From an uncultured Nitrososphaerota archaeon (lineage in GTDB: Archaea > Thermoproteota > Nitrososphaeria > Nitrososphaerales > Gagatemarchaeaceae): a DNA stretch of 64,000 nucleotides. The number at the start of each line of letters is the position of its first letter. The first letter of the stretch is position 1. Positions 1 through 64,000 of the stretch are shown here, in pieces. The stretch spans positions 1,824,001 to 1,888,000 of the forward strand of contig OY969807.1 in NCBI GenBank assembly GCA_963703285.1, given 5' to 3'. A program made the position numbers and the translations under genes. Under the pieces are notes generated by a model. It was not told the origin of the DNA, did not search any database, and worked only from the letters and a program-made list of their open reading frames with translations.

Positions 1-789
1 TCCAGCTCTATCCCCACGCTGTCCCTGCCCGAGGCCATCGCCGCGATCATCGTGGTCCCCGTGCCAAGGAAGGGGTCCAGCACGAGCTCTCCCTGGATGG
101 AGAACATCGAAATCAGCCTGTAGGGGAATTCGAAGGGGAAGGACGCCTTCCGTCCTCGAGCGTCCTCCGGCCCGAGCCTCTGCCTCTCCCCCTGGAGATT
201 CTCCCACATATCGGAGAACCAGGCGTTGCGCTCTTCCCAGAAGAACGCGCTCTTCTGCCTCACGAGTCGCTGGCTAGGTGTCGTGGGGGGCCTCCTCCCG
301 CGCTTCCGGAGAATGAGGACGTACTCATGCTCCTGGGTGACGTAGGCCGCCCCCGGGAGCATCCCTGAGCCCATGAACTTCGTCGGCTTGTTGGACTCCT
401 TCCTCCACAGTATCTCGGGGAGGACCTCGAACCCCAGGCCGAGGCAGGCCGTCAGCACCCTCGCGTGATTCGGGAACACCCTGAACGAACCACCGACCCT
501 GCCGCGTCGCGTCACCGACGTTGATGCAGGCGATGCCCCCGGGGCGGAGCAGGCGGTGGATCTCCTTCCACACCGGGTCCATCTGCGCGTGCATCAGCTC
601 GAACGCCCCTTCGCCGTCCCCGTCTCCGAGGAGCCCGGCCACGCGCCCATCCAGACGGGAGAACGTCTCGTCCCACATCTCGATCATCGGGTATGGCGGC
701 GAGGTAACCACGAGGTCGACGCTGGCCGGGGCCATCCCGGCGAGTACCTGCCTGGCGTCCCCGTAGAGGACCGAGTGGGATGTCTTCAA
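1..789 (-). pseudogene. Beta-class N4/N6 DNA methyltransferase, 1-nt frameshift near 500-503, runs off the window edge
   Basis: DLVVTSPPY catalytic motif in ORF 325-849. After DATR the protein continues in a shifted frame (RVGGSFRVFPNHAR...WRKESNKPTKFMGSGMLPGAAYVTQEHEY...VLDPFLGTGTT, the SAM motif). Likely TTG start at 789. Confidence 0.85.
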
Positions 790-914
790 CCCCCGGTGCG
801 CACCGTTCACGAGATATAACCGAGCGCCCGCGGGAGAGGGAAGACTCACATCGGGTGATTACCTCAGGTGAGCCGTCCTTTTATCCCCAAGCTCCGTCCG
901 CTCGGGCAGTTAGA

Positions 915-1913
915 ATGACCAAGATGATCGAGGCGGAGAACCTGACGAAGGTGTACAAGGGAAAGGTCAAGGCCGTCGACCATATCTCCTTCACAGTCGA
1001 GGAGGGAGAGATCTTCGGGTTCCTGGGGCCGAACGGCGCAGGCAAGACCACGACCATCAAGATGCTCAACACCCTGGCGACCATCACCGAGGGCAGGGCC
1101 AGCGTCGCCGGGCACGACGTCAGCAGGGAGCAGGGGGCCACCAGGGACAGCATCGGCGTGGTGCCCCAGGAGCTGACCGCCGACGACGAGCTGAACGGAG
1201 AGGAGAACCTGATGCTCGCGGCGAGGCTTCATCACGTCGGGAGAGATGCGGCGCGCCTGAGGACCCAGGAGCTCCTCAAGCTCGTCGACCTCGACCAGGC
1301 GGCCCGGCGGAAGGTGAAGACCTACTCTGGCGGCATGAGGAGGCGCCTGCAGCTAGCGATGGGGCTCGTCCACATGCCGAAGGTCCTCTTCCTCGACGAG
1401 CCCACCCTCGGGCTCGACATACAGACGAGGAAGAAGATGTGGGACTACATCTCCAGGCTCAATCGCGAGCGCGGGCTCACGGTGTTCATGACGACCCACT
1501 ACCTCGAGGAGGCGGACTCCCTCTGCAACAGGATAGCGATCATCGACCAGGGTACGATCAAGGTGTCGGGCTCGCCGGCGGAGCTCAAGGAGAAGGTCGG
1601 GGGAGACATCCTCACCCTCGAGCTCAGCGAGAACGCCCCCGACCTGACCGAGTTCTTCAGGTCGGTCCCCGAGGTTATCGAGGTCATAAAGTCGGACCAG
1701 ACTTACCGGATCAAGCTTCCGAAGACGGAGAAGGCCCTCCCGGCGATCGTCGAGGGCGTGGTCAAGAGGGACGTCCAGATCATCGAGATATCGTTCACCA
1801 AGCCCACCCTCGACCAGGTGTTCCTGGAGGTCACGGGCAAGTCGATGCGGGACGAGGACGCGTCTGAGAGCGACTCCCTGCTTCAGAACGTGATGATGGA
1901 GAGGGCGAGGTAG
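915..1913 (+). CDS. ABC-2 (DrrA-like) exporter ATP-binding subunit
   Basis: GPNGAGKTT Walker A, YSGGMRRR signature, LFLDEPT Walker B. Confidence 0.95.
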   Translation: MTKMIEAENLTKVYKGKVKAVDHISFTVEEGEIFGFLGPNGAGKTTTIKMLNTLATITEGRASVAGHDVSREQGATRDSIGVVPQELTADDELNGEENLMLAARLHHVGRDAARLRTQELLKLVDLDQAARRKVKTYSGGMRRRLQLAMGLVHMPKVLFLDEPTLGLDIQTRKKMWDYISRLNRERGLTVFMTTHYLEEADSLCNRIAIIDQGTIKVSGSPAELKEKVGGDILTLELSENAPDLTEFFRSVPEVIEVIKSDQTYRIKLPKTEKALPAIVEGVVKRDVQIIEISFTKPTLDQVFLEVTGKSMRDEDASESDSLLQNVMMERAR

Positions 1914-1919
1914 ACCGCG

Positions 1920-2783
1920 ATGTTCGACGAGACACTAGCGCTCACGACCAGGGCGCTCAAGAAGTGGATCAGGAATCCCGCAGCCGTCCTGCCCGCGCTC
2001 TTCACCTCTCTCTTCTACCTCGTCCTGTTTGGGAACTCCTTCAACCCGACCAACCTCTTCACCTCCGGGCTGAGCAGCAGCGGAATCCCTCCCTCGGTGG
2101 TAGCTCAGATCAAGGCGACCATCCTCCAGCAGACCTTCGGGGGCGCCGCGACCTACATCACCTACCTGACCGCCGGCGTCATATGCCTCATCCTCGTCTT
2201 CAACATGGCCTTCGGCGGCATCGACCTCGTCCTAGACAGGCAGCTGGGCTACCTCAACACCCTCCTCACCTCCCCGATACCGAGGGCGGCGATCTACTTC
2301 TCGGGGGTTCTCCAGAACCTAGTGAAGGTCATGTTCATGGCCCTGCTGACCTTCCTCATAGCGCTGGTGATTCCAAACGGGCTCGAGCTGCAGTCCGGGT
2401 TTGGTCCCCTCAACTTCATCGGCATCTTCGCCGCCTTCGCGCTCCTGGGATTCGGCCTGTCGTGCGTCTTCACTGCCCTCGCGCTCTCAGTCAGGAGCAT
2501 CGACTCCCTGGTCGCGATAGTCAACTTCCTGACGCTGCCGCTGATATTCATGAGCAACGCCCTCTTCCCGTCAGAGACGTTCCCGAGCTGGCTCAAGGCG
2601 ATAGCGAGCGCGAACCCGATATCAACGACCGACGAGGCGGCGAGGCTGCTCATAGTGAACGGGAGCCTGACCAGCGCGCAGATCTCGACCTTCGCTGGCG
2701 ACATGCTCTATCTTGCGGTCGTCGCGGTGGGGCTCACCGTAGTCGGCTACCTCGCCGCGAGAAAGGCGCTGAGTGCCGAGTGA
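1920..2783 (+). CDS. ABC-2 type permease
   Basis: About six hydrophobic helices, PSWLKAIASANP motif, directly follows the ATPase. Confidence 0.9.
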   Translation: MFDETLALTTRALKKWIRNPAAVLPALFTSLFYLVLFGNSFNPTNLFTSGLSSSGIPPSVVAQIKATILQQTFGGAATYITYLTAGVICLILVFNMAFGGIDLVLDRQLGYLNTLLTSPIPRAAIYFSGVLQNLVKVMFMALLTFLIALVIPNGLELQSGFGPLNFIGIFAAFALLGFGLSCVFTALALSVRSIDSLVAIVNFLTLPLIFMSNALFPSETFPSWLKAIASANPISTTDEAARLLIVNGSLTSAQISTFAGDMLYLAVVAVGLTVVGYLAARKALSAE

Positions 2784-2880
2784 GCGCGCTCACGTCATGA
2801 ACCTTGCCGCGCTCGAAGCCGCCGTAGGCGGTCTGACCTCCGGGCATCGAATAAATAGACCGCGAGCAGCGAAATTGCCC

Positions 2881-3903
2881 GTGCCCCAGAAGAAGAAGAT
2901 TGTAGCGACAGACATGGTGGTCCCCGAGCCGATCAAGAGGAGGGTGGAGTCATCGGCCGGAGGAAGCTACTCCCTGCGCCACATCGACAGCCTAGACGAC
3001 ACGGTGAAGAACGACGTCGAGGTGCTGGTGATGCTTCGAAGCGCCAGCGTGACGAAAGCTCTCTTCCGGGAGATGCCTAACGTCAGGCTGGTCCAGTCGA
3101 TGTCGGCGGGGGTGGATTTCATCGACTTCACGGCCGTCCCCCCGGACGTCACCGTCTGCTCTAACGCCGGCGCCTTCAAGGACCCCATAGCCGAGCACGT
3201 CTTCGCCATGGTCCTATGCTTCGCGAAGAACCTGTCCCGCAACCACGAGCGGCTGCGCCGGGGGCTCTTCGAGAGCTCCGCCGACGGGCTGTTCCTGGGG
3301 AACAAGACCATCGGGGTAGTCGGCGCCGGGGGCATCGGCCAGTCCGTGGCGAGGGTCGCGAGGGGCTTCAACATGAGGACGGTGGGGATCAACACGACAG
3401 GTCGCCCCGTCGAGGGTTTTGACGCCGTGTGGAAGATGGACCGGCTCGACGACCTCCTAAGGCAGGCGGACGTCGTCGTGATTTCGCTCCCGCTGACCGT
3501 ACGCACGAGGAACCTCATCGACGCCGGGAGGCTCTCCGCGATGAAGGAGGACTGTATCCTCGTCAACGTCGCCCGCGGGGCGATAATCGCCCAGGACGCC
3601 CTCTACTCGCACCTCAAGTCCCACCCCAGCTTCAGGGCCGGCATCGACGTCTGGTGGAGGTACCCGAAGGAGGGGGAGAAGTTCTCCCTCGACTTCCCGT
3701 TCTTCGACCTTCCAAACTTCCTCGCGTCGCCACACAACGCGGACGGTGTCCCCGAGGCGCTCCCCCTCGGCCAGGAACACGCGTTCCGAAACGTGATCGC
3801 GTACCTCGACGGAGGCGCGCTCGAGAGGAAGGTCGACAGGGGCGACTACCTCGGCCTGCCACCGCGGACGAGCGCCAGGGCTTCCAAATTCCGGAGGGTA
3901 TGA
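2881..3903 (+). CDS. D-isomer-specific 2-hydroxyacid dehydrogenase
   Basis: SAGVD, GAGGIG Rossmann motif, VNVARG, SPHNA. GTG start at 2881 inferred. Confidence 0.9.
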   Translation: MPQKKKIVATDMVVPEPIKRRVESSAGGSYSLRHIDSLDDTVKNDVEVLVMLRSASVTKALFREMPNVRLVQSMSAGVDFIDFTAVPPDVTVCSNAGAFKDPIAEHVFAMVLCFAKNLSRNHERLRRGLFESSADGLFLGNKTIGVVGAGGIGQSVARVARGFNMRTVGINTTGRPVEGFDAVWKMDRLDDLLRQADVVVISLPLTVRTRNLIDAGRLSAMKEDCILVNVARGAIIAQDALYSHLKSHPSFRAGIDVWWRYPKEGEKFSLDFPFFDLPNFLASPHNADGVPEALPLGQEHAFRNVIAYLDGGALERKVDRGDYLGLPPRTSARASKFRRV

Positions 3904-3909
3904 CCGGCG

Positions 3910-4383
3910 ATGGAGGAGGAGATGAACAGGCTCCTCGACCTGTTCAAGAAGGAGGGGGTGGAGTTCCAGCTCTACGAGCACGAGCCCGTCTACACGTCCG
4001 TGGAAGCCTCGAAGGTGAGGGGCGTGGAGCTTAGGTCCGGGGTGAAGGCCCTGGTGTTGAAGTCGGACGACGGGAACTACCTGCTGGCAGACCTCGCGGC
4101 CGACCGCAAGGCCGACATCAAGAAGCTGCAGAAGGTCGCAGGCGTCGGGAAGCTGCACTTCGCCTCGAGGGAGGAGGTCATCTCCGTCACGGGATGCGAG
4201 CCGGGGTCTGTCCACCCGTTCGGCGTCCTCTTCGGCCTCCCGACGTACCTCGATCCTTCCGTCCTCGAGAACGAGCACGTCAACTTCAACATCGGCCTGC
4301 TGACGAAGAGCGTCCGCATCCGCAGGGAGGACCTGATGAGGCTCCTGGGTGCCGTCCTGGCCGACTTCGCGAAGAGCGCCTAA
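3910..4383 (+). CDS. YbaK/ProX aminoacyl-tRNA editing domain protein
   Basis: HEPVYT, VKALVLK, GCEPGSVHPFG motifs. Confidence 0.9.
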   Translation: MEEEMNRLLDLFKKEGVEFQLYEHEPVYTSVEASKVRGVELRSGVKALVLKSDDGNYLLADLAADRKADIKKLQKVAGVGKLHFASREEVISVTGCEPGSVHPFGVLFGLPTYLDPSVLENEHVNFNIGLLTKSVRIRREDLMRLLGAVLADFAKSA

Positions 4384-4433
4384 CATAGCAAGAGCATTAA
4401 CCATCCGTTCTGGCCTCGGCGTCAGGCGTAAGA

Positions 4434-4880
4434 TTGGAGTCCAGGCCGTCCTATCGGATCAGGGAGTGCGTCGAGAAGGATTTAGTCGACGTCCTGAAGA
4501 TAGAGAACGAATCGTTCACGGACCCGTACGACATGGAGATCTTCTCGCAACTCCTCAGGTCGGAACCGGAGGGATTCTTAGTGGCCGATGGCGGCGGCAT
4601 ACTCGGATACGTCGCTGCCTCGGCGAGGTACGGGCTCATCCTCTCCCTTGCGATCTCCCCGAGCCACAGGAGGAAGGGAATTGGCGCGGCTCTCTTGGAC
4701 TCCGTGCTCCGCTACCTCCGGGGGCGCACGAGCAGGGTCACGTTGCAGGTCCGCGTCGGCAACTCGGCGGCGATAGCCCTCTACCGGCGATTCTCCTTCA
4801 GGGAAGAGGGAAGGCTGAGGAGATACTATCCCGACGGCGAGGACGCCCTCGTGATGTCCTCCGACCTCAGACGCAAGTGA
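4434..4880 (+). CDS. rimI: RimI/Ard1-like GNAT N-acetyltransferase
   Basis: RRKGIG acetyl-CoA loop, LQVRVGNSAAIALY, YYPDGEDA. Confidence 0.85.
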   Translation: MESRPSYRIRECVEKDLVDVLKIENESFTDPYDMEIFSQLLRSEPEGFLVADGGGILGYVAASARYGLILSLAISPSHRRKGIGAALLDSVLRYLRGRTSRVTLQVRVGNSAAIALYRRFSFREEGRLRRYYPDGEDALVMSSDLRRK

Positions 4881-4889
4881 GTTCTCTGC

Positions 4890-5153
4890 TCACGCGTCTG
4901 TGGACGCCGGGGGAGGTATGAGGTCAGGCGACTGGCCTGAAGTCTGCGTCCCAGACGTCGCGGGGTTTTCGTTCAGCTGTCTCTGGAGCCTCTTCGACTT
5001 GTTGTAGTAGTACCAGAACATGTAGAAGATCACTGTGGCGAAGATTATCTCGAAGATCGTGTCGACGAGTATAAGCGAGACGAAGAACGCCAGTACGACC
5101 AAAAGTACCGTCCTCATGGTGTCCATCAGCCCAGATGTGTTGCTCATTCCCAT
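4890..5153 (-). CDS. Small membrane protein, unknown function
   Basis: 87 aa, two hydrophobic segments followed by a basic tail. Confidence 0.6.
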   Translation of the reverse strand: MGMSNTSGLMDTMRTVLLVVLAFFVSLILVDTIFEIIFATVIFYMFWYYYNKSKRLQRQLNENPATSGTQTSGQSPDLIPPPASTDA

Positions 5154-5369
5154 GCCGATCCCTTGCCGTCCGCCGATGCTCCCTACTCCGTGTTAAGTCT
5201 TGGGGTTGGTCGTGCCTTCCACGCCGTACGACGCGAAGGGCCTCCTTACCTCCCCGATGAGGGACGAGGATTCTAGCCGCCATCCGCAAGGTCGCACATC
5301 ACCGAGGCCGAACGATACCCAGAAGCAACCCAAACTATTTACCACCCACATCGCGCAAGTCCCAACAGC

Positions 5370-6380
5370 TTGTCGAGCCCCTCGTCTCCCCCTCCAGCCT
5401 GGCTTGCGAAGTACGTCGAGGCGATAGACGCCCGGGTCGCGGAGGTCTTTCCCAAGGCAGACTCGACGTTGGAGCTCGCCGTGAAGGGGGCCCTCCTCGG
5501 AGGAAAGAGGATCAGGGCCGTGCTCGCCCTGCTCTGGTGTGAAGCCGTCTCGGGCGGATACGAGGACGCGTTGCCGGTGGCGGTAGCCTACGAGCTGGCC
5601 CACGCGGCGGCCCTCGTCCAGGACGACATCCTGGATGACTCGGGGTTCCGCCGGGGCGAAAAATCGATAGTAGGAAGGCACGGCCTGCGCCCCGCGATTC
5701 TGGCATCGAATATGCTGCTGGCGCAGGTCCCCAGAGAAATCGCCGAGTACGGGTCCGGAAGGTGGGGCGGGGCGACGCTCAAGAAACTCTTCGAACTGCT
5801 CGGCGATTCGTTCGGCGCGACCATCCTGGGAGAGTTTCTGGACCTCGAGATGGTCGAGAAGCAGTCCGTGAGCCAGGATGACTACGAGTACATGATAAGG
5901 AAGAAGACGGGCGCGCTCGTGGCTGCATCTTCGGCGAGCGGCGTCATCGTGGGCAGGGGGATGGACAGCGAGGCGACCGTGAGGACCGCGTACGAGTTCG
6001 GAGAGTGGCTGGGGATGGCGTATCAGGTCCACGACGACCTCCTCGACATAGTCGGGGACGAAGGAGTCCTCGGGAAGCCCGTCTTCGCCGACATCAGGGG
6101 CGGCAAGAGGAACATCCTGCTGATTCACGCGTCCGAGAGGGCCTCAGGGGAGGACCGCCGCTTCCTCGATGAGCTGCTCAGCAGGAGAGGGGAATTCGGC
6201 GAATCCGAGATCGCGAGGGTGAGAGGCCTGCTTTCCAAGGTCGGTTCGCTGGAGTACGCCGAGGGCGTGGCGGCTTCGTACGCTGGGAACGCCCGCGGAC
6301 TCCTCGAGACGCTGGACGCTGGGTCGGCGAAGGGGAAGCTTCTCGAGCTCTCGGACTACCTCGCTTCGAGGAAATACTGA
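5370..6380 (+). CDS. Polyprenyl (geranylgeranyl) diphosphate synthase
   Basis: GGKRIR, first DDxxD (QDDILDD..RRG), KT, second DDxxD (HDDLLD), GK. Confidence 0.93.
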   Translation: MSSPSSPPPAWLAKYVEAIDARVAEVFPKADSTLELAVKGALLGGKRIRAVLALLWCEAVSGGYEDALPVAVAYELAHAAALVQDDILDDSGFRRGEKSIVGRHGLRPAILASNMLLAQVPREIAEYGSGRWGGATLKKLFELLGDSFGATILGEFLDLEMVEKQSVSQDDYEYMIRKKTGALVAASSASGVIVGRGMDSEATVRTAYEFGEWLGMAYQVHDDLLDIVGDEGVLGKPVFADIRGGKRNILLIHASERASGEDRRFLDELLSRRGEFGESEIARVRGLLSKVGSLEYAEGVAASYAGNARGLLETLDAGSAKGKLLELSDYLASRKY

Positions 6381-6410
6381 ACCCCGAGCAGCTACGATTA
6401 TCTACAGGCC

Positions 6411-6704
6411 TTGGGCGCAGCATCCGGGTTGACACAGAGGGACGACGCCGGTCTTGTCTCGAGCCTGGAGCGAACCTCCCGGGCCCTCGAGATACTCACC
6501 TTCGCTCTCGTCATCCTCATCTCGCCCGTCTCCTTCGTGCTGGGCCTACCATTCGGCATCTCACCCGAGACGTGGCTCGCGCTCTGGCAGAAGTACGCGT
6601 TCTTCTTCGTGGTCTTCGCCATCGCCATCGCGCTGACCGGTTTTGCTGGTTCGTTCCAGTACCGCGTGCGGGCTAGGGCAATCCGCAGATCGACTCAGCG
6701 CTGA
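6411..6704 (+). CDS. Small two-TM membrane protein
   Basis: Two hydrophobic helices, fills the gap after the prenyl synthase. Confidence 0.55.
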   Translation: MGAASGLTQRDDAGLVSSLERTSRALEILTFALVILISPVSFVLGLPFGISPETWLALWQKYAFFFVVFAIAIALTGFAGSFQYRVRARAIRRSTQR

Positions 6705-6710
6705 AGCGGC

Positions 6711-7151
6711 TTACTTCCGGTGCACGACGATGTATGCGGGAACCGGCTTCGTCCCCTTGTAGGACGACCTCTCCAGCATCCTCTGGTAGGCCTCCTCCTC
6801 CAGCAGCGTCGGCTTGGGTTGGAAGTGGCCGCCCTGGTCGTCGTCCTGAACGTTGAAGCGGACGCGTATGGCGACGTCCTCGGCCGGGTTCGCAGTTTCG
6901 TAGTCCGGGTCCCACCTGACTTGGCCGTCGGGGAATTCCTCCGCGAAGCCCCTGAGGAACTCGGGGAGTTTCACCAACCAGATGCTGTTGGCCCTCACCT
7001 CCAGCCCGTCCTTCCAATAGACTGAGACAACCATGTTGTCCAGAGACCTGCTCGCAGCGAGCCTCTTGGCCGCGTCCTTGTCGACACCTATCGATATCAG
7101 GGACTTGTGCAGCCTCTCAATCTCCGCCGCGGAGTCGCCTTTCTTTGCCAA
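6711..7151 (-). CDS. Hypothetical protein
   Basis: 146 aa, genome-like codon usage, no competing real gene. Confidence 0.65.
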   Translation of the reverse strand: MAKKGDSAAEIERLHKSLISIGVDKDAAKRLAASRSLDNMVVSVYWKDGLEVRANSIWLVKLPEFLRGFAEEFPDGQVRWDPDYETANPAEDVAIRVRFNVQDDDQGGHFQPKPTLLEEEAYQRMLERSSYKGTKPVPAYIVVHRK

Positions 7152-7191
7152 GATTGCAGTAGCCAGAGCCAGGGGGACATAAATCAGTTAT

Positions 7192-7596
7192 CTATCCGTC
7201 GATCTGCGACTGGTCCTGCATCGGGCCGGCGTCCTCCCGGTGCTCCTTGTAGTAGGCCCATATCCTCTCCTGCTGTTGCCTTGCGTATTCCCTCTCCTTT
7301 TGTGTGAGAATAGGGTCGTTGGCCCTCTCGCCCGGCCTCCTCAGGTCGGCGGGAAGCCCCTCCCAACAGAAGAAGCCTCCCCCGGGGTATCCCGTGTCCT
7401 TGCGCACCACTATAGCCGCGAAACCAGGCGCACCGGCGAGGGACTCCGCCCTGTCTATCTCGCCGAGGACGCCCACGACCGTCCGACCCTCGCTCCCCCG
7501 CGCGAGGCCGAACCGGGCCATGAGGTAGCCGTAGGTCACCGTCCTGCGCGCGAGAGCGGCCCGCAACAACTCCCTCCGCATCTCGTCCCGGAGCAT
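7192..7596 (-). CDS. Hypothetical protein with a putative HTH-like N-terminus
   Basis: RTVTYGYLMARFGL...LGEID...AAIVVRKDTGYPGGGFF pattern. ATG at 7596. Confidence 0.65.
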   Translation of the reverse strand: MLRDEMRRELLRAALARRTVTYGYLMARFGLARGSEGRTVVGVLGEIDRAESLAGAPGFAAIVVRKDTGYPGGGFFCWEGLPADLRRPGERANDPILTQKEREYARQQQERIWAYYKEHREDAGPMQDQSQIDG

Positions 7597-7690
7597 CCTT
7601 CGTTCTTGTGACGCGAACCCTAAAACGGTTCCGAAACCGTCGCCAACCCACCGAAAGTTAGTTAATCCACCAGGGCAGGACGATAACCAA

Positions 7691-8365
7691 GTGCCTGTCA
7701 TCAGCATCGGGGAGCATCGCATCGAGTACTCTGTGAAGGAGGGAACCAGCAGGAGGTACACCTACTTCAGGTTCAGGGCCGACAGGACCCTCGAGATTGT
7801 GGTGCCCAGGGGCAGGAGGGTGGACATCGACTCCACGATAAGGAACAGGCAGACCTGGATAGTCAGGCAGTTCGAGGAGATGTCCCGGAGCAGGAGGATA
7901 CTCGCCGATGACGAGGTCATGTTCGACGGGGAGCACCTGAGGCTGGTCTTCGAGGAGAGCCAGGAGAGGGAGGAGCTCGTCCACGACCCCGTGAGAAAAG
8001 AGGTCATAGTCCGGTCGAGCGACAGGTCCAGGGTCAGGGAGCTCGTCAGGAGGTGGTTCCTGAGGGAGACATCGAGGTACGTGGTCCGGAAGCTCGGAGA
8101 GATCTCCGAAGCGCTCGAAGTGAAGTACCGCCGGGCCGACGTGAGGCAGATAAGGAACTGGGGCTACTGTACCAAGGACGGCCGCCTCTCGTTCAACTGG
8201 CAGCTGATAGCGCTCCCCGAGAGGCTACGGGAGTACATAATCCTGCACGAGCTCGCACACCTGTCGGAGTTCAACCATTCCCCCGCCTTCAAGGACAGGC
8301 TCGCCGCCTACTGCCCCGACTATCGGCAGAGGGAGAAGGAGCTCGACAGGATAGTCTCGCTCTGA
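7691..8365 (+). CDS. YgjP/DUF45 (M48-like) zinc metallohydrolase
   Basis: WGYC, LSFNWQL, YIILHELAHL (HExxH), NHSPAF. Confidence 0.9.
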   Translation: MPVISIGEHRIEYSVKEGTSRRYTYFRFRADRTLEIVVPRGRRVDIDSTIRNRQTWIVRQFEEMSRSRRILADDEVMFDGEHLRLVFEESQEREELVHDPVRKEVIVRSSDRSRVRELVRRWFLRETSRYVVRKLGEISEALEVKYRRADVRQIRNWGYCTKDGRLSFNWQLIALPERLREYIILHELAHLSEFNHSPAFKDRLAAYCPDYRQREKELDRIVSL

Positions 8366-8451
8366 GCCTCCGGGAGGAACGCTACGATGGCAGCACTCTC
8401 GTATCACACTTTTATGTCACCGTTGACTTGCCGGTCAAAGCGGATATCTCG

Positions 8452-9045
8452 ATGCGAAGAACCACAGTCTTTGTCTCACTCTTTGGCGCCTCCGCCTTGG
8501 CGCTTCTAATCGTCTCGATATGGTATCTCACATCCTATCAAGGTGGCTATGGATCGCTTTCTGGGATGATGCAGCAGATGATGGGAGGCCGGACCGCGGT
8601 AGGCGGTGCAGTCGCGTCGATGCCGGGCTACGTATGGACTTCCTTGGTTACGTTCTCTATCCTATCGGTGGTCGGGGTGGTAGGGCTCGTCTACTACCTC
8701 GCATACCCTGAGATTAATACTGGGGCTGCCTCGGCCGAGAGCCCCCCTTCAGCCGCACCCACCAGGCCACCTGCCCAGACCACCATCAAGGAGAGCTGGG
8801 AGACAGTGGTCCGCACATCGAATCCGGAGGAGAAGAAGGTCTTGGACGTTCTCGCAGGGCATAACGGCACATACTTGCAGAAGTTCATCGTCAAGGAATC
8901 GGGCCTGAGCAAGCTGAAGACGCACAGGATAATCTCCCGCTTCGCCGAGAGGGGCATAGTGAGCGCCGTTAAGAGCGGGAACACAAACGAGGTTTCGCTG
9001 TCGCCTTGGCTGAAGCAGGACCTTTCGGCAAGACATCAGACATAG
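8452..9045 (+). CDS. Membrane-anchored winged-HTH transcriptional regulator with a Met-rich loop
   Basis: Two TM helices flanking GMMQQMMGG, then a C-terminal wHTH (EKKVL...QKFIVKESGLSKLKTHRIISRFAERGIV). Confidence 0.8.
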   Translation: MRRTTVFVSLFGASALALLIVSIWYLTSYQGGYGSLSGMMQQMMGGRTAVGGAVASMPGYVWTSLVTFSILSVVGVVGLVYYLAYPEINTGAASAESPPSAAPTRPPAQTTIKESWETVVRTSNPEEKKVLDVLAGHNGTYLQKFIVKESGLSKLKTHRIISRFAERGIVSAVKSGNTNEVSLSPWLKQDLSARHQT

Positions 9046-9090
9046 TAATTGTACAATGTGCCTCTCGAACGTCCGATACTTACATGCATT

Positions 9091-9132
9091 CGGTTTCAAA
9101 GGCGCCTGAAACCGTTTCAAGGTTTCGTTTCA
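9091..9132. promoter_or_regulatory. Putative operator: CGGTTTCA-N8-TGAAACCG inverted repeat plus further GTTTC(A/G) half-sites
   Basis: Perfect 8-bp inverted repeat at 9091-9114, extra half-sites to 9132, upstream of gene 9180. Confidence 0.6.
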
Positions 9133-9179
9133 GCGAACCACCATAACCCCGCCATGCGTAGTATACGCCGTGCATCAAA

Positions 9180-9524
9180 ATGAACGCAACCGAAAAGGCA
9201 ATCGTCGTCGGACTTGGGCTCGTGGTAGCCGTAGGGCTATTCGCAGGAACCGCATTCGGACTCGTAGGGCAGACGCCGGCCGCGAGTCATCAAAGGGGAG
9301 GGGGGATGATGTCGGGCGGATCGAGCTACGGTGGCAGTGGCATGATGGGACTCGGGACAAACGGGGCAACCTCCACTGAATCGCATGCTGGCGGGATAAT
9401 GGGAGGGATGTGGGGGATGATGGGCGAACAAGGCCCAGTGACCAACGGGGGCAACCTCTTCATGGGGTGCATCCAGTACATGGCCCACTACTTCGGTATC
9501 GGGTCGAACGGAACGGCGAGCTGA
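9180..9524 (+). CDS. Membrane-anchored Gly/Met-rich protein
   Basis: N-terminal TM/signal, repeated GMMG/GGMM motifs, CIQYMAHY near the C-terminus. Confidence 0.7.
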   Translation: MNATEKAIVVGLGLVVAVGLFAGTAFGLVGQTPAASHQRGGGMMSGGSSYGGSGMMGLGTNGATSTESHAGGIMGGMWGMMGEQGPVTNGGNLFMGCIQYMAHYFGIGSNGTAS

Positions 9525-9658
9525 AGTGTACAGGCTCGGCTATAGCGCATAAGAACAGTCTGCCGAAGAAAGCGGGCGTAGTGGAAGAGTAAGTTTGGAG
9601 GCAGAGACCAAACGGGCCTTTAGGCTTAAATTGCGGTCAAAGGGCGTCCGAATCAAAA

Positions 9659-11734
9659 ATGCCAGGAGAGCGAAGACCGAACAGGCTGATCAACGAGAAG
9701 AGCCCTTACCTCCTAAAGCACGCTTACAACCCCGTGGACTGGTTCCCGTGGGGCGACGAGGCCTTCGCGAAGGCGAGAGCTGAGGACAAACCGATCTTTC
9801 TAAGCATCGGTTACTCGAGTTGCCATTGGTGCAATGTGATGCACCGTGAGTCCTTCGAGGACGAGAAGGTGGCCTCCGTCCTGAACGACCGCTTCGTCCC
9901 GATCAAGCTCGACAGGGAGGAGAGGCCCGATATCGACGAAGTATACATGAAGTCGGTCATGGCGCTGAACGGCCAGGGTGGCTGGCCCCTCTCGGTCTTC
10001 CTCACCCCCGACCTGAAGCCGTTCTACGGAGGGACCTACTACCCGCCCGCGCCAGCGCACGGCCTTCCGGGTTTCCCCCAGCTCCTCGACTTCGTCTCCG
10101 ACATCTGGAAGAACAAGCGGGAAGAGATTCGCAATAACTCGGACGAGATTACGAAGTACGTGGAGCGCGACAGCGAGCTTCACTCCAGGGACGAGCTTCC
10201 GAGGTCCATCCTGGATGGTGCCTATGCCGAGATCGTCTCCAACCTCGACGAACAGTTCGGGGGGTTCAGCGCGGCGCCGAAGTTCCCCCTCCCCAACTAC
10301 CTCGAGTTCCTGCTCCGCTACCACGCGCGGACCAAGAAAGAGACGGCGCTTCGGGCGGTGAGGAAGACGCTCGAGTCGATGTCGGCCGGTGGGATACACG
10401 ATCAGCTCGGCGGGGGCTTCCACCGCTACTCGACGGACAGGCAGTGGCTCGTGCCCCACTTCGAGAAGATGCTCTACGACAACGCACTGCTGGCCCGGGT
10501 TTACCTGGAGGCATATCAGGTCTCGGGCGAGACTTCGTTCCTCGAGACGGCCACCGACACGCTCGAATGGATGCTGAGGGAGATGAGGGGGCCGGAGGGA
10601 GCGTTCTACTCCGCCCAGGACGCTGACACGCGCAACGGAGAGGGCTACTACTATACGTGGACGCCGAAGGAGACCGAGATGGTCCTCGGCAAGGAGAACT
10701 CCACCGTGATGGACGAGCTTTTTGGAGTCGCCCCCGAGGGCAACTTCGAGGGCCGCCGGTCGATTCTCCACCTCGCAAGCTCCATCGAGAGGGTTGCCTC
10801 CAGGTCGGAAGTCAACCCAGAGGCGGTGAGGAGCATCGTGAAGGAATCCAAGGGCAAGCTGCTCGAGGCCCGCCAGAAGAGGGCCCACCCGGCGGTCGAC
10901 GACAAGGTCCTCGCGTCCTGGAACGGGCTCGCCATCTCGGCGCTCGCCTGCGCCTACCAGGCCACTGGAGAGCGGAAGTATCTGGACGCCGCCGGCGGCG
11001 CGGCTCGCTTCATCCTGAGCACCTTGGTGTCATCCGGCAACCTCTTCAGGAGGTACAGGGACGGTGCGGTCGCCGTGGAGGGAGAGCTCGAGGACTACTC
11101 ATTCCTCGCCGCAGGGCTGCTCGACCTCTACGAGGCAGGGTTCGACCCTTCGTACCTCAGGGGGGCGATCCGGCTCGCCGAGAGGATGGTCGAGCTCTTC
11201 TGGGACCCCAAGGAGGGGGCCTTCTTCATGAGCCGTTCCCCCGACCTCCTCGTCAGAATCAAGGAGGGGTACGATGGTCCGACTCCCTCGGGCAACTCGA
11301 TGGCGGCGCTGACGCTCCTCCGACTCTCGGAGTTCACCGGGCGCGGGGACTTCAGGGAGACGGCCGAGAGGACGCTGAAGGCCTTCGGAGACCCGATGGA
11401 GTCTTCGCCCTTCTCCTACACCTACATGCTCTGCGCGCTCGACTTTTGGTTAGGCTCGAAGGAGATCGTCGTCGCCGGGAAGACGGAGGAGAGGGGGACT
11501 CGGGAGCTCGTCAGGGAGATACAGCGCCGCTTCCTCCCGAACAAGGTCCTCGCGCTCGCAGCCCCCGACGTCCCCGAGATCTCCTCGCTCACCGAAGGCA
11601 AGGGAGAGGTGAGCGGGATGCCTGCGGTCTACGTCTGTGAGAACTTCGCCTGCAAGAGCCCGGTCACGGAGCTCGAGTCCCTGAAGAAGCAGCTCGAACC
11701 CAGCGGAGTCAGAGGAGGTCCAGCGGCCGCTTGA
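9659..11734 (+). CDS. YyaL/SPATA20-like thioredoxin-domain protein
   Basis: [36 protein letters not shown]. Confidence 0.95.
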
Positions 11735-12561
11735 AGGTCTCGATTCTGATAGACCCAGAGCGGCCCAAGGTGAAACGGCGGGACGTCTTGAAGATGGTCA
11801 GGGACGCTGGAATCGAGGTCGCTCAGCGGCACCCCCACCTCGGCATCGTGGTCGGCGGGGACGGCGTCTTCAGCCACTACGGCAGGCTGATGCCGATGCC
11901 CCTTCTTTTCGTGGGGGTGCGTTCTCCGGAGCCCACGGCCTCCAGGGGGTACCTGGCCGAGGTCCGGTTCGACCAGCTCTCGGAGGCCCTCCATAGCATC
12001 AAGAGGAGGAGGTACACCGTCGTCGAGTACAAGCGCCTCCGCGTCTCGATAAACGGGAAGACCACCGGGGAGGTCTTCACGGACGTCTCCCTAGAGAAGG
12101 GAGCGGAGAGCAACTGCCTTAGGTATCACCTGGACGTGAAGGGCAAGGGGCTCTCGTTCACAGACTCGGCCATATCCAACGGCGTGATCCTCTGCACGAG
12201 CGCCGGATCGACCGGTTACTACTCTTACATTGACAGGCTTAGGAGGGGGGACAGGCTGGAGCCGGAGAAGTACACGCAGATAGGCAGCGAGGAGGTGGGC
12301 GTGTGCCATATCGCACCCGTCCTGACGGCCCGCGAGAACACCAGAGAGGCACCGCTCCGGTACACCGTGCCGTGGGGCGCTTCCTTCAGGCTCAGGCTCA
12401 CCCGCGACGCCGACGCGCGCCTCTTCGGGACGCTAAAATCGAGGGCAGGGATTCGCGTCAGAGTGGGAGATATCGTGGAGGTGAGCCCGAGCCCGAACAC
12501 GACCCAGGTGGTCAGGCTGCGACCAGGGTCCGACCCGCCAGCCGCTCGAGAAGCTCCGTGA
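11731..12561 (+). CDS. NAD kinase family protein
   Basis: VVGGDG motif, TSAGSTGY motif. Confidence 0.8.
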
Positions 12562-13759
12562 GCCCGGACCTGTCCGCGACGAGCGGCGTCCCCTCGACGT
12601 CCGTCACGATGGTCTCCTGGTCCTTCAGCCCGTTGCCCGTCGCGACGCAGACGACTACCGCGTCCTTCTCGAGCCTGCCTCCGACCTCCTTCAGGGCTGC
12701 GATGGGCGTCGCGCTTGCGGGCTCTACGAATATCCCCTCCTTGGAGGCGAGCAGTCTCCTCGCCGACGTGATCTCCTCGTCCGTCACAGTGAGCATCATA
12801 CCGTTCGACTCCTTCAGCGCTGCGAGCGCCTTCTTTGCCGATGCAGGCTTGCCGATTCTGATCGCGGAGGCGACTGTGTTGGGGTTCTGCACCGGAACAA
12901 CAGCGTCGCTCCCCTTCCAGAACGCCTTCGCGATGGGAGACGCCCCCTCCGCCTGCACCCCGGCCATGCGGGGGACCTTCTTGGTGATTCCGAAGTCCCT
13001 GAGCTCCCTGAAACCCTTCCAGATCGCGCTGATGTTCCCGGCGTTTCCCACCGGCAGCACGACGTAGTCCGGCACGGAGAAACCCAGCTGCTCGTAGATC
13101 TCGAAGGCGGCCGACTTCTGTCCCTCCAGGCGGTACGGGTTTACAGAATTCATCCCGGAGAAGCCAGGCAGGCCCGCTATCGTCTGAAGCAGCATCGCCA
13201 GGGCGTCATCGAAGGTACCGTCCACCCTGATTATGGCGGCTCCGTAGGCGGTAGCCTGGACCATCTTGCCTGCGGCCACCTTCCCGGCGGGGACGATAAT
13301 CGCGGCCATGACGCCCGCCCTCGCGGCGTAGGCCGACATCGAAGCCGATGTGTTCCCGGTCGAGGCGCAGATCAGGACGCGGACGCCCGACTGCACTGCG
13401 CGCGTCACCGAGACGGTCATCCCCCTGTCCTTGAAGGAGCCCGTGGGGTTCTGCCCTTCGTTCTTGACGTAGAGGTTCTTCACCCCAAGCTCCTCCGAGA
13501 GGTTGACGGTCCTGATGAGAGGAGTGTGTCCCTCGTCCAGCGACACGGGGCGGACGTCCGCGTCGAACGGGAGCAGGGAACGGAACCGCCAGATTCCTTC
13601 TCCGGTCCTGCCGAAGAGCTCTGCCCGCGATAGCGCACCGCCCTCCCTGACCGCTTCGAGGAGACCCCCGCAGCGGGAGCACGTGTAGCCCGGCGGGTCC
13701 GACTCGAACCTCGAACCGCAGTCTATGCAGCGCAGGACCCAGCCGGCGGCGACCTTCAT
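12512..13759 (-). CDS. thrC: Threonine synthase
   Basis: N-terminal Zn ribbon, NPTGSFKDRG, ASTGNT, PVGNAGN, TGNGLKD. Confidence 0.95.
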   Translation of the reverse strand: MKVAAGWVLRCIDCGSRFESDPPGYTCSRCGGLLEAVREGGALSRAELFGRTGEGIWRFRSLLPFDADVRPVSLDEGHTPLIRTVNLSEELGVKNLYVKNEGQNPTGSFKDRGMTVSVTRAVQSGVRVLICASTGNTSASMSAYAARAGVMAAIIVPAGKVAAGKMVQATAYGAAIIRVDGTFDDALAMLLQTIAGLPGFSGMNSVNPYRLEGQKSAAFEIYEQLGFSVPDYVVLPVGNAGNISAIWKGFRELRDFGITKKVPRMAGVQAEGASPIAKAFWKGSDAVVPVQNPNTVASAIRIGKPASAKKALAALKESNGMMLTVTDEEITSARRLLASKEGIFVEPASATPIAALKEVGGRLEKDAVVVCVATGNGLKDQETIVTDVEGTPLVADRSGLTELLERLAGRTLVAA

Positions 13760-14688
13760 ACCCTCGCGGCGCCCCCTCCGACCTTCGTCACGAAGCCGTC
13801 CGACTCTACGCCCTCCTCGCCGAAGCCCGCCACCATGTTGTCCATCACTGCGCGTGGGTCGTGCTTCGTCCGGTCGAGTAGGGCGAGCATCGAGGGTCCG
13901 CCCCCGCTTATGCAGACGCCCGCGGCGCCAGCCTCGAGTGCATGCCTCTTGACCGAGTCGTAGCCGGGAATTAGCTTCTTGCGTGCTTGCTCTACGACCT
14001 TGTCGTCCATCCCCGTCCCTATCATCTCTATGTCTCCAATCGCGAAACCCGAGACTATGAGGCTGGCGTTTGCAACGTTTGAAACCATCCTTTTCAGTTC
14101 GACCACCTTCGGAAGGACCGACCGGGTGTACTCCGTCTTGCGTTCCGGCAGCTTCAGGACGGGCGTGACCATCACGAGCACGAGGTCCGATGGAGGATCG
14201 AACCTGATGGCAGAGGGCCTCCCGGTATCCCTAACCACGACGAACCCGCCGAGGACCGAGGCGGAGACGTTGTCGTAGTGGGCGCTCCCAGCTGTAACCT
14301 CCTCCCCCTTCCCGGCGTAGTATATCTTGTCGTCATTGCTCATGCCAAGAGCGAAGAGCTCGTTCATGCCGAAGGCTGCCGCCGCGGCCGATGCCCCGCT
14401 GCTCCCCATACCGAGCCCGATGGGGACGCCCTTCGTGATCTCGACCGCTATCCGCTTCTTGATCCCAAAATCCCGTGCTATCGCGAGGCAGACTGCCCCC
14501 GCGCCATTCTTGGCGGCTTCGAGCGGTGTCGTGACGTCCCCCCAATTCTTTATCTCGACGGAGAGCTGCTGCGCGCCCTCTGAGCTCAGCGCCACTCTGT
14601 CCCTCGGTCTGTCGAAGGCCAGCGCGAAGACGTCGAAGCCAGGGCCGAGGTTGGCTGACGACGCAGGCGCCTCCACGGTGACCTTCAA
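13756..14688 (-). CDS. thrB: Homoserine kinase
   Basis: PASSANLGPGFD, PIGLGMGSSGA GHMP motif, HYDNV. Confidence 0.95.
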   Translation of the reverse strand: MKVTVEAPASSANLGPGFDVFALAFDRPRDRVALSSEGAQQLSVEIKNWGDVTTPLEAAKNGAGAVCLAIARDFGIKKRIAVEITKGVPIGLGMGSSGASAAAAAFGMNELFALGMSNDDKIYYAGKGEEVTAGSAHYDNVSASVLGGFVVVRDTGRPSAIRFDPPSDLVLVMVTPVLKLPERKTEYTRSVLPKVVELKRMVSNVANASLIVSGFAIGDIEMIGTGMDDKVVEQARKKLIPGYDSVKRHALEAGAAGVCISGGGPSMLALLDRTKHDPRAVMDNMVAGFGEEGVESDGFVTKVGGGAARV

Positions 14689-14798
14689 TTCGGTCGCCGC
14701 GTCGCGACAATCGATTATATGACTATCGGCGCTTCATCGACGCGGAACCAGACCAAACACTTTTAGCGCTTGCACGCTCCCGACCGCGACCAACCTCC

Positions 14799-16344
14799 TT
14801 GCTCCCCGAGAACACGCTCCAGCCGAGGGCCTACCAGCAGAACATCGCCCGGGTAGCCTCGCAGACCAACACGCTTGTCGTCCTTCCGACAGGGCTGGGG
14901 AAGACCATGGTCGCGATGCTGGTCGCCAAGGCGAGGCTCGAGAAGTTCCCCAAGGGAAAAGTCGTCATGCTGGCGCCCACGAAGCCCCTCGCGCTGCAGC
15001 ACTATGAGACCTTCAAGAGGATGCTTTCCCTCGACGACAGCGAGGTCGCCATCATGACGGGCGAGACGCACCCCGAAGAGCGGTCCTATCTGTGGAGGAA
15101 GTCCAGGTACGTCTTCGCGACCCCTCAGACAGTGAGGAACGACCTGCGGGCGGGTAGGGTCGAGCTGAACGAGACCGTGCTCCTGGTCTTCGACGAGGCG
15201 CACCGCTCCGTGAAGGACTACTCCTACACGCAGCTCGCCCAGATCTACAAGGACCAGGGCTGGAACCCGCTGATAATGGGCCTCACCGCATCCCCGGGCG
15301 GGTCGAGGGCGAAGGTCAACGAGATAATGCAGAATCTCTTCATCGAGAAGTTGGAGATCAGGAGCGAGGAGGACGAGGACGTGAAGCCCTACGTGGAGCA
15401 GACCAAGATCGAAGGCATCAGGGTGGCGCTGCCTCCGGAGTACTCGACGCTAATCCACGCGCTGAGGGAGATTTACAACGAGAAGGTGACCCGGCTGGTG
15501 GAGGCGGGGTTCCTCCCGAAGAATCGCCTGACCAAGACGATGCTCCTCGCAGCGCAGGGGGACGATCCTCTCGCGACTGAAGTCGAGCGGGGGGAACAAG
15601 GGATACCTCTACGGCTCCCTGATCAGCCAAGCCCAGGGGATCATGATCCTCCACGCCGTGGAGCTGCTCGAGACACAGGGTCCAGCGGTCCTGGAGAAGT
15701 ACCTCGTCAGGTTCAGGGCGAAGCCGGAGCAGGGAAAATCGGCGCAGGCGCTGCTGAAGGACAAGCGTTGGATATTCATAGAGTCCGAGGCGGAGAAGCT
15801 CAGGGACTTCCCCAACCCCAAGCTCGAGAAGGTGGCGGAGATAGTGAGGGACCAGCTCTCCTCGAAGCCCGGCGCCAAGATCATCGTCTTCACACAGTAC
15901 AGGGACACGATAGACACGATAGTCGAGCGCCTCTCGGCGATACGCGTGAGCTCGATGCGCTTCGTTGGGCAGGCCGACAAGGTCGGCAACGAAGGGATGG
16001 ACCAGAAGGAGCAGTCCCAGGCCCTGGAGCAATTCCGTGGGGGCGACTTCTCGGTGCTCGTGAGCAGCAGCATCGGGGAGGAGGGGCTGCACGTGCCGGA
16101 CGTCGACCTCGTGGTCTTCTACGAGGCGGTGCCCTCCGAGATACGGTCGATCCAGAGGAAGGGGAGGACGGGGAGGACCCGTCCGGGGAGGGTCATAATA
16201 CTGCTGGCGGAGGGGACCGTCGACGAGGCCTACTACTACAGCAGCGTGAACAGGGAGAAGTTCATGAAGACCCTCGTCACGGGAGGCGAGATTAAGAAGA
16301 CGGAGAGGAAGAAGAAGCCGACGACCCTTCTGGACTACATGTAG
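14799..16344 (+). CDS. hef: Hef/FANCM-like SF2 helicase (helicase only), 1-nt frameshift near 15555-15561
   Basis: LPTGLGKT, DEAH, TAS in the first frame. FTQYR, SIGEEGLHVP, IQRKGRTGR in the second frame. Removing one base restores a continuous ORF. Confidence 0.88.
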
Positions 16345-16804
16345 CCTCGTCTTGGCCGGCCCGCACCATCGCGTTCTTGAGGCTCCCGAAGACCTCTTTC
16401 ACCTTCTTCTCCGCGAACCCGTTGAGGACGCTGGAGCCCACCCCGGCCATCACCCCCGTTATTTCGACCTCGGAGACCCACTTCATCTTCGTGGGCACAT
16501 CCCCCTGGAGGTCGAAGTCGCTCGTGATCTTCATGTTGGTGCCGCTCCCCGCCGCCTCGGCGTAGAGCCTCGCGTGCTCCGGCCGCCGCCTGTCCTCTAT
16601 CCTCATCCTGACCGCCATGTCCGCGTTCAGGAAGGATACCCCAACCCTCATCTTCGCCTCGATGTTGCTCTCGTCGATAACCTTCGCCTCTCTGACGTCG
16701 GGGAGTGACTTGGCGAGGAAGGACGAGTCGCTCAGCAGCAGGAAGACCCTCTCCCTCGGAAGGGCAAGCTCCTCCGACCCCTGGAGATGGAGCCGCATGT
16801 TCAT
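16292..16804 (-). CDS. CoxG/SRPBCC domain protein
   Basis: CoxG-like pattern (LPRERVF..LSD..FLAKSLP, GVMAGVGSSVL). Confidence 0.8.
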   Translation of the reverse strand: MNMRLHLQGSEELALPRERVFLLLSDSSFLAKSLPDVREAKVIDESNIEAKMRVGVSFLNADMAVRMRIEDRRRPEHARLYAEAAGSGTNMKITSDFDLQGDVPTKMKWVSEVEITGVMAGVGSSVLNGFAEKKVKEVFGSLKNAMVRAGQDEATCSPEGSSASSSSPSS

Positions 16805-16906
16805 CCAGCTTCGATGTCGCTCTTTATCCCTTATGATTTGGGTGTTGTCCGCTCCGCGGGAGTTCCCCCACCCACCGTTGGGAGATGCTCGCTCGCCGAA
16901 GGAAGG

Positions 16907-17572
16907 CTAGAAGCCCACGAGCTTGCCGACGAGGGCCACGATCGCTACAGCGTAGACCGAGACATTGTAGAGCCCGAGCAGGAATAGAGCGTCCTTCCAG
17001 GCGGGCGACTCTCTGCTCATGACGGCCAGGTGGTGCATCATCACTACGCTTAGACCTATGAAGATGGAGAGACCCACGGCAAGAAGGCTGATCGTCGAGC
17101 TCTGGATGAGGTAGGCTCCGAGGAACGGGATTGTCCCCCACGTGAGGCCGAACCCCAGGTACGAGTGAACCATCTTCGGATTCTCCCTTGGGTAGGCGAT
17201 GGCCGCGAAGCCCTCGATGACCACGAACGCGAGGAAGACGATGTCCCAGCGCAGCGCCATGTACACCCCCAGGACGATGCCCAGAGCGACGGAGACGAAC
17301 CCTACGGCGAGCATCCCTTTGGGAATCCTGATGTACGGTGAGAACTTCTCCTTGCTCGTCCCGATGTCGATGTAGTGGGCTCCCACGATCAGCCCGAGGA
17401 AGGCCGCGAGGATCGTCAAGAGGTATATCTCGACGCTGAAGCTCGGAGATATCGCCTGCGCAAGGGTCAGCCAGCCCAGGAAGACGAAGCTGAAGGGTGT
17501 CCTGAGACCATAAAGCCAGGTGTTCTTACTCCACGGCCTGATCATATCAGGTTCGACGGGTGGGGTCTCCAA
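16907..17572 (-). CDS. Multi-pass membrane protein, possibly UbiA superfamily
   Basis: About seven TM helices, AHYID after TM2, divergent from a UbiE-like methyltransferase. Confidence 0.6.
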   Translation of the reverse strand: METPPVEPDMIRPWSKNTWLYGLRTPFSFVFLGWLTLAQAISPSFSVEIYLLTILAAFLGLIVGAHYIDIGTSKEKFSPYIRIPKGMLAVGFVSVALGIVLGVYMALRWDIVFLAFVVIEGFAAIAYPRENPKMVHSYLGFGLTWGTIPFLGAYLIQSSTISLLAVGLSIFIGLSVVMMHHLAVMSRESPAWKDALFLLGLYNVSVYAVAIVALVGKLVGF

Positions 17573-17627
17573 CCGTCCCGATGGACGTCTTCAGAATATT
17601 TAAGGTATGCCGGCGCGTGCGGGAACC

Positions 17628-18320
17628 ATGAGCCAGGGTCTCCAGCCCCTCGCGAAGAAGATCTTCCAAGGGCTCTCGCCGTCGTACGACAGGGTGCTCG
17701 AGGCAGTCACGCTCCTCCAGGACAGGTACTGGAAGAGGTGGCTCCTCGAGGGGGCCTCTCTGAGAGAAGGTCAGACGATACTCGACGTGGGCTGCGGGAC
17801 TGGGGTCCTGGAGGAGAGCATTGCGGATGGGAGGGTGAAGGTCGTGGGCCTGGACCTCACCGAAGAGATGCTCAGGCTGGCGCAGCACAAGGGTCTGCCA
17901 TCGCTCAGCTCCTTCTGCCTCGGAGACGCGGAGAGGCTACCCTTCAGGGACGGAACCTTCGACGTCGTGCTCTCCTGCTACGTCGTGAAGTACTGCAGCG
18001 CGCAGCTGCTCGCCTCCGAGGCCTCGCGCGTCCTCCGGCGCGGGGGCAGGCTGGTCCTCTACGACTTCTCCCGGCCCAGGGGAGCTTACGCTCCGTTCCT
18101 GGCATTCTACGTCTACGGCGTGCTCAGGATTCTCGGGACGCTCATGCGCCTCGTCGGCTCGAAGGGTGCCTTCACGTACCAGGCTCTCCCCTCGGTGATT
18201 CGCGACCGCCCGTGGGACGAGACGCTCGGCGGGGTCCTCATCTCGGCCGGATTCCGAGATGTCGGGAGAAAGAGCCTCTCAGGCGGGGCGGCCACCGGGT
18301 TCCAGGCGACGAGGTCGTAG
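17628..18320 (+). CDS. UbiE/MenG-like class I SAM methyltransferase
   Basis: FQGLSPSYD, LDVGCGTG, GDAERLPF, GGRL. Confidence 0.85.
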   Translation: MSQGLQPLAKKIFQGLSPSYDRVLEAVTLLQDRYWKRWLLEGASLREGQTILDVGCGTGVLEESIADGRVKVVGLDLTEEMLRLAQHKGLPSLSSFCLGDAERLPFRDGTFDVVLSCYVVKYCSAQLLASEASRVLRRGGRLVLYDFSRPRGAYAPFLAFYVYGVLRILGTLMRLVGSKGAFTYQALPSVIRDRPWDETLGGVLISAGFRDVGRKSLSGGAATGFQATRS

Positions 18321-18365
18321 ACGCCCGCCAAACTATTTAGTTCTCCGGGGGACGGGTCCCGCGCA

Positions 18366-18869
18366 ATGTCAGTCGTAAGCGGAGAGGAGGTCGCGGCCTG
18401 CTGCAAGGGCTACGTCAAGATCAACCCGAACGGCGTGGACCTGGCCCCTAAGCAGGTCTCCAAGCTCCCGATGGACGCGACGATTTTCCTTCACGGCGCG
18501 GAGAGGGGATATCTCGGCCAGGGAGGAGAGCTGATTACCATTAAGGAGGACCTGCCGCCAGACGAGGCCGGTTTCTACCGCTTCGAGCGCGGAGCGATGT
18601 ACGAGCTGAGGTTCCCGGAGGTGAGCGTCCCGTCCACGTGCACCGGCGTCGCGTTCCCGCGCTCCACGATGAACAGGCTGGGAATCGTGAAGCTGGAATC
18701 AGCGGTCTTCGACAGCGGCTACCGGGGCGAGCCGACGCAGGTGATACTCACGCCGATTCGCGCCCAGGTCCACCGCGACGAGGCGATGGTCCAGCTCGTC
18801 TTCTTCAGGAACGAGAAGCAGTCGAGCAACCTCTACTCGGGCTTCTACCAGAACGAGAAGGGGAGGTAG
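18366..18869 (+). CDS. Trimeric dUTPase/dCTP deaminase family protein
   Basis: PNGVDL, PRSTMNRLG, FDSGYRG, YSGFYQ. Confidence 0.88.
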   Translation: MSVVSGEEVAACCKGYVKINPNGVDLAPKQVSKLPMDATIFLHGAERGYLGQGGELITIKEDLPPDEAGFYRFERGAMYELRFPEVSVPSTCTGVAFPRSTMNRLGIVKLESAVFDSGYRGEPTQVILTPIRAQVHRDEAMVQLVFFRNEKQSSNLYSGFYQNEKGR

Positions 18870-18873
18870 CGGG

Positions 18874-19557
18874 TCACTTCTTGCCGGGAAGAACCACATC
18901 ACGGTAGTACCTGCAGCTGGCCGTGATGGTGCAGATGTCGCACCGCGGCCCGACGGGCTTGCACGTCGTCTGCCCGAACCTCACGAAGAGCTCGTTCAAC
19001 TCCAGCCAGTACCTCTTGGGAATCGACTTGGTCAGCTCGGCCTCCGTCTCCTCGGGCGTCTTGGTCTGGACGAGCCCGAGCCGGTTGGCAATCCTGTGCA
19101 CGTGCGTATCGACCGGTATCGCCGGCTTGTTGAACCCGTAGACGAGGACGCAGTTGGCTGTCTTCCTCCCGACCGCGTGAAGGGTGAGCAGGTCGTCGAT
19201 GTCGTCGGGTACCCTTCCGCCGAATTCCTCTACAATCTGCTTGGCGACCCTGATGACGTTCCTCGCCTTGACGTTGTAGAATCCGACAGACCTTATGAGC
19301 TTCCTGACCGTTCTTGGATTTGCGCTCGCGAGCTTCTCCGGCGTGTCGTAGACCGAGAACAGGCTCTCGGTCGCCCTCCTCGTGCTCTCGTCCCTCGTCC
19401 GGTGGGAAAGGACCGTGCCTATGAGAATCCTGAAGGGGTCTCCCCCCTCCGCCGACCGGAGCTCTCCCAGGGCGGTGGCGCGCTTGTCCTCGCTCGAATC
19501 GACCATCTTCCTGATTCGTCCGAGCAGGAACCCTATCCTAGGTCTTTGGTCACCCAT
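18874..19557 (-). CDS. nth: Endonuclease III
   Basis: HhH motif VGRKTAN, PVDTHV, C-x6-C-x2-C-x5-C 4Fe-4S motif. Confidence 0.95.
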
Positions 19558-20489
19558 GGCTCTTTCCTGTACCATGCAGACACCTCAGCTACCGTCCTCC
19601 CCAGGTCGAAACCGGGCGAGTAGGCAATTCTCTTCCACGAGTCCTGTTCCTCGAGCGTCAGCCCTGCCCTCATCTCCTCAGCGCCGTACTGCGGAACCTC
19701 GCCTCTCCCTGAAAGGACACCCTGCTGCTTGACCTCGACCCTCTTGTCCTCGGCCCTCGCCAGGGACCTCGCTAGCTCTTCGGCGCTGACATCGAAGGAC
19801 TTCACCTGGAACGGTGCCGGCTCGGCCGCCGAGTTCGCCGCTCTGAGGAGCGCCTGAGCGACGTCCTTGGGATGGGTGACAGAGATTTTGGCCGAGCCTC
19901 CGGAGGGCAGGACGACCTTTCCCCTCTCGATCATCTTCAGGATGGGGATGACGATGCCAGGGTCCCTCGAACCGACTGCCTTCGCCGCCCTGACCACTCG
20001 GACCTGCATCTCGGGGTGCCTCTTGCCAAACTCCAACACCATGGCCTCGCCCTCGAGCTTCGACCTCTGGTACTCGTCGCTCGGCTTCGGCGTCCTCTCC
20101 TTCCCTATCACACCTCCCGGCCGGAACCCGTAGACGTCCAGCGTGCTGAGGTGGACGAAGGTCTTCACCTCGTGCTCGCCCGCCTCCTCGAGCAGGTTTG
20201 CGAGACCCTTCCCGTTGAACTCGGCGTACTCCTCGGGCGACCTTCCCGGCGGAGGGGAGGCCAGGCTGTAGACCACGTCGACCATGTCCAGGGGCTCGTG
20301 CAGGCTGTGCCTGTCCATAAGGTCGGCCTCCAGGCACTGGACGCCGCACTGGTCCAGGATTCTCAGGTGCGACCCCTTCCTGAAGATGCCCTTCGAGATC
20401 TCACCCTCGGCGAAGAAGTACTCCGCAAGGTGCCCCCCGATGAACCCGGTGCCTCCGACGATGAGGTTCGTCTTCCTGCCCCCGGACCT
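19533..20489 (-). CDS. NAD-dependent epimerase/dehydratase (start codon unresolved)
   Basis: YQRSK catalytic motif. The in-frame upstream extension encodes [11 protein letters not shown] but has no ATG/GTG/TTG. Confidence 0.85.
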
Positions 20490-20793
20490 ACGACGGAGGG
20501 TCCTTCCCTTCCTTCGGCTTTATCTCGAAGTCTCCGCTGACGAGCTTCATCTGGAGGTCCTCCTCGAACTCGGGGAGGCTACCAACGAGCGCCTCCAGCT
20601 TCTTCTTGGACGCGGGCGAGAGGCGAGGCGCGACGTTCTGCCCCCCGTACCGCCCGTACGCTATGCCCGTGAACCGAATCTTCTGCCCCCCCACGTCGAT
20701 GTACCCTCGCAGAATGTTCGCAATCTCCCCTCCGGTGACCTCGTCTATCACCACGCCGTAGGTTGGGAGGTTGCTCCTTCTCTCGGGTCTCAA
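20488..20793 (-). CDS. Hypothetical protein
   Basis: 101 aa, co-oriented in an operon, genome-like codon usage. Confidence 0.65.
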   Translation of the reverse strand: MRPERRSNLPTYGVVIDEVTGGEIANILRGYIDVGGQKIRFTGIAYGRYGGQNVAPRLSPASKKKLEALVGSLPEFEEDLQMKLVSGDFEIKPKEGKDPPS

Positions 20794-20835
20794 GGTTTCG
20801 AGCGTTGCGGAATCGAGCTATATGAACGGTGTCTC

Positions 20836-21291
20836 TCACTCTGAGACGAGCGGGTACCTGAAATCCTCCTTGTAGGTGTTCAGGACGAGGTGGGTGTTGG
20901 TCCGCTCGACGTGGGGGATGGTCAGGAGCTCCTTGGCGAACTTGCTGACCTCGTCTCTGTTCCTGAACTTCGAGACGACTATGCTGTCCTCGATTCCCGT
21001 GACGTCGTAGACGGCGCAGACCGAGCTCATCTTCGCGATCCTCTCCTGAACCTCGACGAGCTTGCCCTTCGAGACGGTGACCTCGGTGATGGTCGTGATC
21101 TCGTACCCCAGCTTCTCCTGGTTCGTCAGCACCGAATATCCCTTCACTATGCCCTCGCCCTCCATCTTCCTCACTCTCTGGGCCACCGTGACCACGGAGA
21201 CGCCCGTCTTCTTGGCGAGGTCCCTGAAGGACTGGCGCCCGTCAATCTCAAGCTCCTTGAGCAGCGACCTGTCCAGATTGTCCAGTTTCAT
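20836..21291 (-). CDS. Lrp/AsnC transcriptional regulator
   Basis: LDNLDRSLLKEL..DGRQSFRDLA HTH, YDVTG RAM domain, divergent from glnA. Confidence 0.93.
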   Translation of the reverse strand: MKLDNLDRSLLKELEIDGRQSFRDLAKKTGVSVVTVAQRVRKMEGEGIVKGYSVLTNQEKLGYEITTITEVTVSKGKLVEVQERIAKMSSVCAVYDVTGIEDSIVVSKFRNRDEVSKFAKELLTIPHVERTNTHLVLNTYKEDFRYPLVSE

Positions 21292-21406
21292 CTGTGAACA
21301 GGAAGCCCATGATACCACCCATTTGATAAGTGTTTTTATGTATCAACTTGGACGAATGTAAGACAACGGAGCAAAACTTATAACCGCAGATTTGGGATGC
21401 GGTCCA

Positions 21407-22870
21407 ATGCCTTTCGACACGACGACAAAAGGCTATGTTCCTAGAGTCAGGACTCCGAAACAGATAGTTGACGCGGTGGCTTCAAAGGGCGTAAGGTTCA
21501 TCGACCTGCAGTTCGCCGACGTTCCGGGCCGGACCCAGCACGTCACCATCTCGAACAAGATGCTGGAGGTGGAGACGTTCAAGGACGGCATCCCGAAGCT
21601 CGACGGGTCTTCCATCAAGGGTTTCGCGGAGATCTTCGACTCCGACATGCTCCTGCTCCCTGACCCTTCGACCTACGGGGTCATCCCCTGGGGCGACGAG
21701 CGCTTTCCGACGGCGAGGATGATCTGCGACGTTCACTGGGGTTATCAGAAGGGGAGGTTCTCGCGGGATCCGCGCTTCGTCGCACAGAAGGCAGAGGACG
21801 CTATCAAGTCCGCCGGTTTCACTAACTCCTACTGGGGGCCGGAGATGGAGTTCTTCGTCTTCGACTCGGCAACCTGGGACGTCTCGAGCCCGTTCGGGAC
21901 CAGCCACAAGATTACATCCGTGGAGTCTGCCAACGAGGCCCGCGGCACAAACTATCCGATAAGGTTCAAGGAAGGGTACTACCCCACGCCGCCGTCGGAC
22001 ACCCTCCAAGACTACAGAAGCGAGGTCGCGTACCACCTCGACGAGTCTTTCGGCATCATCAACGACGCGCACCACCACGAAGTGGCGACCGCGGGGCAGT
22101 GCGAGATCAACATCTACCGGGATACACTCACAGCGATGGCAGACAGCATCCTCACCTACAAGTACGTGATAAAGAACGTCGCTTCGAAGAGGGGGATGAT
22201 AGCGACGATAATGCCGAAGCCGATCTTCGGCGACAACGCATCTGGGATGCACGTCTCCTCGAGTCTCTGGAAAGGGGACACGAACGCCTTCTATGACGAG
22301 AAGGACGATTACGCGAACCTCTCCCAGACCGGGAGGTACTACGTAGGGGGGCTCCTGGCACACAGCAGGGCGCTTTGCGCGATCACCAACCCGACCACCA
22401 ACTCGTACAGGAGATTGGTGCCGGGCTACGAGGCCCCCGTCTACGTGGCCTGGAGCAGAGGCAACCGCTCCGCGAACGTGAGGATCCCGCTCCACTACAA
22501 GGGGAAGTCCGGCATGAAGGTGAAGAGGGCAGAGTTCAGAACGCCAGACCCGTCCACCAACCCGTATCTGGCATTCGCGGCCATCGCCTCGGCCGGCCTC
22601 GATGGCATTAAGCACAAGCTCGACCCGGGGGACCCGGTAAACGAAGACATCTACGAGCTGACGCCGAAGAAGAGGAAGGAGCTGGGCGTCAAGGAGCTCC
22701 CAGGAAGCCTCCTCGAGGCGATCGAGTGCCTCAAGAGCGACTCGTCCTTCCTCAAGGGCGTCTTCTCGGACGACCTCGTGGAGATGATGATTGAGCTCGA
22801 GATGGCCAACTACCGCGCGGTATCAGCGAGGCCGCACCCGTACGAGTTCTATCTGTACTTCGACATATGA
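21407..22870 (+). CDS. glnA: Type I glutamine synthetase
   Basis: DGSSI, HHHEVA, MPKPIFGDNASGMH, NSYRRLVPGYEAP, EFRTPD. Confidence 0.97.
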   Translation: MPFDTTTKGYVPRVRTPKQIVDAVASKGVRFIDLQFADVPGRTQHVTISNKMLEVETFKDGIPKLDGSSIKGFAEIFDSDMLLLPDPSTYGVIPWGDERFPTARMICDVHWGYQKGRFSRDPRFVAQKAEDAIKSAGFTNSYWGPEMEFFVFDSATWDVSSPFGTSHKITSVESANEARGTNYPIRFKEGYYPTPPSDTLQDYRSEVAYHLDESFGIINDAHHHEVATAGQCEINIYRDTLTAMADSILTYKYVIKNVASKRGMIATIMPKPIFGDNASGMHVSSSLWKGDTNAFYDEKDDYANLSQTGRYYVGGLLAHSRALCAITNPTTNSYRRLVPGYEAPVYVAWSRGNRSANVRIPLHYKGKSGMKVKRAEFRTPDPSTNPYLAFAAIASAGLDGIKHKLDPGDPVNEDIYELTPKKRKELGVKELPGSLLEAIECLKSDSSFLKGVFSDDLVEMMIELEMANYRAVSARPHPYEFYLYFDI

Positions 22871-22904
22871 AAGGCAAGTTCTACCCGTTCTGGTCTAGAG
22901 AATC

Positions 22905-24068
22905 ATGGCTACAGAGAAGCGCGGTACAAGCGAAAGTCGAAGGAGCCAGTTGCGCGACGCTACCAGAGTGATTCGGGCCGGCCTTCCGCCGGCGTCGCAG
23001 GGGGACCCCTTCCTGCCCGGTCCCACATTTGCCAGCGCCTACCATTTCAGCGGAGAACCAAGCTCCTCCCCATACACGTATGGGAGATACCACAATCCAA
23101 CTTGGACTCATTTTGAGCAGGCTCTGAGCGAGCTGGAGGGGGGACCTTCGGTCGTTTTCGCGTCGGGGATGGCGGGAGTAATGGCCGTCTTCGGAACTGC
23201 GCTGCGCTCCCACGGCCGCGGCAACGTCGTAGTGATGCCGAGCGACGGCTACTATACTGCGCGTGCGCTGGCGAGCGGATACCTCTCACTATCGGGAATC
23301 GAAACGCGTTTGGCACCCACCGGTGGCGATGCGCAATTGGAAAAGCTAGAAGGAGCAACCTTGCTGTGGCTCGAAACACCCTGCAACCCAGGGCTTGATG
23401 TATGTGACTTGTCGAAGCTTATCGAAGCTGCCCATCGTCGAGGCGCGGTTGTCGCCGTGGACAACACGACTGCGACCGTTCTCGGCCAGAAGCCGTTGGA
23501 ATTTGGGGCGGATTTCTCGATTTCTAGCGATTCAAAGGCGCTTACAGGACACAACGACCTCACGTTGGGCCACGTTGCTACCCGCGAGCAATCGTGGGCC
23601 GACGAGCTTAGGACCTTCAGAACGCAACAGGGAGCTGTTCCCGGACCGATGGAAGTATGGCTCGCGCACCGCTCTCTCGCTACCCTGAGCTTGCGATTGG
23701 AGCGGCAATGTGAGAACGCCCTAGGAATTGCGAAATTCCTTACGAAGAGACCGGAAGTGCACCATGTCAGGTATCCGGGACTCCCGCAAGATCTGTCGTA
23801 CAGGATAGCCTCTCACCAGATGAAATACTTCGGGCCGATAGTGAGCTTCGTCCTGGAAAGCAAGCAGATGGCCGACCACTTCCTCGAATCCTGCAACCTT
23901 ATCATCAATGCAACGAGTTTCGGAGGGATTCATAGCAGCGCCGAGAGGCGCGCGCGATGGGGAGGCGATGCCATTCCCGAAGGATTCATTCGACTCAGCG
24001 CTGGCTGCGAAGATCTGCGAGATATCCTCGAGGATTTGACCCAGGCGCTCGATAACCTCTCTCATTGA
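22905..24068 (+). CDS. Cystathionine gamma-lyase family PLP enzyme
   Basis: YGRYHNPT, FASGMA, ETPCNP, VDNT, SDSKALTGH, SFGG, RLSAGCE. Confidence 0.92.
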   Translation: MATEKRGTSESRRSQLRDATRVIRAGLPPASQGDPFLPGPTFASAYHFSGEPSSSPYTYGRYHNPTWTHFEQALSELEGGPSVVFASGMAGVMAVFGTALRSHGRGNVVVMPSDGYYTARALASGYLSLSGIETRLAPTGGDAQLEKLEGATLLWLETPCNPGLDVCDLSKLIEAAHRRGAVVAVDNTTATVLGQKPLEFGADFSISSDSKALTGHNDLTLGHVATREQSWADELRTFRTQQGAVPGPMEVWLAHRSLATLSLRLERQCENALGIAKFLTKRPEVHHVRYPGLPQDLSYRIASHQMKYFGPIVSFVLESKQMADHFLESCNLIINATSFGGIHSSAERRARWGGDAIPEGFIRLSAGCEDLRDILEDLTQALDNLSH

Positions 24069-24413
24069 TTACTCGTGATACTTCAAACAAAGCATTCGAA
24101 CCTTTGGACTATCACACTTTTGGTTCAAGATTCCTTCAGCATTCTCGCATACTCCAGATACTTCGGCACATGAAACTTGAGTTCTATCTGTCCTGAGTTG
24201 AAGGACACTTTTGGATAGGTAGAACTCACTGTTTTCCAGATTCCCAATAGTCCGGACACGAGGAGGGCAATGGAAAGTCTCGACAACGATCATCATTCTT
24301 CCGGTGAATACTTGCCGAAATCCGCTTCTTCTAATCTCGTTTCACCAAAGACGCTATCCGCGCGAGCCATAACACTATAAGGTCACCTGCCTGGAGTTAC
24401 AACCATCGGGGGT

Positions 24414-25364
24414 GTGATTGTGAGTCGGCAGGCGTCTGAACAGGCAATCACAGTCCAACACCTCGTAAAAAGGTACGGGGATTTCGTCGCGGTCAACGAT
24501 GTGTCCTTCTCGATAAAGCAGGGCGAAATCTTTGGAATCATAGGCCCCAACGGCGCCGGCAAGACCACCACCGTGGAATGCATCTCGGGGCTGCGCACGC
24601 CGGATTCGGGCTCGATCAGCATCTACGGACTCTCTCCCCATAAGGACAGGAACAGGATAAGGGAGTTTCTCGGCGTTCAGCTGCAGGAGAGCTCGATGCC
24701 TCCGCGCCTCAAGGTGGGCGAAGCGGTGGACCTCTTCGCCTCTTTCTATCCGAACCCAGTGGACCCGAATGGCCTGCTCGAGACCCTCGGGATAAGCAAC
24801 GTCAAGAATTCCATATACAAGAACCTGTCTGGTGGCCAGAAGCAGAGGCTGTCGATAGCGCTCGCCTTGGTCGGGGACCCGAAGATTGCCATACTGGATG
24901 AGCTGACCACGGGGCTCGACCCGGAAGCCAGGCGCGAGACGTGGGCCCTCATAGAGAGCATCAGAGACCGCGGCGTCACCGTGATACTCGTGACCCACTT
25001 CATGGACGAAGCGGAGAGATTGTGCGACCGTCTCGCCCTGATCAACCACGGCAAGCTCGCGGTGTTGGATACGCCCGAAGCGATTGCCGCGATGGCAGGA
25101 GGCAACAGAGTGCGATTTGTTCCTTCGCAAACAGTTGACGACAAGACTCTGTACGCCATACCTGGTGTGGCTGAGGTTGAGAGAAAAGAAAGATACATCA
25201 CTGTTACCGGTACCGGCGATCTGGCAGCATCCGTCATCAATTCACTTGCGAGAATTGGAGTGCACGTCTCCGAGATAGAAGCAAGAAGAGGGAACCTCGA
25301 CGACGCGTTCGTGAAGCTGACCAGGGACGACGCGTCCAGCCCTTCAGGAGGGGCCCAACCATGA
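24414..25364 (+). CDS. ABC-2 exporter ATP-binding subunit
   Basis: GPNGAGKTT, LSGGQKQR, LDELTTGLD. Confidence 0.95.
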   Translation: MIVSRQASEQAITVQHLVKRYGDFVAVNDVSFSIKQGEIFGIIGPNGAGKTTTVECISGLRTPDSGSISIYGLSPHKDRNRIREFLGVQLQESSMPPRLKVGEAVDLFASFYPNPVDPNGLLETLGISNVKNSIYKNLSGGQKQRLSIALALVGDPKIAILDELTTGLDPEARRETWALIESIRDRGVTVILVTHFMDEAERLCDRLALINHGKLAVLDTPEAIAAMAGGNRVRFVPSQTVDDKTLYAIPGVAEVERKERYITVTGTGDLAASVINSLARIGVHVSEIEARRGNLDDAFVKLTRDDASSPSGGAQP

Positions 25365-26140
25365 CCTCGGTCCCGGGCGAATCGAAAGAGAAGGAATCAC
25401 GAGGCCACTTCTCCGAACTCCTCAAGGTCGAGGGACGGCTCGCCATGCGAGAACGGACAGGGTTGTTCATGGGAATCGGGGTTCCGATCATCTTGCTCGC
25501 AGTATTCGGACTCGTCGGAATAGCAAGCCCAGGGGACGTCCCCGGTACAAGCTATACGGTCATTGAGCTGTACGTTCCAGTAATCATGGTCATGGAATTT
25601 CTGTTTCTTGGAATCTATCTCATGCCTATCACCATGGTGAGGTACCGCGAGATCGGGTGGCTGCGAAGAGTTTCAGTGACTCCAGTGCCTCCCTCGAGAC
25701 TACTCGCAGCCCAGTTTGTCGTCAACCTTGTGCTTGCCTTGACGGGAATCCTGATTGTCATCCTTGGAAGCGAATTGATCTTCGGGGCGTCGCTTGACGT
25801 AGGTATCCCATATTTTGTTCTCTCAATCGTTCTCTCGATTGCCGAGATATTTTCTCTCGGGTTGATTGTTGCGGCCCTCGTTCCCTCACAGTCGCTAGCA
25901 GGCGGCGTGTCCGGAGGGTTGCTCTTTCTCATGTTTTTCCTTGCAGGCCTCTGGGTTCCGCCTGCCACAGTGGGCGGGCCGTTGGCGACGATAATGTACT
26001 ATTCTCCGTCTGGCGCAGCGGCGCAGGCCCTGCTTTACTCGGTCTTCAATACCACCCCACCATGTACGGCAATAGTTACCATGGTCATTTACGCGCTCGT
26101 CTTCTCATTCATAGCGACCCGTTACTTCCGCTGGGAGTGA
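25361..26140 (+). CDS. ABC-2 type permease
   Basis: Six TM helices, YRE..WLRR..TPV, ends FRWE, ATGA overlap with the ATPase. Confidence 0.92.
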   Translation: MTSVPGESKEKESRGHFSELLKVEGRLAMRERTGLFMGIGVPIILLAVFGLVGIASPGDVPGTSYTVIELYVPVIMVMEFLFLGIYLMPITMVRYREIGWLRRVSVTPVPPSRLLAAQFVVNLVLALTGILIVILGSELIFGASLDVGIPYFVLSIVLSIAEIFSLGLIVAALVPSQSLAGGVSGGLLFLMFFLAGLWVPPATVGGPLATIMYYSPSGAAAQALLYSVFNTTPPCTAIVTMVIYALVFSFIATRYFRWE

Positions 26141-26173
26141 CCCGAAGCAGACTCGCAGGCCAGTGCCAGTAAC

Positions 26174-26800
26174 CTAGGGCCGCTCCGCCGCCCCGATCAG
26201 ATCCACGAAGACGACGGGCGCCTCTCCCACCGTCCATGCGTCGTGACCCGCGGGCACATCGAACGCGTCGCCTGGCCCCACCTCCAGCTTCGTCCCGTCG
26301 TTCATCAGGAAACCCATGCGACCGGAGATGACGTAGCCGACGTGACGTATCTCACAGGTGTCGGTCTTCATCAAGGGCTTCATAGATGTGGTCCACTTCC
26401 AACCAGGCTCGAGGGTGCGAATCCCAAACGGGAAATCGTCCATGACGAAGAGCTGGAGTCTCGCCTTCGGCGTATCCTTGACCTCATCCGGTTCGTTGAA
26501 ACTCTTCTTGATGGCGGTCATCCGCCTAGTCTCTCCCCTCCTGCTGACCGTCCGGCCTATGCGGACGACCAACCGCGTGTAGTCTCTTTCGTGCGTCGAT
26601 TCGATGACGCTGTTGCCGCTCTTCTTGGCCCAGGCCTTCACGTCCTTCTCGATGTCGGGTTCGGTCGCCCGAAGCTCGATTTCGTCCCCGACCTTGGCTG
26701 CGCTCCACGCCTTGGTAAGGTCTATCAGAGGCGTCGGAGGGCACCAATTACCCCTCGAATCAACGATTTTGCGCATTTCGCGCTCCGACTGGTTCTTCAT
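26174..26800 (-). CDS. TusA/SirA sulfur-carrier domain fused to a cupin domain
   Basis: N-terminal VDSRGNWCPPTP...GDEIEL...DVKAW. C-terminal CEIRHVGYVISG...PAGHDAW. Confidence 0.85.
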   Translation of the reverse strand: MKNQSEREMRKIVDSRGNWCPPTPLIDLTKAWSAAKVGDEIELRATEPDIEKDVKAWAKKSGNSVIESTHERDYTRLVVRIGRTVSRRGETRRMTAIKKSFNEPDEVKDTPKARLQLFVMDDFPFGIRTLEPGWKWTTSMKPLMKTDTCEIRHVGYVISGRMGFLMNDGTKLEVGPGDAFDVPAGHDAWTVGEAPVVFVDLIGAAERP

Positions 26801-26851
26801 CCCTGATTCACACGCTGATTCTTGATGCTTGGTTAAAAGCCTTGGTAGGCG

Positions 26852-27061
26852 CTATGTGCTCGCTCGTTTCTGCCCGTTCTCCGCCTCGATTCTCGCTTCT
26901 ACTGCCTCGAGCCGTCTCTCGAGAATCCTCTTTTCCTCTTCCAGGTACTCGCGACGGTCTTCGGGCGCGGGATCGGCGTAGTATCGCCACCTAGATTGGT
27001 GGCATCCATAGTGGGGGTGCTCTCTACTGCAACCCCACTCTTCGTGGCAGTGACCACACAT
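26852..27061 (-). CDS. Small Cys/His-rich coiled-coil protein (DUF5320-like)
   Basis: MCGHCH..CS..H..GCH, then EDRREYLEEEKRILERRLEAVEARI. Confidence 0.7.
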   Translation of the reverse strand: MCGHCHEEWGCSREHPHYGCHQSRWRYYADPAPEDRREYLEEEKRILERRLEAVEARIEAENGQKRAST

Positions 27062-27106
27062 TCTTACTCACTCCTCGGCAGGGAGCCCACCTTGCTATTA
27101 ATAAAC

Positions 27107-27144
27107 ATATCAACCGATGCCTTTATTATTATATCAATTGATGT
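27107..27144. promoter_or_regulatory. Two related ATATCAA-N2-GATG boxes, putative PadR operator in a divergent promoter
   Basis: ATATCAACCGATGC (27107-27120) and ATATCAATTGATGT (27131-27144) flank a TTTATTATT TATA-like element. Confidence 0.55.
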
Positions 27145-27159
27145 ATCGGGCGACGTGAA

Positions 27160-27672
27160 ATGGGCGAATACGAGTACGGTCACCACCACGGACCTCACGG
27201 TCCTGGGCCGATGCATGGAGGCTATGGCATGGGTTTCGGGGTTAGGCGCGGTGAGTTCAGCTTCCTAATCCTGATTGCACTCAACGAGAAGCCCATGCAC
27301 GGATACGCTCTGATTCAGGAGATTGGCAGGACCTACCAGCGTCCGATAAGCGCGGGTATAGTGTATCCAACTCTACAAGAATTCGAGGATATGGGATTGG
27401 TGGTCTCCGAAGAGAAGGACGGCAGGAAGGTCTATTCGATTACGGAGGAAGGGAAAAAACACCTCGCAACAAACGCTGATGTGGTCACCCGGTTGAAGGC
27501 GGGACAGGAGTACGCGGGCAAGGTGGGGCAGTTCAGCTTCATGAAGGACATCAGGGACGTCCAGGCAATGATCATGTTGAACGCAGAATACATAAACGAC
27601 GAGAAGATGGAGAGGATACAGAACGCGCTTTCCGAGGCCAAGAGGAAGGTAGCAGCCATTGTCTTCGGCTAG
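27160..27672 (+). CDS. PadR-family regulator with a His-rich N-terminus
   Basis: PMHGYALI, SAGIVYPTL, RKVYSITEEG. Confidence 0.92.
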   Translation: MGEYEYGHHHGPHGPGPMHGGYGMGFGVRRGEFSFLILIALNEKPMHGYALIQEIGRTYQRPISAGIVYPTLQEFEDMGLVVSEEKDGRKVYSITEEGKKHLATNADVVTRLKAGQEYAGKVGQFSFMKDIRDVQAMIMLNAEYINDEKMERIQNALSEAKRKVAAIVFG

Positions 27673-27687
27673 AGGGGTTTGGTCGGG

Positions 27688-28071
27688 ATGAAGATTGGAG
27701 TCGCAACAGACGACGGAAAGACGGTCTCGCCCCACTTCGGCATGGCGAAGTTCTATCTGGTCTTCGAGATGGAGGACGGCACAATCAAGGGGAAGGAGAT
27801 GAGGCCAAAGACAAGGCATCACCACGGAAGGGAGCACGGCGATACCGGCGCAGCGATCAAAGAAGGGGAGGAACACCATGGGCATGCGGAGATGCTCTCG
27901 AACGTCAATGACTGCGAAGCGTTGGTCGCAAGGGGGATGGGGCCGCCGATGTACAACTCCATCCTTCAGATGGGGATCAGACCGTACTTGACGCGGATCG
28001 CAGTGGTTGAGGATGTCGCGCGTGCGTACATCAATGGAACCCTGGACGACAGGGGCGTTGAGAGATCATGA
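27688..28071 (+). CDS. NifB/NifX-like (dinitrogenase Fe-Mo cofactor-binding family) protein
   Basis: MKIGVAT, SPHFGMAKFY, His-rich loop, GMG. Confidence 0.88.
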   Translation: MKIGVATDDGKTVSPHFGMAKFYLVFEMEDGTIKGKEMRPKTRHHHGREHGDTGAAIKEGEEHHGHAEMLSNVNDCEALVARGMGPPMYNSILQMGIRPYLTRIAVVEDVARAYINGTLDDRGVERS

Positions 28072-28553
28072 ACGAGGTCTCGTTCAGGCCAATCGGGGTC
28101 GTGCGCACTCGAGCGACAATCGATGAGATAAGGAGCCACGCCGCGGGGATCGAGTCCGTAGTCGAGATATTCCCAGAGTTCGGACCGGCCCTGGACGGGC
28201 TGGACGGCTTCTCGCACATCTTCGTGCTGAGTTACCTAAATCAGCTCAGGCCCGAGCAGATCGGACCGCTCAAGGTGAGGCCGAAGGCCTTCGTCTGGAT
28301 GGGCCTGAAGCTCGAAGAGCTCCCTACCGTCGGCGTCTTCGCCCTGGACTCGCCCACGCGTCCCAACCCAATAGGCCTGTCCCTCGTTCCTCTGCTGAGG
28401 AGGGAGGGAAACTCGCTCTTCGTCTCGGGGCTCGACTACTTCGACGGGACGCCCGTCCTCGACATCAAGCCCTATGGGCCGAACTATCGGGTCGATGAGT
28501 ATGATCGTCCCGAGTGGCGCAAGAGCCTGCTGCAAAAAGCAGGTCGCAACTGA
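28068..28553 (+). CDS. TrmO/TsaA (YaeB) family SAM-binding protein
   Basis: GVFALDSPTRPNPIGLS, GLDYFDGTPVLDIKPY. Confidence 0.92.
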   Translation: MNEVSFRPIGVVRTRATIDEIRSHAAGIESVVEIFPEFGPALDGLDGFSHIFVLSYLNQLRPEQIGPLKVRPKAFVWMGLKLEELPTVGVFALDSPTRPNPIGLSLVPLLRREGNSLFVSGLDYFDGTPVLDIKPYGPNYRVDEYDRPEWRKSLLQKAGRN

Positions 28554-28564
28554 GCGGTCGCGCC

Positions 28565-28735
28565 GCCGTACCCGTCCCGGGCGAGGAAGCGTTGCTTGGA
28601 AACCATCATGGCCGCCGTGGACGCGGTGAATGTCGGGACGCCATCATGCCGAACAAGGTAACCGTCGACTACGACGAGTCGAAGCCCGCCATCGGGAAGG
28701 TTCTGGATGTCATCAGGGACGGAGGGCACGCGAAT
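28565..28735 (+). pseudogene. Degraded heavy-metal-associated (CopZ/HMA-like) domain remnant
   Basis: PYPSRARK (eroded CxxC) then, after a frameshift, NKVTVDYDESKPAIGKVLDVIRDGG. Confidence 0.45.
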
Positions 28736-28839
28736 CACGGTGCGGGGAACTGCACCGGCATGGGAGGACGACCACCCGTCTCATGGAGGCAGCAGTGGCC
28801 GAATCGACGGCTCGGCTCTTGATGGATGTCGAGGTCGCA

Positions 28840-29187
28840 CTAGGGCCGGGTTACCTGCAGCAACCGGTTGGTTGAGTAGAACCTCTGGCGTATGGAAGCC
28901 CTAACGATTTCGCAGGCCTGCACAATACGCTCGTCCGCTATGCTGTAGTAGGTGTTCAGGCCTTCCCTGCGCTTCTCGAGAATCCCAAGCTGTCTCAGTA
29001 TCGTGAGGTGCTGCGAGAGGTTCGCCTGCCGAATCCCGGTCGCCTCTGCGATCTGGTTGACCGACTTCTCCCCTTCCTTGAGGGTGCTTATTATCAACAA
29101 CCGCTTTGGATGAGCCAGTCCCTTGCAGAATTCGGCTTGCATTCGGAACAGCTCCCTTTCAGGGTCAGGGTCTTGTCTGGGGGCCAT
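28840..29187 (-). CDS. ArsR/SmtB transcriptional regulator
   Basis: LAHPKRLLII, SVNQI, NLSQHL, RREG..YY, two Cys. Confidence 0.93.
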   Translation of the reverse strand: MAPRQDPDPERELFRMQAEFCKGLAHPKRLLIISTLKEGEKSVNQIAEATGIRQANLSQHLTILRQLGILEKRREGLNTYYSIADERIVQACEIVRASIRQRFYSTNRLLQVTRP

Positions 29188-29193
29188 CTCTCG

Positions 29194-30432
29194 TCACTTG
29201 GCTGGAACCTCGCTGATGAACTTTTCCGATTTCGGCTCCTCGAGGACGGAAGTGCTGGTTTTGCCGAAGTAGATGCCCATGAGCCACTCAAGGCTTCCGT
29301 TCATCGTCCTCCAGTACATCTTGGAGAACGACCTCTTCATGGCGTACTTGATGAACGAGGGTGACTGTTCTGCGGCCGGCGACGTATAAGTCGCAGAGAC
29401 GAATATCGCCTTGCGGTGCCCCACCTCCATGGGGCAGTTGATTCTGCCACTGTAGTGAAGCCTCTCTGAGGAACCAGTCATGTCCAACATGATGTTCTCA
29501 GCCACCACGCCCGAGGCCAGGTGAGCCACGACCCCGGACTTCGAGATCGGGATGCTCGTGCAGTCGCCGAGTGCGTAGGCGTCGCCATGATCCTTGACCT
29601 GCATCGTCTCCTTGTCCGCCGGAACCCAACCGTCCTCGTCCCCGATTCCAGAATTGCGTATGACGTCGGTGCCCCGGTGAGGGGGCACGGCGATGAGCAG
29701 ATCGTAGTCCACCGACTCTCCCTCCAGGGAGTACAGTCTGTGGGCCGACGGGTCCACCGACTCGGCGTTGAACAGGGTCATGACCTTGATTCCCCTCTCC
29801 TCGAAGAGCGGTGCGACGACCTTGGACAGGGTCTCGGCCGGGTACGCTCTCGGGTACGGCGTGACGAAGGTGAGGTCAACCTTGTCCCGGAGTCCCCTCC
29901 GTCTGTAGAACTCGTCGATCATGAACGCGGCCTCGTTTGGGGACGGAGGGCACTTGTGGGGGACCCCGGTTATTGCGACGACGACCTTTCCACCCTGGAA
30001 CTTCTGCAGGGCTTCCCACGTCCGCGCCGAGTCTCTTCTTCCGGTGTGGAAGTTGAAGGAATCCTCAGCGAGGCCGGGTAGCAGCGTTGGGTCGGCGAAA
30101 GCGCCTGTCGCTATGACCAGGTAGTCATACCCGAACTTGTGCCCGCCGTCAAGCGTGACAGCTCTCTCCTCCAGGTCTATCTTGGTCGCCGTCTCTTTCC
30201 TGAACGTCACCTCCTTGAGGAGCAGGCCCTCCTCTGGTCTGGCAAGTCTCTCGGGCGCGTAGCCCTTGAACGCTACGTCGAGGTATCCTGGCTGGAAGAT
30301 GTGATCCGCCCTCTGTCCAACCAGATCAACGGAGACCTCCCCTCGATGAATCTGCCCCTTAAGGCCCCTCGCAAGTAGGTTCGCGGTCAGCGTCCCTCCG
30401 CTGCCCGACCCGACGACCAGTAGCCTCTTCAC
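29194..30432 (-). CDS. sqr: Sulfide:quinone oxidoreductase-like flavoprotein (SQR/FCSD family)
   Basis: GSGSGG, HIFQPG, KCPPSPNE, ALGD, SKSG, second Cys in INCP. Confidence 0.88.
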   Translation of the reverse strand: MKRLLVVGSGSGGTLTANLLARGLKGQIHRGEVSVDLVGQRADHIFQPGYLDVAFKGYAPERLARPEEGLLLKEVTFRKETATKIDLEERAVTLDGGHKFGYDYLVIATGAFADPTLLPGLAEDSFNFHTGRRDSARTWEALQKFQGGKVVVAITGVPHKCPPSPNEAAFMIDEFYRRRGLRDKVDLTFVTPYPRAYPAETLSKVVAPLFEERGIKVMTLFNAESVDPSAHRLYSLEGESVDYDLLIAVPPHRGTDVIRNSGIGDEDGWVPADKETMQVKDHGDAYALGDCTSIPISKSGVVAHLASGVVAENIMLDMTGSSERLHYSGRINCPMEVGHRKAIFVSATYTSPAAEQSPSFIKYAMKRSFSKMYWRTMNGSLEWLMGIYFGKTSTSVLEEPKSEKFISEVPAK

Positions 30433-30457
30433 GACCCGACACCGACCGTGGAGCTAT

Positions 30458-30712
30458 CTACCTGCTTCCGACCTTCTTCGTTATCTTGACCAGGAGGCGG
30501 ATGTAGTCCTTCTCGTTGATGACATCCAGCAACTCGTTCCCGCTCTTCCTCGTCCAGGCTTCAACGTCGGGCTTTGCGGCGGGGTCGGTCGCGAGGAGCT
30601 CGATGATGTCCCCAACTTCCGCCTTCCTGTAGGCCTTGAAGAGGTCGGTTATCGGACCCGGACACGAGGTGCCCCGGGAGTCCACGATCTTGTGCTGATC
30701 CAGTGCTGACAC
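30458..30712 (-). CDS. tusA: TusA sulfur carrier
   Basis: VDSRGTSCPGP, LATDP..DVEAW. Confidence 0.92.
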   Translation of the reverse strand: MSALDQHKIVDSRGTSCPGPITDLFKAYRKAEVGDIIELLATDPAAKPDVEAWTRKSGNELLDVINEKDYIRLLVKITKKVGSR

Positions 30713-30722
30713 GTCGAATCGC

Positions 30723-31226
30723 CTAGATGAAGATTATCTGTCCGCCCTCGCCGAGCTCGAGCATCGTGGCCGCTCCCACGATATCATCGACCTCCGGGAG
30801 AAGCATCTCCTTCGTCGTGCCCATCACCTCGAGGGTCGTCGAGCAGGCGTGCAGTTTGACCCCCAGGTCCTTGGCCGTTTTGATCAGCTCCGGGATTGAG
30901 GGGACCTTGGCCTTCACGATCCTGCCCTTCATCATGCGCGTCGCCATGGATGTCATGCCTGGTATCATCCCGAGGATGTTCGGCATAGGGAGACCCGGGT
31001 TACCAACCGGGGCGACCTTGAGGTCGGCCGATGTCTTCGCGGTCACAGCGTTCATTCCCCAAAAGGTGAAGAACATGTGCACCTCCTTTCCCATGGCCGC
31101 TCCAGTGGTCGCTATCATGAACGCGGGGTAGACCATGTCCAGGGTGCCCTTGGACAGGATCACCAACAGCTTCTCCGTCTGCTGGGTCTTCGCCTCTTCT
31201 GCGTGAACTACTGTTTGTTGACTCAA
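30723..31226 (-). CDS. DsrE2/DrsE-family sulfurtransferase
   Basis: SKGTLD.VYP, MFFTFWG, LHACSTT, IVGAA, IFI. Confidence 0.92.
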   Translation of the reverse strand: MSQQTVVHAEEAKTQQTEKLLVILSKGTLDMVYPAFMIATTGAAMGKEVHMFFTFWGMNAVTAKTSADLKVAPVGNPGLPMPNILGMIPGMTSMATRMMKGRIVKAKVPSIPELIKTAKDLGVKLHACSTTLEVMGTTKEMLLPEVDDIVGAATMLELGEGGQIIFI

Positions 31227-31240
31227 CAATCTCGCCTTTG

Positions 31241-31260
31241 ATATTCGCATATTCTAATAT
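31241..31260. promoter_or_regulatory. Putative ArsR (SqrR/BigR-like) operator ATATTC-N8-TAATAT
   Basis: Near-perfect inverted repeat immediately upstream of the dsrE-tusA-sqr-arsR operon. Confidence 0.55.
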
Positions 31261-31362
31261 AATGATAACAATTTCCCCGAATAGGTTCGCCGCCGCGTTG
31301 GTTCTCTCCCTCCCCCTGATTACCCGGCCGCAATCGAGCGAAGCGACCGACCTCACAAACCT

Positions 31363-33633
31363 CTACTTGGTCACAGCGAGGTCCGCACCCTTCGCTCTTA
31401 GAAGACGCCAGGTCGCGTCGCTATCCATCGGGGTTGATTGCACCACAATCCCCTTTTCCGAGGCGGAGAGAGCGTTCTCCACGGCGTTCACTATCGCCGG
31501 GAGCGAGCCTATCCTCCCAGCCTCGCCAGCCCCCTTTGCTCCATGAAGATGCTGGGAAGCCGTCAAGTGCACGGGAGAAAACGAAAAGGCGGGCGCAGCC
31601 GTCACCGAGGGGATTGGATACTGGGCGTCGAGTCGACCCTCCTGATCGTACTCGACGCTCTCCTGAAGGGCTTCTCCAACCGATTGCATGGCTCCTCCCT
31701 CTATCTGGGCTGCCAGCGCGGACCTGTCGAGTACTTTGCCGAAGTCGTCGAAGGCGAGGTAGCGGAGTACGCGTATGGAGCCCGTCGACCCGTCGACCTC
31801 GACGAGCGAGACGTGGCAGCCCAGAGAGAAGGTTGAGGTCTCGGACCTGTACGTCGCCTCTACGGAGACGTCTCCGCCCAGTTCCTCGGCCACGTCCTCG
31901 AGCCTGATTCGTCGGGCAGCCCCGCCCTCTCGCCTGACGCGGAAAACACCATCGTCGCCAATGGATACAGAAGCGCGCCTGCCCTGCGACGAACCGCCTA
32001 GCCGCTCCTTCAGATGCCTCTCCAGGACCCCGCACGCCATCAGGGTCGCGGAACCGGCGTAGACTATGCTCCGACTCGTAGTCGTTCCGACTCCCAGCGG
32101 ACTCGTCGCCGTGTCGCCTAGGCGCAACTCGATGTCGCTCTTCGGGACCTTGAGTCTCCTCGAAATCATCGCAGCCAGAGTCCTCTCGCTACCCTGTCCA
32201 GACGGCGCGACCGATGAGAAGAGGCGTAGTTTCCCATCCTGTGTCAGCTCGAGCCGGACCGTCTCGGCCGACGGAGGAGCCGACTCTGCGAGATAGAATG
32301 AGATTCCGAACCCGCGAAGGACCTGGCCATTGTCGGACGACGAACGACGAATTATATCCCTCGTGGCCCTGGACTTCGCAGCCGCCTGCAGCACGTCGTC
32401 GAACCGAAGCTCCGGGATTGAGAGCCCCAGGGGACTCCTATAGGGGACGGAGCCGCCCCGGATCAGGTTCGCCCTCCTGACCGAGAACTGGTCAAGGCCG
32501 AGCCTACCTGCAATGACGTTCAGCACTCGCTCGAGGATGAAGGTAGCCACGGCGTATCCCGAGCCCCTGATCGGTCCCATCATCATCTTGTTGGTGGCCA
32601 CCGCCCTCACACGAACCTTCACATCCTTCACGCCGTAGGGACCCGTAATCATCGTCACGAGCTGTTCAATCGGCGTAGATTCATGCCCCACCTTCATCCC
32701 CGGCGTCTCTAGGGATGCGCCAGCGGAACCGCCGTAGTAAGCGCCGGCATCCTGGAGCACGTCATCCTTCAGCGCCAGAATCCTCCCCGCTCCGTCGTAT
32801 CCGACCTGGACGTCATGGGTCTGGTCCGGGCGGTGCGTAAGCGTTACCAGCTTCTCCCCGGGAAACGGGATCCACTTCACGTTCCTGCGGAGCCTGGCCG
32901 AGACGAGGTAGCACGCCAGGTCCTCGGCGTAGGGGAACATCTTGGAGCCGAACGCCCCGCCCACCGCGGTCTGTATCACGCGGACAGGCCCTCCCTCCAC
33001 CAACGAGCGCGAGAGGAACTGGCGGAGAACATGCGGAGATTGGGTCGACGAATACACGACCGTCTCCCCCGGGGCGCGCTCGATCACCATCCCCCTTCCC
33101 TCCATCGGGTAGGGGGACACCCTGGGGAGGCTGAATCTGAGCTCGAGTTTGTGGGGCGACCTCCTAACGACATCGGAGGGTCGTCCCGCTTTGCGTTCCT
33201 GCGCGAAGACGAGGTTGGACGAGGCCGTCGAGAGCCACTTGACCTTCCCTGTAAGGGCCGTGCCTGGGTTGGACACCACGGGGAGCGGCTCATAGGAGAC
33301 TCTCACACAATCCAAGCAGTCCTCAAGCGACTGTTTCTTGGAGGACACGACGGCGGCGACCGGCTGGCCCTGATAGACGACCTCAGAGTCTGCAAGCGGA
33401 TATTCCCGCCACACAGATGGTTTGAGGAGGTCATGCAGTTCAGACCCCCTGAAGACCACGACGGCGCCCTCGATTCTGCTGATCCCTCTCGTGTCAATCT
33501 CTCTGATTCGCGCGTGAGCCAGAGGCGATCTCGCGAAAGCGATGTGGAGCTGGTCCGGGACGTCGATGTCCTCGATGAAGCTAGCCGAGCCAGTGAGGTG
33601 CGATTCGAGGGACTTCTGGGGGAGCTTGGCCAA
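31363..33633 (-). CDS. Xanthine dehydrogenase/CoxL-family molybdopterin-binding large subunit
   Basis: RSPLAHARI, STQSPH, VGGAFGSK, GQG, SRS, QIEGG, GAKGAGEAG. Confidence 0.9.
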   Translation of the reverse strand: MAKLPQKSLESHLTGSASFIEDIDVPDQLHIAFARSPLAHARIREIDTRGISRIEGAVVVFRGSELHDLLKPSVWREYPLADSEVVYQGQPVAAVVSSKKQSLEDCLDCVRVSYEPLPVVSNPGTALTGKVKWLSTASSNLVFAQERKAGRPSDVVRRSPHKLELRFSLPRVSPYPMEGRGMVIERAPGETVVYSSTQSPHVLRQFLSRSLVEGGPVRVIQTAVGGAFGSKMFPYAEDLACYLVSARLRRNVKWIPFPGEKLVTLTHRPDQTHDVQVGYDGAGRILALKDDVLQDAGAYYGGSAGASLETPGMKVGHESTPIEQLVTMITGPYGVKDVKVRVRAVATNKMMMGPIRGSGYAVATFILERVLNVIAGRLGLDQFSVRRANLIRGGSVPYRSPLGLSIPELRFDDVLQAAAKSRATRDIIRRSSSDNGQVLRGFGISFYLAESAPPSAETVRLELTQDGKLRLFSSVAPSGQGSERTLAAMISRRLKVPKSDIELRLGDTATSPLGVGTTTSRSIVYAGSATLMACGVLERHLKERLGGSSQGRRASVSIGDDGVFRVRREGGAARRIRLEDVAEELGGDVSVEATYRSETSTFSLGCHVSLVEVDGSTGSIRVLRYLAFDDFGKVLDRSALAAQIEGGAMQSVGEALQESVEYDQEGRLDAQYPIPSVTAAPAFSFSPVHLTASQHLHGAKGAGEAGRIGSLPAIVNAVENALSASEKGIVVQSTPMDSDATWRLLRAKGADLAVTK

Positions 33634-33776
33634 CGGGAAAAGGTGAAGATTGCGCGAAGTTAAGCCTAGGCGGGACAACTGGCACCGGCTCGAAATTGGA
33701 CCAATCGGGTCGGTCTTTGAGCCAGAACCGTTAATATTCACCCGAAAAGGTTCAAGAAATCACGGCGAGCTAGGAT

Positions 33777-35831
33777 TTGGATCTACCCGTCCTATGGCTG
33801 ATAGCCGCTGCGATGGCCGTCTTCACTGCCTGGCTGCTGAAGAGGGGCTCGACCATGAAGACGCTGACGGACGCCGGCATAGTCCTCTTCCTCCTCGTGA
33901 TGATGGCGTCGATGTTCATCAGCACCGTCGTCTACCTCTACATCCCCACCTTCATCACCATCTTCGAGCTCGTGGCCCTGAACATGATCTCGATGTCCAT
34001 CGGGCTCATCCCGATCCTCACCGCCCTCGTCAAGGGAGACAGGCAGCTCGATGAGACGCGCAAGGGCAGCAAGGTGTCCAGCAGGTACATGATCATCGCC
34101 GCCATAATCTGCCTGGCGATACTCTCCGAGGTCTTCATGGGATGGACCTTCGCCATCCTCTCGGGCGCCGCCTCGACCTCGACCCAGAGCGTCTTCTCGG
34201 CGCTCGTCGACTCGATGAGCACGTACTGGTTCATCTTCACGATGGCCTCCGAGATGGCGGTCACGCTCTACCTCGTCGGCAAGAACTTCCCAAGCACCTT
34301 CCGATGGCTGGTCGCCCTCCAGATTTCGATAATGGTTCTCTCGCCGACGGCCATAGCCAACGGCGGGTGGGCTACCTTCGCCCTCGTCGGCAACAGCGCG
34401 GTCATGATTGTCGCCATCATCCTCCTCTTCGAGTACATGTTCAAGAACCGAACCATGCCGCTGGGGGCGTCCAAGTACATCGTCCGCCTGCTGGGGGCGT
34501 ACGCGCTGATGATGGGGGGCCTCTTCGCGTGGCAACTCTACGGCGACGTGCTGCCCTTCGTGCTCTCCATTGTCGCCGAGATGGTAATCTACTTCTCAAT
34601 AGTCCTGGACGAGAAGACCCTGACCTCGCCGCCCCTGGTCAACTGGCAGACCAGGCCTCTCTGGACCTTCGCGATGCTCGGGGGCCTCTTCGTCGCTGAG
34701 TTCTTCATGGGAGGCGTCCTGGACGCGGTGGCGCTCGGGACGGGTTACTTCCTCACGGCACAGCCGTTCACTGCGATTTCGGGCTCCGCGCTGACGGTCG
34801 TGGGGGCCGCGTTCTACGACTTCATCGTCGCCGTGGGGAGCATCACCGCATCCTTCTGGTTCCTGCTCATGATGGGCATCGAGATGGGCGCGCTCGTCGT
34901 CTTCAAGATCAAGTACGCCAGGGAGATGGAGACCAAGCTCAGGCTGGTCCTGGTGATAGTGGCTTACGCCCTCTACACCCTCTTCTTGCCCACGTTCGTC
35001 ATCGGGGGGTCGATGTCCAGCGTCCCGTGGATTGGGTGGAGCATGGGCCTCGGCACGGCGGGCGCTCTGGCTCCGGACGTCATACTCGTCCTCCTGGCGA
35101 CCTACCTCATATCCGGAGGCCTCTCGTTCTTCTTCGGCTCGAGGAACGTCTGCTCGCTCTTCTGCACCGCGGCGCTGATGTACCAGGGTACCACCTACGA
35201 CGCGATGAGCTCGTTCAACAGGACCTCCAAGATAGGTCGTCATCTCCTCACGAGCCGCATCTCCGGCGCCTACAAGGTCGTCGTCTCCCTGGTCTGGGTC
35301 TCGCTCCTCGGCGGCGCCGTGATCTCGTATCTCACCTCAACTGGTTACATAAGCGCCTCGATATTCGGGACCGACCCTAGCTACTTCTTCTTCGTCTTCT
35401 ACTTCTCCTTCCTCTGGTACCTCATCTGGATAATGATTCCGTTCGTCGGGACCTATGGCTGCGCCACGACCGGCATGTGCGGCTGGGGGTCCTTCAACCA
35501 GCTCATATCCAGATTCGGCCTCTTCAGGCTGAAGGTCAGGGACAGTAACATTTGCGTCAATTGCAAGACCAAGGACTGCGCCAGGGTCTGCCCGGTGGGG
35601 CTGACCGACCTGCCCGGCGCCTTCATCGACAAGGGCGAGTTCAGGAGCTTCAAGTGCGTCGGCGTCGGCGACTGCGTCTCGGCCTGCCCCTACGAGAACG
35701 AGTACTTCTTCGACGTCAGGAACTGGGTAAGGAAGAAACTCAACAAGCCGCTTCCCCCTCTGGCAAAGCCGGTGAGGACGGAGCCGATCGAAAGCCCGAT
35801 TGTTTTCGGCGGTCAGGCAAAGACAGATTAA
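33777..35831 (+). CDS. Large multi-pass membrane polyferredoxin (NapH/FixG-like C-terminus)
   Basis: Many TM helices, CSLFC and CATTGMCG motifs, two C-terminal ferredoxin motifs (CVNCKTKDCARVCP, CVGVGDCVSACP). Confidence 0.85.
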   Translation: MDLPVLWLIAAAMAVFTAWLLKRGSTMKTLTDAGIVLFLLVMMASMFISTVVYLYIPTFITIFELVALNMISMSIGLIPILTALVKGDRQLDETRKGSKVSSRYMIIAAIICLAILSEVFMGWTFAILSGAASTSTQSVFSALVDSMSTYWFIFTMASEMAVTLYLVGKNFPSTFRWLVALQISIMVLSPTAIANGGWATFALVGNSAVMIVAIILLFEYMFKNRTMPLGASKYIVRLLGAYALMMGGLFAWQLYGDVLPFVLSIVAEMVIYFSIVLDEKTLTSPPLVNWQTRPLWTFAMLGGLFVAEFFMGGVLDAVALGTGYFLTAQPFTAISGSALTVVGAAFYDFIVAVGSITASFWFLLMMGIEMGALVVFKIKYAREMETKLRLVLVIVAYALYTLFLPTFVIGGSMSSVPWIGWSMGLGTAGALAPDVILVLLATYLISGGLSFFFGSRNVCSLFCTAALMYQGTTYDAMSSFNRTSKIGRHLLTSRISGAYKVVVSLVWVSLLGGAVISYLTSTGYISASIFGTDPSYFFFVFYFSFLWYLIWIMIPFVGTYGCATTGMCGWGSFNQLISRFGLFRLKVRDSNICVNCKTKDCARVCPVGLTDLPGAFIDKGEFRSFKCVGVGDCVSACPYENEYFFDVRNWVRKKLNKPLPPLAKPVRTEPIESPIVFGGQAKTD

Positions 35832-35898
35832 GGATTCGTCGTCGCGAGTCGTGCCATGAGGCCCTGTCGGGGCGGCTGAGTGGGGCGGGAAGGCATCT

Positions 35899-36987
35899 TT
35901 GTCCTACCTGATCTACTACCTAGTGCCCACAGCTTTCCTGATGGTAGCTTTCATCAGTTGGGTGATTACGAAGACCACCAAGGCGCGCACCGGCATCGAC
36001 AACACCGTTCTCCTGCTCCTACTCGTCATGATGGTGGCCATGCTCGTCGGCCCGGCCTACCTCTACCTGACGACGCTCGGTTTCACCCTGGGCGACGTCG
36101 CCATCTGGGAGATTGCAGTCTTCATGAGCGTCGGCATGATGCCCATAGGCGTCCTCCTCTTTGCGCAGTTCTGGATGGAGGGGGACACCGATAGGAAGGG
36201 ACCCCTCCCTCTCTCGAACCTGCTCCCGCACGTCACGGGGCTCAGGGCCGCGTACATAGTCCTCCTGCTGCTCAGCGAGCTCCTCATGGGTTGGACGTTC
36301 AACCTAGCCTCGGGCTTCATCTCCCTCTCAGCCGGCTACTCGCTCGCCGCCGTCGAGCGTGAGTTCAGCTACAGCGTCACCACGTCGTGGTTCGTCTTCA
36401 CGATGGCCGGGGAGATGGTCCTGACCCTCTTCGCTTTCCGCAAGAGCGTGCGCCGGGACCTCATGGCCGTGCTCTGCCTGCAGACCGCCGTGATGTTCCT
36501 GACGCCCACTGCGTTCCAGTCGCGGTCCTGGGAGACGTACACGCTCTACCTCGATGCCGCCGTGATGCTGGGCGTCGTCGGTTTCGCCATCTACTACCTC
36601 CGTGGGGGGAAGGAGCACGACCGCGCTCTCCTGAACTATCTCGCGCTCTTCATTGTCGCCAACGCCGTCATGATGGGGGGTTTCCTGCTGTGGCTGGTCT
36701 CCGGCGACACGCTGCTGCTGGCCCTGTCTCTGGTGGCGGAGACGGCCATATACTTCGACGCGGTCCTGACCGGAGCGGGCTTCGGCGGAACCTTCGGTCT
36801 CCCCCGCCCCAACCCGAGAGAGTCGGAACCTCAGACATCGCCACCTGTCTCCTTCACGGGGGGTCCGACACAGACCGGCGGGCTAGAGCCTCAACCGGGT
36901 GCGACGGCAGGAAGGATCGGCCCCTTCGCCTCACCCGACAGTCTCAGGTTCGCCGTCATCTTGCCGACCGAGTGCAGGTTCAGGTAG
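35899..36987 (+). CDS. Membrane protein paralogous to the N-terminal part of the upstream polyferredoxin
   Basis: Shared motifs LLVMM.AM, SE..MGWTF, WF.FTMA.EM, M.L.PTA, MMGG. Confidence 0.8.
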   Translation: MSYLIYYLVPTAFLMVAFISWVITKTTKARTGIDNTVLLLLLVMMVAMLVGPAYLYLTTLGFTLGDVAIWEIAVFMSVGMMPIGVLLFAQFWMEGDTDRKGPLPLSNLLPHVTGLRAAYIVLLLLSELLMGWTFNLASGFISLSAGYSLAAVEREFSYSVTTSWFVFTMAGEMVLTLFAFRKSVRRDLMAVLCLQTAVMFLTPTAFQSRSWETYTLYLDAAVMLGVVGFAIYYLRGGKEHDRALLNYLALFIVANAVMMGGFLLWLVSGDTLLLALSLVAETAIYFDAVLTGAGFGGTFGLPRPNPRESEPQTSPPVSFTGGPTQTGGLEPQPGATAGRIGPFASPDSLRFAVILPTECRFR

Positions 36988-37730
36988 AGTAGGACCACCG
37001 CGAAGGGAGGGAAGAGGAAGTAGGTCGCGTCGTAGACCCAGAGCAGTGACGAAAGTGCGGCGGCCGACGGGACCGCCACCGTGAAGAGCAGCGGGACGCT
37101 GAGGCAACAAGACGCGCCGAAGGCAATCCCGAGGGCCGGGAAGACGATGAGCGACCTCGACTTGGCTCCGAGCGAGCAGGCCTTCCCTAGCTCCCGTGTC
37201 TTCCCTATGTTCGCCACTATCAGGACGTCTATTATGAGTGCTATCACCAGGCTGTAGAGGCTCAGCGTCGTCGTGAAGGCCGGCGGTGTCGTCAGCGTGA
37301 TCCACGGATTGTACCAGAGGGCGAGGATGACATTCACGGCGGTGGGTGGGGTGAAGACCGTGGTGGTGAGCGATACCCCGGCGCCGGTCGTGAAGAAGTG
37401 GCTGCCGTAGAAGGAAGTGAGGATTCCCTCGAGCAGATATCCGTAGAGGAGGATGTGTATGACGAGGTAAACCGCAAAGACGACCACACCGGAGAGCGTC
37501 CGGATGTATCTCCGAAAGTCAGCTACCGCCGAGCGCAGCGGGTAGCTCAGAAGCAGAAAGGCGATGCCATACCAGAAGAGGAACGGGGCGAGGATCTCAG
37601 CCGGGTTCACGGTGACCGAGCCCCAGACGTAGGCGAAGTAGGAAGAGATGACCGCTAGAGCCATGACTGAGAACCCGTGGATTGGGACCGCGAGGCTCCT
37701 GTGCGCCTGACCCTCGACCGTCGTCTTCAT
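36891..37730 (-). CDS. Multi-pass membrane protein with a CC motif
   Basis: Several TM helices, GASCCLSVP near the C-terminus. Confidence 0.75.
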   Translation of the reverse strand: MKTTVEGQAHRSLAVPIHGFSVMALAVISSYFAYVWGSVTVNPAEILAPFLFWYGIAFLLLSYPLRSAVADFRRYIRTLSGVVVFAVYLVIHILLYGYLLEGILTSFYGSHFFTTGAGVSLTTTVFTPPTAVNVILALWYNPWITLTTPPAFTTTLSLYSLVIALIIDVLIVANIGKTRELGKACSLGAKSRSLIVFPALGIAFGASCCLSVPLLFTVAVPSAAALSSLLWVYDATYFLFPPFAVVLLYLNLHSVGKMTANLRLSGEAKGPILPAVAPG

Positions 37731-37779
37731 GGTATTCCCTCGGGCGACGAGCTACAATATGACCCTGTCGACAACACCC

Positions 37780-38259
37780 CTAGGTCACGACCCTGAGCTG
37801 CCCGAACTGCATGAAGAAGTGGATGGCGCAGGGGATGGCGCAGTAGATCTGGAAGTTCCCCGCCTTGGTCGCCACGAAGGTGAAGTTGACGACCTCGCCC
37901 GGCGCTATCACGTTGATCTTGCTGTCCACGTAGTTCTGTATCTGGAAGCCGTGCGCCTCGTCGCCCACGTTGCAGACCTCGATGCTCACCGTCTGGCCCT
38001 CCTGCACGGTGATTACGGGCCAGGGTTTCGAGAGCCCGGCACCCTCGATGATGCTGTCGTTGTAGCCGTACTCGCTCTGCAGGACGAGGAACCCATTCGC
38101 GGGCCTCACGCAGCCCGTCGGGAGGATGACCTGGGTGGTCGTCGCGAGGCTGTTGGCCCTGTCACCGAATGCCACGCCGAGTCCCAGCACCGTCGCGACC
38201 GAGGCCACGGCGAGAATCGTCGCCGCGGCTAGAACCATAGTGGGGTTTCTCGATTTCAT
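37780..38259 (-). CDS. Membrane-anchored cupredoxin (CuA-like ligand set)
   Basis: N-terminal TM, HGF, YCAIPCAIHFFM. Confidence 0.88.
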   Translation of the reverse strand: MKSRNPTMVLAAATILAVASVATVLGLGVAFGDRANSLATTTQVILPTGCVRPANGFLVLQSEYGYNDSIIEGAGLSKPWPVITVQEGQTVSIEVCNVGDEAHGFQIQNYVDSKINVIAPGEVVNFTFVATKAGNFQIYCAIPCAIHFFMQFGQLRVVT

Positions 38260-38476
38260 GAGTGTCAACCTGAGGTCAGGGCGATATGGTCGGACCTCTA
38301 CTCTTGCCCACGCACCGGTGGGCGCACCGCAAGATTCGCTGATTCATCGCCGCGATTACCGGGAAAGGCCCCCCATCGAGGCTCTAATCCTTTATGGCTC
38401 AAATCACACGAGGATTCGCAGGCCTCGCTCCGGCGCGTGCGGCGTCAGCACCACCATGCCGCGAGTGGGAAGCTCC

Positions 38477-38800
38477 CTAGCGGTTCATCTCTGCCTGGAT
38501 GAGCTCGGAGAGCTTCTGGAAGTAGAGCCTCGTCGCCAGGGGCATCGCCTCCAGGTTCCCGTCAATCGCCTCCAGCACGTATCCGACGGCCCTCCTCGAC
38601 GTCCTGAACTCGAACTTCATCGGCAGTATTTCGTTCTGGATCACCTGAATGCTTTCCCTGAGTTGGTCGGGGGCCCTAGCCCTGGCCTGGGCCTCGATGC
38701 GCTGGTACCATCCGGCGAGGACGGTCGGGTCCAGACCGAGCTTCAGGTTGTCTATCTCCCTGACGAGCCTCTCGATTAGCCTTGTCTCTTCGTCCGCCAT
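38477..38800 (-). CDS. Hypothetical protein
   Basis: 107 aa, abuts the upstream gene, genome-like codon usage. Confidence 0.7.
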   Translation of the reverse strand: MADEETRLIERLVREIDNLKLGLDPTVLAGWYQRIEAQARARAPDQLRESIQVIQNEILPMKFEFRTSRRAVGYVLEAIDGNLEAMPLATRLYFQKLSELIQAEMNR

Positions 38801-39214
38801 TCAGCTGCACTTCGACTGGAAGATCTCCGTCTTCTCATACTCGGCTTCCCAGGCGTGCGTGCTGTTCCTTGCCCTTCTTAACGCTAGGAGAGTGTACCCA
38901 TCGGGCTGCTCCGCCACAGCCCTCTGGAAGATAGCCTGCATCGGCTCCCTCTCCTCGTCGTAGTTCCTGATTATGTGCTGCCTGTATTTCTCTATCTCCT
39001 TCATATGGTCCTTCAAACAGAGTGTCCTGCCCTGGAACCGCGACGACGTCAGCCTCTTGACCTCATCGCCGCAGACCTCACACCTAACCTTCTCCATCCC
39101 GCACGTCATGCAGATCCTCCCGACCCCGATCACCAACGGGAAGCTGCCCGCCGTCTGCTCCGCCTTCCCGCAGACCGCGCACTTGGCTGGGGTCTTGGAA
39201 CCGAGGTGCTGCAT
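38801..39214 (-). CDS. Zn-finger (LIM-like) hypothetical protein
   Basis: CAVC, CMTC, CEVC, CLKDH. ATG at 39214. Confidence 0.7.
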   Translation of the reverse strand: MQHLGSKTPAKCAVCGKAEQTAGSFPLVIGVGRICMTCGMEKVRCEVCGDEVKRLTSSRFQGRTLCLKDHMKEIEKYRQHIIRNYDEEREPMQAIFQRAVAEQPDGYTLLALRRARNSTHAWEAEYEKTEIFQSKCS

Positions 39215-39255
39215 GTCCCGGCGATGCCCCTGCTGCTTAATACGGTTTCGACGCG

Positions 39256-40032
39256 CTATATCAGGTCCGCCAGCTCGTCCACGCTGTCGATGACCCAGGT
39301 GGCCTTGGTCTTCGTCTTTCCATCGTGGACCCCCGTCAGCACGAGGACAGAATCGATTCCGGACCTGTGCGCCCCCTCGATATCCGTGTCCTCCTGATCT
39401 CCTATCATCACGGTTTCGCGCTTCGTGCACCCCGTCCGCTTCATCGCGACCTCGAACATTTGCTTGGAAGGTTTCCCGACCGAGTACCCCCTCTTCCCCG
39501 AGCCATACTCAACCGCCTTCAGGATTGGCCCGACGGTTATAGCAGGACCAGTCCTCGACATGTAGAGGGCCGCCGAGTGGCACGCGACGATGGCCGCACC
39601 ACGCCTGGCCAGCAGGACCGCCCTGTTGAGCTTCGCGTAGGTGACTTTCCGGTCCAGGCCTATGGCGACGACATCGGCTCTGTCGCCGCGGGTCCGTTTC
39701 AGCCCGAGGCTGTCCAGCTCCTCTGCGAAACCCGACTCTCCAACGAGGAAGTAGGTCGCTCCGCGGTAAGTATCAGCTATGTACTCCGCCGTCGCCCTTG
39801 CGCTCGTGAGCAACTCGTCCCTCTCCACCAGTATCTGCTGGGAACCCAGGCGCCTCAGCACGGTCTGGACCGAGTCGGTGGAGTTGTTGGTGACTATGCG
39901 CAGCTTCTTCCCCTGGGTCCTGATTTTCTCGAAGATCCTTGTGCCGCCGATCTTGACCGGGCTTTCCTTCCCCTTCAGCAGCACTCCGTCGAGGTCGAAG
40001 AGAAAGAGCTTCTTCCCAGTTAGGTCAATCAT
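39256..40032 (-). CDS. HAD-IIA (NagD-like) hydrolase
   Basis: FDLDGVL, VTNNS, GKP, MIGDQEDTDIEGA, VLTG. Confidence 0.93.
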   Translation of the reverse strand: MIDLTGKKLFLFDLDGVLLKGKESPVKIGGTRIFEKIRTQGKKLRIVTNNSTDSVQTVLRRLGSQQILVERDELLTSARATAEYIADTYRGATYFLVGESGFAEELDSLGLKRTRGDRADVVAIGLDRKVTYAKLNRAVLLARRGAAIVACHSAALYMSRTGPAITVGPILKAVEYGSGKRGYSVGKPSKQMFEVAMKRTGCTKRETVMIGDQEDTDIEGAHRSGIDSVLVLTGVHDGKTKTKATWVIDSVDELADLI

Positions 40033-40119
40033 CCGAGGCGCGTCGCAGTCTCGTGGATAATTAGATTGCGGGGCTAAACGTCTAAATATCCACACGGAGG
40101 GCCGGGAATCGAACAAAGG

Positions 40120-40431
40120 ATGACGCAGTACGCGCGAATCAAGCTCACCAGCTCCAACCTAGAGCAGCTCGACAGGCTGGCCAAGGAGATCAAAGACATC
40201 ACCGAGAAGACCGGCGTCAAGATCAAGGGACCCCAGCCCCTCCCGACTAAGAGGCTCAAAATCACGACCAGGAAGGCCCCTACCGGCGAAGGGACCCACA
40301 CGTTCGACCACTGGCAGCTCCGGATTCACCGCAGGATCATGGACATCGAGCCCGACGACAGGACGATGAAGCAGATCACCAAGCTCCGGATACCCGAAGA
40401 CGTGAAGATAGAACTCACGCTTACGAGCTAG
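40120..40431 (+). CDS. rpsJ: 30S ribosomal protein uS10
   Basis: ARIKLTS, GPQPLPTK, RKAPTGEGTHTFDHWQLRIHRR. Confidence 0.96.
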   Translation: MTQYARIKLTSSNLEQLDRLAKEIKDITEKTGVKIKGPQPLPTKRLKITTRKAPTGEGTHTFDHWQLRIHRRIMDIEPDDRTMKQITKLRIPEDVKIELTLTS

Positions 40432-41314
40432 ACCGCATCCAGTCGGCCGTCCTCCTCAGTCCGGTTTCCAGGTCGAGTTCATACTCGTAACCCAGAAGCC
40501 TCTTAATCTTCTCGGTAGAGGGATAGCTCACCTGCGGCTCCGATTCCGACTCGCTCCTCGGAGGGAGCATCTGCAGCTCTGACCTGGAGCCAGTCAGCTC
40601 CTTTATCGTCTCGGCCAGCTGCCTGATCGTGACCGTCCTCTCGCCCGCGAAGTTGAAGGCCTGCCCGATGGCGGAGTCCTTCTCGATCAGGTTGGCGACG
40701 AGCCGCCCATAGTTCACGGCGTGCGAGGGTGCGGTGGTGTCACGTCCGGAGTTGAAGAGCTTGATCGGCTCGTTGCGCAGGCAGGAGGAGATGAACCGCG
40801 GCACCGCCCTGTTGGGCGCGTCGTACTCCCCGAAGAGAAGCCAGGCCCTCGTTATCGAGACGGGCAGCCCCTTCGCGCGGTTGTACCCCATCACGAACGA
40901 TTCCCCCGCCACCTTGGAGTAGTCGTAGGGGACCCTGGGGCTGAACCTCGCCTCCTCGGTGACGGGGTTATCCTTCGGGGCGCCATAGACGTTCGCCGAG
41001 CTGGCATAGACGACTCTCCTGACGTTCTTCCGCAGGGCGAGCTCCAGGACGTTGAGGGTGCCGTAGCTGTTGACCTCGAAGGCCCCGTAGGGGTCCTCGA
41101 CCGTCTTGCGGAGGTCCGCTATCCCGGCAAGGTGCACCACCGCCTCGAAGTCGAGCCTCCCGAGCTCGTTCAGGACGAAGGACCGGTCGGTCACGCTCCC
41201 CGCGTTCGGGCCGCCCGCTACGTCCGTCGGAATCGGCTCATGGCCGTGGGAGGAGAAGTACCGCATGACGTGCTTCGCCACGAACCCGGATGCGCCGGTG
41301 ACTAGGACCTTCAC
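40421..41314 (-). CDS. NAD-dependent nucleotide-sugar epimerase/dehydratase
   Basis: VTGASGFV, HLAG, ASSANVYG, YDYSK. Confidence 0.92.
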   Translation of the reverse strand: MKVLVTGASGFVAKHVMRYFSSHGHEPIPTDVAGGPNAGSVTDRSFVLNELGRLDFEAVVHLAGIADLRKTVEDPYGAFEVNSYGTLNVLELALRKNVRRVVYASSANVYGAPKDNPVTEEARFSPRVPYDYSKVAGESFVMGYNRAKGLPVSITRAWLLFGEYDAPNRAVPRFISSCLRNEPIKLFNSGRDTTAPSHAVNYGRLVANLIEKDSAIGQAFNFAGERTVTIRQLAETIKELTGSRSELQMLPPRSESESEPQVSYPSTEKIKRLLGYEYELDLETGLRRTADWMRSSS

Positions 41315-41365
41315 GGCCCGGAGGGGCGGGTCGTTTGTTATTTAAAAAAACCGTGAGCGTCGTCC

Positions 41366-41746
41366 TCACAGCAGCGACTGCCTGTAGGAGTCGACGAAGG
41401 GCGGGTCAATGACTCCGGAGACGAGCCTCTCCCTCCCCTCCGTGTCCAGGACCGGCATGGCGGTCGCGTGATAGGGGAGGTCGAGAGCATCCAGCTTCGT
41501 GTCGTCCTCGGTCTCGGCCACCTTGACGCAGCTTCCGCCCCCCAGCTGGTAGTGGTACAGCCTGACGATTCTCCTCTCCCCGAAGCCTCCTCCCCTGCCT
41601 CCTGCGGCGGTCGAGCCGTCGGGTAGCTGGAGCACGTAGACGGTGTTGGGCGTCGCGGGATCCCTCAGGTCTATCGGCCTCTCCGCCACGTAGACCCTCC
41701 TTCCCTTTCCCGTGACGAGCTCGAGAAGCTCGGAGAGTCCGTCCAT
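41366..41746 (-). CDS. Hypothetical protein
   Basis: 126 aa, TTAAA box upstream, genome-like codon usage. Confidence 0.7.
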   Translation of the reverse strand: MDGLSELLELVTGKGRRVYVAERPIDLRDPATPNTVYVLQLPDGSTAAGGRGGGFGERRIVRLYHYQLGGGSCVKVAETEDDTKLDALDLPYHATAMPVLDTEGRERLVSGVIDPPFVDSYRQSLL

Positions 41747-41786
41747 GTTCGATCTGACGGGTGGACCTTGGTTTAAGGTTGCGGCG

Positions 41787-42707
41787 CTATATCCCGAGGG
41801 CGACCCTGAGGTTCTTGTACCTGTTCCTGATCGTGACCTCGGTCACACCAGCGGCCCTGGCGATGTCGCGCTGGGTCTTATCCTCCCCGGAGAGCGTGCT
41901 GGCGACGTAGAGCGCCGAAGCCGCCAATCCCACGGGGTCCTTGCCAGCCGCGACGCCGAGCTGCCTCGCCTTGGCCAGTATCTCGAGGGCCCTCCTCCTC
42001 GTCCTCTCGCCAGCCTCGACCCTCGAGGCTATCTTAGCGACCGACTTGGCAGGGTCGGGCACCGGCATCTTGATGTCCATCTCCCTGACGAGCAGCCTGT
42101 ACGACCTCGCGAGGTCCTTCCTGCTTATGTTCGCGACGTTGGAAACGTCCTTCAGCGTCCTCGGGATTTCGCTGTCCCTGCAGGCGGCGTAGAGAGACGC
42201 GGCGATCATCTCTGTGATAGACCTCCCCCTAATCAGACCCCTCTCCAGCGCCTTCCGGTAGATGTACGCCGCCCGCTCCACAATCTCCTCCGAGAGCGAG
42301 AGTTTGTCGGCGAACGTGCGCAGTTGCACGAAGGCCTTGCCCATGTTCCTGTCCGACGACTCGTGCATCTGGGACCTCCTGTCCCAGGTCCTGAGCCTCT
42401 CCACGGTAGTCCTCATCGAGCCAGTAAGGGGTCTGCCCGTCGAGTCCCTGTTGGCGGGACCTATCGTCGTCGAAAGTCCCATGTCGTGAGAGGCTATCGA
42501 TGTGGGGAGCCCCGCCCGGCTCTCGTCCTTCGACTCGTTATTGCCCGAGGACCTCCACTCGGGCCCCGTGTCCTCTATCTTCTCCTTCAGGACATATCCG
42601 CAGTTACCGCAAATCAGCTCGCCGCTCTCGGAATCAAAGACCATCTTGCCGGTCCCGCACCTGGGACACTTATTGAGAGCCCGCTGAATCCTGAGCTGCC
42701 TCGCCAT
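41787..42707 (-). CDS. tfb: Transcription initiation factor B (paralogue 1)
   Basis: CPRC..CGNCG Zn ribbon, GPEWR, two cyclin repeats, GVTEVTIRNRYK. Confidence 0.96.
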   Translation of the reverse strand: MARQLRIQRALNKCPRCGTGKMVFDSESGELICGNCGYVLKEKIEDTGPEWRSSGNNESKDESRAGLPTSIASHDMGLSTTIGPANRDSTGRPLTGSMRTTVERLRTWDRRSQMHESSDRNMGKAFVQLRTFADKLSLSEEIVERAAYIYRKALERGLIRGRSITEMIAASLYAACRDSEIPRTLKDVSNVANISRKDLARSYRLLVREMDIKMPVPDPAKSVAKIASRVEAGERTRRRALEILAKARQLGVAAGKDPVGLAASALYVASTLSGEDKTQRDIARAAGVTEVTIRNRYKNLRVALGI

Positions 42708-43011
42708 GTCACCCGTCGATGTCTGCATTTCTATAACCATTGTTATGAGCTCCAAAACAAGTATTTATACTTGGTAGTCATCTGAAACTTACTACGGTCG
42801 CTTTACCTTGCTTGGTACAGGCATACTTACCACTAGGAATGGCGGGACTTGTCGAAATATCCTGCGACACCGGAAATGATTGTTGATAGAATTCTGGATA
42901 TCTGGAGCAAAATAAATAATACCTTAATGGTCTCCCAATCAGACGGCTCGAGAGATAGAATCTACTCAACAGTCTACGGACTAGACGTCGACGCTGATAT
43001 GAATATGGGTA

Positions 43012-44196
43012 CTATGTTTCCTTCGAGAACTCCAGGGCGACCGCCGCTAGAGAGACTGAACCATATTTCAGCACGTCCTCGTCAACCTTGAACCTTGAAC
43101 TGTGGTTGGGGGCGGTGCACCCCTTCGAGACGTTGGTCGTGCCGAGGTACCAGAAGACTCCAGGGGCCTTCTGGAGGAATCTGGACATGTCCTCACCTCC
43201 GAGCCTCTGGTCCATCAGTTTGGTCTTGGCGCCCCGGATCCTCCTGAGGACCCGTACCACCCTCTCCGCAGCTCTCTCGTCGTTGTAGGTCACCGGGTAG
43301 GGGTCCTTCTTGAACTCTATCTCGCACTTCGCCCCATAGGCGCGGCAGGTCGAGCTGACCACCTGCTTGATGTCGGCGAGGGCCTTCGTCCGCGTCTCCC
43401 TCTCCAGGGTCCGCATGGTGCCCTCAAGGACGACCTCGTCGGGGATTATGTTGTCCTTCGTGCCGCCGTGTATGCTGCAGACAGATATCACGAACGGCCT
43501 TATCGGGTTGACCATCCTTGAGGAGACCCCCTGCAGCGCTATTGTCACCTGTGCAGCCACGTAGACAGGGTCGACCGTCTTGTGGGGCGCCGACCCGTGG
43601 CCGCCCCTGCCTATCACCCTGATCCTGAAACCGTCGGGCCTGGCCATGAAGGCGCCCCCCCTCACCCCGAAGGTGGCCGAGGGGAAGTCGCTCGCGATGT
43701 GGAGACCGAAGACGTTGTCGACGTGGGGGTTCTCCATCGCCCCCGCCTCGATCATCGGCTTGGCCCCTCCTCTCCCCCCGTCCTCCTCGGCCGGCTGGAA
43801 GAGGAACTTGACGTCGCCTGCCAGCTCGCGCTTGTGCTTCACGAGGAGCATCGCCGCTCCGAGTAGCATGGCGACATGGGTGTCGTGTCCGCAGGCGTGC
43901 ATAACCCCCTTCCTCTTCGACCTGAACTCGACGTCGACGTTCTCTTGCACAGGGAGGGCGTCCATGTCCGCCCTGAGCGCGACTACGCGGCCCTTCTTCC
44001 CGGTCCTCAGGATTCCGACGACGCCCGTCCCTCCGACGCGCGTCTTCACCTCTATCCCCAGCGACTTCAACTCCTTTGCCACGAGCGCCGCCGTCGCCGT
44101 CTCGTGATAGGCGAGCTCTGGCTTCTGGTGGATCGTCCTCCTGATCTCTATGATCCGAGGTTCGACCCGCTTGACCTCGTCGATGAGGCTCGGCAC
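43012..44196 (-). CDS. M20D amidohydrolase/carboxypeptidase
   Basis: LRADMDALP, MHACGHD, FQPAEE, GGHGS, GED, NHS. Confidence 0.95.
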   Translation of the reverse strand: MPSLIDEVKRVEPRIIEIRRTIHQKPELAYHETATAALVAKELKSLGIEVKTRVGGTGVVGILRTGKKGRVVALRADMDALPVQENVDVEFRSKRKGVMHACGHDTHVAMLLGAAMLLVKHKRELAGDVKFLFQPAEEDGGRGGAKPMIEAGAMENPHVDNVFGLHIASDFPSATFGVRGGAFMARPDGFRIRVIGRGGHGSAPHKTVDPVYVAAQVTIALQGVSSRMVNPIRPFVISVCSIHGGTKDNIIPDEVVLEGTMRTLERETRTKALADIKQVVSSTCRAYGAKCEIEFKKDPYPVTYNDERAAERVVRVLRRIRGAKTKLMDQRLGGEDMSRFLQKAPGVFWYLGTTNVSKGCTAPNHSSRFKVDEDVLKYGSVSLAAVALEFSKET

Positions 44197-44385
44197 GGGC
44201 TAACATCTCCGGGCGGCCGATAAATTAGTTGCGATGCAGGCCGAAAAGATTCGAGTTGCGAAGCCTGATCACGAGAGTAGAGCACAAGCGAACACATGGA
44301 CCAAAGCCTGGACGCCGCGCCCAACCATCGCCCAGGCGTTTGGTTGGCGCCGGGGGTGGCCGGTGTTCACGAACTCTCTCTCAGC

Positions 44386-45153
44386 TCAGGTCCACCCGCC
44401 CAGCATCCCGCCGTCCACGGCGACGACGCTTCCGGTCACGAAGGACGAGTCGTCCGACGCAAGGAAGAGGGCCACCTTGGCGACCTCCTCCGGGTCGCCT
44501 ATCCTTCCGAGCGCGTGCTTGCGGGCCAGCTCGGCCTCGGCTTCCTTGGGGTTGGGAGCTTTGCTCGGGATGTCCCTCAGCATCGGGGTCTCTATCGCCC
44601 CGGGGCAGATGCAGTTCACCCGGACGTTGTCCTTGGCGAAGTCCATCGCCGTCGCCCTCGTGAGCATCAGCACGCCGCCCTTCGAGGCGTCGTAGGCTGC
44701 CTCGTCCCTCATCGCCATGAGAGAGTTTATCGATCCGGTATTGATTATCACACCCCTCTTCTGCTTGATCATGTGCGGCAGCGCGTACCTCGTGCAGAGG
44801 AAGGTCCCGTTGATGTTCGTGTCTATGACCTCTCTCCACTCCTTCTCGGAGGTGGTCAGGACGGTGCCCACCGGAGAGAGAGCAGCGTTGTTGAAGAGGA
44901 TGTCCACCCTTCCGAACGTCGCGATGGTCTTCTCTACCATCGCCCTGGCGTCGGAGCTCTTCGAGACGTCCGTCTTCACGAAGATCGCCCTACCGCCGTG
45001 TTCGGTGATCTCGTCGACGACCTTCTTCCCTCTGGCTGCGTTCCTCCCGGCCACGACGACCTTGGCGCCCTCCCTCGCGAAGAGCAGGGCGGTGGCCCGG
45101 TCTATGCCCGAGTTTCCTCCGGTGATTATCGCGACCCTTCCCTTCAACCTCAT
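44386..45153 (-). CDS. Short-chain dehydrogenase/reductase
   Basis: TGGNSGI(D), NNAA, YDASK, VNCICPG, VDGG. Confidence 0.93.
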   Translation of the reverse strand: MRLKGRVAIITGGNSGIDRATALLFAREGAKVVVAGRNAARGKKVVDEITEHGGRAIFVKTDVSKSSDARAMVEKTIATFGRVDILFNNAALSPVGTVLTTSEKEWREVIDTNINGTFLCTRYALPHMIKQKRGVIINTGSINSLMAMRDEAAYDASKGGVLMLTRATAMDFAKDNVRVNCICPGAIETPMLRDIPSKAPNPKEAEAELARKHALGRIGDPEEVAKVALFLASDDSSFVTGSVVAVDGGMLGGWT

Positions 45154-45219
45154 GGGCCTGCGTGGGGTACAGGGGGCTAACGAATACTTCTGAACGGCGA
45201 CGTAAACAGAACCCGGGCG

Positions 45220-46179
45220 GTGGGCACGGCTATCGCAAGGGCGGGTCTTGATGGGCGCGTATATACCGTAACCCGCTCTCTTCTCGTGGGTGCTCCTCCG
45301 CGGACTCTAGCCAGGGTGCTTTCCCTGCCTCGGAGAAGGACTATCCCTCTTGCGCTCAGAGTCGAACTCTACGGGCGAGCGAGAGAACTCAGAAGAAGTG
45401 GACTGGCCTATTTCAAGATCGCAGAGGCTTTGGAAAGACAATACAACATACGACCGTCGAAGGGCCAGCTCTCGGAGTGGCTCCGAGGAATTCACGGACC
45501 GCTCGGGAGCGCGAACAACTTCTCCGCTGAGCCGACTCCCGAACTCGCATACGTGATCGGTGTGACGCTGGGGGACGGCTCCCTCAATCGCAAGGGCTAC
45601 AACCGGCGAATCAGGCTCCAATCCGTCGACCTGGATTTTGTGTTGGAGTTCGACCGCTGCCTCTCCAAGGTGCTGGGCACCCGTAGGCACACGCCGTGGT
45701 TCGACACGAAGAGGAGAGAGATACACATCGAGGCCAGCAGCGTCCTTCTCCACGCCTTCCTAAACCGACCTTGGGAACGGCTCAAGCCTTGGATAACCCA
45801 CTGTAAAGCTTGCGTCTCAATGTTTCTGAAAGGGTTCTTCGATTCCGAATGTTCCGTGTCAAAAGACGGAAGCATTAGGTGCTATAACTCTGAAGTTAGG
45901 ATTCTGAGATTTGCCCGTCATCTTCTTGGGACTTTCTTCGGAGTAGAATCCACTGGACCGCGCATCTACACGAAGAGGGGTACCAAGATGTCGAATAGGG
46001 GACGGAGCTACTTCAGAAGACACAATTGCTATTACATTTATATCAGAGCGGCATCACTTGCAAGATTCTATCACGACGTCGGTCTTACGATACGGAGGAA
46101 GAAGATTCGACTTGAAGCCAAACTGGAAGTGCATTCGGCACAACCAAAGTTTCTGGTAAGCCAAGAGCGCCGGGGGTAG
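45220..46179 (+). mobile_element. Free-standing two-motif LAGLIDADG homing endonuclease gene with an N-terminal HTH-like segment (start uncertain)
   Basis: LAYVIGVTLGDGS and FLKGFFDSECS helices, lower-GC codon usage, no intein termini. Confidence 0.88.
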
Positions 46180-46296
46180 GATTCGAACCCACGAGACCCG
46201 GATGGGTCACAGGCTGACTTTGGTGCTACTCAAGGCCCGCGCATTACTGTGGAGGTGAATAGACCACTCTGCTTTCAGGCTCCAGTGAACCCCGGC
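46168..46296 (-). tRNA. tRNA-Ser(UGA) with three introns (46288-46274, 46261-46247, 46228-46216)
   Basis: Removing the inserts gives an 86-nt cloverleaf: GCCGGGG/CCCCGGC acceptor plus G73, GCA/TGC D stem, CGGGC/GCCTG anticodon stem with a CT-TGA-GA loop, GACCC/GGGTC variable arm, GTGGG-TTCGAAT-CCTAC T arm. Confidence 0.92.
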
Positions 46297-46381
46297 ATTC
46301 CCCGGCGTCATCGGACTGTCTCTGCCTCTTGATAAGGAGTAAGCTGTTAACATTATTATCCGCAGTCTGGAACGCACCCCC

Positions 46382-47275
46382 ATGGGTTCGGAGATTCAGA
46401 GGGTCGCCGTCCTGGGGGCGGGTTTGATGGGCCACGGCATCGCGCAGGTCTGCGCTCAGACGGCCGGATACGAGGTCATCCTGCTAGACGTGAATCGGGA
46501 GCTCGTCGAGAGGGGTCTGCTGATGATCCGAGAGAGCCTCTCGAGGTTCGTTGAGAAGGGCGCCATCACGCCCTCGGAGGCGGGGAAGATCATCGCAAGG
46601 ATAAACACCACGACCGACCTGCAGTACGCCGTCGAAGGCTCGCAGCTGGTGATCGAGGCCGCCACCGAGGACCCCGAGCTCAAGCTCGACCTTTTCGGGC
46701 GCGTCGCCGAGGTCATAGGACCCGGGACGGTGCTGGCGTCGAACACCTCCTCAATCAGCATCACGCTCCTCGGGTCGGCATCCAGGGACCCAAGTAAGGT
46801 CGTCGGCATGCACTTCTTCAACCCGCCCCAGCTCATGCCCCTCATAGAGATAGTGAGGGGCGCGAAGACCTCGGACGAGACAGTCGAGTTCGTGAGGGCC
46901 GCCGCCACATCGATGAAAAAGGAGACCGTCCTCTGCAAGAAGGACTCTCCCGGCTTCATCGTCAACCGCATCCTCGTCCCCGCCCTGAACGAGGCCACCC
47001 TGCTCGTGAACGAGGGCGTGGCCGACCCGGAGGACATCGACAAGGCGATACGTCTCGGATTGAACTGGCCGATGGGCCCGCTGAGGCTCCTCGACTACGT
47101 CGGCCTGGACACGACGCTCAACATCTCCGAGGTCTTCATGTCGGAGTTCGAGGACAGCAAATATCGACCGTCGCCCCTCATAAGGCAGATGGTGAGAGCG
47201 GGCCTCCTGGGGAGAAAATCCGGCAAGGGGTTCTACGACTGGGGGTCTCCCTCTTCCACTAGGCCGAAAGCCTAG
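46382..47275 (+). CDS. 3-hydroxyacyl(butyryl)-CoA dehydrogenase
   Basis: GAGLMGHGIA, SNTSS, GMHFFNP, PGFIVNR, PMGP, GRKSGKGFY. Confidence 0.95.
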   Translation: MGSEIQRVAVLGAGLMGHGIAQVCAQTAGYEVILLDVNRELVERGLLMIRESLSRFVEKGAITPSEAGKIIARINTTTDLQYAVEGSQLVIEAATEDPELKLDLFGRVAEVIGPGTVLASNTSSISITLLGSASRDPSKVVGMHFFNPPQLMPLIEIVRGAKTSDETVEFVRAAATSMKKETVLCKKDSPGFIVNRILVPALNEATLLVNEGVADPEDIDKAIRLGLNWPMGPLRLLDYVGLDTTLNISEVFMSEFEDSKYRPSPLIRQMVRAGLLGRKSGKGFYDWGSPSSTRPKA

Positions 47276-47660
47276 ACCTGAGGGCCTCGGGGATCGGCAT
47301 CGGCTTGCCGTCCTTCCCCACGACCACGTGGACGGTGTGGCCGGTGCATAGCGGCTCCATCTCGGGTAGCCTGAAGACCTCGTTCTCGAAGGTGACGCTC
47401 GTCCTGCCCATGTGCCTCAGCCGCGTCCTGACGAGCAACTCGTCGTCGAACCGCGCGGGAGCCTTGTAGTTGGCCTTCGCCTCCACGACGGGGATGAAGA
47501 TCCCCATCTCCTCGATGTCCCTGTACACGATGCCCCTAGACCTGAGAAGCTCCACCCTCCCCGACTCGAACCAGACGAAAAAATTCGCGTAGTACACGAC
47601 GTGCATTGTGTCCGTGTCCGCGTAGCGGACCCTGACCTTGATTTCGTGCTCGACGACCAA
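47259..47660 (-). CDS. YbgC/4HBT acyl-CoA thioesterase
   Basis: VRYADTDTMHVVYYANF..FESGR, PARFDD. Confidence 0.92.
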   Translation of the reverse strand: MVVEHEIKVRVRYADTDTMHVVYYANFFVWFESGRVELLRSRGIVYRDIEEMGIFIPVVEAKANYKAPARFDDELLVRTRLRHMGRTSVTFENEVFRLPEMEPLCTGHTVHVVVGKDGKPMPIPEALRSRLSA

Positions 47661-47773
47661 AGACGACGCTCGCGCCGGGCCGCGTGGCCGCTAGGCTTTT
47701 TGCGTTCTGGCTGCGCAGGCCGACCGACCAGCAAATCTTATCTCGCCTCGCCGACGGCAGTCGCCGCCCATTC

Positions 47774-48244
47774 ATGGTCGTCTACAGGCGAGCCAACCGG
47801 CAGTACGTCGCGATGTCCGAGGACGAGGTCTGGAGGTTCCTCGAGTCGCAGACGAAGATCTACGCGGGGTTCCCGATGGAGGACGGATACCCACACGTCT
47901 CCCCCATCTGGTTCTGCGTGGAGAACAGGACCATCTACCTGAGGACCCACGACTACAAGACGAAGACGAGGCTCGCTCGCGCAGGGAAGGCCTGCTGCGT
48001 CGCCGACGACGGCTTCCTGTACAGGGAGCTGAGGGGGGTCATAGTGTGGGGAAAATCGAGGGTGATAACCGACCCGAAGTTGATCGAGCACATCAACGGG
48101 ATACTGGACAGGAAGTACGCCGAGCAGCAGTGGAAGCCCTCCGAGATGCCCCGCAGCTGGGTAGAGGAGAGGAGGAAGGAGAGGCGGGCGTTCATCGAGG
48201 TCAGGCCGGAGAGGATAGACTCCTGGGACAACGGTAAGGTCTAA
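47774..48244 (+). CDS. Pyridoxamine 5'-phosphate oxidase-like (FMN/F420 split barrel) protein
   Basis: MSEDEV..FL, DGYPHVSPIWF, YRELRGV, SWDNGK. Confidence 0.85.
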   Translation: MVVYRRANRQYVAMSEDEVWRFLESQTKIYAGFPMEDGYPHVSPIWFCVENRTIYLRTHDYKTKTRLARAGKACCVADDGFLYRELRGVIVWGKSRVITDPKLIEHINGILDRKYAEQQWKPSEMPRSWVEERRKERRAFIEVRPERIDSWDNGKV

Positions 48245-48786
48245 TCGAGCTCCCAGACCTCATCCTCGACCCCCTCCAGTACGTTGGCAGACCTCGCCGC
48301 GTTGAAGAGGTACGTCGAGAGCCTGTTGAGGAACGGCACCATCTCGGGGTTGACGTCCTCCTTCTTGGAGAGCGAGACGACCGTCCTCTCGGCCCTCCTG
48401 CACACCGAGCGGGCGAGATGGAGGTTTGCGGAGAGGGCGCTCCCGCCGGGGAGGATGAACTTGGTAAGGCTCGGGAGCTTCGCCTGCAGCCCGTCGATCA
48501 TGGCCTCGAGCTTCCCGACGTCCTCCTTCCCGATGCGGGGAACCCTGTCCTGACGACCGCCCGTGGGACGTTCCGACGCCAGGTCCGCCCCGGCGACGAA
48601 GAGCCTCCCCTGCACCCACCTCAGGTCCCTTGAGACCTCTTCCTGCACGCTGCTCGCGACGGCGACCCCGATGCAGCTGTTGAGCTCGTCCACCGTCCCG
48701 TAGGCCTCGACCCTCTGGGAGTCCTTCGCGACCCTCTTGGAGCCGTAGAGCCCGGTCTCGCCCCTGTCTCCCCCCCGAGTGTACAT
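48241..48786 (-). CDS. PduO-type cob(I)alamin adenosyltransferase
   Basis: YTRGGDRGET, YGTVDELNS, FILPGG, RSVCRRAER, LNRLS. Confidence 0.95.
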   Translation of the reverse strand: MYTRGGDRGETGLYGSKRVAKDSQRVEAYGTVDELNSCIGVAVASSVQEEVSRDLRWVQGRLFVAGADLASERPTGGRQDRVPRIGKEDVGKLEAMIDGLQAKLPSLTKFILPGGSALSANLHLARSVCRRAERTVVSLSKKEDVNPEMVPFLNRLSTYLFNAARSANVLEGVEDEVWELD

Positions 48787-48902
48787 CTGGGTTTCGCTTT
48801 CTTGTCTTTTAATCAACTATTTTAGGCTTGGAGTCGCAACTTTTCTCGACCGAAGGGATATAATCTAACCTTGCGCAGACTCGAAAGTTGGTGTAAAGTT
48901 AA

Positions 48903-49322
48903 ACGACCGAATTCTCCACTGATGAAACTCACCTCTTCACGCCCCACGAGGCCGCGCGCATCCTGCCGGACCTGAAGCTCAGGCTCAAGGAGATAATCGA
49001 GCGCAAGAGGATTGCCGACGGTCTGAAGAACGAGATCGAGCGCTACGGCCTGGTCGGGTTCGAGACCCCGGAGCTTTTGCAGAAGACCCAGGAGCTCGAC
49101 GCCGTCGTGAAGGACCTTATGTCCCGGGTCGCTGAGCTGGAGGACCTCGGGGTCAGGGTGCGCGACATCGACACGGGCCTGATAGACTTCCCGGCAATCA
49201 GGTTCGGGAACACCGTCTACCTCTGCTGGAGGTACGGCGAGTCCGAGATCGAGTACTGGCACAACGCCAACGAGGGTTTCAGCGGCAGGAAGTCCCTGAG
49301 GCAGCAGGTCATCTCCCAATAA
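48903..49322 (+). CDS. DUF2203 family protein (start codon non-canonical or uncertain)
   Basis: FTPHEA..ILP upstream in frame, DIDTGLIDFPA, YLCWRYGE..I.YWH..GFSGRK. Confidence 0.85.
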   Translation, partial: TTEFSTDETHLFTPHEAARILPDLKLRLKEIIERKRIADGLKNEIERYGLVGFETPELLQKTQELDAVVKDLMSRVAELEDLGVRVRDIDTGLIDFPAIRFGNTVYLCWRYGESEIEYWHNANEGFSGRKSLRQQVISQ

Positions 49323-49371
49323 CCGCGCGACGAAACGATTAGGTTTTGTATCAGCACTTCCAGGACGTTCC

Positions 49372-49848
49372 ATGGAACCCTCTGTGGACGAGATCAAGGA
49401 AGGGTCCCCGGCGCCCGACTTCACCCTCCCCTCCTCGACCGGGAAGGACGTCGCGCTGAGCGGGCTGCGCGGCAGGAAGGTGGTGCTCTACTTCTATCCT
49501 AAGGACGACACCGCGGGCTGCACCAAGGAGGCCTGCTCCTTCAGGGACAACCTCCCCAACTTCAAGAAGCTGGACGCCGTCGTCCTTGGGGTCAGCAGGG
49601 ACTCCCTCGACTCGCACCAGAGCTTCATCAAGAAGTACGGCCTGAACTTTACCCTGCTCAGCGACGAGGACCTCAAGGTTCACCAGCTCTACGGCACGTG
49701 GAAGGAGAAGAACATGTACGGCAAGAAGTACATGGGCACCGAGCGCTCGACCTTCGTCATTGGCGAGGACGGCAGGATCAAGAAGATCTTCAGGAAGGTC
49801 AGCGTCGACGGCCACGAGAAGGAAGTCCTAGAGGCACTCTCCTCCTGA
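49372..49848 (+). CDS. bcp: Peroxiredoxin BCP/PrxQ
   Basis: YFYPKDDTAGCTKEAC, ERSTF. Confidence 0.95.
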   Translation: MEPSVDEIKEGSPAPDFTLPSSTGKDVALSGLRGRKVVLYFYPKDDTAGCTKEACSFRDNLPNFKKLDAVVLGVSRDSLDSHQSFIKKYGLNFTLLSDEDLKVHQLYGTWKEKNMYGKKYMGTERSTFVIGEDGRIKKIFRKVSVDGHEKEVLEALSS

Positions 49849-49858
49849 GTGCACTGCG

Positions 49859-50557
49859 TTGGGTTCCTTTCTCGGAGGGCTCAAGGCGGGCGTCTTCGGG
49901 AGCATCTATCTCGCGGCGTCGATCTCCGTCTTCAACGCGCTGGTCCTCCTCTCCTTCAAGGGCGAGGTCCTCTCCGCGCTGGCGTCTAGCACCTCGCTCC
50001 AGTGCTCCTCCCCGCCCGCGGCGACCCAGTCCTGTTTCAACGACCTCCTCGTCCCCGGCATCCCGGAGTACGACTTCGTCCGGACCCTGATAGTCGCGAT
50101 ATTCTTCTCCGTCTCCATCGGGATGTACTTCGACTACATCCCCGGGGTGACCTACACGCGGAGGGCCGTCCTCGCATCCTTCGTCATGCTGATCGTGATG
50201 CTCTTCCTCGGGCTCTACGGCATCGTCGCCGACGCCCTCGAGGAGGTCCTCATGGTCTCCTTCGAACTCGTGGCCGTCACCGTCTTCGCGTTCATCTACG
50301 CGAGCCTCTACAGGCGCTTCACCCGCGAGGTAGAGTTCCAGAGCCAGAAGCCCGGTCTGAAGATACTGGTCGACAGGCGGGACCTGACGGGGAAGAAGCG
50401 GACGTTCACGACCAACTCGTCGCACAGGGTCGAGGCCCTCTCGGACGGGAAGCAGTTCAAGGGGTGGCTGGTCAGCGGCGGCGTCAGCGTCGAGAACGCG
50501 AAGGACCCCAAGACGAAGGTGAGGGTGGTCGGGGACGGCCTGCTGAAGGCCTCCTGA
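49859..50557 (+). CDS. Membrane protein with a C-terminal beta domain
   Basis: Four TM helices, Cys pair in a loop, FKGWLVSGGV. Confidence 0.75.
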   Translation: MGSFLGGLKAGVFGSIYLAASISVFNALVLLSFKGEVLSALASSTSLQCSSPPAATQSCFNDLLVPGIPEYDFVRTLIVAIFFSVSIGMYFDYIPGVTYTRRAVLASFVMLIVMLFLGLYGIVADALEEVLMVSFELVAVTVFAFIYASLYRRFTREVEFQSQKPGLKILVDRRDLTGKKRTFTTNSSHRVEALSDGKQFKGWLVSGGVSVENAKDPKTKVRVVGDGLLKAS

Positions 50558-50565
50558 CGCTCCGC

Positions 50566-51048
50566 TCAGGGCTGGTGAGTGTCCTCGATGGCGAAGGTAT
50601 CGACGAGGGCCCTGAAGCCGCGCTTCGTGTAGAACTTGGACGCGATCTCGTTCCTCGCCGGGAAGTCAGCCACGATCATCTCTGCCCCCTTCTTCTTCAG
50701 GGTCTCCGACGCTCGCTGGAGCATGTCGTCGCCGAGGGCCCGCCTCCTCCACTCCGGCAGCACATAGAAGTCGGTGATCACGCCCTCCCGTGACGGCTCG
50801 TAGAACAGCCGGTCCATCAGTTCGGCCCTCAGTACCCCGAGGACCTTCGGACCCTCGGTTGCCACCAGGACGAGGCGGCCCGCCGTCTGCATGGACTCGC
50901 CGAGGTACCTCGTGGCCCTCTCCTTAGCGTCGTCGACGACCTTGAAGAGCGGGTCGAACTCGCCGTTGAGCCTCTTCATCCTGACGACCAGGTCAGCGGC
51001 CTGTTCGAGGTCCTCCTCCTTCGCCTCCCTTATCGTTACGCCTTCCAT
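50566..51048 (-). CDS. GNAT acetyltransferase
   Basis: IREA, FYVLPEWRRRALG, N..A..FY.KRGF. Confidence 0.88.
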   Translation of the reverse strand: MEGVTIREAKEEDLEQAADLVVRMKRLNGEFDPLFKVVDDAKERATRYLGESMQTAGRLVLVATEGPKVLGVLRAELMDRLFYEPSREGVITDFYVLPEWRRRALGDDMLQRASETLKKKGAEMIVADFPARNEIASKFYTKRGFRALVDTFAIEDTHQP

Positions 51049-51050
51049 CT

Positions 51051-52406
51051 TCAGTCCCCCTCCCTCGCGAGCCCTTCTTCCGGGAAGGGTGCTATTATCC
51101 CCTTCTCGATCAGGACTGAGGAGAGGTCCCTGCTCTTCTGGATGATTCGCCTGGCCTCCTCGAAGAGCTCGCTCTTCGAGAGGTTCTTCCCCGCGATCCC
51201 CTCGCGCTGCGCCTGCTCCCCTATGACCGCGGCGACAGAGGGGAAGACGTCCCAGTCCAGCATGGTGGGTATGATATTGGTCCTGCTCAACCCTTTCCTC
51301 TTCGCGAAATCCGCCAACTCCCTCGCGGCGGCTATGACCATCGTGTCGCTGATGGTCCTCGCCCTGACGTCGAGCGCGCCCCGGAAGACGCCGGGGAAGA
51401 GCACGCTGTTGTTGACCTGGTTGGGGAAGTCCGACCTGCCCGTCGCGACGACGGCCGCCCCGGCGTCGAGCGCGTCCCGGGGCCACATCTCCGGGACGGG
51501 GTTCGAGAGCAGGAAAGCTATGCCGTCGCGGGCCATCACGGAGATGTCCCCCTTCCTGATCACGTTGGGACCGGGCGTGGATGCCGCGATGAGCACGTCA
51601 GCCCCTGAGAGCGCTTCCCTCAGCGACCCCCTCACCTTCTGCGCGTTCGTCTTGAGGGCGATGTCGTACTTCCACCTGTTCCTGAAGAGCAGCTGATCGA
51701 TGTCCTCCCGTTCCGAGTGGAGGGTCCCCTTGGAATCGAGGAGGATCATCGCGCCCGCGTCGGCCCCGGCCTGTATGAGCAGCCTCGCGGCCGCGATGTT
51801 GGCCGCCCCAGACCCCATCAGCACAATCTTCGAACCTCTGAGGTCCCTCCCGGTGACCTCCAGGGCGTTGTAGAGCGCCGCAAGGATCACCCCCGCCGTC
51901 CCCTGCTGGTCGTCGTGCCAGACCGGGATCTTCATGCTGGCCCTCAGTTTCTCCAGTATGTCGAAGCAGCGCGGCGAGGCTATGTCCTCAAGGTTGATCC
52001 CGCCGAGACCCGGCTCGAGCGACTCCGCGACGGCGATGAACTCCTCCTCCGACGATACCCTCACGGGGATGGGGACCGCGTCGACCCCTCCCAGATACTT
52101 GTAGATCAGGGCCTTCCCCTCCATGACCGGGAGGGAGGCCTCCGGGCCGACGTTCCCCAGGCCGAGGACCCTGCTGCCGTCGGTCAGGACCGCCACCGTG
52201 TTCCATCTGTTCGTGTACTCGAAGGAGAGCTCGCTATCCTTCTCGATTGCGCGAGAGACGGCGGCGACGCCGGGTGTGTACCAGACGGAGAAGTCGTCGA
52301 GAGACCGGACGGGCACCTTGGGCACCATCCCGACCTTCCCCCGGTAGAACGCGGAGGATTCCAGAGACCTCCTCGAAGTCTGGTCTTCGCTCCCGTCCTG
52401 AGACAT
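51051..52406 (-). CDS. NAD(P)-dependent malic enzyme
   Basis: YTPGVA, DGSRVLGLG, PVMEGK, INLEDI, HDDQQGT, ATGRSDFPNQVNN. Confidence 0.95.
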   Translation of the reverse strand: MSQDGSEDQTSRRSLESSAFYRGKVGMVPKVPVRSLDDFSVWYTPGVAAVSRAIEKDSELSFEYTNRWNTVAVLTDGSRVLGLGNVGPEASLPVMEGKALIYKYLGGVDAVPIPVRVSSEEEFIAVAESLEPGLGGINLEDIASPRCFDILEKLRASMKIPVWHDDQQGTAGVILAALYNALEVTGRDLRGSKIVLMGSGAANIAAARLLIQAGADAGAMILLDSKGTLHSEREDIDQLLFRNRWKYDIALKTNAQKVRGSLREALSGADVLIAASTPGPNVIRKGDISVMARDGIAFLLSNPVPEMWPRDALDAGAAVVATGRSDFPNQVNNSVLFPGVFRGALDVRARTISDTMVIAAARELADFAKRKGLSRTNIIPTMLDWDVFPSVAAVIGEQAQREGIAGKNLSKSELFEEARRIIQKSRDLSSVLIEKGIIAPFPEEGLAREGD

Positions 52407-52513
52407 GCGGGCGCGGGGTGCCGGCATACGATTTAAGGGTGCAGTGGAGTTCGGCGCCAGTCGATTCCGGACTCCCTCAAAGCTTATCTCCGGACGCGCT
52501 GGCGTCGGCCGCG

Positions 52514-53875
52514 ATGACCATCGACCCCGCCGTGAGGGAGTACATTCACGAGAGCCAGGACAGGTTCCTGAAGGACATCGCAAGGCTCGTCGCTCAACCG
52601 AGCGTCTCCGCAAAGGGCGAGGGGGTCGAGGAGTGCGCCCTCCTCGTCAAGAAGATGATCGAGGAGATAGGCGGAGAGACCAAGATGCTGAAGCTGGAGG
52701 GAGCGCCGACCCTCGTCTACGGCGAGGTGCCTTCGAGCTCCAAGAAGACCATCCTGTTCTACAACCACTACGACGTACAGCCGGTCGAGCCCCTAGAGCT
52801 CTGGAAGTCTCCCCCTTTCCAGCCCGAGGTTCGCGACGGCAGGATGTACGGTCGGGGCGTCTCGGACGACAAGGGGCAGCTCGTCTCCCGCCTCAAGCTG
52901 ATAGAGTCCTACGTCAGGGTCCGCGGTGAACCGCCCTGCAACGTCAAGTTCTGCTTTGAGGGGGAGGAGGAGGTCGGGAGCAAGAGCCTGGCCAAGTACA
53001 TCGAGGCCTACCCTGAGCTCTTCAAGTCCGACGCGGTGGTCTGGGAGTACAGCAAGATAGACGAGAAGGGAAGGCCGATTATTGGGCTCGGGGTCAAGGG
53101 GATGATCTACGTGGAGCTCGTCGTCAGGTCCCTGAACCAGGACGCGCACAGCGCCTACGCGGCCGCCCTCCCAAGCGCCGTGTGGCGGCTCGTACGTCTC
53201 CTCAACCTGATCAAGGACGAGAACGAACACATCCTGATCCCCGGCTGGTACGACAACGTCCTCCCGCTCGCCCCCGACGAGCTCAAGGTCCTCGAGGAGG
53301 AGCCCTCCGAGGCAGAGCATCTCCTGGCCACGTACGGAGCGACCGAGTTCGCGGGGAAGATGTCAATGGCGGAGGCGAGGAGGGCGCTGGCGTCCCTCCC
53401 CACGGCGAACATCGCCGGCATATGGGCCGGCTACACCGGACCGGGGAGCAAGACCGTGCTGCCGGCCGAGGCCCACTGCAGGATGGACCTGCGGCTCGTC
53501 CCCGACCAGGACCCCGACGAGCTCCTCGGGCGCTTCAGGCGGTTCCTCGACGATCACGGATACTCCGACGTCCAGGTCAAGGTGGAGACGTTCGAGCCCG
53601 CCGCGAGGACGAGCTACAAGAGCCCCTGGGCCCACGCCGCGGCGAGGGCGGCCGAGGAGGTCTTCAAGGTGAAGCCCGTGATAGAGATATCGAGCGCCGG
53701 GACCGGGCCGATGTACGTCTTCACGAGAAGGTACGGGTCGGACGCCATCGACCTCGGATTCTCACCGCACGACGACGCGATCCACGCCCCGAACGAGAAC
53801 ATACGGCTCGATCTCCTGGAGAAGGGGATGCTGTGGATCGGGCAGGCGATCGAGAACTTCATCCAGGCCGGCTGA
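52514..53875 (+). CDS. M20 (DapE/ArgE-like) dipeptidase
   Basis: YNHYDVQP, GRGVSDDKG, EGEEE, HAPNE. Confidence 0.93.
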   Translation: MTIDPAVREYIHESQDRFLKDIARLVAQPSVSAKGEGVEECALLVKKMIEEIGGETKMLKLEGAPTLVYGEVPSSSKKTILFYNHYDVQPVEPLELWKSPPFQPEVRDGRMYGRGVSDDKGQLVSRLKLIESYVRVRGEPPCNVKFCFEGEEEVGSKSLAKYIEAYPELFKSDAVVWEYSKIDEKGRPIIGLGVKGMIYVELVVRSLNQDAHSAYAAALPSAVWRLVRLLNLIKDENEHILIPGWYDNVLPLAPDELKVLEEEPSEAEHLLATYGATEFAGKMSMAEARRALASLPTANIAGIWAGYTGPGSKTVLPAEAHCRMDLRLVPDQDPDELLGRFRRFLDDHGYSDVQVKVETFEPAARTSYKSPWAHAAARAAEEVFKVKPVIEISSAGTGPMYVFTRRYGSDAIDLGFSPHDDAIHAPNENIRLDLLEKGMLWIGQAIENFIQAG

Positions 53876-54020
53876 GCCTTCGTTCGGCGTGTCGACGGAA
53901 GTTCGATTTATGACGAAAAGAATTTTAGAGGATGTATAAGAATTGCAAAGGATGATAATCTAACAAGCAAACATTATACCCGTCTTTGAAGTGGGTCCTG
54001 ACCCGTCAGAGTCTCCATAA

Positions 54021-55160
54021 ATGATCGTGGGCGTCCCGAAGGAAACTGCACAGGGTGAGAAACGGGTCTCGCTCGTCCCCGATGCGGTCCCCAAGCTCAC
54101 CGGGGCCTCGGTCCTCGTGGAGACCGGCGCAGGAGAATCCGCAGGCTTCCAGGACTCCGCATACGCCGAGAAGGGCGCGTCCATCGCCCCGGATGCGCAG
54201 ACCCTCTACGGACAGGCGGACGTCGTCATCAAGGTGACCCCTCCCTCGAAGGCCGAGGCGGCGATGCTGAAGGAAGGGTCGACCATGATTTCGTTCCTGT
54301 ATCCTCTCGCCAACCTCGACGCCGTCAGGGTTCTGAGCGCCCGCAGGGTGACCGCCTTCGCCATGGAGCTCATCCCCAGGATTAGCCGCGCACAGCCGAT
54401 GGACGCCCTCTCGTCCCAGTCCAACCTCGGCGGCTACAAGGCCGCTCTCCTCGCGGCAGAGACCCTCCCGAGAATCTTCCCGATGATGATGACGGCCGCC
54501 GGGACGCTCTCCCCCGCCAAGGTCTTCGTCGTGGGCGCTGGGGTGGCGGGGCTCCAGGCCATCGCGACGGCGCGCAGGCTCGGCGCCCTGGTGGAAGCCT
54601 ACGACGTGCGGCCCGTCGTCAAGGAGCAGATTGAGAGCCTCGGAGCGAGGTTCGTGCAGATGCCCGTCGAGGCAAAGGACGCCCAGGACGCCGGAGGCTA
54701 TGCGAAGGCGCAGACCGAAGAATTCTACGCCAAGCAGCAGAAGTTCCTCGCCGAACGCGCCCAGGCCTCCGACGTCGTCATAACCACGGCCCTCGTGCCC
54801 GGTCAGAAGGCACCGAAGCTGATCTCCGAGGAGGCTGTCAGGGGGATGCGCCCTGGCTCTGTGGTGGTCGACATGGCCGCGGAGCAGGGGGGAAACTGCG
54901 CCCTCACCGAGGCCGGAAAGACCGTCACCAGGTATGGCGTGACCATAATCGGCCCCCTGAACCTTCCTTCGACGATGGCCCCACAGGCCAGCCAGCTGTA
55001 TTCGCGGAACATCACGTCCTTCCTCCTGGCGATGATGAAGGAGGGCAGGGTGATCGTCGATCTGAAGGATGACGTGGTCAGGGGGTCCCTCGTGATGGAC
55101 CGGGGCTCGGTCGTGCACCCCGCGACGAAGGCTGCGATCGAGGGGGTCCCGCAGCGATGA
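54021..55160 (+). CDS. pntAA: NAD(P) transhydrogenase alpha subunit, part 1 (dI)
   Basis: PRISRAQ.MDALSSQ, GAGVAGL, GGYAK, TTALVPG, GGNC. Confidence 0.95.
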   Translation: MIVGVPKETAQGEKRVSLVPDAVPKLTGASVLVETGAGESAGFQDSAYAEKGASIAPDAQTLYGQADVVIKVTPPSKAEAAMLKEGSTMISFLYPLANLDAVRVLSARRVTAFAMELIPRISRAQPMDALSSQSNLGGYKAALLAAETLPRIFPMMMTAAGTLSPAKVFVVGAGVAGLQAIATARRLGALVEAYDVRPVVKEQIESLGARFVQMPVEAKDAQDAGGYAKAQTEEFYAKQQKFLAERAQASDVVITTALVPGQKAPKLISEEAVRGMRPGSVVVDMAAEQGGNCALTEAGKTVTRYGVTIIGPLNLPSTMAPQASQLYSRNITSFLLAMMKEGRVIVDLKDDVVRGSLVMDRGSVVHPATKAAIEGVPQR

Positions 55161-55456
55161 CGCTCGCCTCCACGGACCTGCAGGTCAATCTCATCATCTT
55201 CATCCTGGCGACCTTCCTGGGACTGGAGCTGGTCCGCCACGTCTCCCGTCTCCTCCACACGCCGCTCATGGCGCTCACCAACGCCATCTCCTCCGTCTCG
55301 ATAGTCGCCGCGCTGATAGTCCTCTCCGACCCCAAGAACCAGATGGTGCTGATTCTCGTGATCGTCGCCATCGCGCTCGTCTTCACCAACATCGTCAGCG
55401 GCTTCGGGATTACCGAGCGCATCCTCAGGCTCTTCAAGCAGAGGAAGACCAGATGA
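55157..55456 (+). CDS. pntAB: NAD(P) transhydrogenase alpha subunit, part 2
   Basis: LHTPLM.LTNAIS, NIVSGF.IT.R.L.LF. Confidence 0.95.
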   Translation: MTLASTDLQVNLIIFILATFLGLELVRHVSRLLHTPLMALTNAISSVSIVAALIVLSDPKNQMVLILVIVAIALVFTNIVSGFGITERILRLFKQRKTR

Positions 55457-56841
55457 ACGACGCCATCGTCGAGTACCTCTACGTCATAGCGGTCCTGTTC
55501 TTCGTGATCTCGCTCAAGTGGATGAGCGAGGTGAGGACCTCGCGGTACGGAAACTGGATAGCCGCCTCCGGGATGGCCGTCGCAATCGGGGGAACGCTCC
55601 TCGCCTATCAGGTCCAGAGGATAGACCTGCTGATAGTCGCGGTCGTCGTGGGCGTCATCATCGGGGCACCGATAGCCGTGAAGGTCCCCATGACGGCCGT
55701 CCCACAGCGGACCGCCGCGTCCCACGCCTTCGGCTCGCTGGCCGTCGCGCTGGTGGGAACGGCCGAGTACTACCAGAGGACGCCCGGCATCGACGTCTTC
55801 ACCCTGACCGTGCTGTGCGCCGAGATGATACTTGGGTACCTCACGTTCATGGGAAGCTGCATCGCCTTCGCGAAGCTCCAGGGGCTGATTCCCGGAAAAC
55901 CGTTCGTCTACGGCGGACGGAACTTCATCAGCCTCACGGTCCTCGGGGCCGCCGTCGCCCTCGCGATCTACCTCGTCGCCAACCCGGCCCAGTCCTTCGT
56001 CCTCCCCATCATGGCGGGCTTCGCAATCCTCTTCGGGTTCCTCCTCGTCATGGCGATAGGAGGGGCAGACATGCCCACGGTCATAGCGATCCTGAACTCC
56101 TACGCGGGGATGTCAGCGGCCGCGCTCGGCTTTGTGCTGAACAACCAGGTCCTCATCGTCGCGGGAGCGCTCGACGGATCGTCGGGCTTCATCCTCGCGA
56201 TGATAATGAGCAAGGCGATGAACCGCTCCTTCACCAACGTGCTCTTCGGCGGCGTGGGCGCGGCCGCCGTCTCGGCGCCTGGGGGGCCGTCGGTCGCCGG
56301 CGGACGCACTGCGCAAGCGTTCACGGTCGACGACGTCGCCACCATCCTGCAGGACGCGAGGTCTGTCGTCTTCGTCCCCGGCTACGGGATGGCCGTCGCC
56401 CAGGCCCAGCACGTCGTCAAGGAGGTCGCCGAGATCCTGCAGTCCCGCGGAGTCGACGTAAAGTATGGGATCCACCCGGTAGCCGGCAGGATGCCCGGTC
56501 ACATGAACGTCCTCCTGGCGGACGCCGACGTCTCCTACGACCAGCTGTGGGAGATGGACCGGATCAACCCGCTCTTCCCCGAGACCGACGTGGCCATCGT
56601 AGTGGGAGCGAACGACGTGACGAACCCCGCAGCGAGGACAAGGCCGGACTCGCCCCTCTACGGGATGCCGATAATGAACGTCGACAAGGCAAAGACCGTG
56701 GTGTTCATCAAGCGGTCCATGAACCCGGGATTCGCCGGGGTCGAGAACGAACTGTTCTACCTGCCGAACACGATGATGGTCTTCGGAGACGCGAAGAAGG
56801 TTCTATCCGACCTGGTCGCCTCCCTCAAGAGACAGGGCTAG
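55453..56841 (+). CDS. pntB: NAD(P) transhydrogenase beta subunit
   Basis: IGGADMP, LNSYAG, PGYGMAVAQAQH, HPVAGRMPGHMNVLLA, GANDVTNPAA. Confidence 0.97.
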   Translation: MNDAIVEYLYVIAVLFFVISLKWMSEVRTSRYGNWIAASGMAVAIGGTLLAYQVQRIDLLIVAVVVGVIIGAPIAVKVPMTAVPQRTAASHAFGSLAVALVGTAEYYQRTPGIDVFTLTVLCAEMILGYLTFMGSCIAFAKLQGLIPGKPFVYGGRNFISLTVLGAAVALAIYLVANPAQSFVLPIMAGFAILFGFLLVMAIGGADMPTVIAILNSYAGMSAAALGFVLNNQVLIVAGALDGSSGFILAMIMSKAMNRSFTNVLFGGVGAAAVSAPGGPSVAGGRTAQAFTVDDVATILQDARSVVFVPGYGMAVAQAQHVVKEVAEILQSRGVDVKYGIHPVAGRMPGHMNVLLADADVSYDQLWEMDRINPLFPETDVAIVVGANDVTNPAARTRPDSPLYGMPIMNVDKAKTVVFIKRSMNPGFAGVENELFYLPNTMMVFGDAKKVLSDLVASLKRQG

Positions 56842-56982
56842 AGTCTCATTGGCAAGCGAGCTTTCTGCTCGCCCTTGCGCGATAGGAGCCGGGTTCTCCA
56901 CGGGTTTCGCTTTTATGGTTTTGTAAAGGTTTATAAGTACCATCTTGTAAGCAAGAACTTCCTTTCGGATTTGCATTAGAAT

Positions 56983-57921
56983 ATGTCTCGAAACCCGAAC
57001 TTCTCGCGTCTGATGAAACTGGAGAAAGCTCTAGACAAATGTCCCAGATGCGCGCACAGCCCCATGATAATCGACTCGTCTGGGGGAGAGCTATTCTGCA
57101 GCAACTGCGGCTTCGTGCTCAAGGAGAAGATGGAGGAGGCGGGTCCCGAGTGGCGGTCCTTCTCCAACGAGGAGAAAGACGAGAAGAGCAGGGTCGGGCT
57201 CCCGACCTCGGTGGCCATATCAGACATGGGCCTTGCGACAGTCATCGGCGGTGAGAACAGGGACGCTTCGGGGAGGACGCTCTCGGGCTCGATGCGGTCG
57301 ACCGTAGAGAGGCTGAGGACGTGGGATCGGCGCAGCCAGGCACACGAGTCTGCCGACAGAAACCTCAGACAGGCGTTCAGCGAACTTCACAGATACGCCG
57401 ACAAGCTCACCGTCAACGAGGCGGTGGTCGAGAAGGCGGCCTACATTTACAGGAAGGCCTTCGAGCGCGGGCTGGTGAGGGGAAGGTCGATAACGGCAAT
57501 CACCGTCGCGTCTCTCTACGCGGCGTGCAGGGACATGGAGATACCTCGGACCCTGAAGGACATGGCGGCTGTCAGCAACATAAAGAAGAAGGACATCGCA
57601 CGATCCTACAGGCTTCTCTTCAGGGAGCTCGACATGCACATGCCTGTCGTTGACCCCGCGCGGTGCATCTCCAAGATTGCATCCAGGGCGGGCATGAAGG
57701 AGAAGACCCAGAGGAGGGCTCTCGAGATACTCACCATGGCAGGGCCGATGCGCGTCTCCGCAGGCAAGGACCCGATGGGTTTCGCCGCATCAGCGCTCTA
57801 CGTCGCATGCACACTGGAGAACGACGGCAAGACTCAGCGCGATATCGCCGAGGCCGCGGGCGTCACCGAGGTCACGATCAGGAACAGGTACAAGGGCCTG
57901 AGGGCCGCCCTGGGCTTCTAG
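56983..57921 (+). CDS. tfb: Transcription initiation factor B (paralogue 2)
   Basis: Zn ribbon, GPEWRSF, GVTEVTIRNRYK. Confidence 0.96.
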   Translation: MSRNPNFSRLMKLEKALDKCPRCAHSPMIIDSSGGELFCSNCGFVLKEKMEEAGPEWRSFSNEEKDEKSRVGLPTSVAISDMGLATVIGGENRDASGRTLSGSMRSTVERLRTWDRRSQAHESADRNLRQAFSELHRYADKLTVNEAVVEKAAYIYRKAFERGLVRGRSITAITVASLYAACRDMEIPRTLKDMAAVSNIKKKDIARSYRLLFRELDMHMPVVDPARCISKIASRAGMKEKTQRRALEILTMAGPMRVSAGKDPMGFAASALYVACTLENDGKTQRDIAEAAGVTEVTIRNRYKGLRAALGF

Positions 57922-58031
57922 GGTCATCCATCCGCCGCGCACCTCGAACAGCACTCGCTAAGGCTCGATCCCCGCTAATCGGCAGTATACGGCGCCAAGT
58001 CCGGGAATCGGCTAGAGCGCAACATATATTA

Positions 58032-58048
58032 AATGAATAATTCATTCA
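58032..58048. promoter_or_regulatory. Putative TetR operator AATGAA-TAA-TTCATT next to a TATA-like TATTAAA
   Basis: Inverted repeat just upstream of the TetR start. Confidence 0.55.
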
Positions 58049-58070
58049 CGTAATCTGTAGGGCCAAAGAT

Positions 58071-58206
58071 ATGCCACGCAAGAAGATGGACCAAGAGCTG
58101 AGGGACGAGAAGTCCGAGCTGATCCTCGACGCTGCTAGGAAGGTCTTCGCGAGGAAGGGCAGCGCGGCGACCATGGCCGAGGTGGCTGAGGAGGCGGGGG
58201 TCAGCC
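58071..58206 (+). pseudogene. TetR/AcrR regulator, 5' part (interrupted by the group II intron)
   Basis: ILDAARKVFARKG..ATMAEVAEEAGVS, first half of the HTH. Confidence 0.92.
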
Positions 58207-58306
58207 CTGAGGTAAGAGTGCGTTGCCACGCTAGAATTGCTTCAGGCAGGAAACACGCACCCTCCCTCCCAAACCCGGCGTGATACTTTCGCATCACCGG
58301 GCTTTC
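58207..58306 (-). ncRNA. Group II intron domains V and VI
   Basis: DV AGCCCGGTGATGC-GAAA-GTATCACGCCGGGTT. DVI GGGTGCGT/ACGCACTC stem with the branch A 7 nt from the end. Confidence 0.92.
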
Positions 58307-58360
58307 ACCCCTACGTCCTCCGTCCTCTTCTTGTGCATTGGATGGATGGGTTTCGGCTGC

Positions 58361-60112
58361 CTAGTTTCTAGGTAGCCTACTGTGGCATGTCGCGCACAAT
58401 GTCTGAAGATTTTCGACCCGGTGCACGACCTGCGGGTTGAAGACCATTCCTTTGGGGACAGGTTCCCTATGGTGCGCCTGAAGTCTTTCCCGACTGCCGC
58501 ACAGAGTACACCTCCATCCATCCCTCTCAAACGCCAGAAAGCGGTTGGAGAGATAGGTTTCATCGTACTCGGGCGCAATCGGGTGGATGTTGGGCACATC
58601 AACGATTGGGTCGTCGTTTTCCTCTGATACGCTGGTTGCGGTGTGGTTCTGGCGGATGTATGGATTGCTGATTGACCTGTATTTCCAAACAAGTCTGTGA
58701 TTCAGTGAGGTGTGCATGCTCTTGTTCGAGTTCATCCTAAAGAGTTCGGTCTTGACCGGCCCTCTTTGGATGACTACACTACCGTTTCTGAGCACGACGG
58801 AGAGGCATTTCTGGACGCTTATCTGGTATTTCCTACAATACCATTGATAGAACAGGCGCTGTGCCAGAAAGTCTCCCGTAGCGAATTGCTGATGTGAGTT
58901 GACGGTTCTGTAGTAGTTTGCCCATCCTCTCAAGACTCTGTTCATGGCTGCAATCTTCATCTGAGGGTCGTCGCTCTTCGCGCTCGGCCCTAGCATGGCT
59001 TGCAGTTTGTACTTGAGTCGGAGTAGGTTCTTTTGTGTTGGTCGTATCCTGACGCACATGCCGTGGTCTAGCCTTACTCGCTGGATGCGAAATCCGAGGA
59101 AATCGAATCCAGCTTCCAGATGCACGACACGCGTCTTTTCTGCGGACAGGCTCAGCCTCAGCTTCTCCGTGAAGAAGCTGCGTATGTTGTCCATGATTGC
59201 GGTGGCCTGCTCCTGAGTGCCTTTCACGCTCAGGATGAAGTCGTCCGCATACCTGAACAGCACGCAGCTTGCCTGCCCTTTCTCACGTCGCAGTCTTCTC
59301 TGCTTGTAGGTGAGTTTGCCCCAGCTCTCGTACCAATGCTGGTCAAACTCGTTGAGGTAGATGTTGGCTAGGAGTGGCGAAAGGACTCCGCCTTGCGGGG
59401 TTCCTTTCTTGGTCTGAGTTCGGATGCCCTTCTCGATGACGGGTGCCTTGAGGAATCGGCGGATCAGCCACAGGACTTTTGGGTCGGCTATCCTTCGTTC
59501 TATAGCTTCCATCAGTATCCAGTGGTCGATGTTGTCGAAGCACCCTTCGATGTCTCCCTCGATGACCCATTCGTACAGACGCTTGCTGTCCCCGTACTGA
59601 TACATGGGCAATACGCACTCCAGCGTGCTTCGCTCAGGTCGGAAGCCGTTGGAATTGGGCAGGAAGTCGGCCTCAAAGATTGGTTCGAGAACCATCTTCA
59701 AGACCATCTGAACTGTCCTATCCTTCAGCGTTGGAATGCCTATTGGTCGTTTCCCTCCGCTGGCCTTCGGAATGTACTTCCTCAGGACAGGCGAGGGGTG
59801 GTAGGTCTTGTGTTTCAGTTCTGTCCGCAGTTCCTCGACAAATCTGGCCCTAGCAGACGGTTCGTGCAGGTCTGCCCCGCACACTCCGTCTACGCCTGAG
59901 GTCTTCGCGCCAGTGTTGTCTAGGACTGCTTCCAGAGCCGATTTGAGCCACTCTCTTCTCCAGAGTAGCGGGTGTAGGTTGTGGAACCGTTTGTTCGGTT
60001 GTCTTGTTGCTGCTATGGCGAGCCCACTCTGGATATGGAGAATGACTCTGCCTTCGTCCTTGCGGACTACTGGATTGGGTGATTGCTCACCCAACTGATT
60101 GTTTGAGTCCAT
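58361..60112 (-). CDS. ltrA: Group II intron reverse transcriptase/maturase with HNH endonuclease
   Basis: RT0 GAKTSGVDG, RPIGIP, GFRP, DIEGCFDNI, GTPQGGVLSPLLANIYL, RYADD, FLGF, LRGWANYY, C-terminal CxxC..HH..N..LCxxCH. AGGAGGTGA ribosome-binding site before ATG 60112. Confidence 0.97.
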   Translation of the reverse strand: MDSNNQLGEQSPNPVVRKDEGRVILHIQSGLAIAATRQPNKRFHNLHPLLWRREWLKSALEAVLDNTGAKTSGVDGVCGADLHEPSARARFVEELRTELKHKTYHPSPVLRKYIPKASGGKRPIGIPTLKDRTVQMVLKMVLEPIFEADFLPNSNGFRPERSTLECVLPMYQYGDSKRLYEWVIEGDIEGCFDNIDHWILMEAIERRIADPKVLWLIRRFLKAPVIEKGIRTQTKKGTPQGGVLSPLLANIYLNEFDQHWYESWGKLTYKQRRLRREKGQASCVLFRYADDFILSVKGTQEQATAIMDNIRSFFTEKLRLSLSAEKTRVVHLEAGFDFLGFRIQRVRLDHGMCVRIRPTQKNLLRLKYKLQAMLGPSAKSDDPQMKIAAMNRVLRGWANYYRTVNSHQQFATGDFLAQRLFYQWYCRKYQISVQKCLSVVLRNGSVVIQRGPVKTELFRMNSNKSMHTSLNHRLVWKYRSISNPYIRQNHTATSVSEENDDPIVDVPNIHPIAPEYDETYLSNRFLAFERDGWRCTLCGSRERLQAHHREPVPKGMVFNPQVVHRVENLQTLCATCHSRLPRN

Positions 60113-60757
60113 TCTCTCACCTCCTGTTGTGTTTCGTGGACTGAATCCATCCTTCTGCACAGTTCAGACTTCGGATTTCAGGCTAGAGTCCTTCCCCACA
60201 GGTCGGTAATTGGCCGACGTTCAGGGTACTATGACTCCTCGGAGCCAACCCGGTCAAGTCGGACGCAGCCGTCCTATCCTCTCGCCCTTTATCGACGGGA
60301 GTCAGACCGGGTTGGGTCTCACGTTCTGTAAGGAGCACTTCTGCGGACGGATTTAGGCACCCACCAGTTACCGAGAGAGCTCCAGCTCGCTGGCCGGTTC
60401 TCGCCTGCCTGAAGGAGGGGATTTGCCACACTTCGTCCTTGAGTAAAGTGTGGTAGCTCTCTATACCATGCGCGCTTCGTCCTATCCTAGCGTCTTCGCA
60501 TGGCGCATGCGCTACCTGTTGTGGATTCCTTAACGTTGCCGTGTCCGTCCTAAGGTCGCCGTCTCGGGAACCTAGGCTGTTCCCTTATCGGCTGTCTATG
60601 TCTGGGGCTAGCCCCATGCTGGACTCTGCTCAGAGCCCAACAAGCCAGACGACTTTCACCTTCGGGAGTCCTGACCTTGCGGTCGAGGACGCCCAGCCTT
60701 ACCTACTGTAGTGTGGGATGGAGATGACTGAGCATGCTGGTGATGAGGTGTTCCAGC

Positions 60758-61324
60758 TTATGGTACTGCGCTCGCGCAGTACGAGGTAGACCCATACGGA
60801 ACGGATGTTTCATTGGAGCCAGTGACGGTTACGATGAGGGTATTGTTGGAGCTGTCGAGTTTCTGTGCTGTGGCGCAAAGAGTCAGGCCGCCGGTAACTA
60901 CTGATGTCATGGTAACGTTCTTGGCGAAGAAACCGCTACCAGTGTAGCTCCCACTGACATTCGTAGGATTGGTCTGGCCGAGGTTGTTGTATCCCAGATA
61001 CGTCAACTTCCACGGACCAGTATAGTTTACGGAAACGATGAAAGTGTAGTTGTAGGTCGCAAGACAATCACCGCCCGACTGATACCCCGAGCACGAGCTA
61101 GAGATCGTCGTCGAGGTCGTTTGCGACTGGGTGGTAAGAGTTTGACTGGTATTGACCGGCAGAGTAGTGGTCGATGATAAGTTGGAAGAAGTCGATGGAC
61201 TGGAAGAATGGGAAGTATTCGACTGTGACGTGAGTACAATGACTCCTGTCGCTCCGACCAGGATGACCACGACTGAAACAATGGCAATGATTGCTGTTCC
61301 AATTCCTCTTCTGGAAGTCTTCAT
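60758..61324 (-). CDS. Intron cargo: membrane-anchored Ser/Thr-rich surface protein with a class III (pilin-like) signal
   Basis: 188 aa: MKTSRRG/IGTAII.. hydrophobic helix, S/T linker, beta-rich domain with 4 Cys and several N-x-S/T sites. Confidence 0.85.
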   Translation of the reverse strand: MKTSRRGIGTAIIAIVSVVVILVGATGVIVLTSQSNTSHSSSPSTSSNLSSTTTLPVNTSQTLTTQSQTTSTTISSSCSGYQSGGDCLATYNYTFIVSVNYTGPWKLTYLGYNNLGQTNPTNVSGSYTGSGFFAKNVTMTSVVTGGLTLCATAQKLDSSNNTLIVTVTGSNETSVPYGSTSYCASAVP

Positions 61325-61520
61325 GTCGTGTCTGTGTTTGATGTGGTCGTGCGTCATTAATACCTTTGTCCGAATGGCGCTACTTTGCATGGAATAGTTG
61401 TGGTAGGTAGGGGAATATAGTCCTACGGTTTAGGACGGCTGTTCTGATGTTTGACTACAGTTCTTCGGGCATTGCTCCTTACAGCAGAGAGGTAGCAGGC
61501 TACCTCTTTTCGTGACGCGC

Positions 61521-62005
61521 AGGGGCTCGCTTACAGGTACTTCTCGAGCAAGGATGAGATTGTCGCAACCCTGGTCAGGAGGATGATCCAATCGAGAGGC
61601 AAGCTAACCTCGATGGTCCGGGAGATGCCGGGAACCCCAGGAGCGCGTCTCTTCAAGGTCGTATCGACGATGGTCGACAACAGGCGGGAGCGGCCTGAGT
61701 ACCACCAGATGATGTACCAGGGGATGGCCGACGAGAACTTGTCGCAGGAGCTGCGCGATGCCATAAGCGAGCAGAGGAGAGCCGTCAACGAGATAGTGCG
61801 GGGTCTCATCGTCGAGGGTCAGGCGACGGGTGAGGTCGCGGGGGACGACCCGGATCAGCTGGTCACGGCTGTTATGGCGTGTCTCGACGGCCTCTCGAGG
61901 AGGGTGTTGACGATGCCTCACGGCGAGTCCGGGGAGAAGTTGCCGCCCCCCGGGATAATCCTGAGGATGCTCAGGCCGGACGTGGGGAGGGTGAGCCTGG
62001 GTTGA
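61521..62005 (+). pseudogene. TetR/AcrR regulator, 3' part
   Basis: QGLAYRYFSSKDEI second half of the HTH, GQATGEV. Joined gene is 206 aa. Confidence 0.92.
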
Positions 62006-63051
62006 AGCTGAAGGGCGTCTGTTACGATGTCGGAGCTGTTATGGGCTTCAATTGGCGTCCAGTCTTCGACCCGAAGGTTGTACGCCGGGAGCTGGAGGTC
62101 ATCAAGAACGACCTGCATTGCAACGCGGTGAGCATCAGCGCCCTGGATGTTGGTCGGATTGTGACCGCCGCAACAGCCGCGCTCGAGGAGGGGCTCGAGG
62201 TCTGGCTCTCGCCTCTGCTGTGGGACAAGAGCGAGGATGAGACCGTCGCGTACTTGGCCAAGGCGGCCGGGCGGCTGGAGGCTCTCCGCAAGCGGTGGCC
62301 CGACAAGGTGGTGCTGAGCGTCGCCTCAGAGTCCACGCTGTTCATGCAGGGGATACTCGAGGGGAAGAACATCATCCAGCGGCTCGGAAACCCAAAGTTC
62401 AGAGCGAGAATCATGGCCGGCGAGCACAACGGGCCGCTCAACGCGTTCCTCGGCAAGGCCGTGGCTGCAGTCAGGAAGGAGTTCAAGGGCAAGCTGACCT
62501 ACCACTCCCTCATCTGGGAGAAGGTCGACTGGAGCCTCTTCGACTACGTCGGCGTGGACCACTACCGGGCCAAGGACATCGAAGACAAGTACGTCGAGAT
62601 GCTGAAGCCGCTCTTCGACAGCGGCAAGCCCGTGGTGGTCACGGAGTTCGGGTATGGGACCTACCAGAGCGACGGGAAGCTCGCCCAGGTCCTGCTGGGA
62701 GGAGGGGACGTCGACTTCAAGTCGCAGTTCTTCCACGCCCTACCGGTCGTGGGAAGGTTCGTCCGTCCCAAGGTGCGGGTCATCCACCCGCGCGACGAGG
62801 CCTGGCAGGCGCGCAAGGTCGTCGAGACCCTGGAGATTCTCGACGACGCGGGCGTGGACGGAGCCTTCGTGTCGCAGTTCGTGTCCCAGATCAATCCCTT
62901 CGATGAGGACCCGAGGTACGACCTGGACTTGGCAGGAAGCACCCTCGTCAAGAGCTTCGAAGGGGGAAGGAGGGGCACCACCTATCCAGATATGCCGTGG
63001 GAGCCGAAGGAGTCCTTCAGGGCCGTGGCCGACTATTACGCCACCCACTAG
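62002..63051 (+). CDS. Putative TIM-barrel glycoside-hydrolase-like protein
   Basis: KGVCYDVG, DLHCNAV, VASE, GVDHY, PVVVTEFG, WEPKESF. TTGA overlap with the tetR stop. Confidence 0.75.
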   Translation: MKLKGVCYDVGAVMGFNWRPVFDPKVVRRELEVIKNDLHCNAVSISALDVGRIVTAATAALEEGLEVWLSPLLWDKSEDETVAYLAKAAGRLEALRKRWPDKVVLSVASESTLFMQGILEGKNIIQRLGNPKFRARIMAGEHNGPLNAFLGKAVAAVRKEFKGKLTYHSLIWEKVDWSLFDYVGVDHYRAKDIEDKYVEMLKPLFDSGKPVVVTEFGYGTYQSDGKLAQVLLGGGDVDFKSQFFHALPVVGRFVRPKVRVIHPRDEAWQARKVVETLEILDDAGVDGAFVSQFVSQINPFDEDPRYDLDLAGSTLVKSFEGGRRGTTYPDMPWEPKESFRAVADYYATH

Positions 63052-63273
63052 CAATGGCGGCACAGGAAACGAGGCTCTCCATAAGCTGGAACAGGAAGCC
63101 ACTAGGACCGACAGCAATCTGGCAATAGCCCGCATCATTCAACGAGAGAGACGGCATCACCGGGGGTTTCAAGACGACGTTTCCTTGCAGTCCAGTCGTC
63201 CACTCCCCCCGCTTTGCTGGAGTGTGCAGCCTTTAGAGGGTAATCTGGCTAGCGGAACATTGTTCTGTACCCG

Positions 63274-63744
63274 TCAGTCACCGACCGGGGGGACGTATTC
63301 TTCCTCAGCACGGGACTTGTCCTGGAGATGCTCGAGCTCAGAATAGAAGTCCTTGGCGATTCGGAATGCCGCGTCGCTCTCGCGCATAAGGACCCGATGG
63401 AAGGTGGAGAACCTCTGATTGGGGGGCGTCACCTTCTCCGCGGGCGATAGCATCGAGAGGAACATGTCCCTCCTCTGCCTGTACAGGGCGATCTTCGCCG
63501 CGCACTCGTAATCGATTCGAGCCAGGATCTTGTCTCCAGAGGCTCTCGCCTCGTCGGCGGTCCTCTTGAGGTCCTCGGGCTCCCCCAGCTGCGCGACCTG
63601 CTCCCGGGGGTTGAGGAGGAGAAAGTACTCCATCGCGTCATGGAGGGCCATGCCGTTGGCAACCAACGCCTCCAGGGACGGGATTGGTTGTTGGTCCTGT
63701 GGGTCACCGGCCGCAATCTCACTCTCCCTCAGCTCTTCCGGCAT
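63274..63744 (-). CDS. Hypothetical protein
   Basis: Acidic helical ORF with genome-like codon usage. Confidence 0.55.
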   Translation of the reverse strand: MPEELRESEIAAGDPQDQQPIPSLEALVANGMALHDAMEYFLLLNPREQVAQLGEPEDLKRTADEARASGDKILARIDYECAAKIALYRQRRDMFLSMLSPAEKVTPPNQRFSTFHRVLMRESDAAFRIAKDFYSELEHLQDKSRAEEEYVPPVGD

Positions 63745-64000
63745 TCTTTCTCCGGAGGAAGGCAACATGCTGTCGAGAGCCGGCCCCTGCCCTTATCACC
63801 TACTGAACAATTCAACGAAGAAATGTGCCACAGCCGGTTCCGAACTGGGACGTCGCATGTGCATACGGTATTTGTCGAATGGCGAGGCAGATTCCGACCT
63901 TCGCCCGCTCGAATTTTCGATCCGAACGCCGCAGGAGCTAGAGAGAAGAGACCCGTCAAATCATTAATCACACATAACAGTCGACAGAAGTTGTCCTGAC

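What the first reader, a model, noticed from the sequence alone, without database searches (positions are those of the whole stretch)
58207..61520. Group II intron carrying a cargo surface-protein gene inside ribozyme domain I
Seen: element boundaries are fixed by the split TetR codon. Domain I is closed by TCACG/CGTGA (61511-61515 with 60319-60323) and a perfect 12-bp stem (61473-61484 with 60326-60337). Between these arms lies an intact 188-aa ORF, itself looped out by a TACCTAC/GTAGGTA stem (61403-61409 with 60700-60706). The IEP in domain IV is intact (RT, X, HNH). Known: group II introns normally encode only the IEP in DIV, and described extras are homing endonucleases, IS elements or nested introns. 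Inference: a retroelement acting as a vector for a passenger gene unrelated to mobility, placed where folding is preserved. This is the best candidate for an undescribed system here.
Basis: partly seen in the sequence, partly recalled or inferred. Interest (0 to 1): 0.92.

Follow-up and report, generated by a model that had tools for sequence, protein, structure and literature searches.

The report
Archaeal group II intron carrying passenger gene
A self-splicing, self-copying genetic element in a soil archaeon carries an extra gene for a cell-surface protein inside a loop of its own RNA, and related elements hold other genes at the same spot, which suggests that these elements move host genes around.

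Summary
Window 61520..58207 (minus strand) is a complete 3314-nt group II intron. It has a DV/DVI Rfam hit and an intact RT-maturase-HNH protein. It lies antisense in a TetR gene whose orthologues are uninterrupted at exactly this point.

A 741-nt insert with an intact 188-aa ORF sits in the terminal loop of the first hairpin after stem I(ii) of domain I. The ORF encodes a TM anchor, an S/T-rich stalk and an Ig-like beta-sandwich. Cargo-less relatives (about 83% identical) have a 5-bp stem capped by a GNRA tetraloop there.

A second, 100% identical copy lies at another site in the same one-contig genome, so the cargo moved with the intron. A third, degraded copy carries a paralogous cargo.

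In related genomes and metagenomes the same loop holds at least 8 unrelated ORF families. All have an N-terminal TM segment. Most lie behind a 19-nt motif that also precedes about 20 host surface-protein genes. Some relatives have a second slot in domain II.

I found no description of this in print. Splicing, expression and cargo function are untested. The scan had already noted the same architecture on copy B.

The parts
58207..61520 (-). Complete group II intron, 3314 nt. 5' end GCGCG at 61520; 3' end ..CUCAG at 58207.
   Evidence: Empty-site comparison with 4 orthologous TetR genes. A 100% identical 3314-nt copy with different flanks lies elsewhere in the genome.
58207..58306 (-). Domains V and VI. 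The AGC triad is in DV. The bulged A at 58213 is 7 nt from the 3' end.
   Evidence: Rfam RF00029, 57.1 bits (gathering 40), E 2e-09. The DVI pairing was read by eye.
58361..60112 (-). Intron-encoded protein (RT, X/maturase, HNH) in DIV. The likely start is the ATG at 60112, behind GGAGGUGA. The longest frame runs from a GTG at 60160.
   Evidence: Pfam RVT_1, GIIM and HNH. NCBIfam TIGR04416 above its cut-off. Nearest solved structures are 6me0 (5.6e-56) and LtrA (2.9e-52). The YADD motif is read.
61511..61515 (-). Stem I(i), 5' strand (UCACG). It pairs with 60319-60323.
60319..60323 (-). Stem I(i), 3' strand (CGUGA).
61473..61484 (-). Stem I(ii), 5' strand (CUGUAAGGAGCA). It pairs with 60326-60337.
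60326..60337 (-). Stem I(ii), 3' strand (UGCUCCUUACAG).
61454..61461 (-). 5' strand of the hairpin that holds the cargo (ACUGUAGU). This is the first hairpin after I(ii), here called Ia.
   Evidence: It aligns with the 5-bp GNRA-capped hairpin of cargo-less relatives. Complementarity is kept in 11 distinct cargo-bearing introns, mean 6.2 of 7 positions.
60705..60712 (-). 3' strand of the cargo-holding hairpin (ACUACAGU).
60713..61453 (-). 741-nt insert in the hairpin loop: leader, promoter-like motif, cargo ORF and a 45-nt tail.
   Evidence: Cargo-less relatives at about 83% nucleotide identity have about 4 nt here.
61356..61374 (-). 19-nt motif TTCGGACAAAGGTATTAAT, a putative BRE/TATA promoter. 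It ends 31 nt upstream of the cargo start codon.
   Evidence: The genome has 24 sites with up to 4 mismatches, against 0 for the reversed motif. Most lie 14-39 nt upstream of ORFs with hydrophobic N-termini. The motif is present in 10 of 14 distinct inserts. Its promoter function is inferred.
60758..61324 (-). Cargo ORF, 188 aa: TM helix, S/T-rich linker and a beta-sandwich domain of about 100 aa.
60506..60511 (-). EBS2 (CGCAUG).
   Evidence: It pairs 6 of 6 with positions -13..-8 of copy B's 5' exon. The same position covaries with the exon in at least 7 relatives.
58071..58206 (+). TetR exon 1 (host gene, opposite strand).
61521..62005 (+). TetR exon 2.

Best explanation
This is a recently mobile, IIB-like group II intron with an endonuclease domain, in an archaeon of the Gagatemarchaeum kind (Nitrososphaerota). 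Its RNA includes a passenger gene. The passenger sits at the tip of a peripheral DI hairpin, the first one after stem I(ii), which is a 5-bp stem with a GNRA tetraloop in cargo-less relatives.

Shown: the insert lies inside the intron RNA, so it is copied whenever the intron reverse-splices into DNA and is reverse-transcribed. Two identical 3314-nt copies at unrelated sites are the evidence.

Inferred: the passenger is a host-type gene for a membrane-anchored, probably glycosylated, Ig-like surface protein. It has its own BRE/TATA-like promoter and is probably read as a leaderless mRNA, independently of host-gene transcription. That would explain how it could be expressed from a copy that is antisense to TetR.

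Shown: across the lineage this loop, and in some members a loop in DII, works as a slot in which different small membrane or secreted-protein genes are found.

Not known: how the genes are exchanged. DNA recombination at the shared promoter and leader is my guess.
For: Intron identity:
- Rfam DV/DVI hit, 57 bits.
- IEP with RT, X and HNH; TIGR04416 at 352.9 bits.
- DI consensus fold from 8 cargo-less relatives: 142 pairs, 40 with compensatory changes.
- EBS2-IBS2 covariation.

Exact boundaries: 4 uninterrupted orthologous TetR genes.

Co-mobility: a second copy, 3314/3314 identical, lies at G000:C1:2039889-2043202, in sense inside an ArdC-N gene, with unrelated flanks.

Insert position:
- G001 and G014a relatives (IEP 76-78% identical, RNA about 83%) have GGCUGC-GNRA-GCAGCU where the window has 741 nt.
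- 7 of 8 aligned cargo-less introns have a GNRA loop there.
- Stem complementarity is kept in 11 distinct cargo-bearing introns, including compensatory variants such as UCUGC/GCAGA.

Lineage-wide slot:
- In the family's genomes, 6 of 13 intron 5' regions carry an insert.
- In metagenome contigs, 11 of 31 motif hits carry an insert, 17 have the short hairpin, and 3 are unrelated or unclear.
- The inserts hold 8 ORF families, and every complete ORF has an N-terminal hydrophobic segment.
- A cargo-bearing intron (L076) is 331/352 identical, downstream of the loop, to cargo-less L085.
- Cargo occurs together with a contiguous full-length IEP match in the own intron, G014b and L080.

Cargo is a real gene family:
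- 50 homologues, with 10 invariant columns in a 41-row alignment.
- pN is below pS in all 6 intron-borne pairs; dN/dS is 0.32-0.95.
- AF2 gives a confident beta-sandwich, with block pLDDT mostly 79-97 over residues 90-186.

Host-type origin: relatives of the cargo domain lie in 10 loci of related genomes with no IEP and no intron core within the flanks held. The motif precedes about 20 host genes.

Assembly: Logan contigs of X1, X2 and X3 bridge both cargo junctions with 0 differences.
Against: - No RNA data. No listed run is on record as RNA. Splicing, promoter use and translation are therefore unshown.
- The ends are GCGCG...AG, not GUGYG...AY. This is conserved in the lineage but is of unknown consequence.
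- The loop aligned to EBS1 of relatives does not visibly pair with the last 6 nt of the 5' exon at copy A (GCCCCU) or copy B (GUACUA). Both could be ectopic insertions, or I have EBS1 wrong.
- ViennaRNA does not predict the closing stem with the cargo present: 0 of 8 pairs, probability 0.009. It gives 8 of 8 only in a cargo-deleted construct made in the script.
- Copy A is antisense to its host gene.
- Some cargoes and IEPs are decayed: the G014b cargo is frameshifted, the G031 IEP is broken, and copy C lacks an IEP.
- No terminator-like T-run follows the cargo ORF (read).
- Two identical copies could in principle be kept identical by gene conversion.
- X1-X3 come from one study, and X1 may be the sample the genome was assembled from.
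Confidence: 0.8

Rival explanations
1. The insert is dead weight. A host gene fragment fell by chance into a tolerant loop of an intron that is now decaying. The ORFs have no role, and the cargo is neither selected nor regularly mobilised.
For: - Several lineage members are decayed: the G014b cargo is frameshifted, the G031 IEP is broken, and copy C, G011 and L075 show no IEP match.
- dN/dS reaches 0.95 in one pair.
- No function could be assigned: 0 Pfam families above cut-off for 9 other cargo and DII-insert ORFs, and fold matches only at Z 5.3-6.9.
Against: - Inserts occupy the same loop in 6 of 13 genomic and 11 of 31 metagenomic hits, with 8 ORF families, all in sense and all with N-terminal TM segments. 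Chance insertions would not be this uniform.
- Two identical full-length copies lie at different sites.
- pN is below pS in 6 of 6 pairs.
- The window ORF keeps all 10 invariant residues of its family.
Confidence: 0.1
2. The insert is a separate small mobile element (IS-like, MITE-like or a nested intron) that targets this hairpin, not cargo of the intron.
For: - The insert is bounded by an inverted repeat (ACTGTAGT/ACTACAGT).
- The same site is hit repeatedly.
- Nested group II introns are known in archaea (Zimmerly and Semper 2015, PMC4424553, passages seen).
Against: - The inverted repeat is the ribozyme's own stem and is present in cargo-less relatives.
- The insert has no transposase, no RT and no DV-like hit.
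- A DNA search of the genome with the whole intron found the insert only in the three intron copies.
- The ORFs resemble ordinary host surface-protein genes and share a host promoter motif.
Confidence: 0.05
3. The extra protein serves the intron itself, for example as a membrane-located addiction or exclusion factor that keeps the element in the population, rather than being a passenger of benefit to the host.
For: - Several cargoes are very small one- or two-TM proteins of 66-94 aa.
- DII inserts in G104 and in copy C encode antisense two-TM peptides.
- One DII cargo gives a weak PHROG match to a superinfection-exclusion family (E 0.0058). This is a lead only.
- Copy B lies in an ArdC-like gene, typical of mobile DNA.
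Against: - The window's cargo family occurs as free-standing genes in related genomes.
- Cargo-less introns with intact IEPs are common, so the protein is not needed for mobility.
- No toxin or defence family was matched. PADLOC was not searched.
Confidence: 0.05

Closest known systems
Bacterial and archaeal mobile group II introns of the IIB/CL kind with an En-containing IEP, as catalogued in Zimmerly and Semper 2015 (PMC4424553; outline and passages seen)
   Same: Six-domain ribozyme logic. DV/DVI. IEP with RT, X and HNH in DIV. EBS2-IBS2 pairing. Insertion with exact ends. Multiple copies per genome.
   Different: The ends are GCGCG...AG. There is a 741-nt insert with a promoter-like motif and a non-mobility gene in a DI hairpin. 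Relatives have a second slot in DII. None of the variant forms listed in that review's section headings is a cargo-bearing intron.
Targetrons carrying engineered cargo in domain IV
   Same: A group II intron delivers a foreign gene to new DNA sites as part of its RNA.
   Different: Targetrons are man-made, with cargo in DIV. A search listing's abstract (PMC8524655) says insertion efficiency drops with exogenous sequence. Here the cargo is natural, sits in DI or DII, and comes with its own promoter-like motif.
Twintrons and nested archaeal group II introns (Methanosarcina)
   Same: Extra DNA lies inside a group II intron in an archaeon.
   Different: The inner element there is another intron. 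Here the insert has no ribozyme or RT signature.
Group II introns with LAGLIDADG ORFs (fungal mitochondria)
   Same: An ORF other than the RT lies inside the ribozyme.
   Different: That ORF is a homing endonuclease, so it is a mobility function. Here the ORFs are membrane-anchored proteins with no nuclease or RT family match.
Transposons and integrons with passenger genes
   Same: A mobile element with exchangeable accessory genes in a fixed slot.
   Different: Those are DNA elements with transposase or integrase chemistry. Integron cassettes lack promoters. Here a retroelement ribozyme loop is the slot, and the promoter-like motif is the conserved part.

Membership tests
Group II intron | Domain V/VI catalytic hairpins | tested here: met
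   RF00029, 57.1 bits against a gathering score of 40, full model length 1-77.
Group II intron | Intron-encoded RT/maturase in DIV | tested here: met
   RVT_1, GIIM and HNH. TIGR04416 at 352.9 bits against a cut-off of 300.
Group II intron | Domain I architecture closed by long-range stems, supported by covariation | tested here: met
   RNAalifold on 8 relatives gives 142 pairs, 40 with compensatory changes. I(i) and I(ii) are in the MFE of the window's DI. The structure was derived from the same alignment on which it is counted.
Group II intron | Consensus ends 5' GUGYG ... AY 3' (consensus as quoted in PMC4424553) | tested here: not met
   The ends are GCGCG ... CAG. GCGCG is constant behind variable exons in every relative where the 5' end was located. 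This is a deviation within the lineage. It does not exclude membership, since altered ends are known.
Group II intron | EBS-IBS pairing with the 5' exon | tested here: inconclusive
   EBS2 pairs 6 of 6 with copy B's exon and covaries in relatives. No convincing EBS1-IBS1 pairing was found for copies A or B.
Group II intron | Retromobility with exact ends | tested here: met
   Two 3314-nt copies, 100% identical, with unrelated flanks. The empty site is present in 4 orthologues. The mechanism itself was not observed.
Group II intron | Self-splicing or IEP-assisted splicing | not testable with these tools
   No RNA run is listed. Needs a bench assay.
IIB / chloroplast-like class | IEP phylogenetic placement and class-specific RNA motifs | tested here: inconclusive
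   The only test was nearness to solved proteins: best is 6me0 at 5.6e-56, then LtrA and GsI-IIC. No reference set of classes was on hand.
Twintron | The inner element is itself a group II or III intron | tested here: not met
   No further intron-family hit in 55000-64000 at E up to 1. The cargo ORF has no RT family.
IS / MITE nested insertion | Transposase, or copies of the insert outside the host element | tested here: not met
   No transposase family. The insert was found only within the three intron copies in the genome.

The most novel reading that the evidence does not exclude
A lineage of archaeal group II introns acts as a natural retroelement gene vector. Two ribozyme loops, the first DI hairpin and DII, are cassette slots in which promoter-bearing genes for small surface or membrane proteins are swapped. 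The genes are then spread by retrohoming within and between genomes of Gagatemarchaeaceae-like archaea.
Probability: 0.55. Interest if true: 0.9.

Novelty: new variant of a known kind. Interest (0 to 1): 0.85.

Why it matters
Group II introns are usually described as carrying only what they need to move (review PMC4424553, sections seen). A natural lineage that carries exchangeable host-type genes in ribozyme loops would add retroelement-borne accessory genes to the ways in which archaea shuffle surface proteins. It would show that DI and DII tolerate inserts of about 0.4-0.75 kb without loss of mobility. That bears on ribozyme folding and on targetron design, where cargo in DIV lowers efficiency. 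It also gives a concrete system, with natural cargo-plus and cargo-minus relatives about 94% alike over the 350 nt compared, in which to test how cargo affects splicing and retrohoming.

Tried and rejected
Rejected.
- Thermodynamic folding of the 1210-nt DI with cargo. It does not recover the closing stem (0 of 8 pairs), so I rely on comparison instead. My first check was in the wrong register by one base for that stem and was redone.
- A 200-nt tree of ribozyme cores, meant to count gains and losses of cargo. It was unresolved: 1 of 21 inner branches was starred, and labels were no more clustered than shuffles. No count of gains is claimed.
- Leader-sequence comparison across cargo families. 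Identities of 0.66-0.74 among L055, L069, L070 and L076, against a shuffled mean of 0.47 and maximum of 0.66. Suggestive only.
- Function of the cargo. Pfam gave only a sub-threshold hit and NCBIfam likewise. PHROGs gave none for the window cargo. Foldseek against the PDB gave none at E up to 0.001. VIA wide search gave generic Ig/FN3-like sandwiches at Z up to 6.9. The ESM Atlas best score was 0.85, below its own noise line.
- RNA evidence. No RNA holder is listed.
- Intron-less TetR allele or cargo-less version of this intron in the laid runs. No such joint was listed. Contigs cannot show absence.
- Viral contigs. The 2 hits are the same unrelated A/T-rich sequence as the metagenome hit L087, with no intron 5' end or core.
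- Motif outside the family. It was found in 0 of 304 genomes of the 19 other families of the order that were searched. This is an exact-motif search, so diverged relatives would be missed.
- Literature. Searches found no paper describing a natural non-mobility gene inside a group II intron ribozyme domain. The library lacks most subscription journals. I did not ask for supplements. The archaeal RT tree in the supplement of PMC8632793, and the group II intron database, might list these introns.
- Neighbourhoods of the 50 cargo homologues. What share of them lies in introns is unknown, apart from the 19 loci. Those loci hold at most 1.5 kb of flank, and at least L008 and L013 start at a contig end.


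Full report
WHAT IS THERE. On the minus strand, window 61520 to 58207 is a 3314-nt group II intron. Rfam's group II model (DV/DVI) matches 58306-58207 at 57.1 bits, against a gathering score of 40. A 599-aa frame (58361..60160) has RVT_1, GIIM and HNH domains. It also passes NCBIfam's group II RT/maturase model at 352.9 bits, cut-off 300. Its likely start is the ATG at 60112, behind GGAGGUGA (read). The nearest solved proteins are the T.el4h maturase-RT (6me0, 5.6e-56) and LtrA.

The host gene is a TetR regulator on the plus strand, so the intron is antisense to it. Four orthologous TetR genes in the same genus (67-71% identical) read straight through ...GVSQGLAYRYF... at this point. This fixes the ends to the base, apart from one shared G. 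The ends are GCGCG...CUCAG, not GUGYG...AY. GCGCG follows varied exons in every relative where the 5' end was located, so this is a trait of the lineage.

THE INSERT. Between the 5' end and the IEP lie about 1400 nt, roughly 740 more than in relatives. IEPs 76-80% identical occur in five other genomes of the family. Their introns align with the window's at about 82-84% nucleotide identity over positions 1-58 and 813-3314. In G001 and G014a only about 17 nt join the two aligned blocks, including a four-base GNRA loop: GGCUGC-GGAA/GAAA-GCAGCU.

An RNAalifold consensus of eight natural cargo-less DI sequences gives stem I(i), a variable extra hairpin and stem I(ii). After these comes a short stem that encloses a 5-bp hairpin, capped by GNRA in 7 of 8 sequences. 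A second hairpin and the large Ic- and Id-like arms follow. In total, 40 of 142 pairs show compensatory changes.

The window's insert (60713-61453) sits in the loop of that first hairpin. I call it Ia by its position; the name is recalled nomenclature, not a test. Its flanks ACUGUAGU and ACUACAGU continue the stem. Its TACCTAC/GTAGGTA stem is not: GTAGGTA overlaps the conserved core.

IT MOVED WITH ITS CARGO. The genome is one contig of 2.25 Mb. It holds a second copy, identical at 3314 of 3314 bases, at 2039889-2043202. That copy lies in sense near the 3' end of a gene with an ArdC N-terminal domain, and its flanks are unrelated to the window's.

A third, 1300-nt element at about 838028-839320 has the 5' DI part, a paralogous cargo ORF (64/156 residues identical) and DV/DVI at 90% identity, but no IEP. 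Its 3' flank is homologous to copy B's 3' exon.

EBS2 (CGCAUG, 60511-60506) pairs 6 of 6 with copy B's exon positions -13 to -8. The same position covaries with the exon in at least seven relatives. The loop that serves as EBS1 in relatives shows no convincing match to the exons of copy A or B. Both may be ectopic sites, or my EBS1 assignment is wrong.

ASSEMBLY. Contigs from three runs of one study bridge both cargo-ribozyme junctions without a difference: X1 record 5 at 60547-61520, X2 records 13 and 16, and X3 records 20 and 22. At 61520 the contigs branch into the TetR flank and copy B's flank. In a peat run from another study, a related intron departs from the window exactly at the loop boundary, at 60708. 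X1 may be the source sample, so this is not fully independent.

A LINEAGE-WIDE SLOT. A 21-22-nt motif just 5' of the hairpin was used as a probe.
- Among 97 genomes of the family it hit 13 places in 9 genomes. Six carry an insert (three in this genome, plus G014b, G031 and G011) and seven have the short hairpin.
- None of 304 genomes of the order's other 19 families had the motif.
- Of 31 metagenome hits, 17 have the short hairpin, 11 carry inserts of 409 to more than 730 nt, and 3 are unrelated or unclear.

The inserts hold eight ORF families of 75-221 aa. All are in sense, and every complete ORF has an N-terminal hydrophobic segment. None of the nine other cargo or DII-insert ORFs matches a Pfam family above cut-off.

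The closing stem stays complementary, at a mean of 6.2 of 7 positions in 11 distinct cargo-bearing introns, with variants such as UCUGC/GCAGA. L076, which has cargo, is 331/352 identical downstream of the loop to cargo-less L085. Cargo is therefore gained or lost on a short time scale. A tree of the cores was too unresolved to count events.

Cargo occurs together with a contiguous full-length IEP match in this genome, in G014b and in L080. Decay also occurs: the G014b cargo is frameshifted and the G031 IEP is broken.

In G032 a 169-aa ORF of the same kind sits, in sense, inside DII. In G104 and in copy C the corresponding region holds an antisense two-TM ORF of 66-89 aa.

THE CARGO. The 188-aa protein has 50 homologues. 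All are unnamed, and those with a taxon label are from Nitrososphaerales. A 41-row alignment has 10 invariant columns, and three cysteines are nearly invariant. AlphaFold2 (mean pLDDT 70.9) gives a TM helix at residues 9-26, a disordered S/T-rich stretch, and a beta-sandwich over 90-186 with block pLDDT mostly 79-97. Structure searches give only generic Ig/FN3-like matches, with Z up to 6.9 and no Foldseek hit at E up to 0.001. 'Surface protein' is therefore a fair label and no more. Intron-borne pairs of four cargo families have pN below pS in 6 of 6 comparisons, with dN/dS 0.32-0.95.

Relatives of the cargo domain in ten loci of related genomes have no IEP and no intron core within the flanks held. 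The family therefore also exists as ordinary genes.

EXPRESSION (INFERRED). A 19-nt motif, TTCGGACAAAGGTATTAAT (61374-61356), ends 31 nt before the ATG at 61324. With up to 4 mismatches it occurs 24 times in the genome, against 0 for the reversed motif. It mostly lies 14-39 nt upstream of ORFs with hydrophobic N-termini, and the sequences further upstream are unrelated to one another. It is present in 10 of 14 distinct inserts. In nine of these an ORF of at least 50 aa starts 28-34 nt downstream; in the tenth (G014b) the ORF matching its family starts about 35 nt downstream, by my reading.

By its form and spacing I read it as a BRE/TATA promoter of a host gene class, giving a leaderless or near-leaderless mRNA. 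This is inference. A free-standing gene in G031 has the same motif and the same upstream hairpin-containing leader but no intron sequence. That supports capture of a host gene together with its upstream region.

COMPARISON AND NOVELTY. The review by Zimmerly and Semper (PMC4424553; outline and passages read) lists these variant forms: introns without En, with degenerate IEPs, with LAGLIDADG ORFs, without IEPs, with degenerate ribozymes, group III, trans-splicing, altered splice sites, alternative splicing, and twintrons. None carries a gene unrelated to mobility. Nine text searches found no such report, within the limits of that library. I file this as a new variant of a known kind. Another first-stage note of this scan (e1-6366630) had read the same nested pairings on copy B. 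My comparative stem agrees with it.

OPEN POINTS. Splicing, promoter use, the protein's role and the way cassettes are exchanged are all untested. The non-canonical ends and the missing EBS1 match are unexplained.

Noticed in passing
G000:C1, 24 sites, e.g. 1284071, 1286045, 1287559, 1651609, 1660130, 1672390, 1713231 (outside the window); in the window at 61356-61374: A 19-nt motif (host consensus near TTCGGACAAAACTATTAAT) lies 14-39 nt upstream of about 20 ORFs with hydrophobic N-termini. The reversed motif gives 0 hits. It looks like a dedicated promoter class for secreted or surface proteins in this archaeon.
   Followed up: partly
L038 785-1291 (G032); L058 1979-2176 minus strand (G104); L005 2296-2499 minus strand (copy C in this genome): A second insert site downstream of DI, inside the DII stem. 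G032 has a sense 169-aa ORF with a TM segment, an S/T stretch and a beta domain. G104 and copy C have antisense two-TM ORFs of 66-89 aa.
   Followed up: partly
window 61516-61520 and 58207-58209; all relatives: The intron ends are GCGCG...CAG instead of GUGYG...AY. They are constant across the lineage behind varied exons.
   Followed up: partly
window about 60455-60475 (loop aligned to EBS1 of relatives): The EBS1-equivalent loop (UUUACUCAAGGACGAA) shows no clear pairing with the 5' exon of copy A or copy B, although EBS2 matches copy B 6 of 6.
   Followed up: partly
L005 1397-2696 (G000:C1 about 838028-839320): A degraded 1300-nt relative of the intron. It has a paralogous cargo ORF and no IEP. 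Its 3' flank is homologous to copy B's ArdC-like exon, and its 5' flank is unrelated.
   Followed up: yes
L001 688-1521 and 5722-6120 (around copy B): Copy B interrupts, in sense, a gene with an ArdC N-terminal domain and an HExxH-like motif. By eye, a Doc/Fic-like ORF (FHEGNKRTA) lies about 1 kb downstream. This may be an integrated mobile element.
   Followed up: partly
G014:C8:1203652-1209702 (L039, L044): Two related introns lie within about 6 kb of each other. One has the GNRA hairpin. The other has a 386-nt insert whose small two-TM ORF is frameshifted relative to its relatives L084 and L068.
   Followed up: partly
L021 1908-2060 (G031:C30): A free-standing gene for a TM and S/T-rich protein has an upstream region 86% identical over 51 nt to the window insert's leader (hairpin GUCCUAAACCGUAGGAC followed by UAUAU), plus the promoter-like motif. 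No intron sequence is nearby.
   Followed up: partly
window 55028-55084: A weak, sub-threshold match to the C/D-box sRNA family sR53 (20.9 bits, E 0.23).
   Followed up: no

Follow-up and report, generated by a model that had tools for sequence, protein, structure and literature searches.

Group II introns are described as following the terminal rule 5'GUGYG...AY3', and their GU-AY ends have been noted as a parallel with the GU-AG ends of nuclear introns (PMC4424553). The last intron base (γ') pairs with γ, which in P.li.LSUI2 is the first nucleotide of the J2/3 linker A420-G421-A422 (PMC6224600). γ is described as a purine, A-U and G-C pairs being about equally common in nature (PMC4238363). 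In RmInt1 from Sinorhizobium meliloti the γ-γ' pair is G-C, and mutating it impairs the second splicing step; like the intron presented here, RmInt1 is mobile with a non-consensus 3' dinucleotide, CC (PMC4238363). It deviates at the penultimate base and keeps a purine γ and a pyrimidine γ', whereas our intron keeps the penultimate A and has the pair reversed. A 5'-GCGCG start, also found here, has been reported for group II introns of the mitochondrial cox1 gene of the annelid Travisia; these differ in being degenerate organellar introns with AY ends, and no J2/3 change is described for them in the accessible part of that report (PMC8924214). One preprint devoted to group II introns of archaea covers, in its accessible part, the proteins and not the RNA ends. 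In our full-text search of the literature, made mostly among papers open without subscription, neither GC...AG group II introns nor the present family turned up.

The window analysed here is a 64,000-nt stretch of the genome of an uncultured Nitrososphaerota archaeon. It carries a group II intron of 3314 nt on the minus strand (61520..58207), which shares with canonical bacterial IIB introns, those whose encoded protein contains an En domain, the six domains, the AGC triad of domain V, the bulged A of domain VI, predicted EBS1 and EBS2, a 3-nt J2/3 and an RT-X-HNH protein in domain IV. The intron differs from them by its GCGCG instead of GUGYG, its AG instead of AY, a pyrimidine γ, a δ position next to EBS1 that matches exon +1 in a IIA-like manner, and an extra ORF in domain I. 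Its features, as read or predicted from the DNA, are as follows.

58071..58206, plus strand: TetR-family gene, first part (45 codons and 1 base), interrupted by the antisense intron
58207..61520, minus strand: whole group II intron, GCGCG...CAG (two 100% identical copies with different flanks; excision restores the TetR frame)
58207..58268, minus strand: domain VI with bulged A 58213, terminal AG 58208-58207 and γ' = G 58207 (RF00029 and domains V-VI model)
58271..58304, minus strand: domain V with the AGC triad (Rfam alignment)
58361..60112, minus strand: intron-encoded protein (IEP) of 583 aa with RT, maturase X and HNH, in domain IV (Pfam)
60185..60238, minus strand: domain III (RNAalifold)
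60239..60241, minus strand: J2/3 = CGA, γ = C at 60241 (RNAalifold; three unpaired columns)
60242..60320, minus strand: domain II (RNAalifold, compensatory changes)
60435..60441, minus strand: δ C (60441), then EBS1 AAGGAC (60440-60435) (δ column, 10/10 introns)
60506..60512, minus strand: EBS2 GCGCAUG (pairing with IBS2 seen at the equivalent place of introns L011, L010a, L010b and L016)
60712..61454, minus strand: large insert, filling the end loop of a hairpin in domain I whose arms are 61461-61455 and 60711-60705
60758..61324, minus strand: cargo ORF of 188 aa (membrane helix at the N terminus, then a linker rich in Ser/Thr and a β domain with Cys)
61516..61520, minus strand: 5' end GCGCG with C at position 2, consensus GUGYG (the pentamer adjoins IBS1 in 11 related introns)
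61521..62005, plus strand: TetR-family gene, second part (joined-exon reading against uninterrupted homologs)

The original prediction had placed the ends at GCGCG...AG with a bulged A at -7, and the minus-strand reading, RF00029 and the second identical copy all agree with it. The Rfam family RF00029 (domains V-VI) matches 58306-58207 (-) with 57.1 bits, for a gathering score of 40, and its alignment sets the final 'Au' of the model opposite the AG of the intron. Compared with GUGYG, the 5' end keeps G1, G3, Y4 and G5 and deviates only by the C at position 2. The 3' end, ...CUCUUACCUCAG (also written CUUACCUCAG), has its bulged A at 58213 and its last base at 58207; compared with AY, it retains A as its penultimate base and has G as its last. 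No match at E<=1 to the Rfam D1-D4 families (clan CL00102) was found in the window intron; RF01998 gave a weak match in the related intron L010a (18.4 bits, gathering score 35), in a part homologous to the domain III region.

The IEP has an intact reading frame, retains the YADD motif and matches RVT_1 (1.2e-39), GIIM (2.3e-10) and HNH (4.3e-05) in Pfam. Among solved structures the nearest chain is 6me0_C (E 5.4e-56), the maturase/RT of a Thermosynechococcus IIB intron. The RNA combines the IIB traits EBS2 and a 3-nt J2/3 with a IIA-like trait, the base adjoining EBS1 being complementary to exon +1 in 10/10 introns. In IIB introns the 3' exon is read by EBS3 in the coordination loop, and in IIA introns by δ next to EBS1.

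The genome, a single 2.25-Mb contig, contains a second full copy of 3314 nt that is 100% identical (G000:C1:2039889-2043202) and a third copy, a degenerate relic, at ~838022-839321. The 5' flanks of the copies are unlike each other right up to GCGCG, and a G follows CAG in all three. The window copy is inserted antisense in a plus-strand TetR gene. Joining the TetR exons (58071-58206 and 61521-62005) gives ...EAGVSQGLAYRYF..., and EAGVSQGLAYRYF or EAGISQGLAYRYF is found in all three uninterrupted TetR homologs, which come from a different genome of the order. Insertion was precise and without target duplication. Since the joined exons match the uninterrupted homologs, the inserted unit is 61520..58207 or its equivalent shifted by one G. 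Units displaced by 1 or 2 bases to the other side (UGCGCG...CUCA and CUGCGCG...CCUC) were rejected, as they give VSP where VSQ is conserved. The second copy lies in sense orientation near the end of a 286-aa ArdC-like ORF (ArdcN 23.9 bits, cut-off 22.6), where the ligated exons would be expected to read ...GUGUACUA followed by GACAGG....

The empty site fits equally well with a unit CGCGU...CAGG (61519..58206), because a G stands both at intron base 1 and directly behind the intron; the G following CAG, found in the three copies of this genome, recurs in L010a. Exon pairings in related introns separate the two registers. In L011, GCGCG is immediately preceded by IBS2 CUACGGC and IBS1 GAGAUC, which match EBS2 GCCGUAG and EBS1 GAUCUC without a mismatch (7+6 bp). 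The corresponding pairings are GGCCUAC/GUAGGCC and CUCGCUG/CAGUGAG (7+7) in L010b, and CAGGGA/UCCCUG (6) and GGCCUC/GAGACC with one mismatch (5/6) in L010a; in L093, EBS1 ACAAUCG pairs with CGAUUGU over 7 bp. When domain I was scanned for a partner of the first 3'-exon base, only one of 507 columns reached at least 8/10, and it scored 10/10 (8 Watson-Crick, 2 G.U). This column, δ, is the base just 5' of EBS1. UCAAGG, a candidate for EBS1 of the window intron that fits neither exon, was replaced by AAGGAC on the basis of the δ column.

Taken together, the EBS1/EBS2-IBS and δ-δ' pairings would set both splice sites to a single base. The base after CAG is C in L010b and L016 and A in L093, and the shifted register breaks the end pair of EBS1-IBS1 in L011 (G opposite G) as well as the δ-δ' pairs, loses G1 and moves the branch A to -8. 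The δ-δ' register places the 3' splice site after CAG and, together with that of EBS1-IBS1, excludes CGCGU...CAGG. The original prediction had named use of the 58206-61519 boundary as an outcome that would contradict it, and judging from the pairings such use is most improbable.

In the window intron, EBS2 pairs 7/7 with CAUGCGU, which lies upstream of the second copy, and 5/7 at the window site; for EBS1 AAGGAC the match is 4/6 at both exons in this genome. With these pairings (EBS1 4/6, EBS2 5/7) at least the TetR insertion looks off-target, and splicing from the sites of this genome may be inefficient since EBS1 pairs just 4/6 with either exon. The window copy, being antisense to its host gene, is under no need to splice.

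To locate J2/3, RNAalifold was run on 11 family introns, and 19/36 pairs of the resulting fold carry compensatory changes. Domain II closes at columns 9-87 and 10-86 and domain III opens at 91-150, leaving exactly three unpaired columns between them. These read CGA in the window intron, which upholds the predicted J2/3 at 60241-60239. CGA occurs with a terminal G in four distinct full-length introns (the window intron, also listed as L001, L010a, L010b and L016), and the relic copy and L093 also have a J2/3 C with a terminal G. The six introns of the sister clade (L011, L090, L091, L092, L094, L096) have GCA with a terminal C. Outgroup introns have AGA with a terminal U (L013, L015, L017) or a GGA-like linker with a terminal C (L014, L099, L098). 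Alignment of related introns, proposed earlier as a check of γ-γ' covariation, thus yields C-G for L093 as well as the window clade, while the sister clade has G-C and the outgroups have A-U or G-C: in 16/16 introns read, the opening base of J2/3 is the Watson-Crick complement of the base that closes the intron. From this pattern we infer that the C60241-G58207 pair forms in the window intron.

The J2/3 C and the terminal G might instead be unpaired clade markers, the 3' site being set by δ-δ' and the distance from the branch A alone. Between the CAG clade and its sister, 22 of the 662 columns carry fixed differences, so that some coincidence is possible, and the covariation amounts to only one or two independent evolutionary events. 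The second position of J2/3 is altered as well in the sister clade, whose GCA lacks the otherwise conserved middle G; the linker thus proves unusually plastic in this family. Against unpaired markers stand the 16/16 Watson-Crick combinations, with three pair types and both G/C orientations, and the description of the γ-γ' pair at exactly these positions (PMC6224600, PMC4238363). Moreover, only 2/662 columns, γ among them, have C in the four CAG-clade introns and G in the six sister introns, which puts the chance of the right pattern at the γ column at ~2 in 662. We consider the unpaired-marker explanation unlikely and retain a γ-γ' pair of reversed orientation.

The protein search retrieved many IEP relatives at 52-92% identity, the nearest being labelled Nitrososphaerota and Bathyarchaeia, and an alignment of 41 IEPs was used to retrieve the DNA loci of relatives. 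In the window's own clade (L010a, L010b, L016), the IEPs are 77-81% identical and all introns have GCGCG...CUUACCUCAG. In the sister clade the IEPs are 57-64% identical, with GCGCG...UACUCUAC or UACCCUAC, and the L093 IEP is 55% identical to that of the window. Outgroup IEPs are 33-38% identical and their introns start with GUGCG; the outgroup L097 has GUGCGUCACGAAG at the place aligned with GCGCG. In an IEP tree that retained all 18 rows, the 11 rows of the GCGCG family form a monophyletic group (100/100), as do the 4 rows of the CAG clade (100/100), and the tree does not settle the position of L093. L016 fills only 15% of the tree columns because its IEP is frameshifted. No close IEP relative was found in the genome contigs searched with the single IEP protein or in 400 other genomes of the phylum, and in 300 other genomes of the class none except one unrelated intron (G054). 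The genomes with L010, L016 and L011 contain no further copies, and the best IEP match in viral contigs is 40% identical.

The domains V-VI covariance model was also run on 100 other loci, giving 94 matches, 92 of them full length. The 92 introns end in AC (69), AU (6), CC (4), GC (4), UC (3), AA (3), UA (1), UG (1) or GA (1), and none ends in AG. The claim that the terminal G is real is sustained by its conservation in the relatives, against this background of 0/92 AG ends elsewhere. We conclude that this is a real and probably functional GC...AG group II intron with, as the alignments suggest, a pyrimidine γ and a purine γ'.

The ends had also been called spliceosome-like. The intron does resemble spliceosomal GC-AG introns in both terminal dinucleotides and in having a bulged branch A shortly before its 3' end, and as far as letters go the description stands. 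It does not extend to mechanism: the terminal G has a predicted Watson-Crick partner in J2/3, which is the group II way of reading it, so that 'spliceosome-like' is true of the letters only. According to a review, an equivalent of γ-γ' has not been reported for the spliceosome (PMC4424553). The likeness is superficial also because GC and AG are uncoupled, the sister clade having GC...AC. Of the two deviations, the 5' GC predates the 3' AG and occurs together with a 3' AC as well; they are thus independent and arose separately.

L093 is a variant in which J2/3 is CGU. Its domain VI is normal and ends in ...UUACUCUUC; behind it comes a copy of this domain, 48 nt long and without the bulged A, which closes with ...CUCUCCAG. 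The host frame is open with either candidate end. The uninterrupted homolog P0173, retrieved in an exhaustive protein search, has ...DESIVLKLLRELKDKY..., so the insert must end in CCAG, giving ...SIV joined to LKLLRELKDK. With this end γ forms a C-G pair and the δ U pairs with the exon A; with the other end C stands opposite C and δ makes a U.G wobble. A GUGCG two bases upstream was rejected as the 5' end of L093, since EBS1 pairs with the CGAUUGU that ends at GCGCG. The predicted splice site of L093, ~48 nt past domain VI and after a second hairpin, recalls the 3' extension (domain VII) described for B.c.I4-type class B introns (PMC4424553, PMC4024640). Unlike that extension, the one in L093 is a domain VI copy without bulged A; the window intron has none.

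The family has moved recently in this genome, as argued by two identical copies and an intact IEP. In L010, two introns of the family lie in sense orientation in one TFB-like ORF. Removal of both restores the frame and the zinc ribbon spacing of 15 residues, and gives a gap-free alignment to the TFB of the window at both junctions. (The window has its own archaeal TFB gene at 56983-57921.) If the odd ends reflected decay in dead copies, the element would be past splicing and moving; the antisense position of the window copy, the frameshifted IEP of L016 and the relic state of the third genome copy would fit this. It is nevertheless very unlikely, given two 3314-nt copies identical at separate sites, an intact IEP, and the same ends in introns whose IEPs share only 55-81% identity, as well as in a TFB-like ORF for which both introns have to be taken out. 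A mobile element that retains its ends is preferred. The intron, called self-splicing in the original prediction, may well splice, as recent mobility and in-frame host genes argue.

Sequencing or assembly error would be a further explanation of the terminal letters. No support was found for it, and the same ends occur in L010, L016, L093 and the genome's own relic. A check of the bases against reads had been suggested for the original prediction. Contigs from public DNA runs, which may derive from the sample that the genome was assembled from, are letter-identical to the genome at both termini with zero differences, and do not show GTGCG or AY. The likelihood of an error is virtually negligible. 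These contigs end at the intron boundaries, as expected since the intron is a repeat. Among the contigs of four DNA runs, compared with 56500-63500, none joined across the intron, so that no empty-site allele was seen, and no piece spans a boundary by at least 31 letters on both sides.

The best explanation of these data, which we regard as highly likely, is a recently mobile retroelement with true ends 5'-GCGCG/CAG-3' and a reversed C-G γ-γ' pair. The element would consist of a IIB-like RNA and its RT/maturase/HNH protein, and the excised intron RNA would reverse-splice into DNA. Its target would be chosen by pairing of EBS2 and EBS1 with the 5' exon and of δ with base +1 of the 3' exon. For the second splicing step, a Watson-Crick pair with C60241, the first base of J2/3, would position the last base G58207. 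This pair would be the usual purine-pyrimidine γ-γ' pair reversed, G1 and the penultimate A being kept, and the C at position 2 would be an older, tolerated trait of the whole family. The window copy would represent an off-target antisense insertion that inactivates the TetR gene.

GUGYG...AY ends and a purine γ are presented as textbook constants (PMC4238363, PMC4424553), and this family breaks three of them and stays mobile. The comparison also adds introns from Nitrososphaerota and Bathyarchaeia, both barely described. A further-reaching and rather unlikely proposal is that of a living group II ribozyme with an AG 3' splice site, whose active site would accept a terminal G once γ is changed and whose domain I loop would be a cargo bay spreading small surface-protein genes. 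Under this proposal, if the terminal G also contacts G1 in the manner of the spliceosomal P complex, the clade would offer a natural model for the origin of AG recognition from a group II ancestor, and such a model would sit in archaea and not in organelles.

The domain I loop insert makes the window intron ~740 nt longer than L010a. It is missing in L010a, where the loop is GAAA, and in L011, and is of other size and content in L010b and L016. No Pfam family scored above its cut-off with the cargo protein, and a Foldseek search of its model against the PDB gave no match at E<=0.001. In the model, a disordered linker connects a membrane helix with a β sandwich. The relic copy retains a homolog of the cargo ORF (34% identical), and 50 homologs were found in metagenomes, with a common C-terminal domain of ~110 aa containing four Cys. 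The corresponding place in domain I of L016 and L010b holds other ORFs with the same architecture.

In all the introns of the family alignment (10/10), delta, the base adjoining EBS1 on its 5′ side (window position 60441), pairs with exon position +1. Judged from sequence, recognition of the 3′ exon looks IIA-like, though the family introns otherwise look IIB-like. The J2/3 linker reads GCA throughout the sister clade (L011, L090, L091, L092, L094 and L096). Its middle base is thus a C there, as opposed to the G conserved in other group II introns, while the domain V triad is unchanged. In L011, a further intron-like 5′ end, GCGCGUCUCGACGAAC..., is located upstream on the same contig, at about position 356. 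The 3′ region of another relative, L093, is extended by the following element.

L093 5360-5407: 3′ extension of 48 nt, duplicating domain VI but lacking the branch A

Comparison with P0173, an uninterrupted homolog of the L093 host protein, places the end of the insert at CCAG, with this extension included. In having a 3′ extension beyond domain VI, L093 resembles the Bacillus domain VII introns.

Two features of the window concern the host gene and the contents of domain I.

58071-58206 and 61521-62005, plus strand: TetR-family regulator gene in two parts, interrupted by the antisense intron
60712-61454, minus strand: domain I insert holding a second ORF (61324-60758)

Because the intron is antisense to the TetR gene, splicing of the TetR transcript cannot repair the gene, and the regulator is presumably inactivated. 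The second ORF is placed in the terminal loop of a domain I hairpin, and the same loop is a plain GAAA in L010a, an intron of the same clade. This loop looks like a cargo site within the group II intron. The ORF product is membrane-anchored and contains a Ser/Thr-rich linker as well as a beta domain bearing four Cys; its 50 homologs are all metagenomic and none has a name. Different ORFs of like build are found at the equivalent spot of domain I in L016 (2744-3388) and L010b (5178-5465).

Family introns also occur at the following loci.

L010 1705-4640 and 5019-7952, both sense: two family introns in a single TFB-like gene of a Nitrososphaerota assembly
G000:C1:838022-839321 (L006 1458-2758): relic intron copy in the genome of the window

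The two L010 introns are separated by about 380 nt, and the first (1705-4640) has about 360 additional nt between the IEP stop codon and domain V. The relic retains the 5′ end together with a cargo ORF that has diverged, a portion of domain I and domains V-VI, its interior being replaced by unrelated sequence with a small membrane ORF on the opposite strand. The gene hosting the relic has itself decayed and is paralogous to the ArdC-like gene in which the second full copy resides, the two insertions being at homologous sites. In L016, the IEP frame (3989-5745) is disrupted by frameshifts and stops, with the RNA ends and J2/3 intact. Finally, variants 90-95% identical to the intron (window 59970-60340) are present on contigs of the same soil study (public DNA runs X2-X4), and related introns therefore coexist within those samples.
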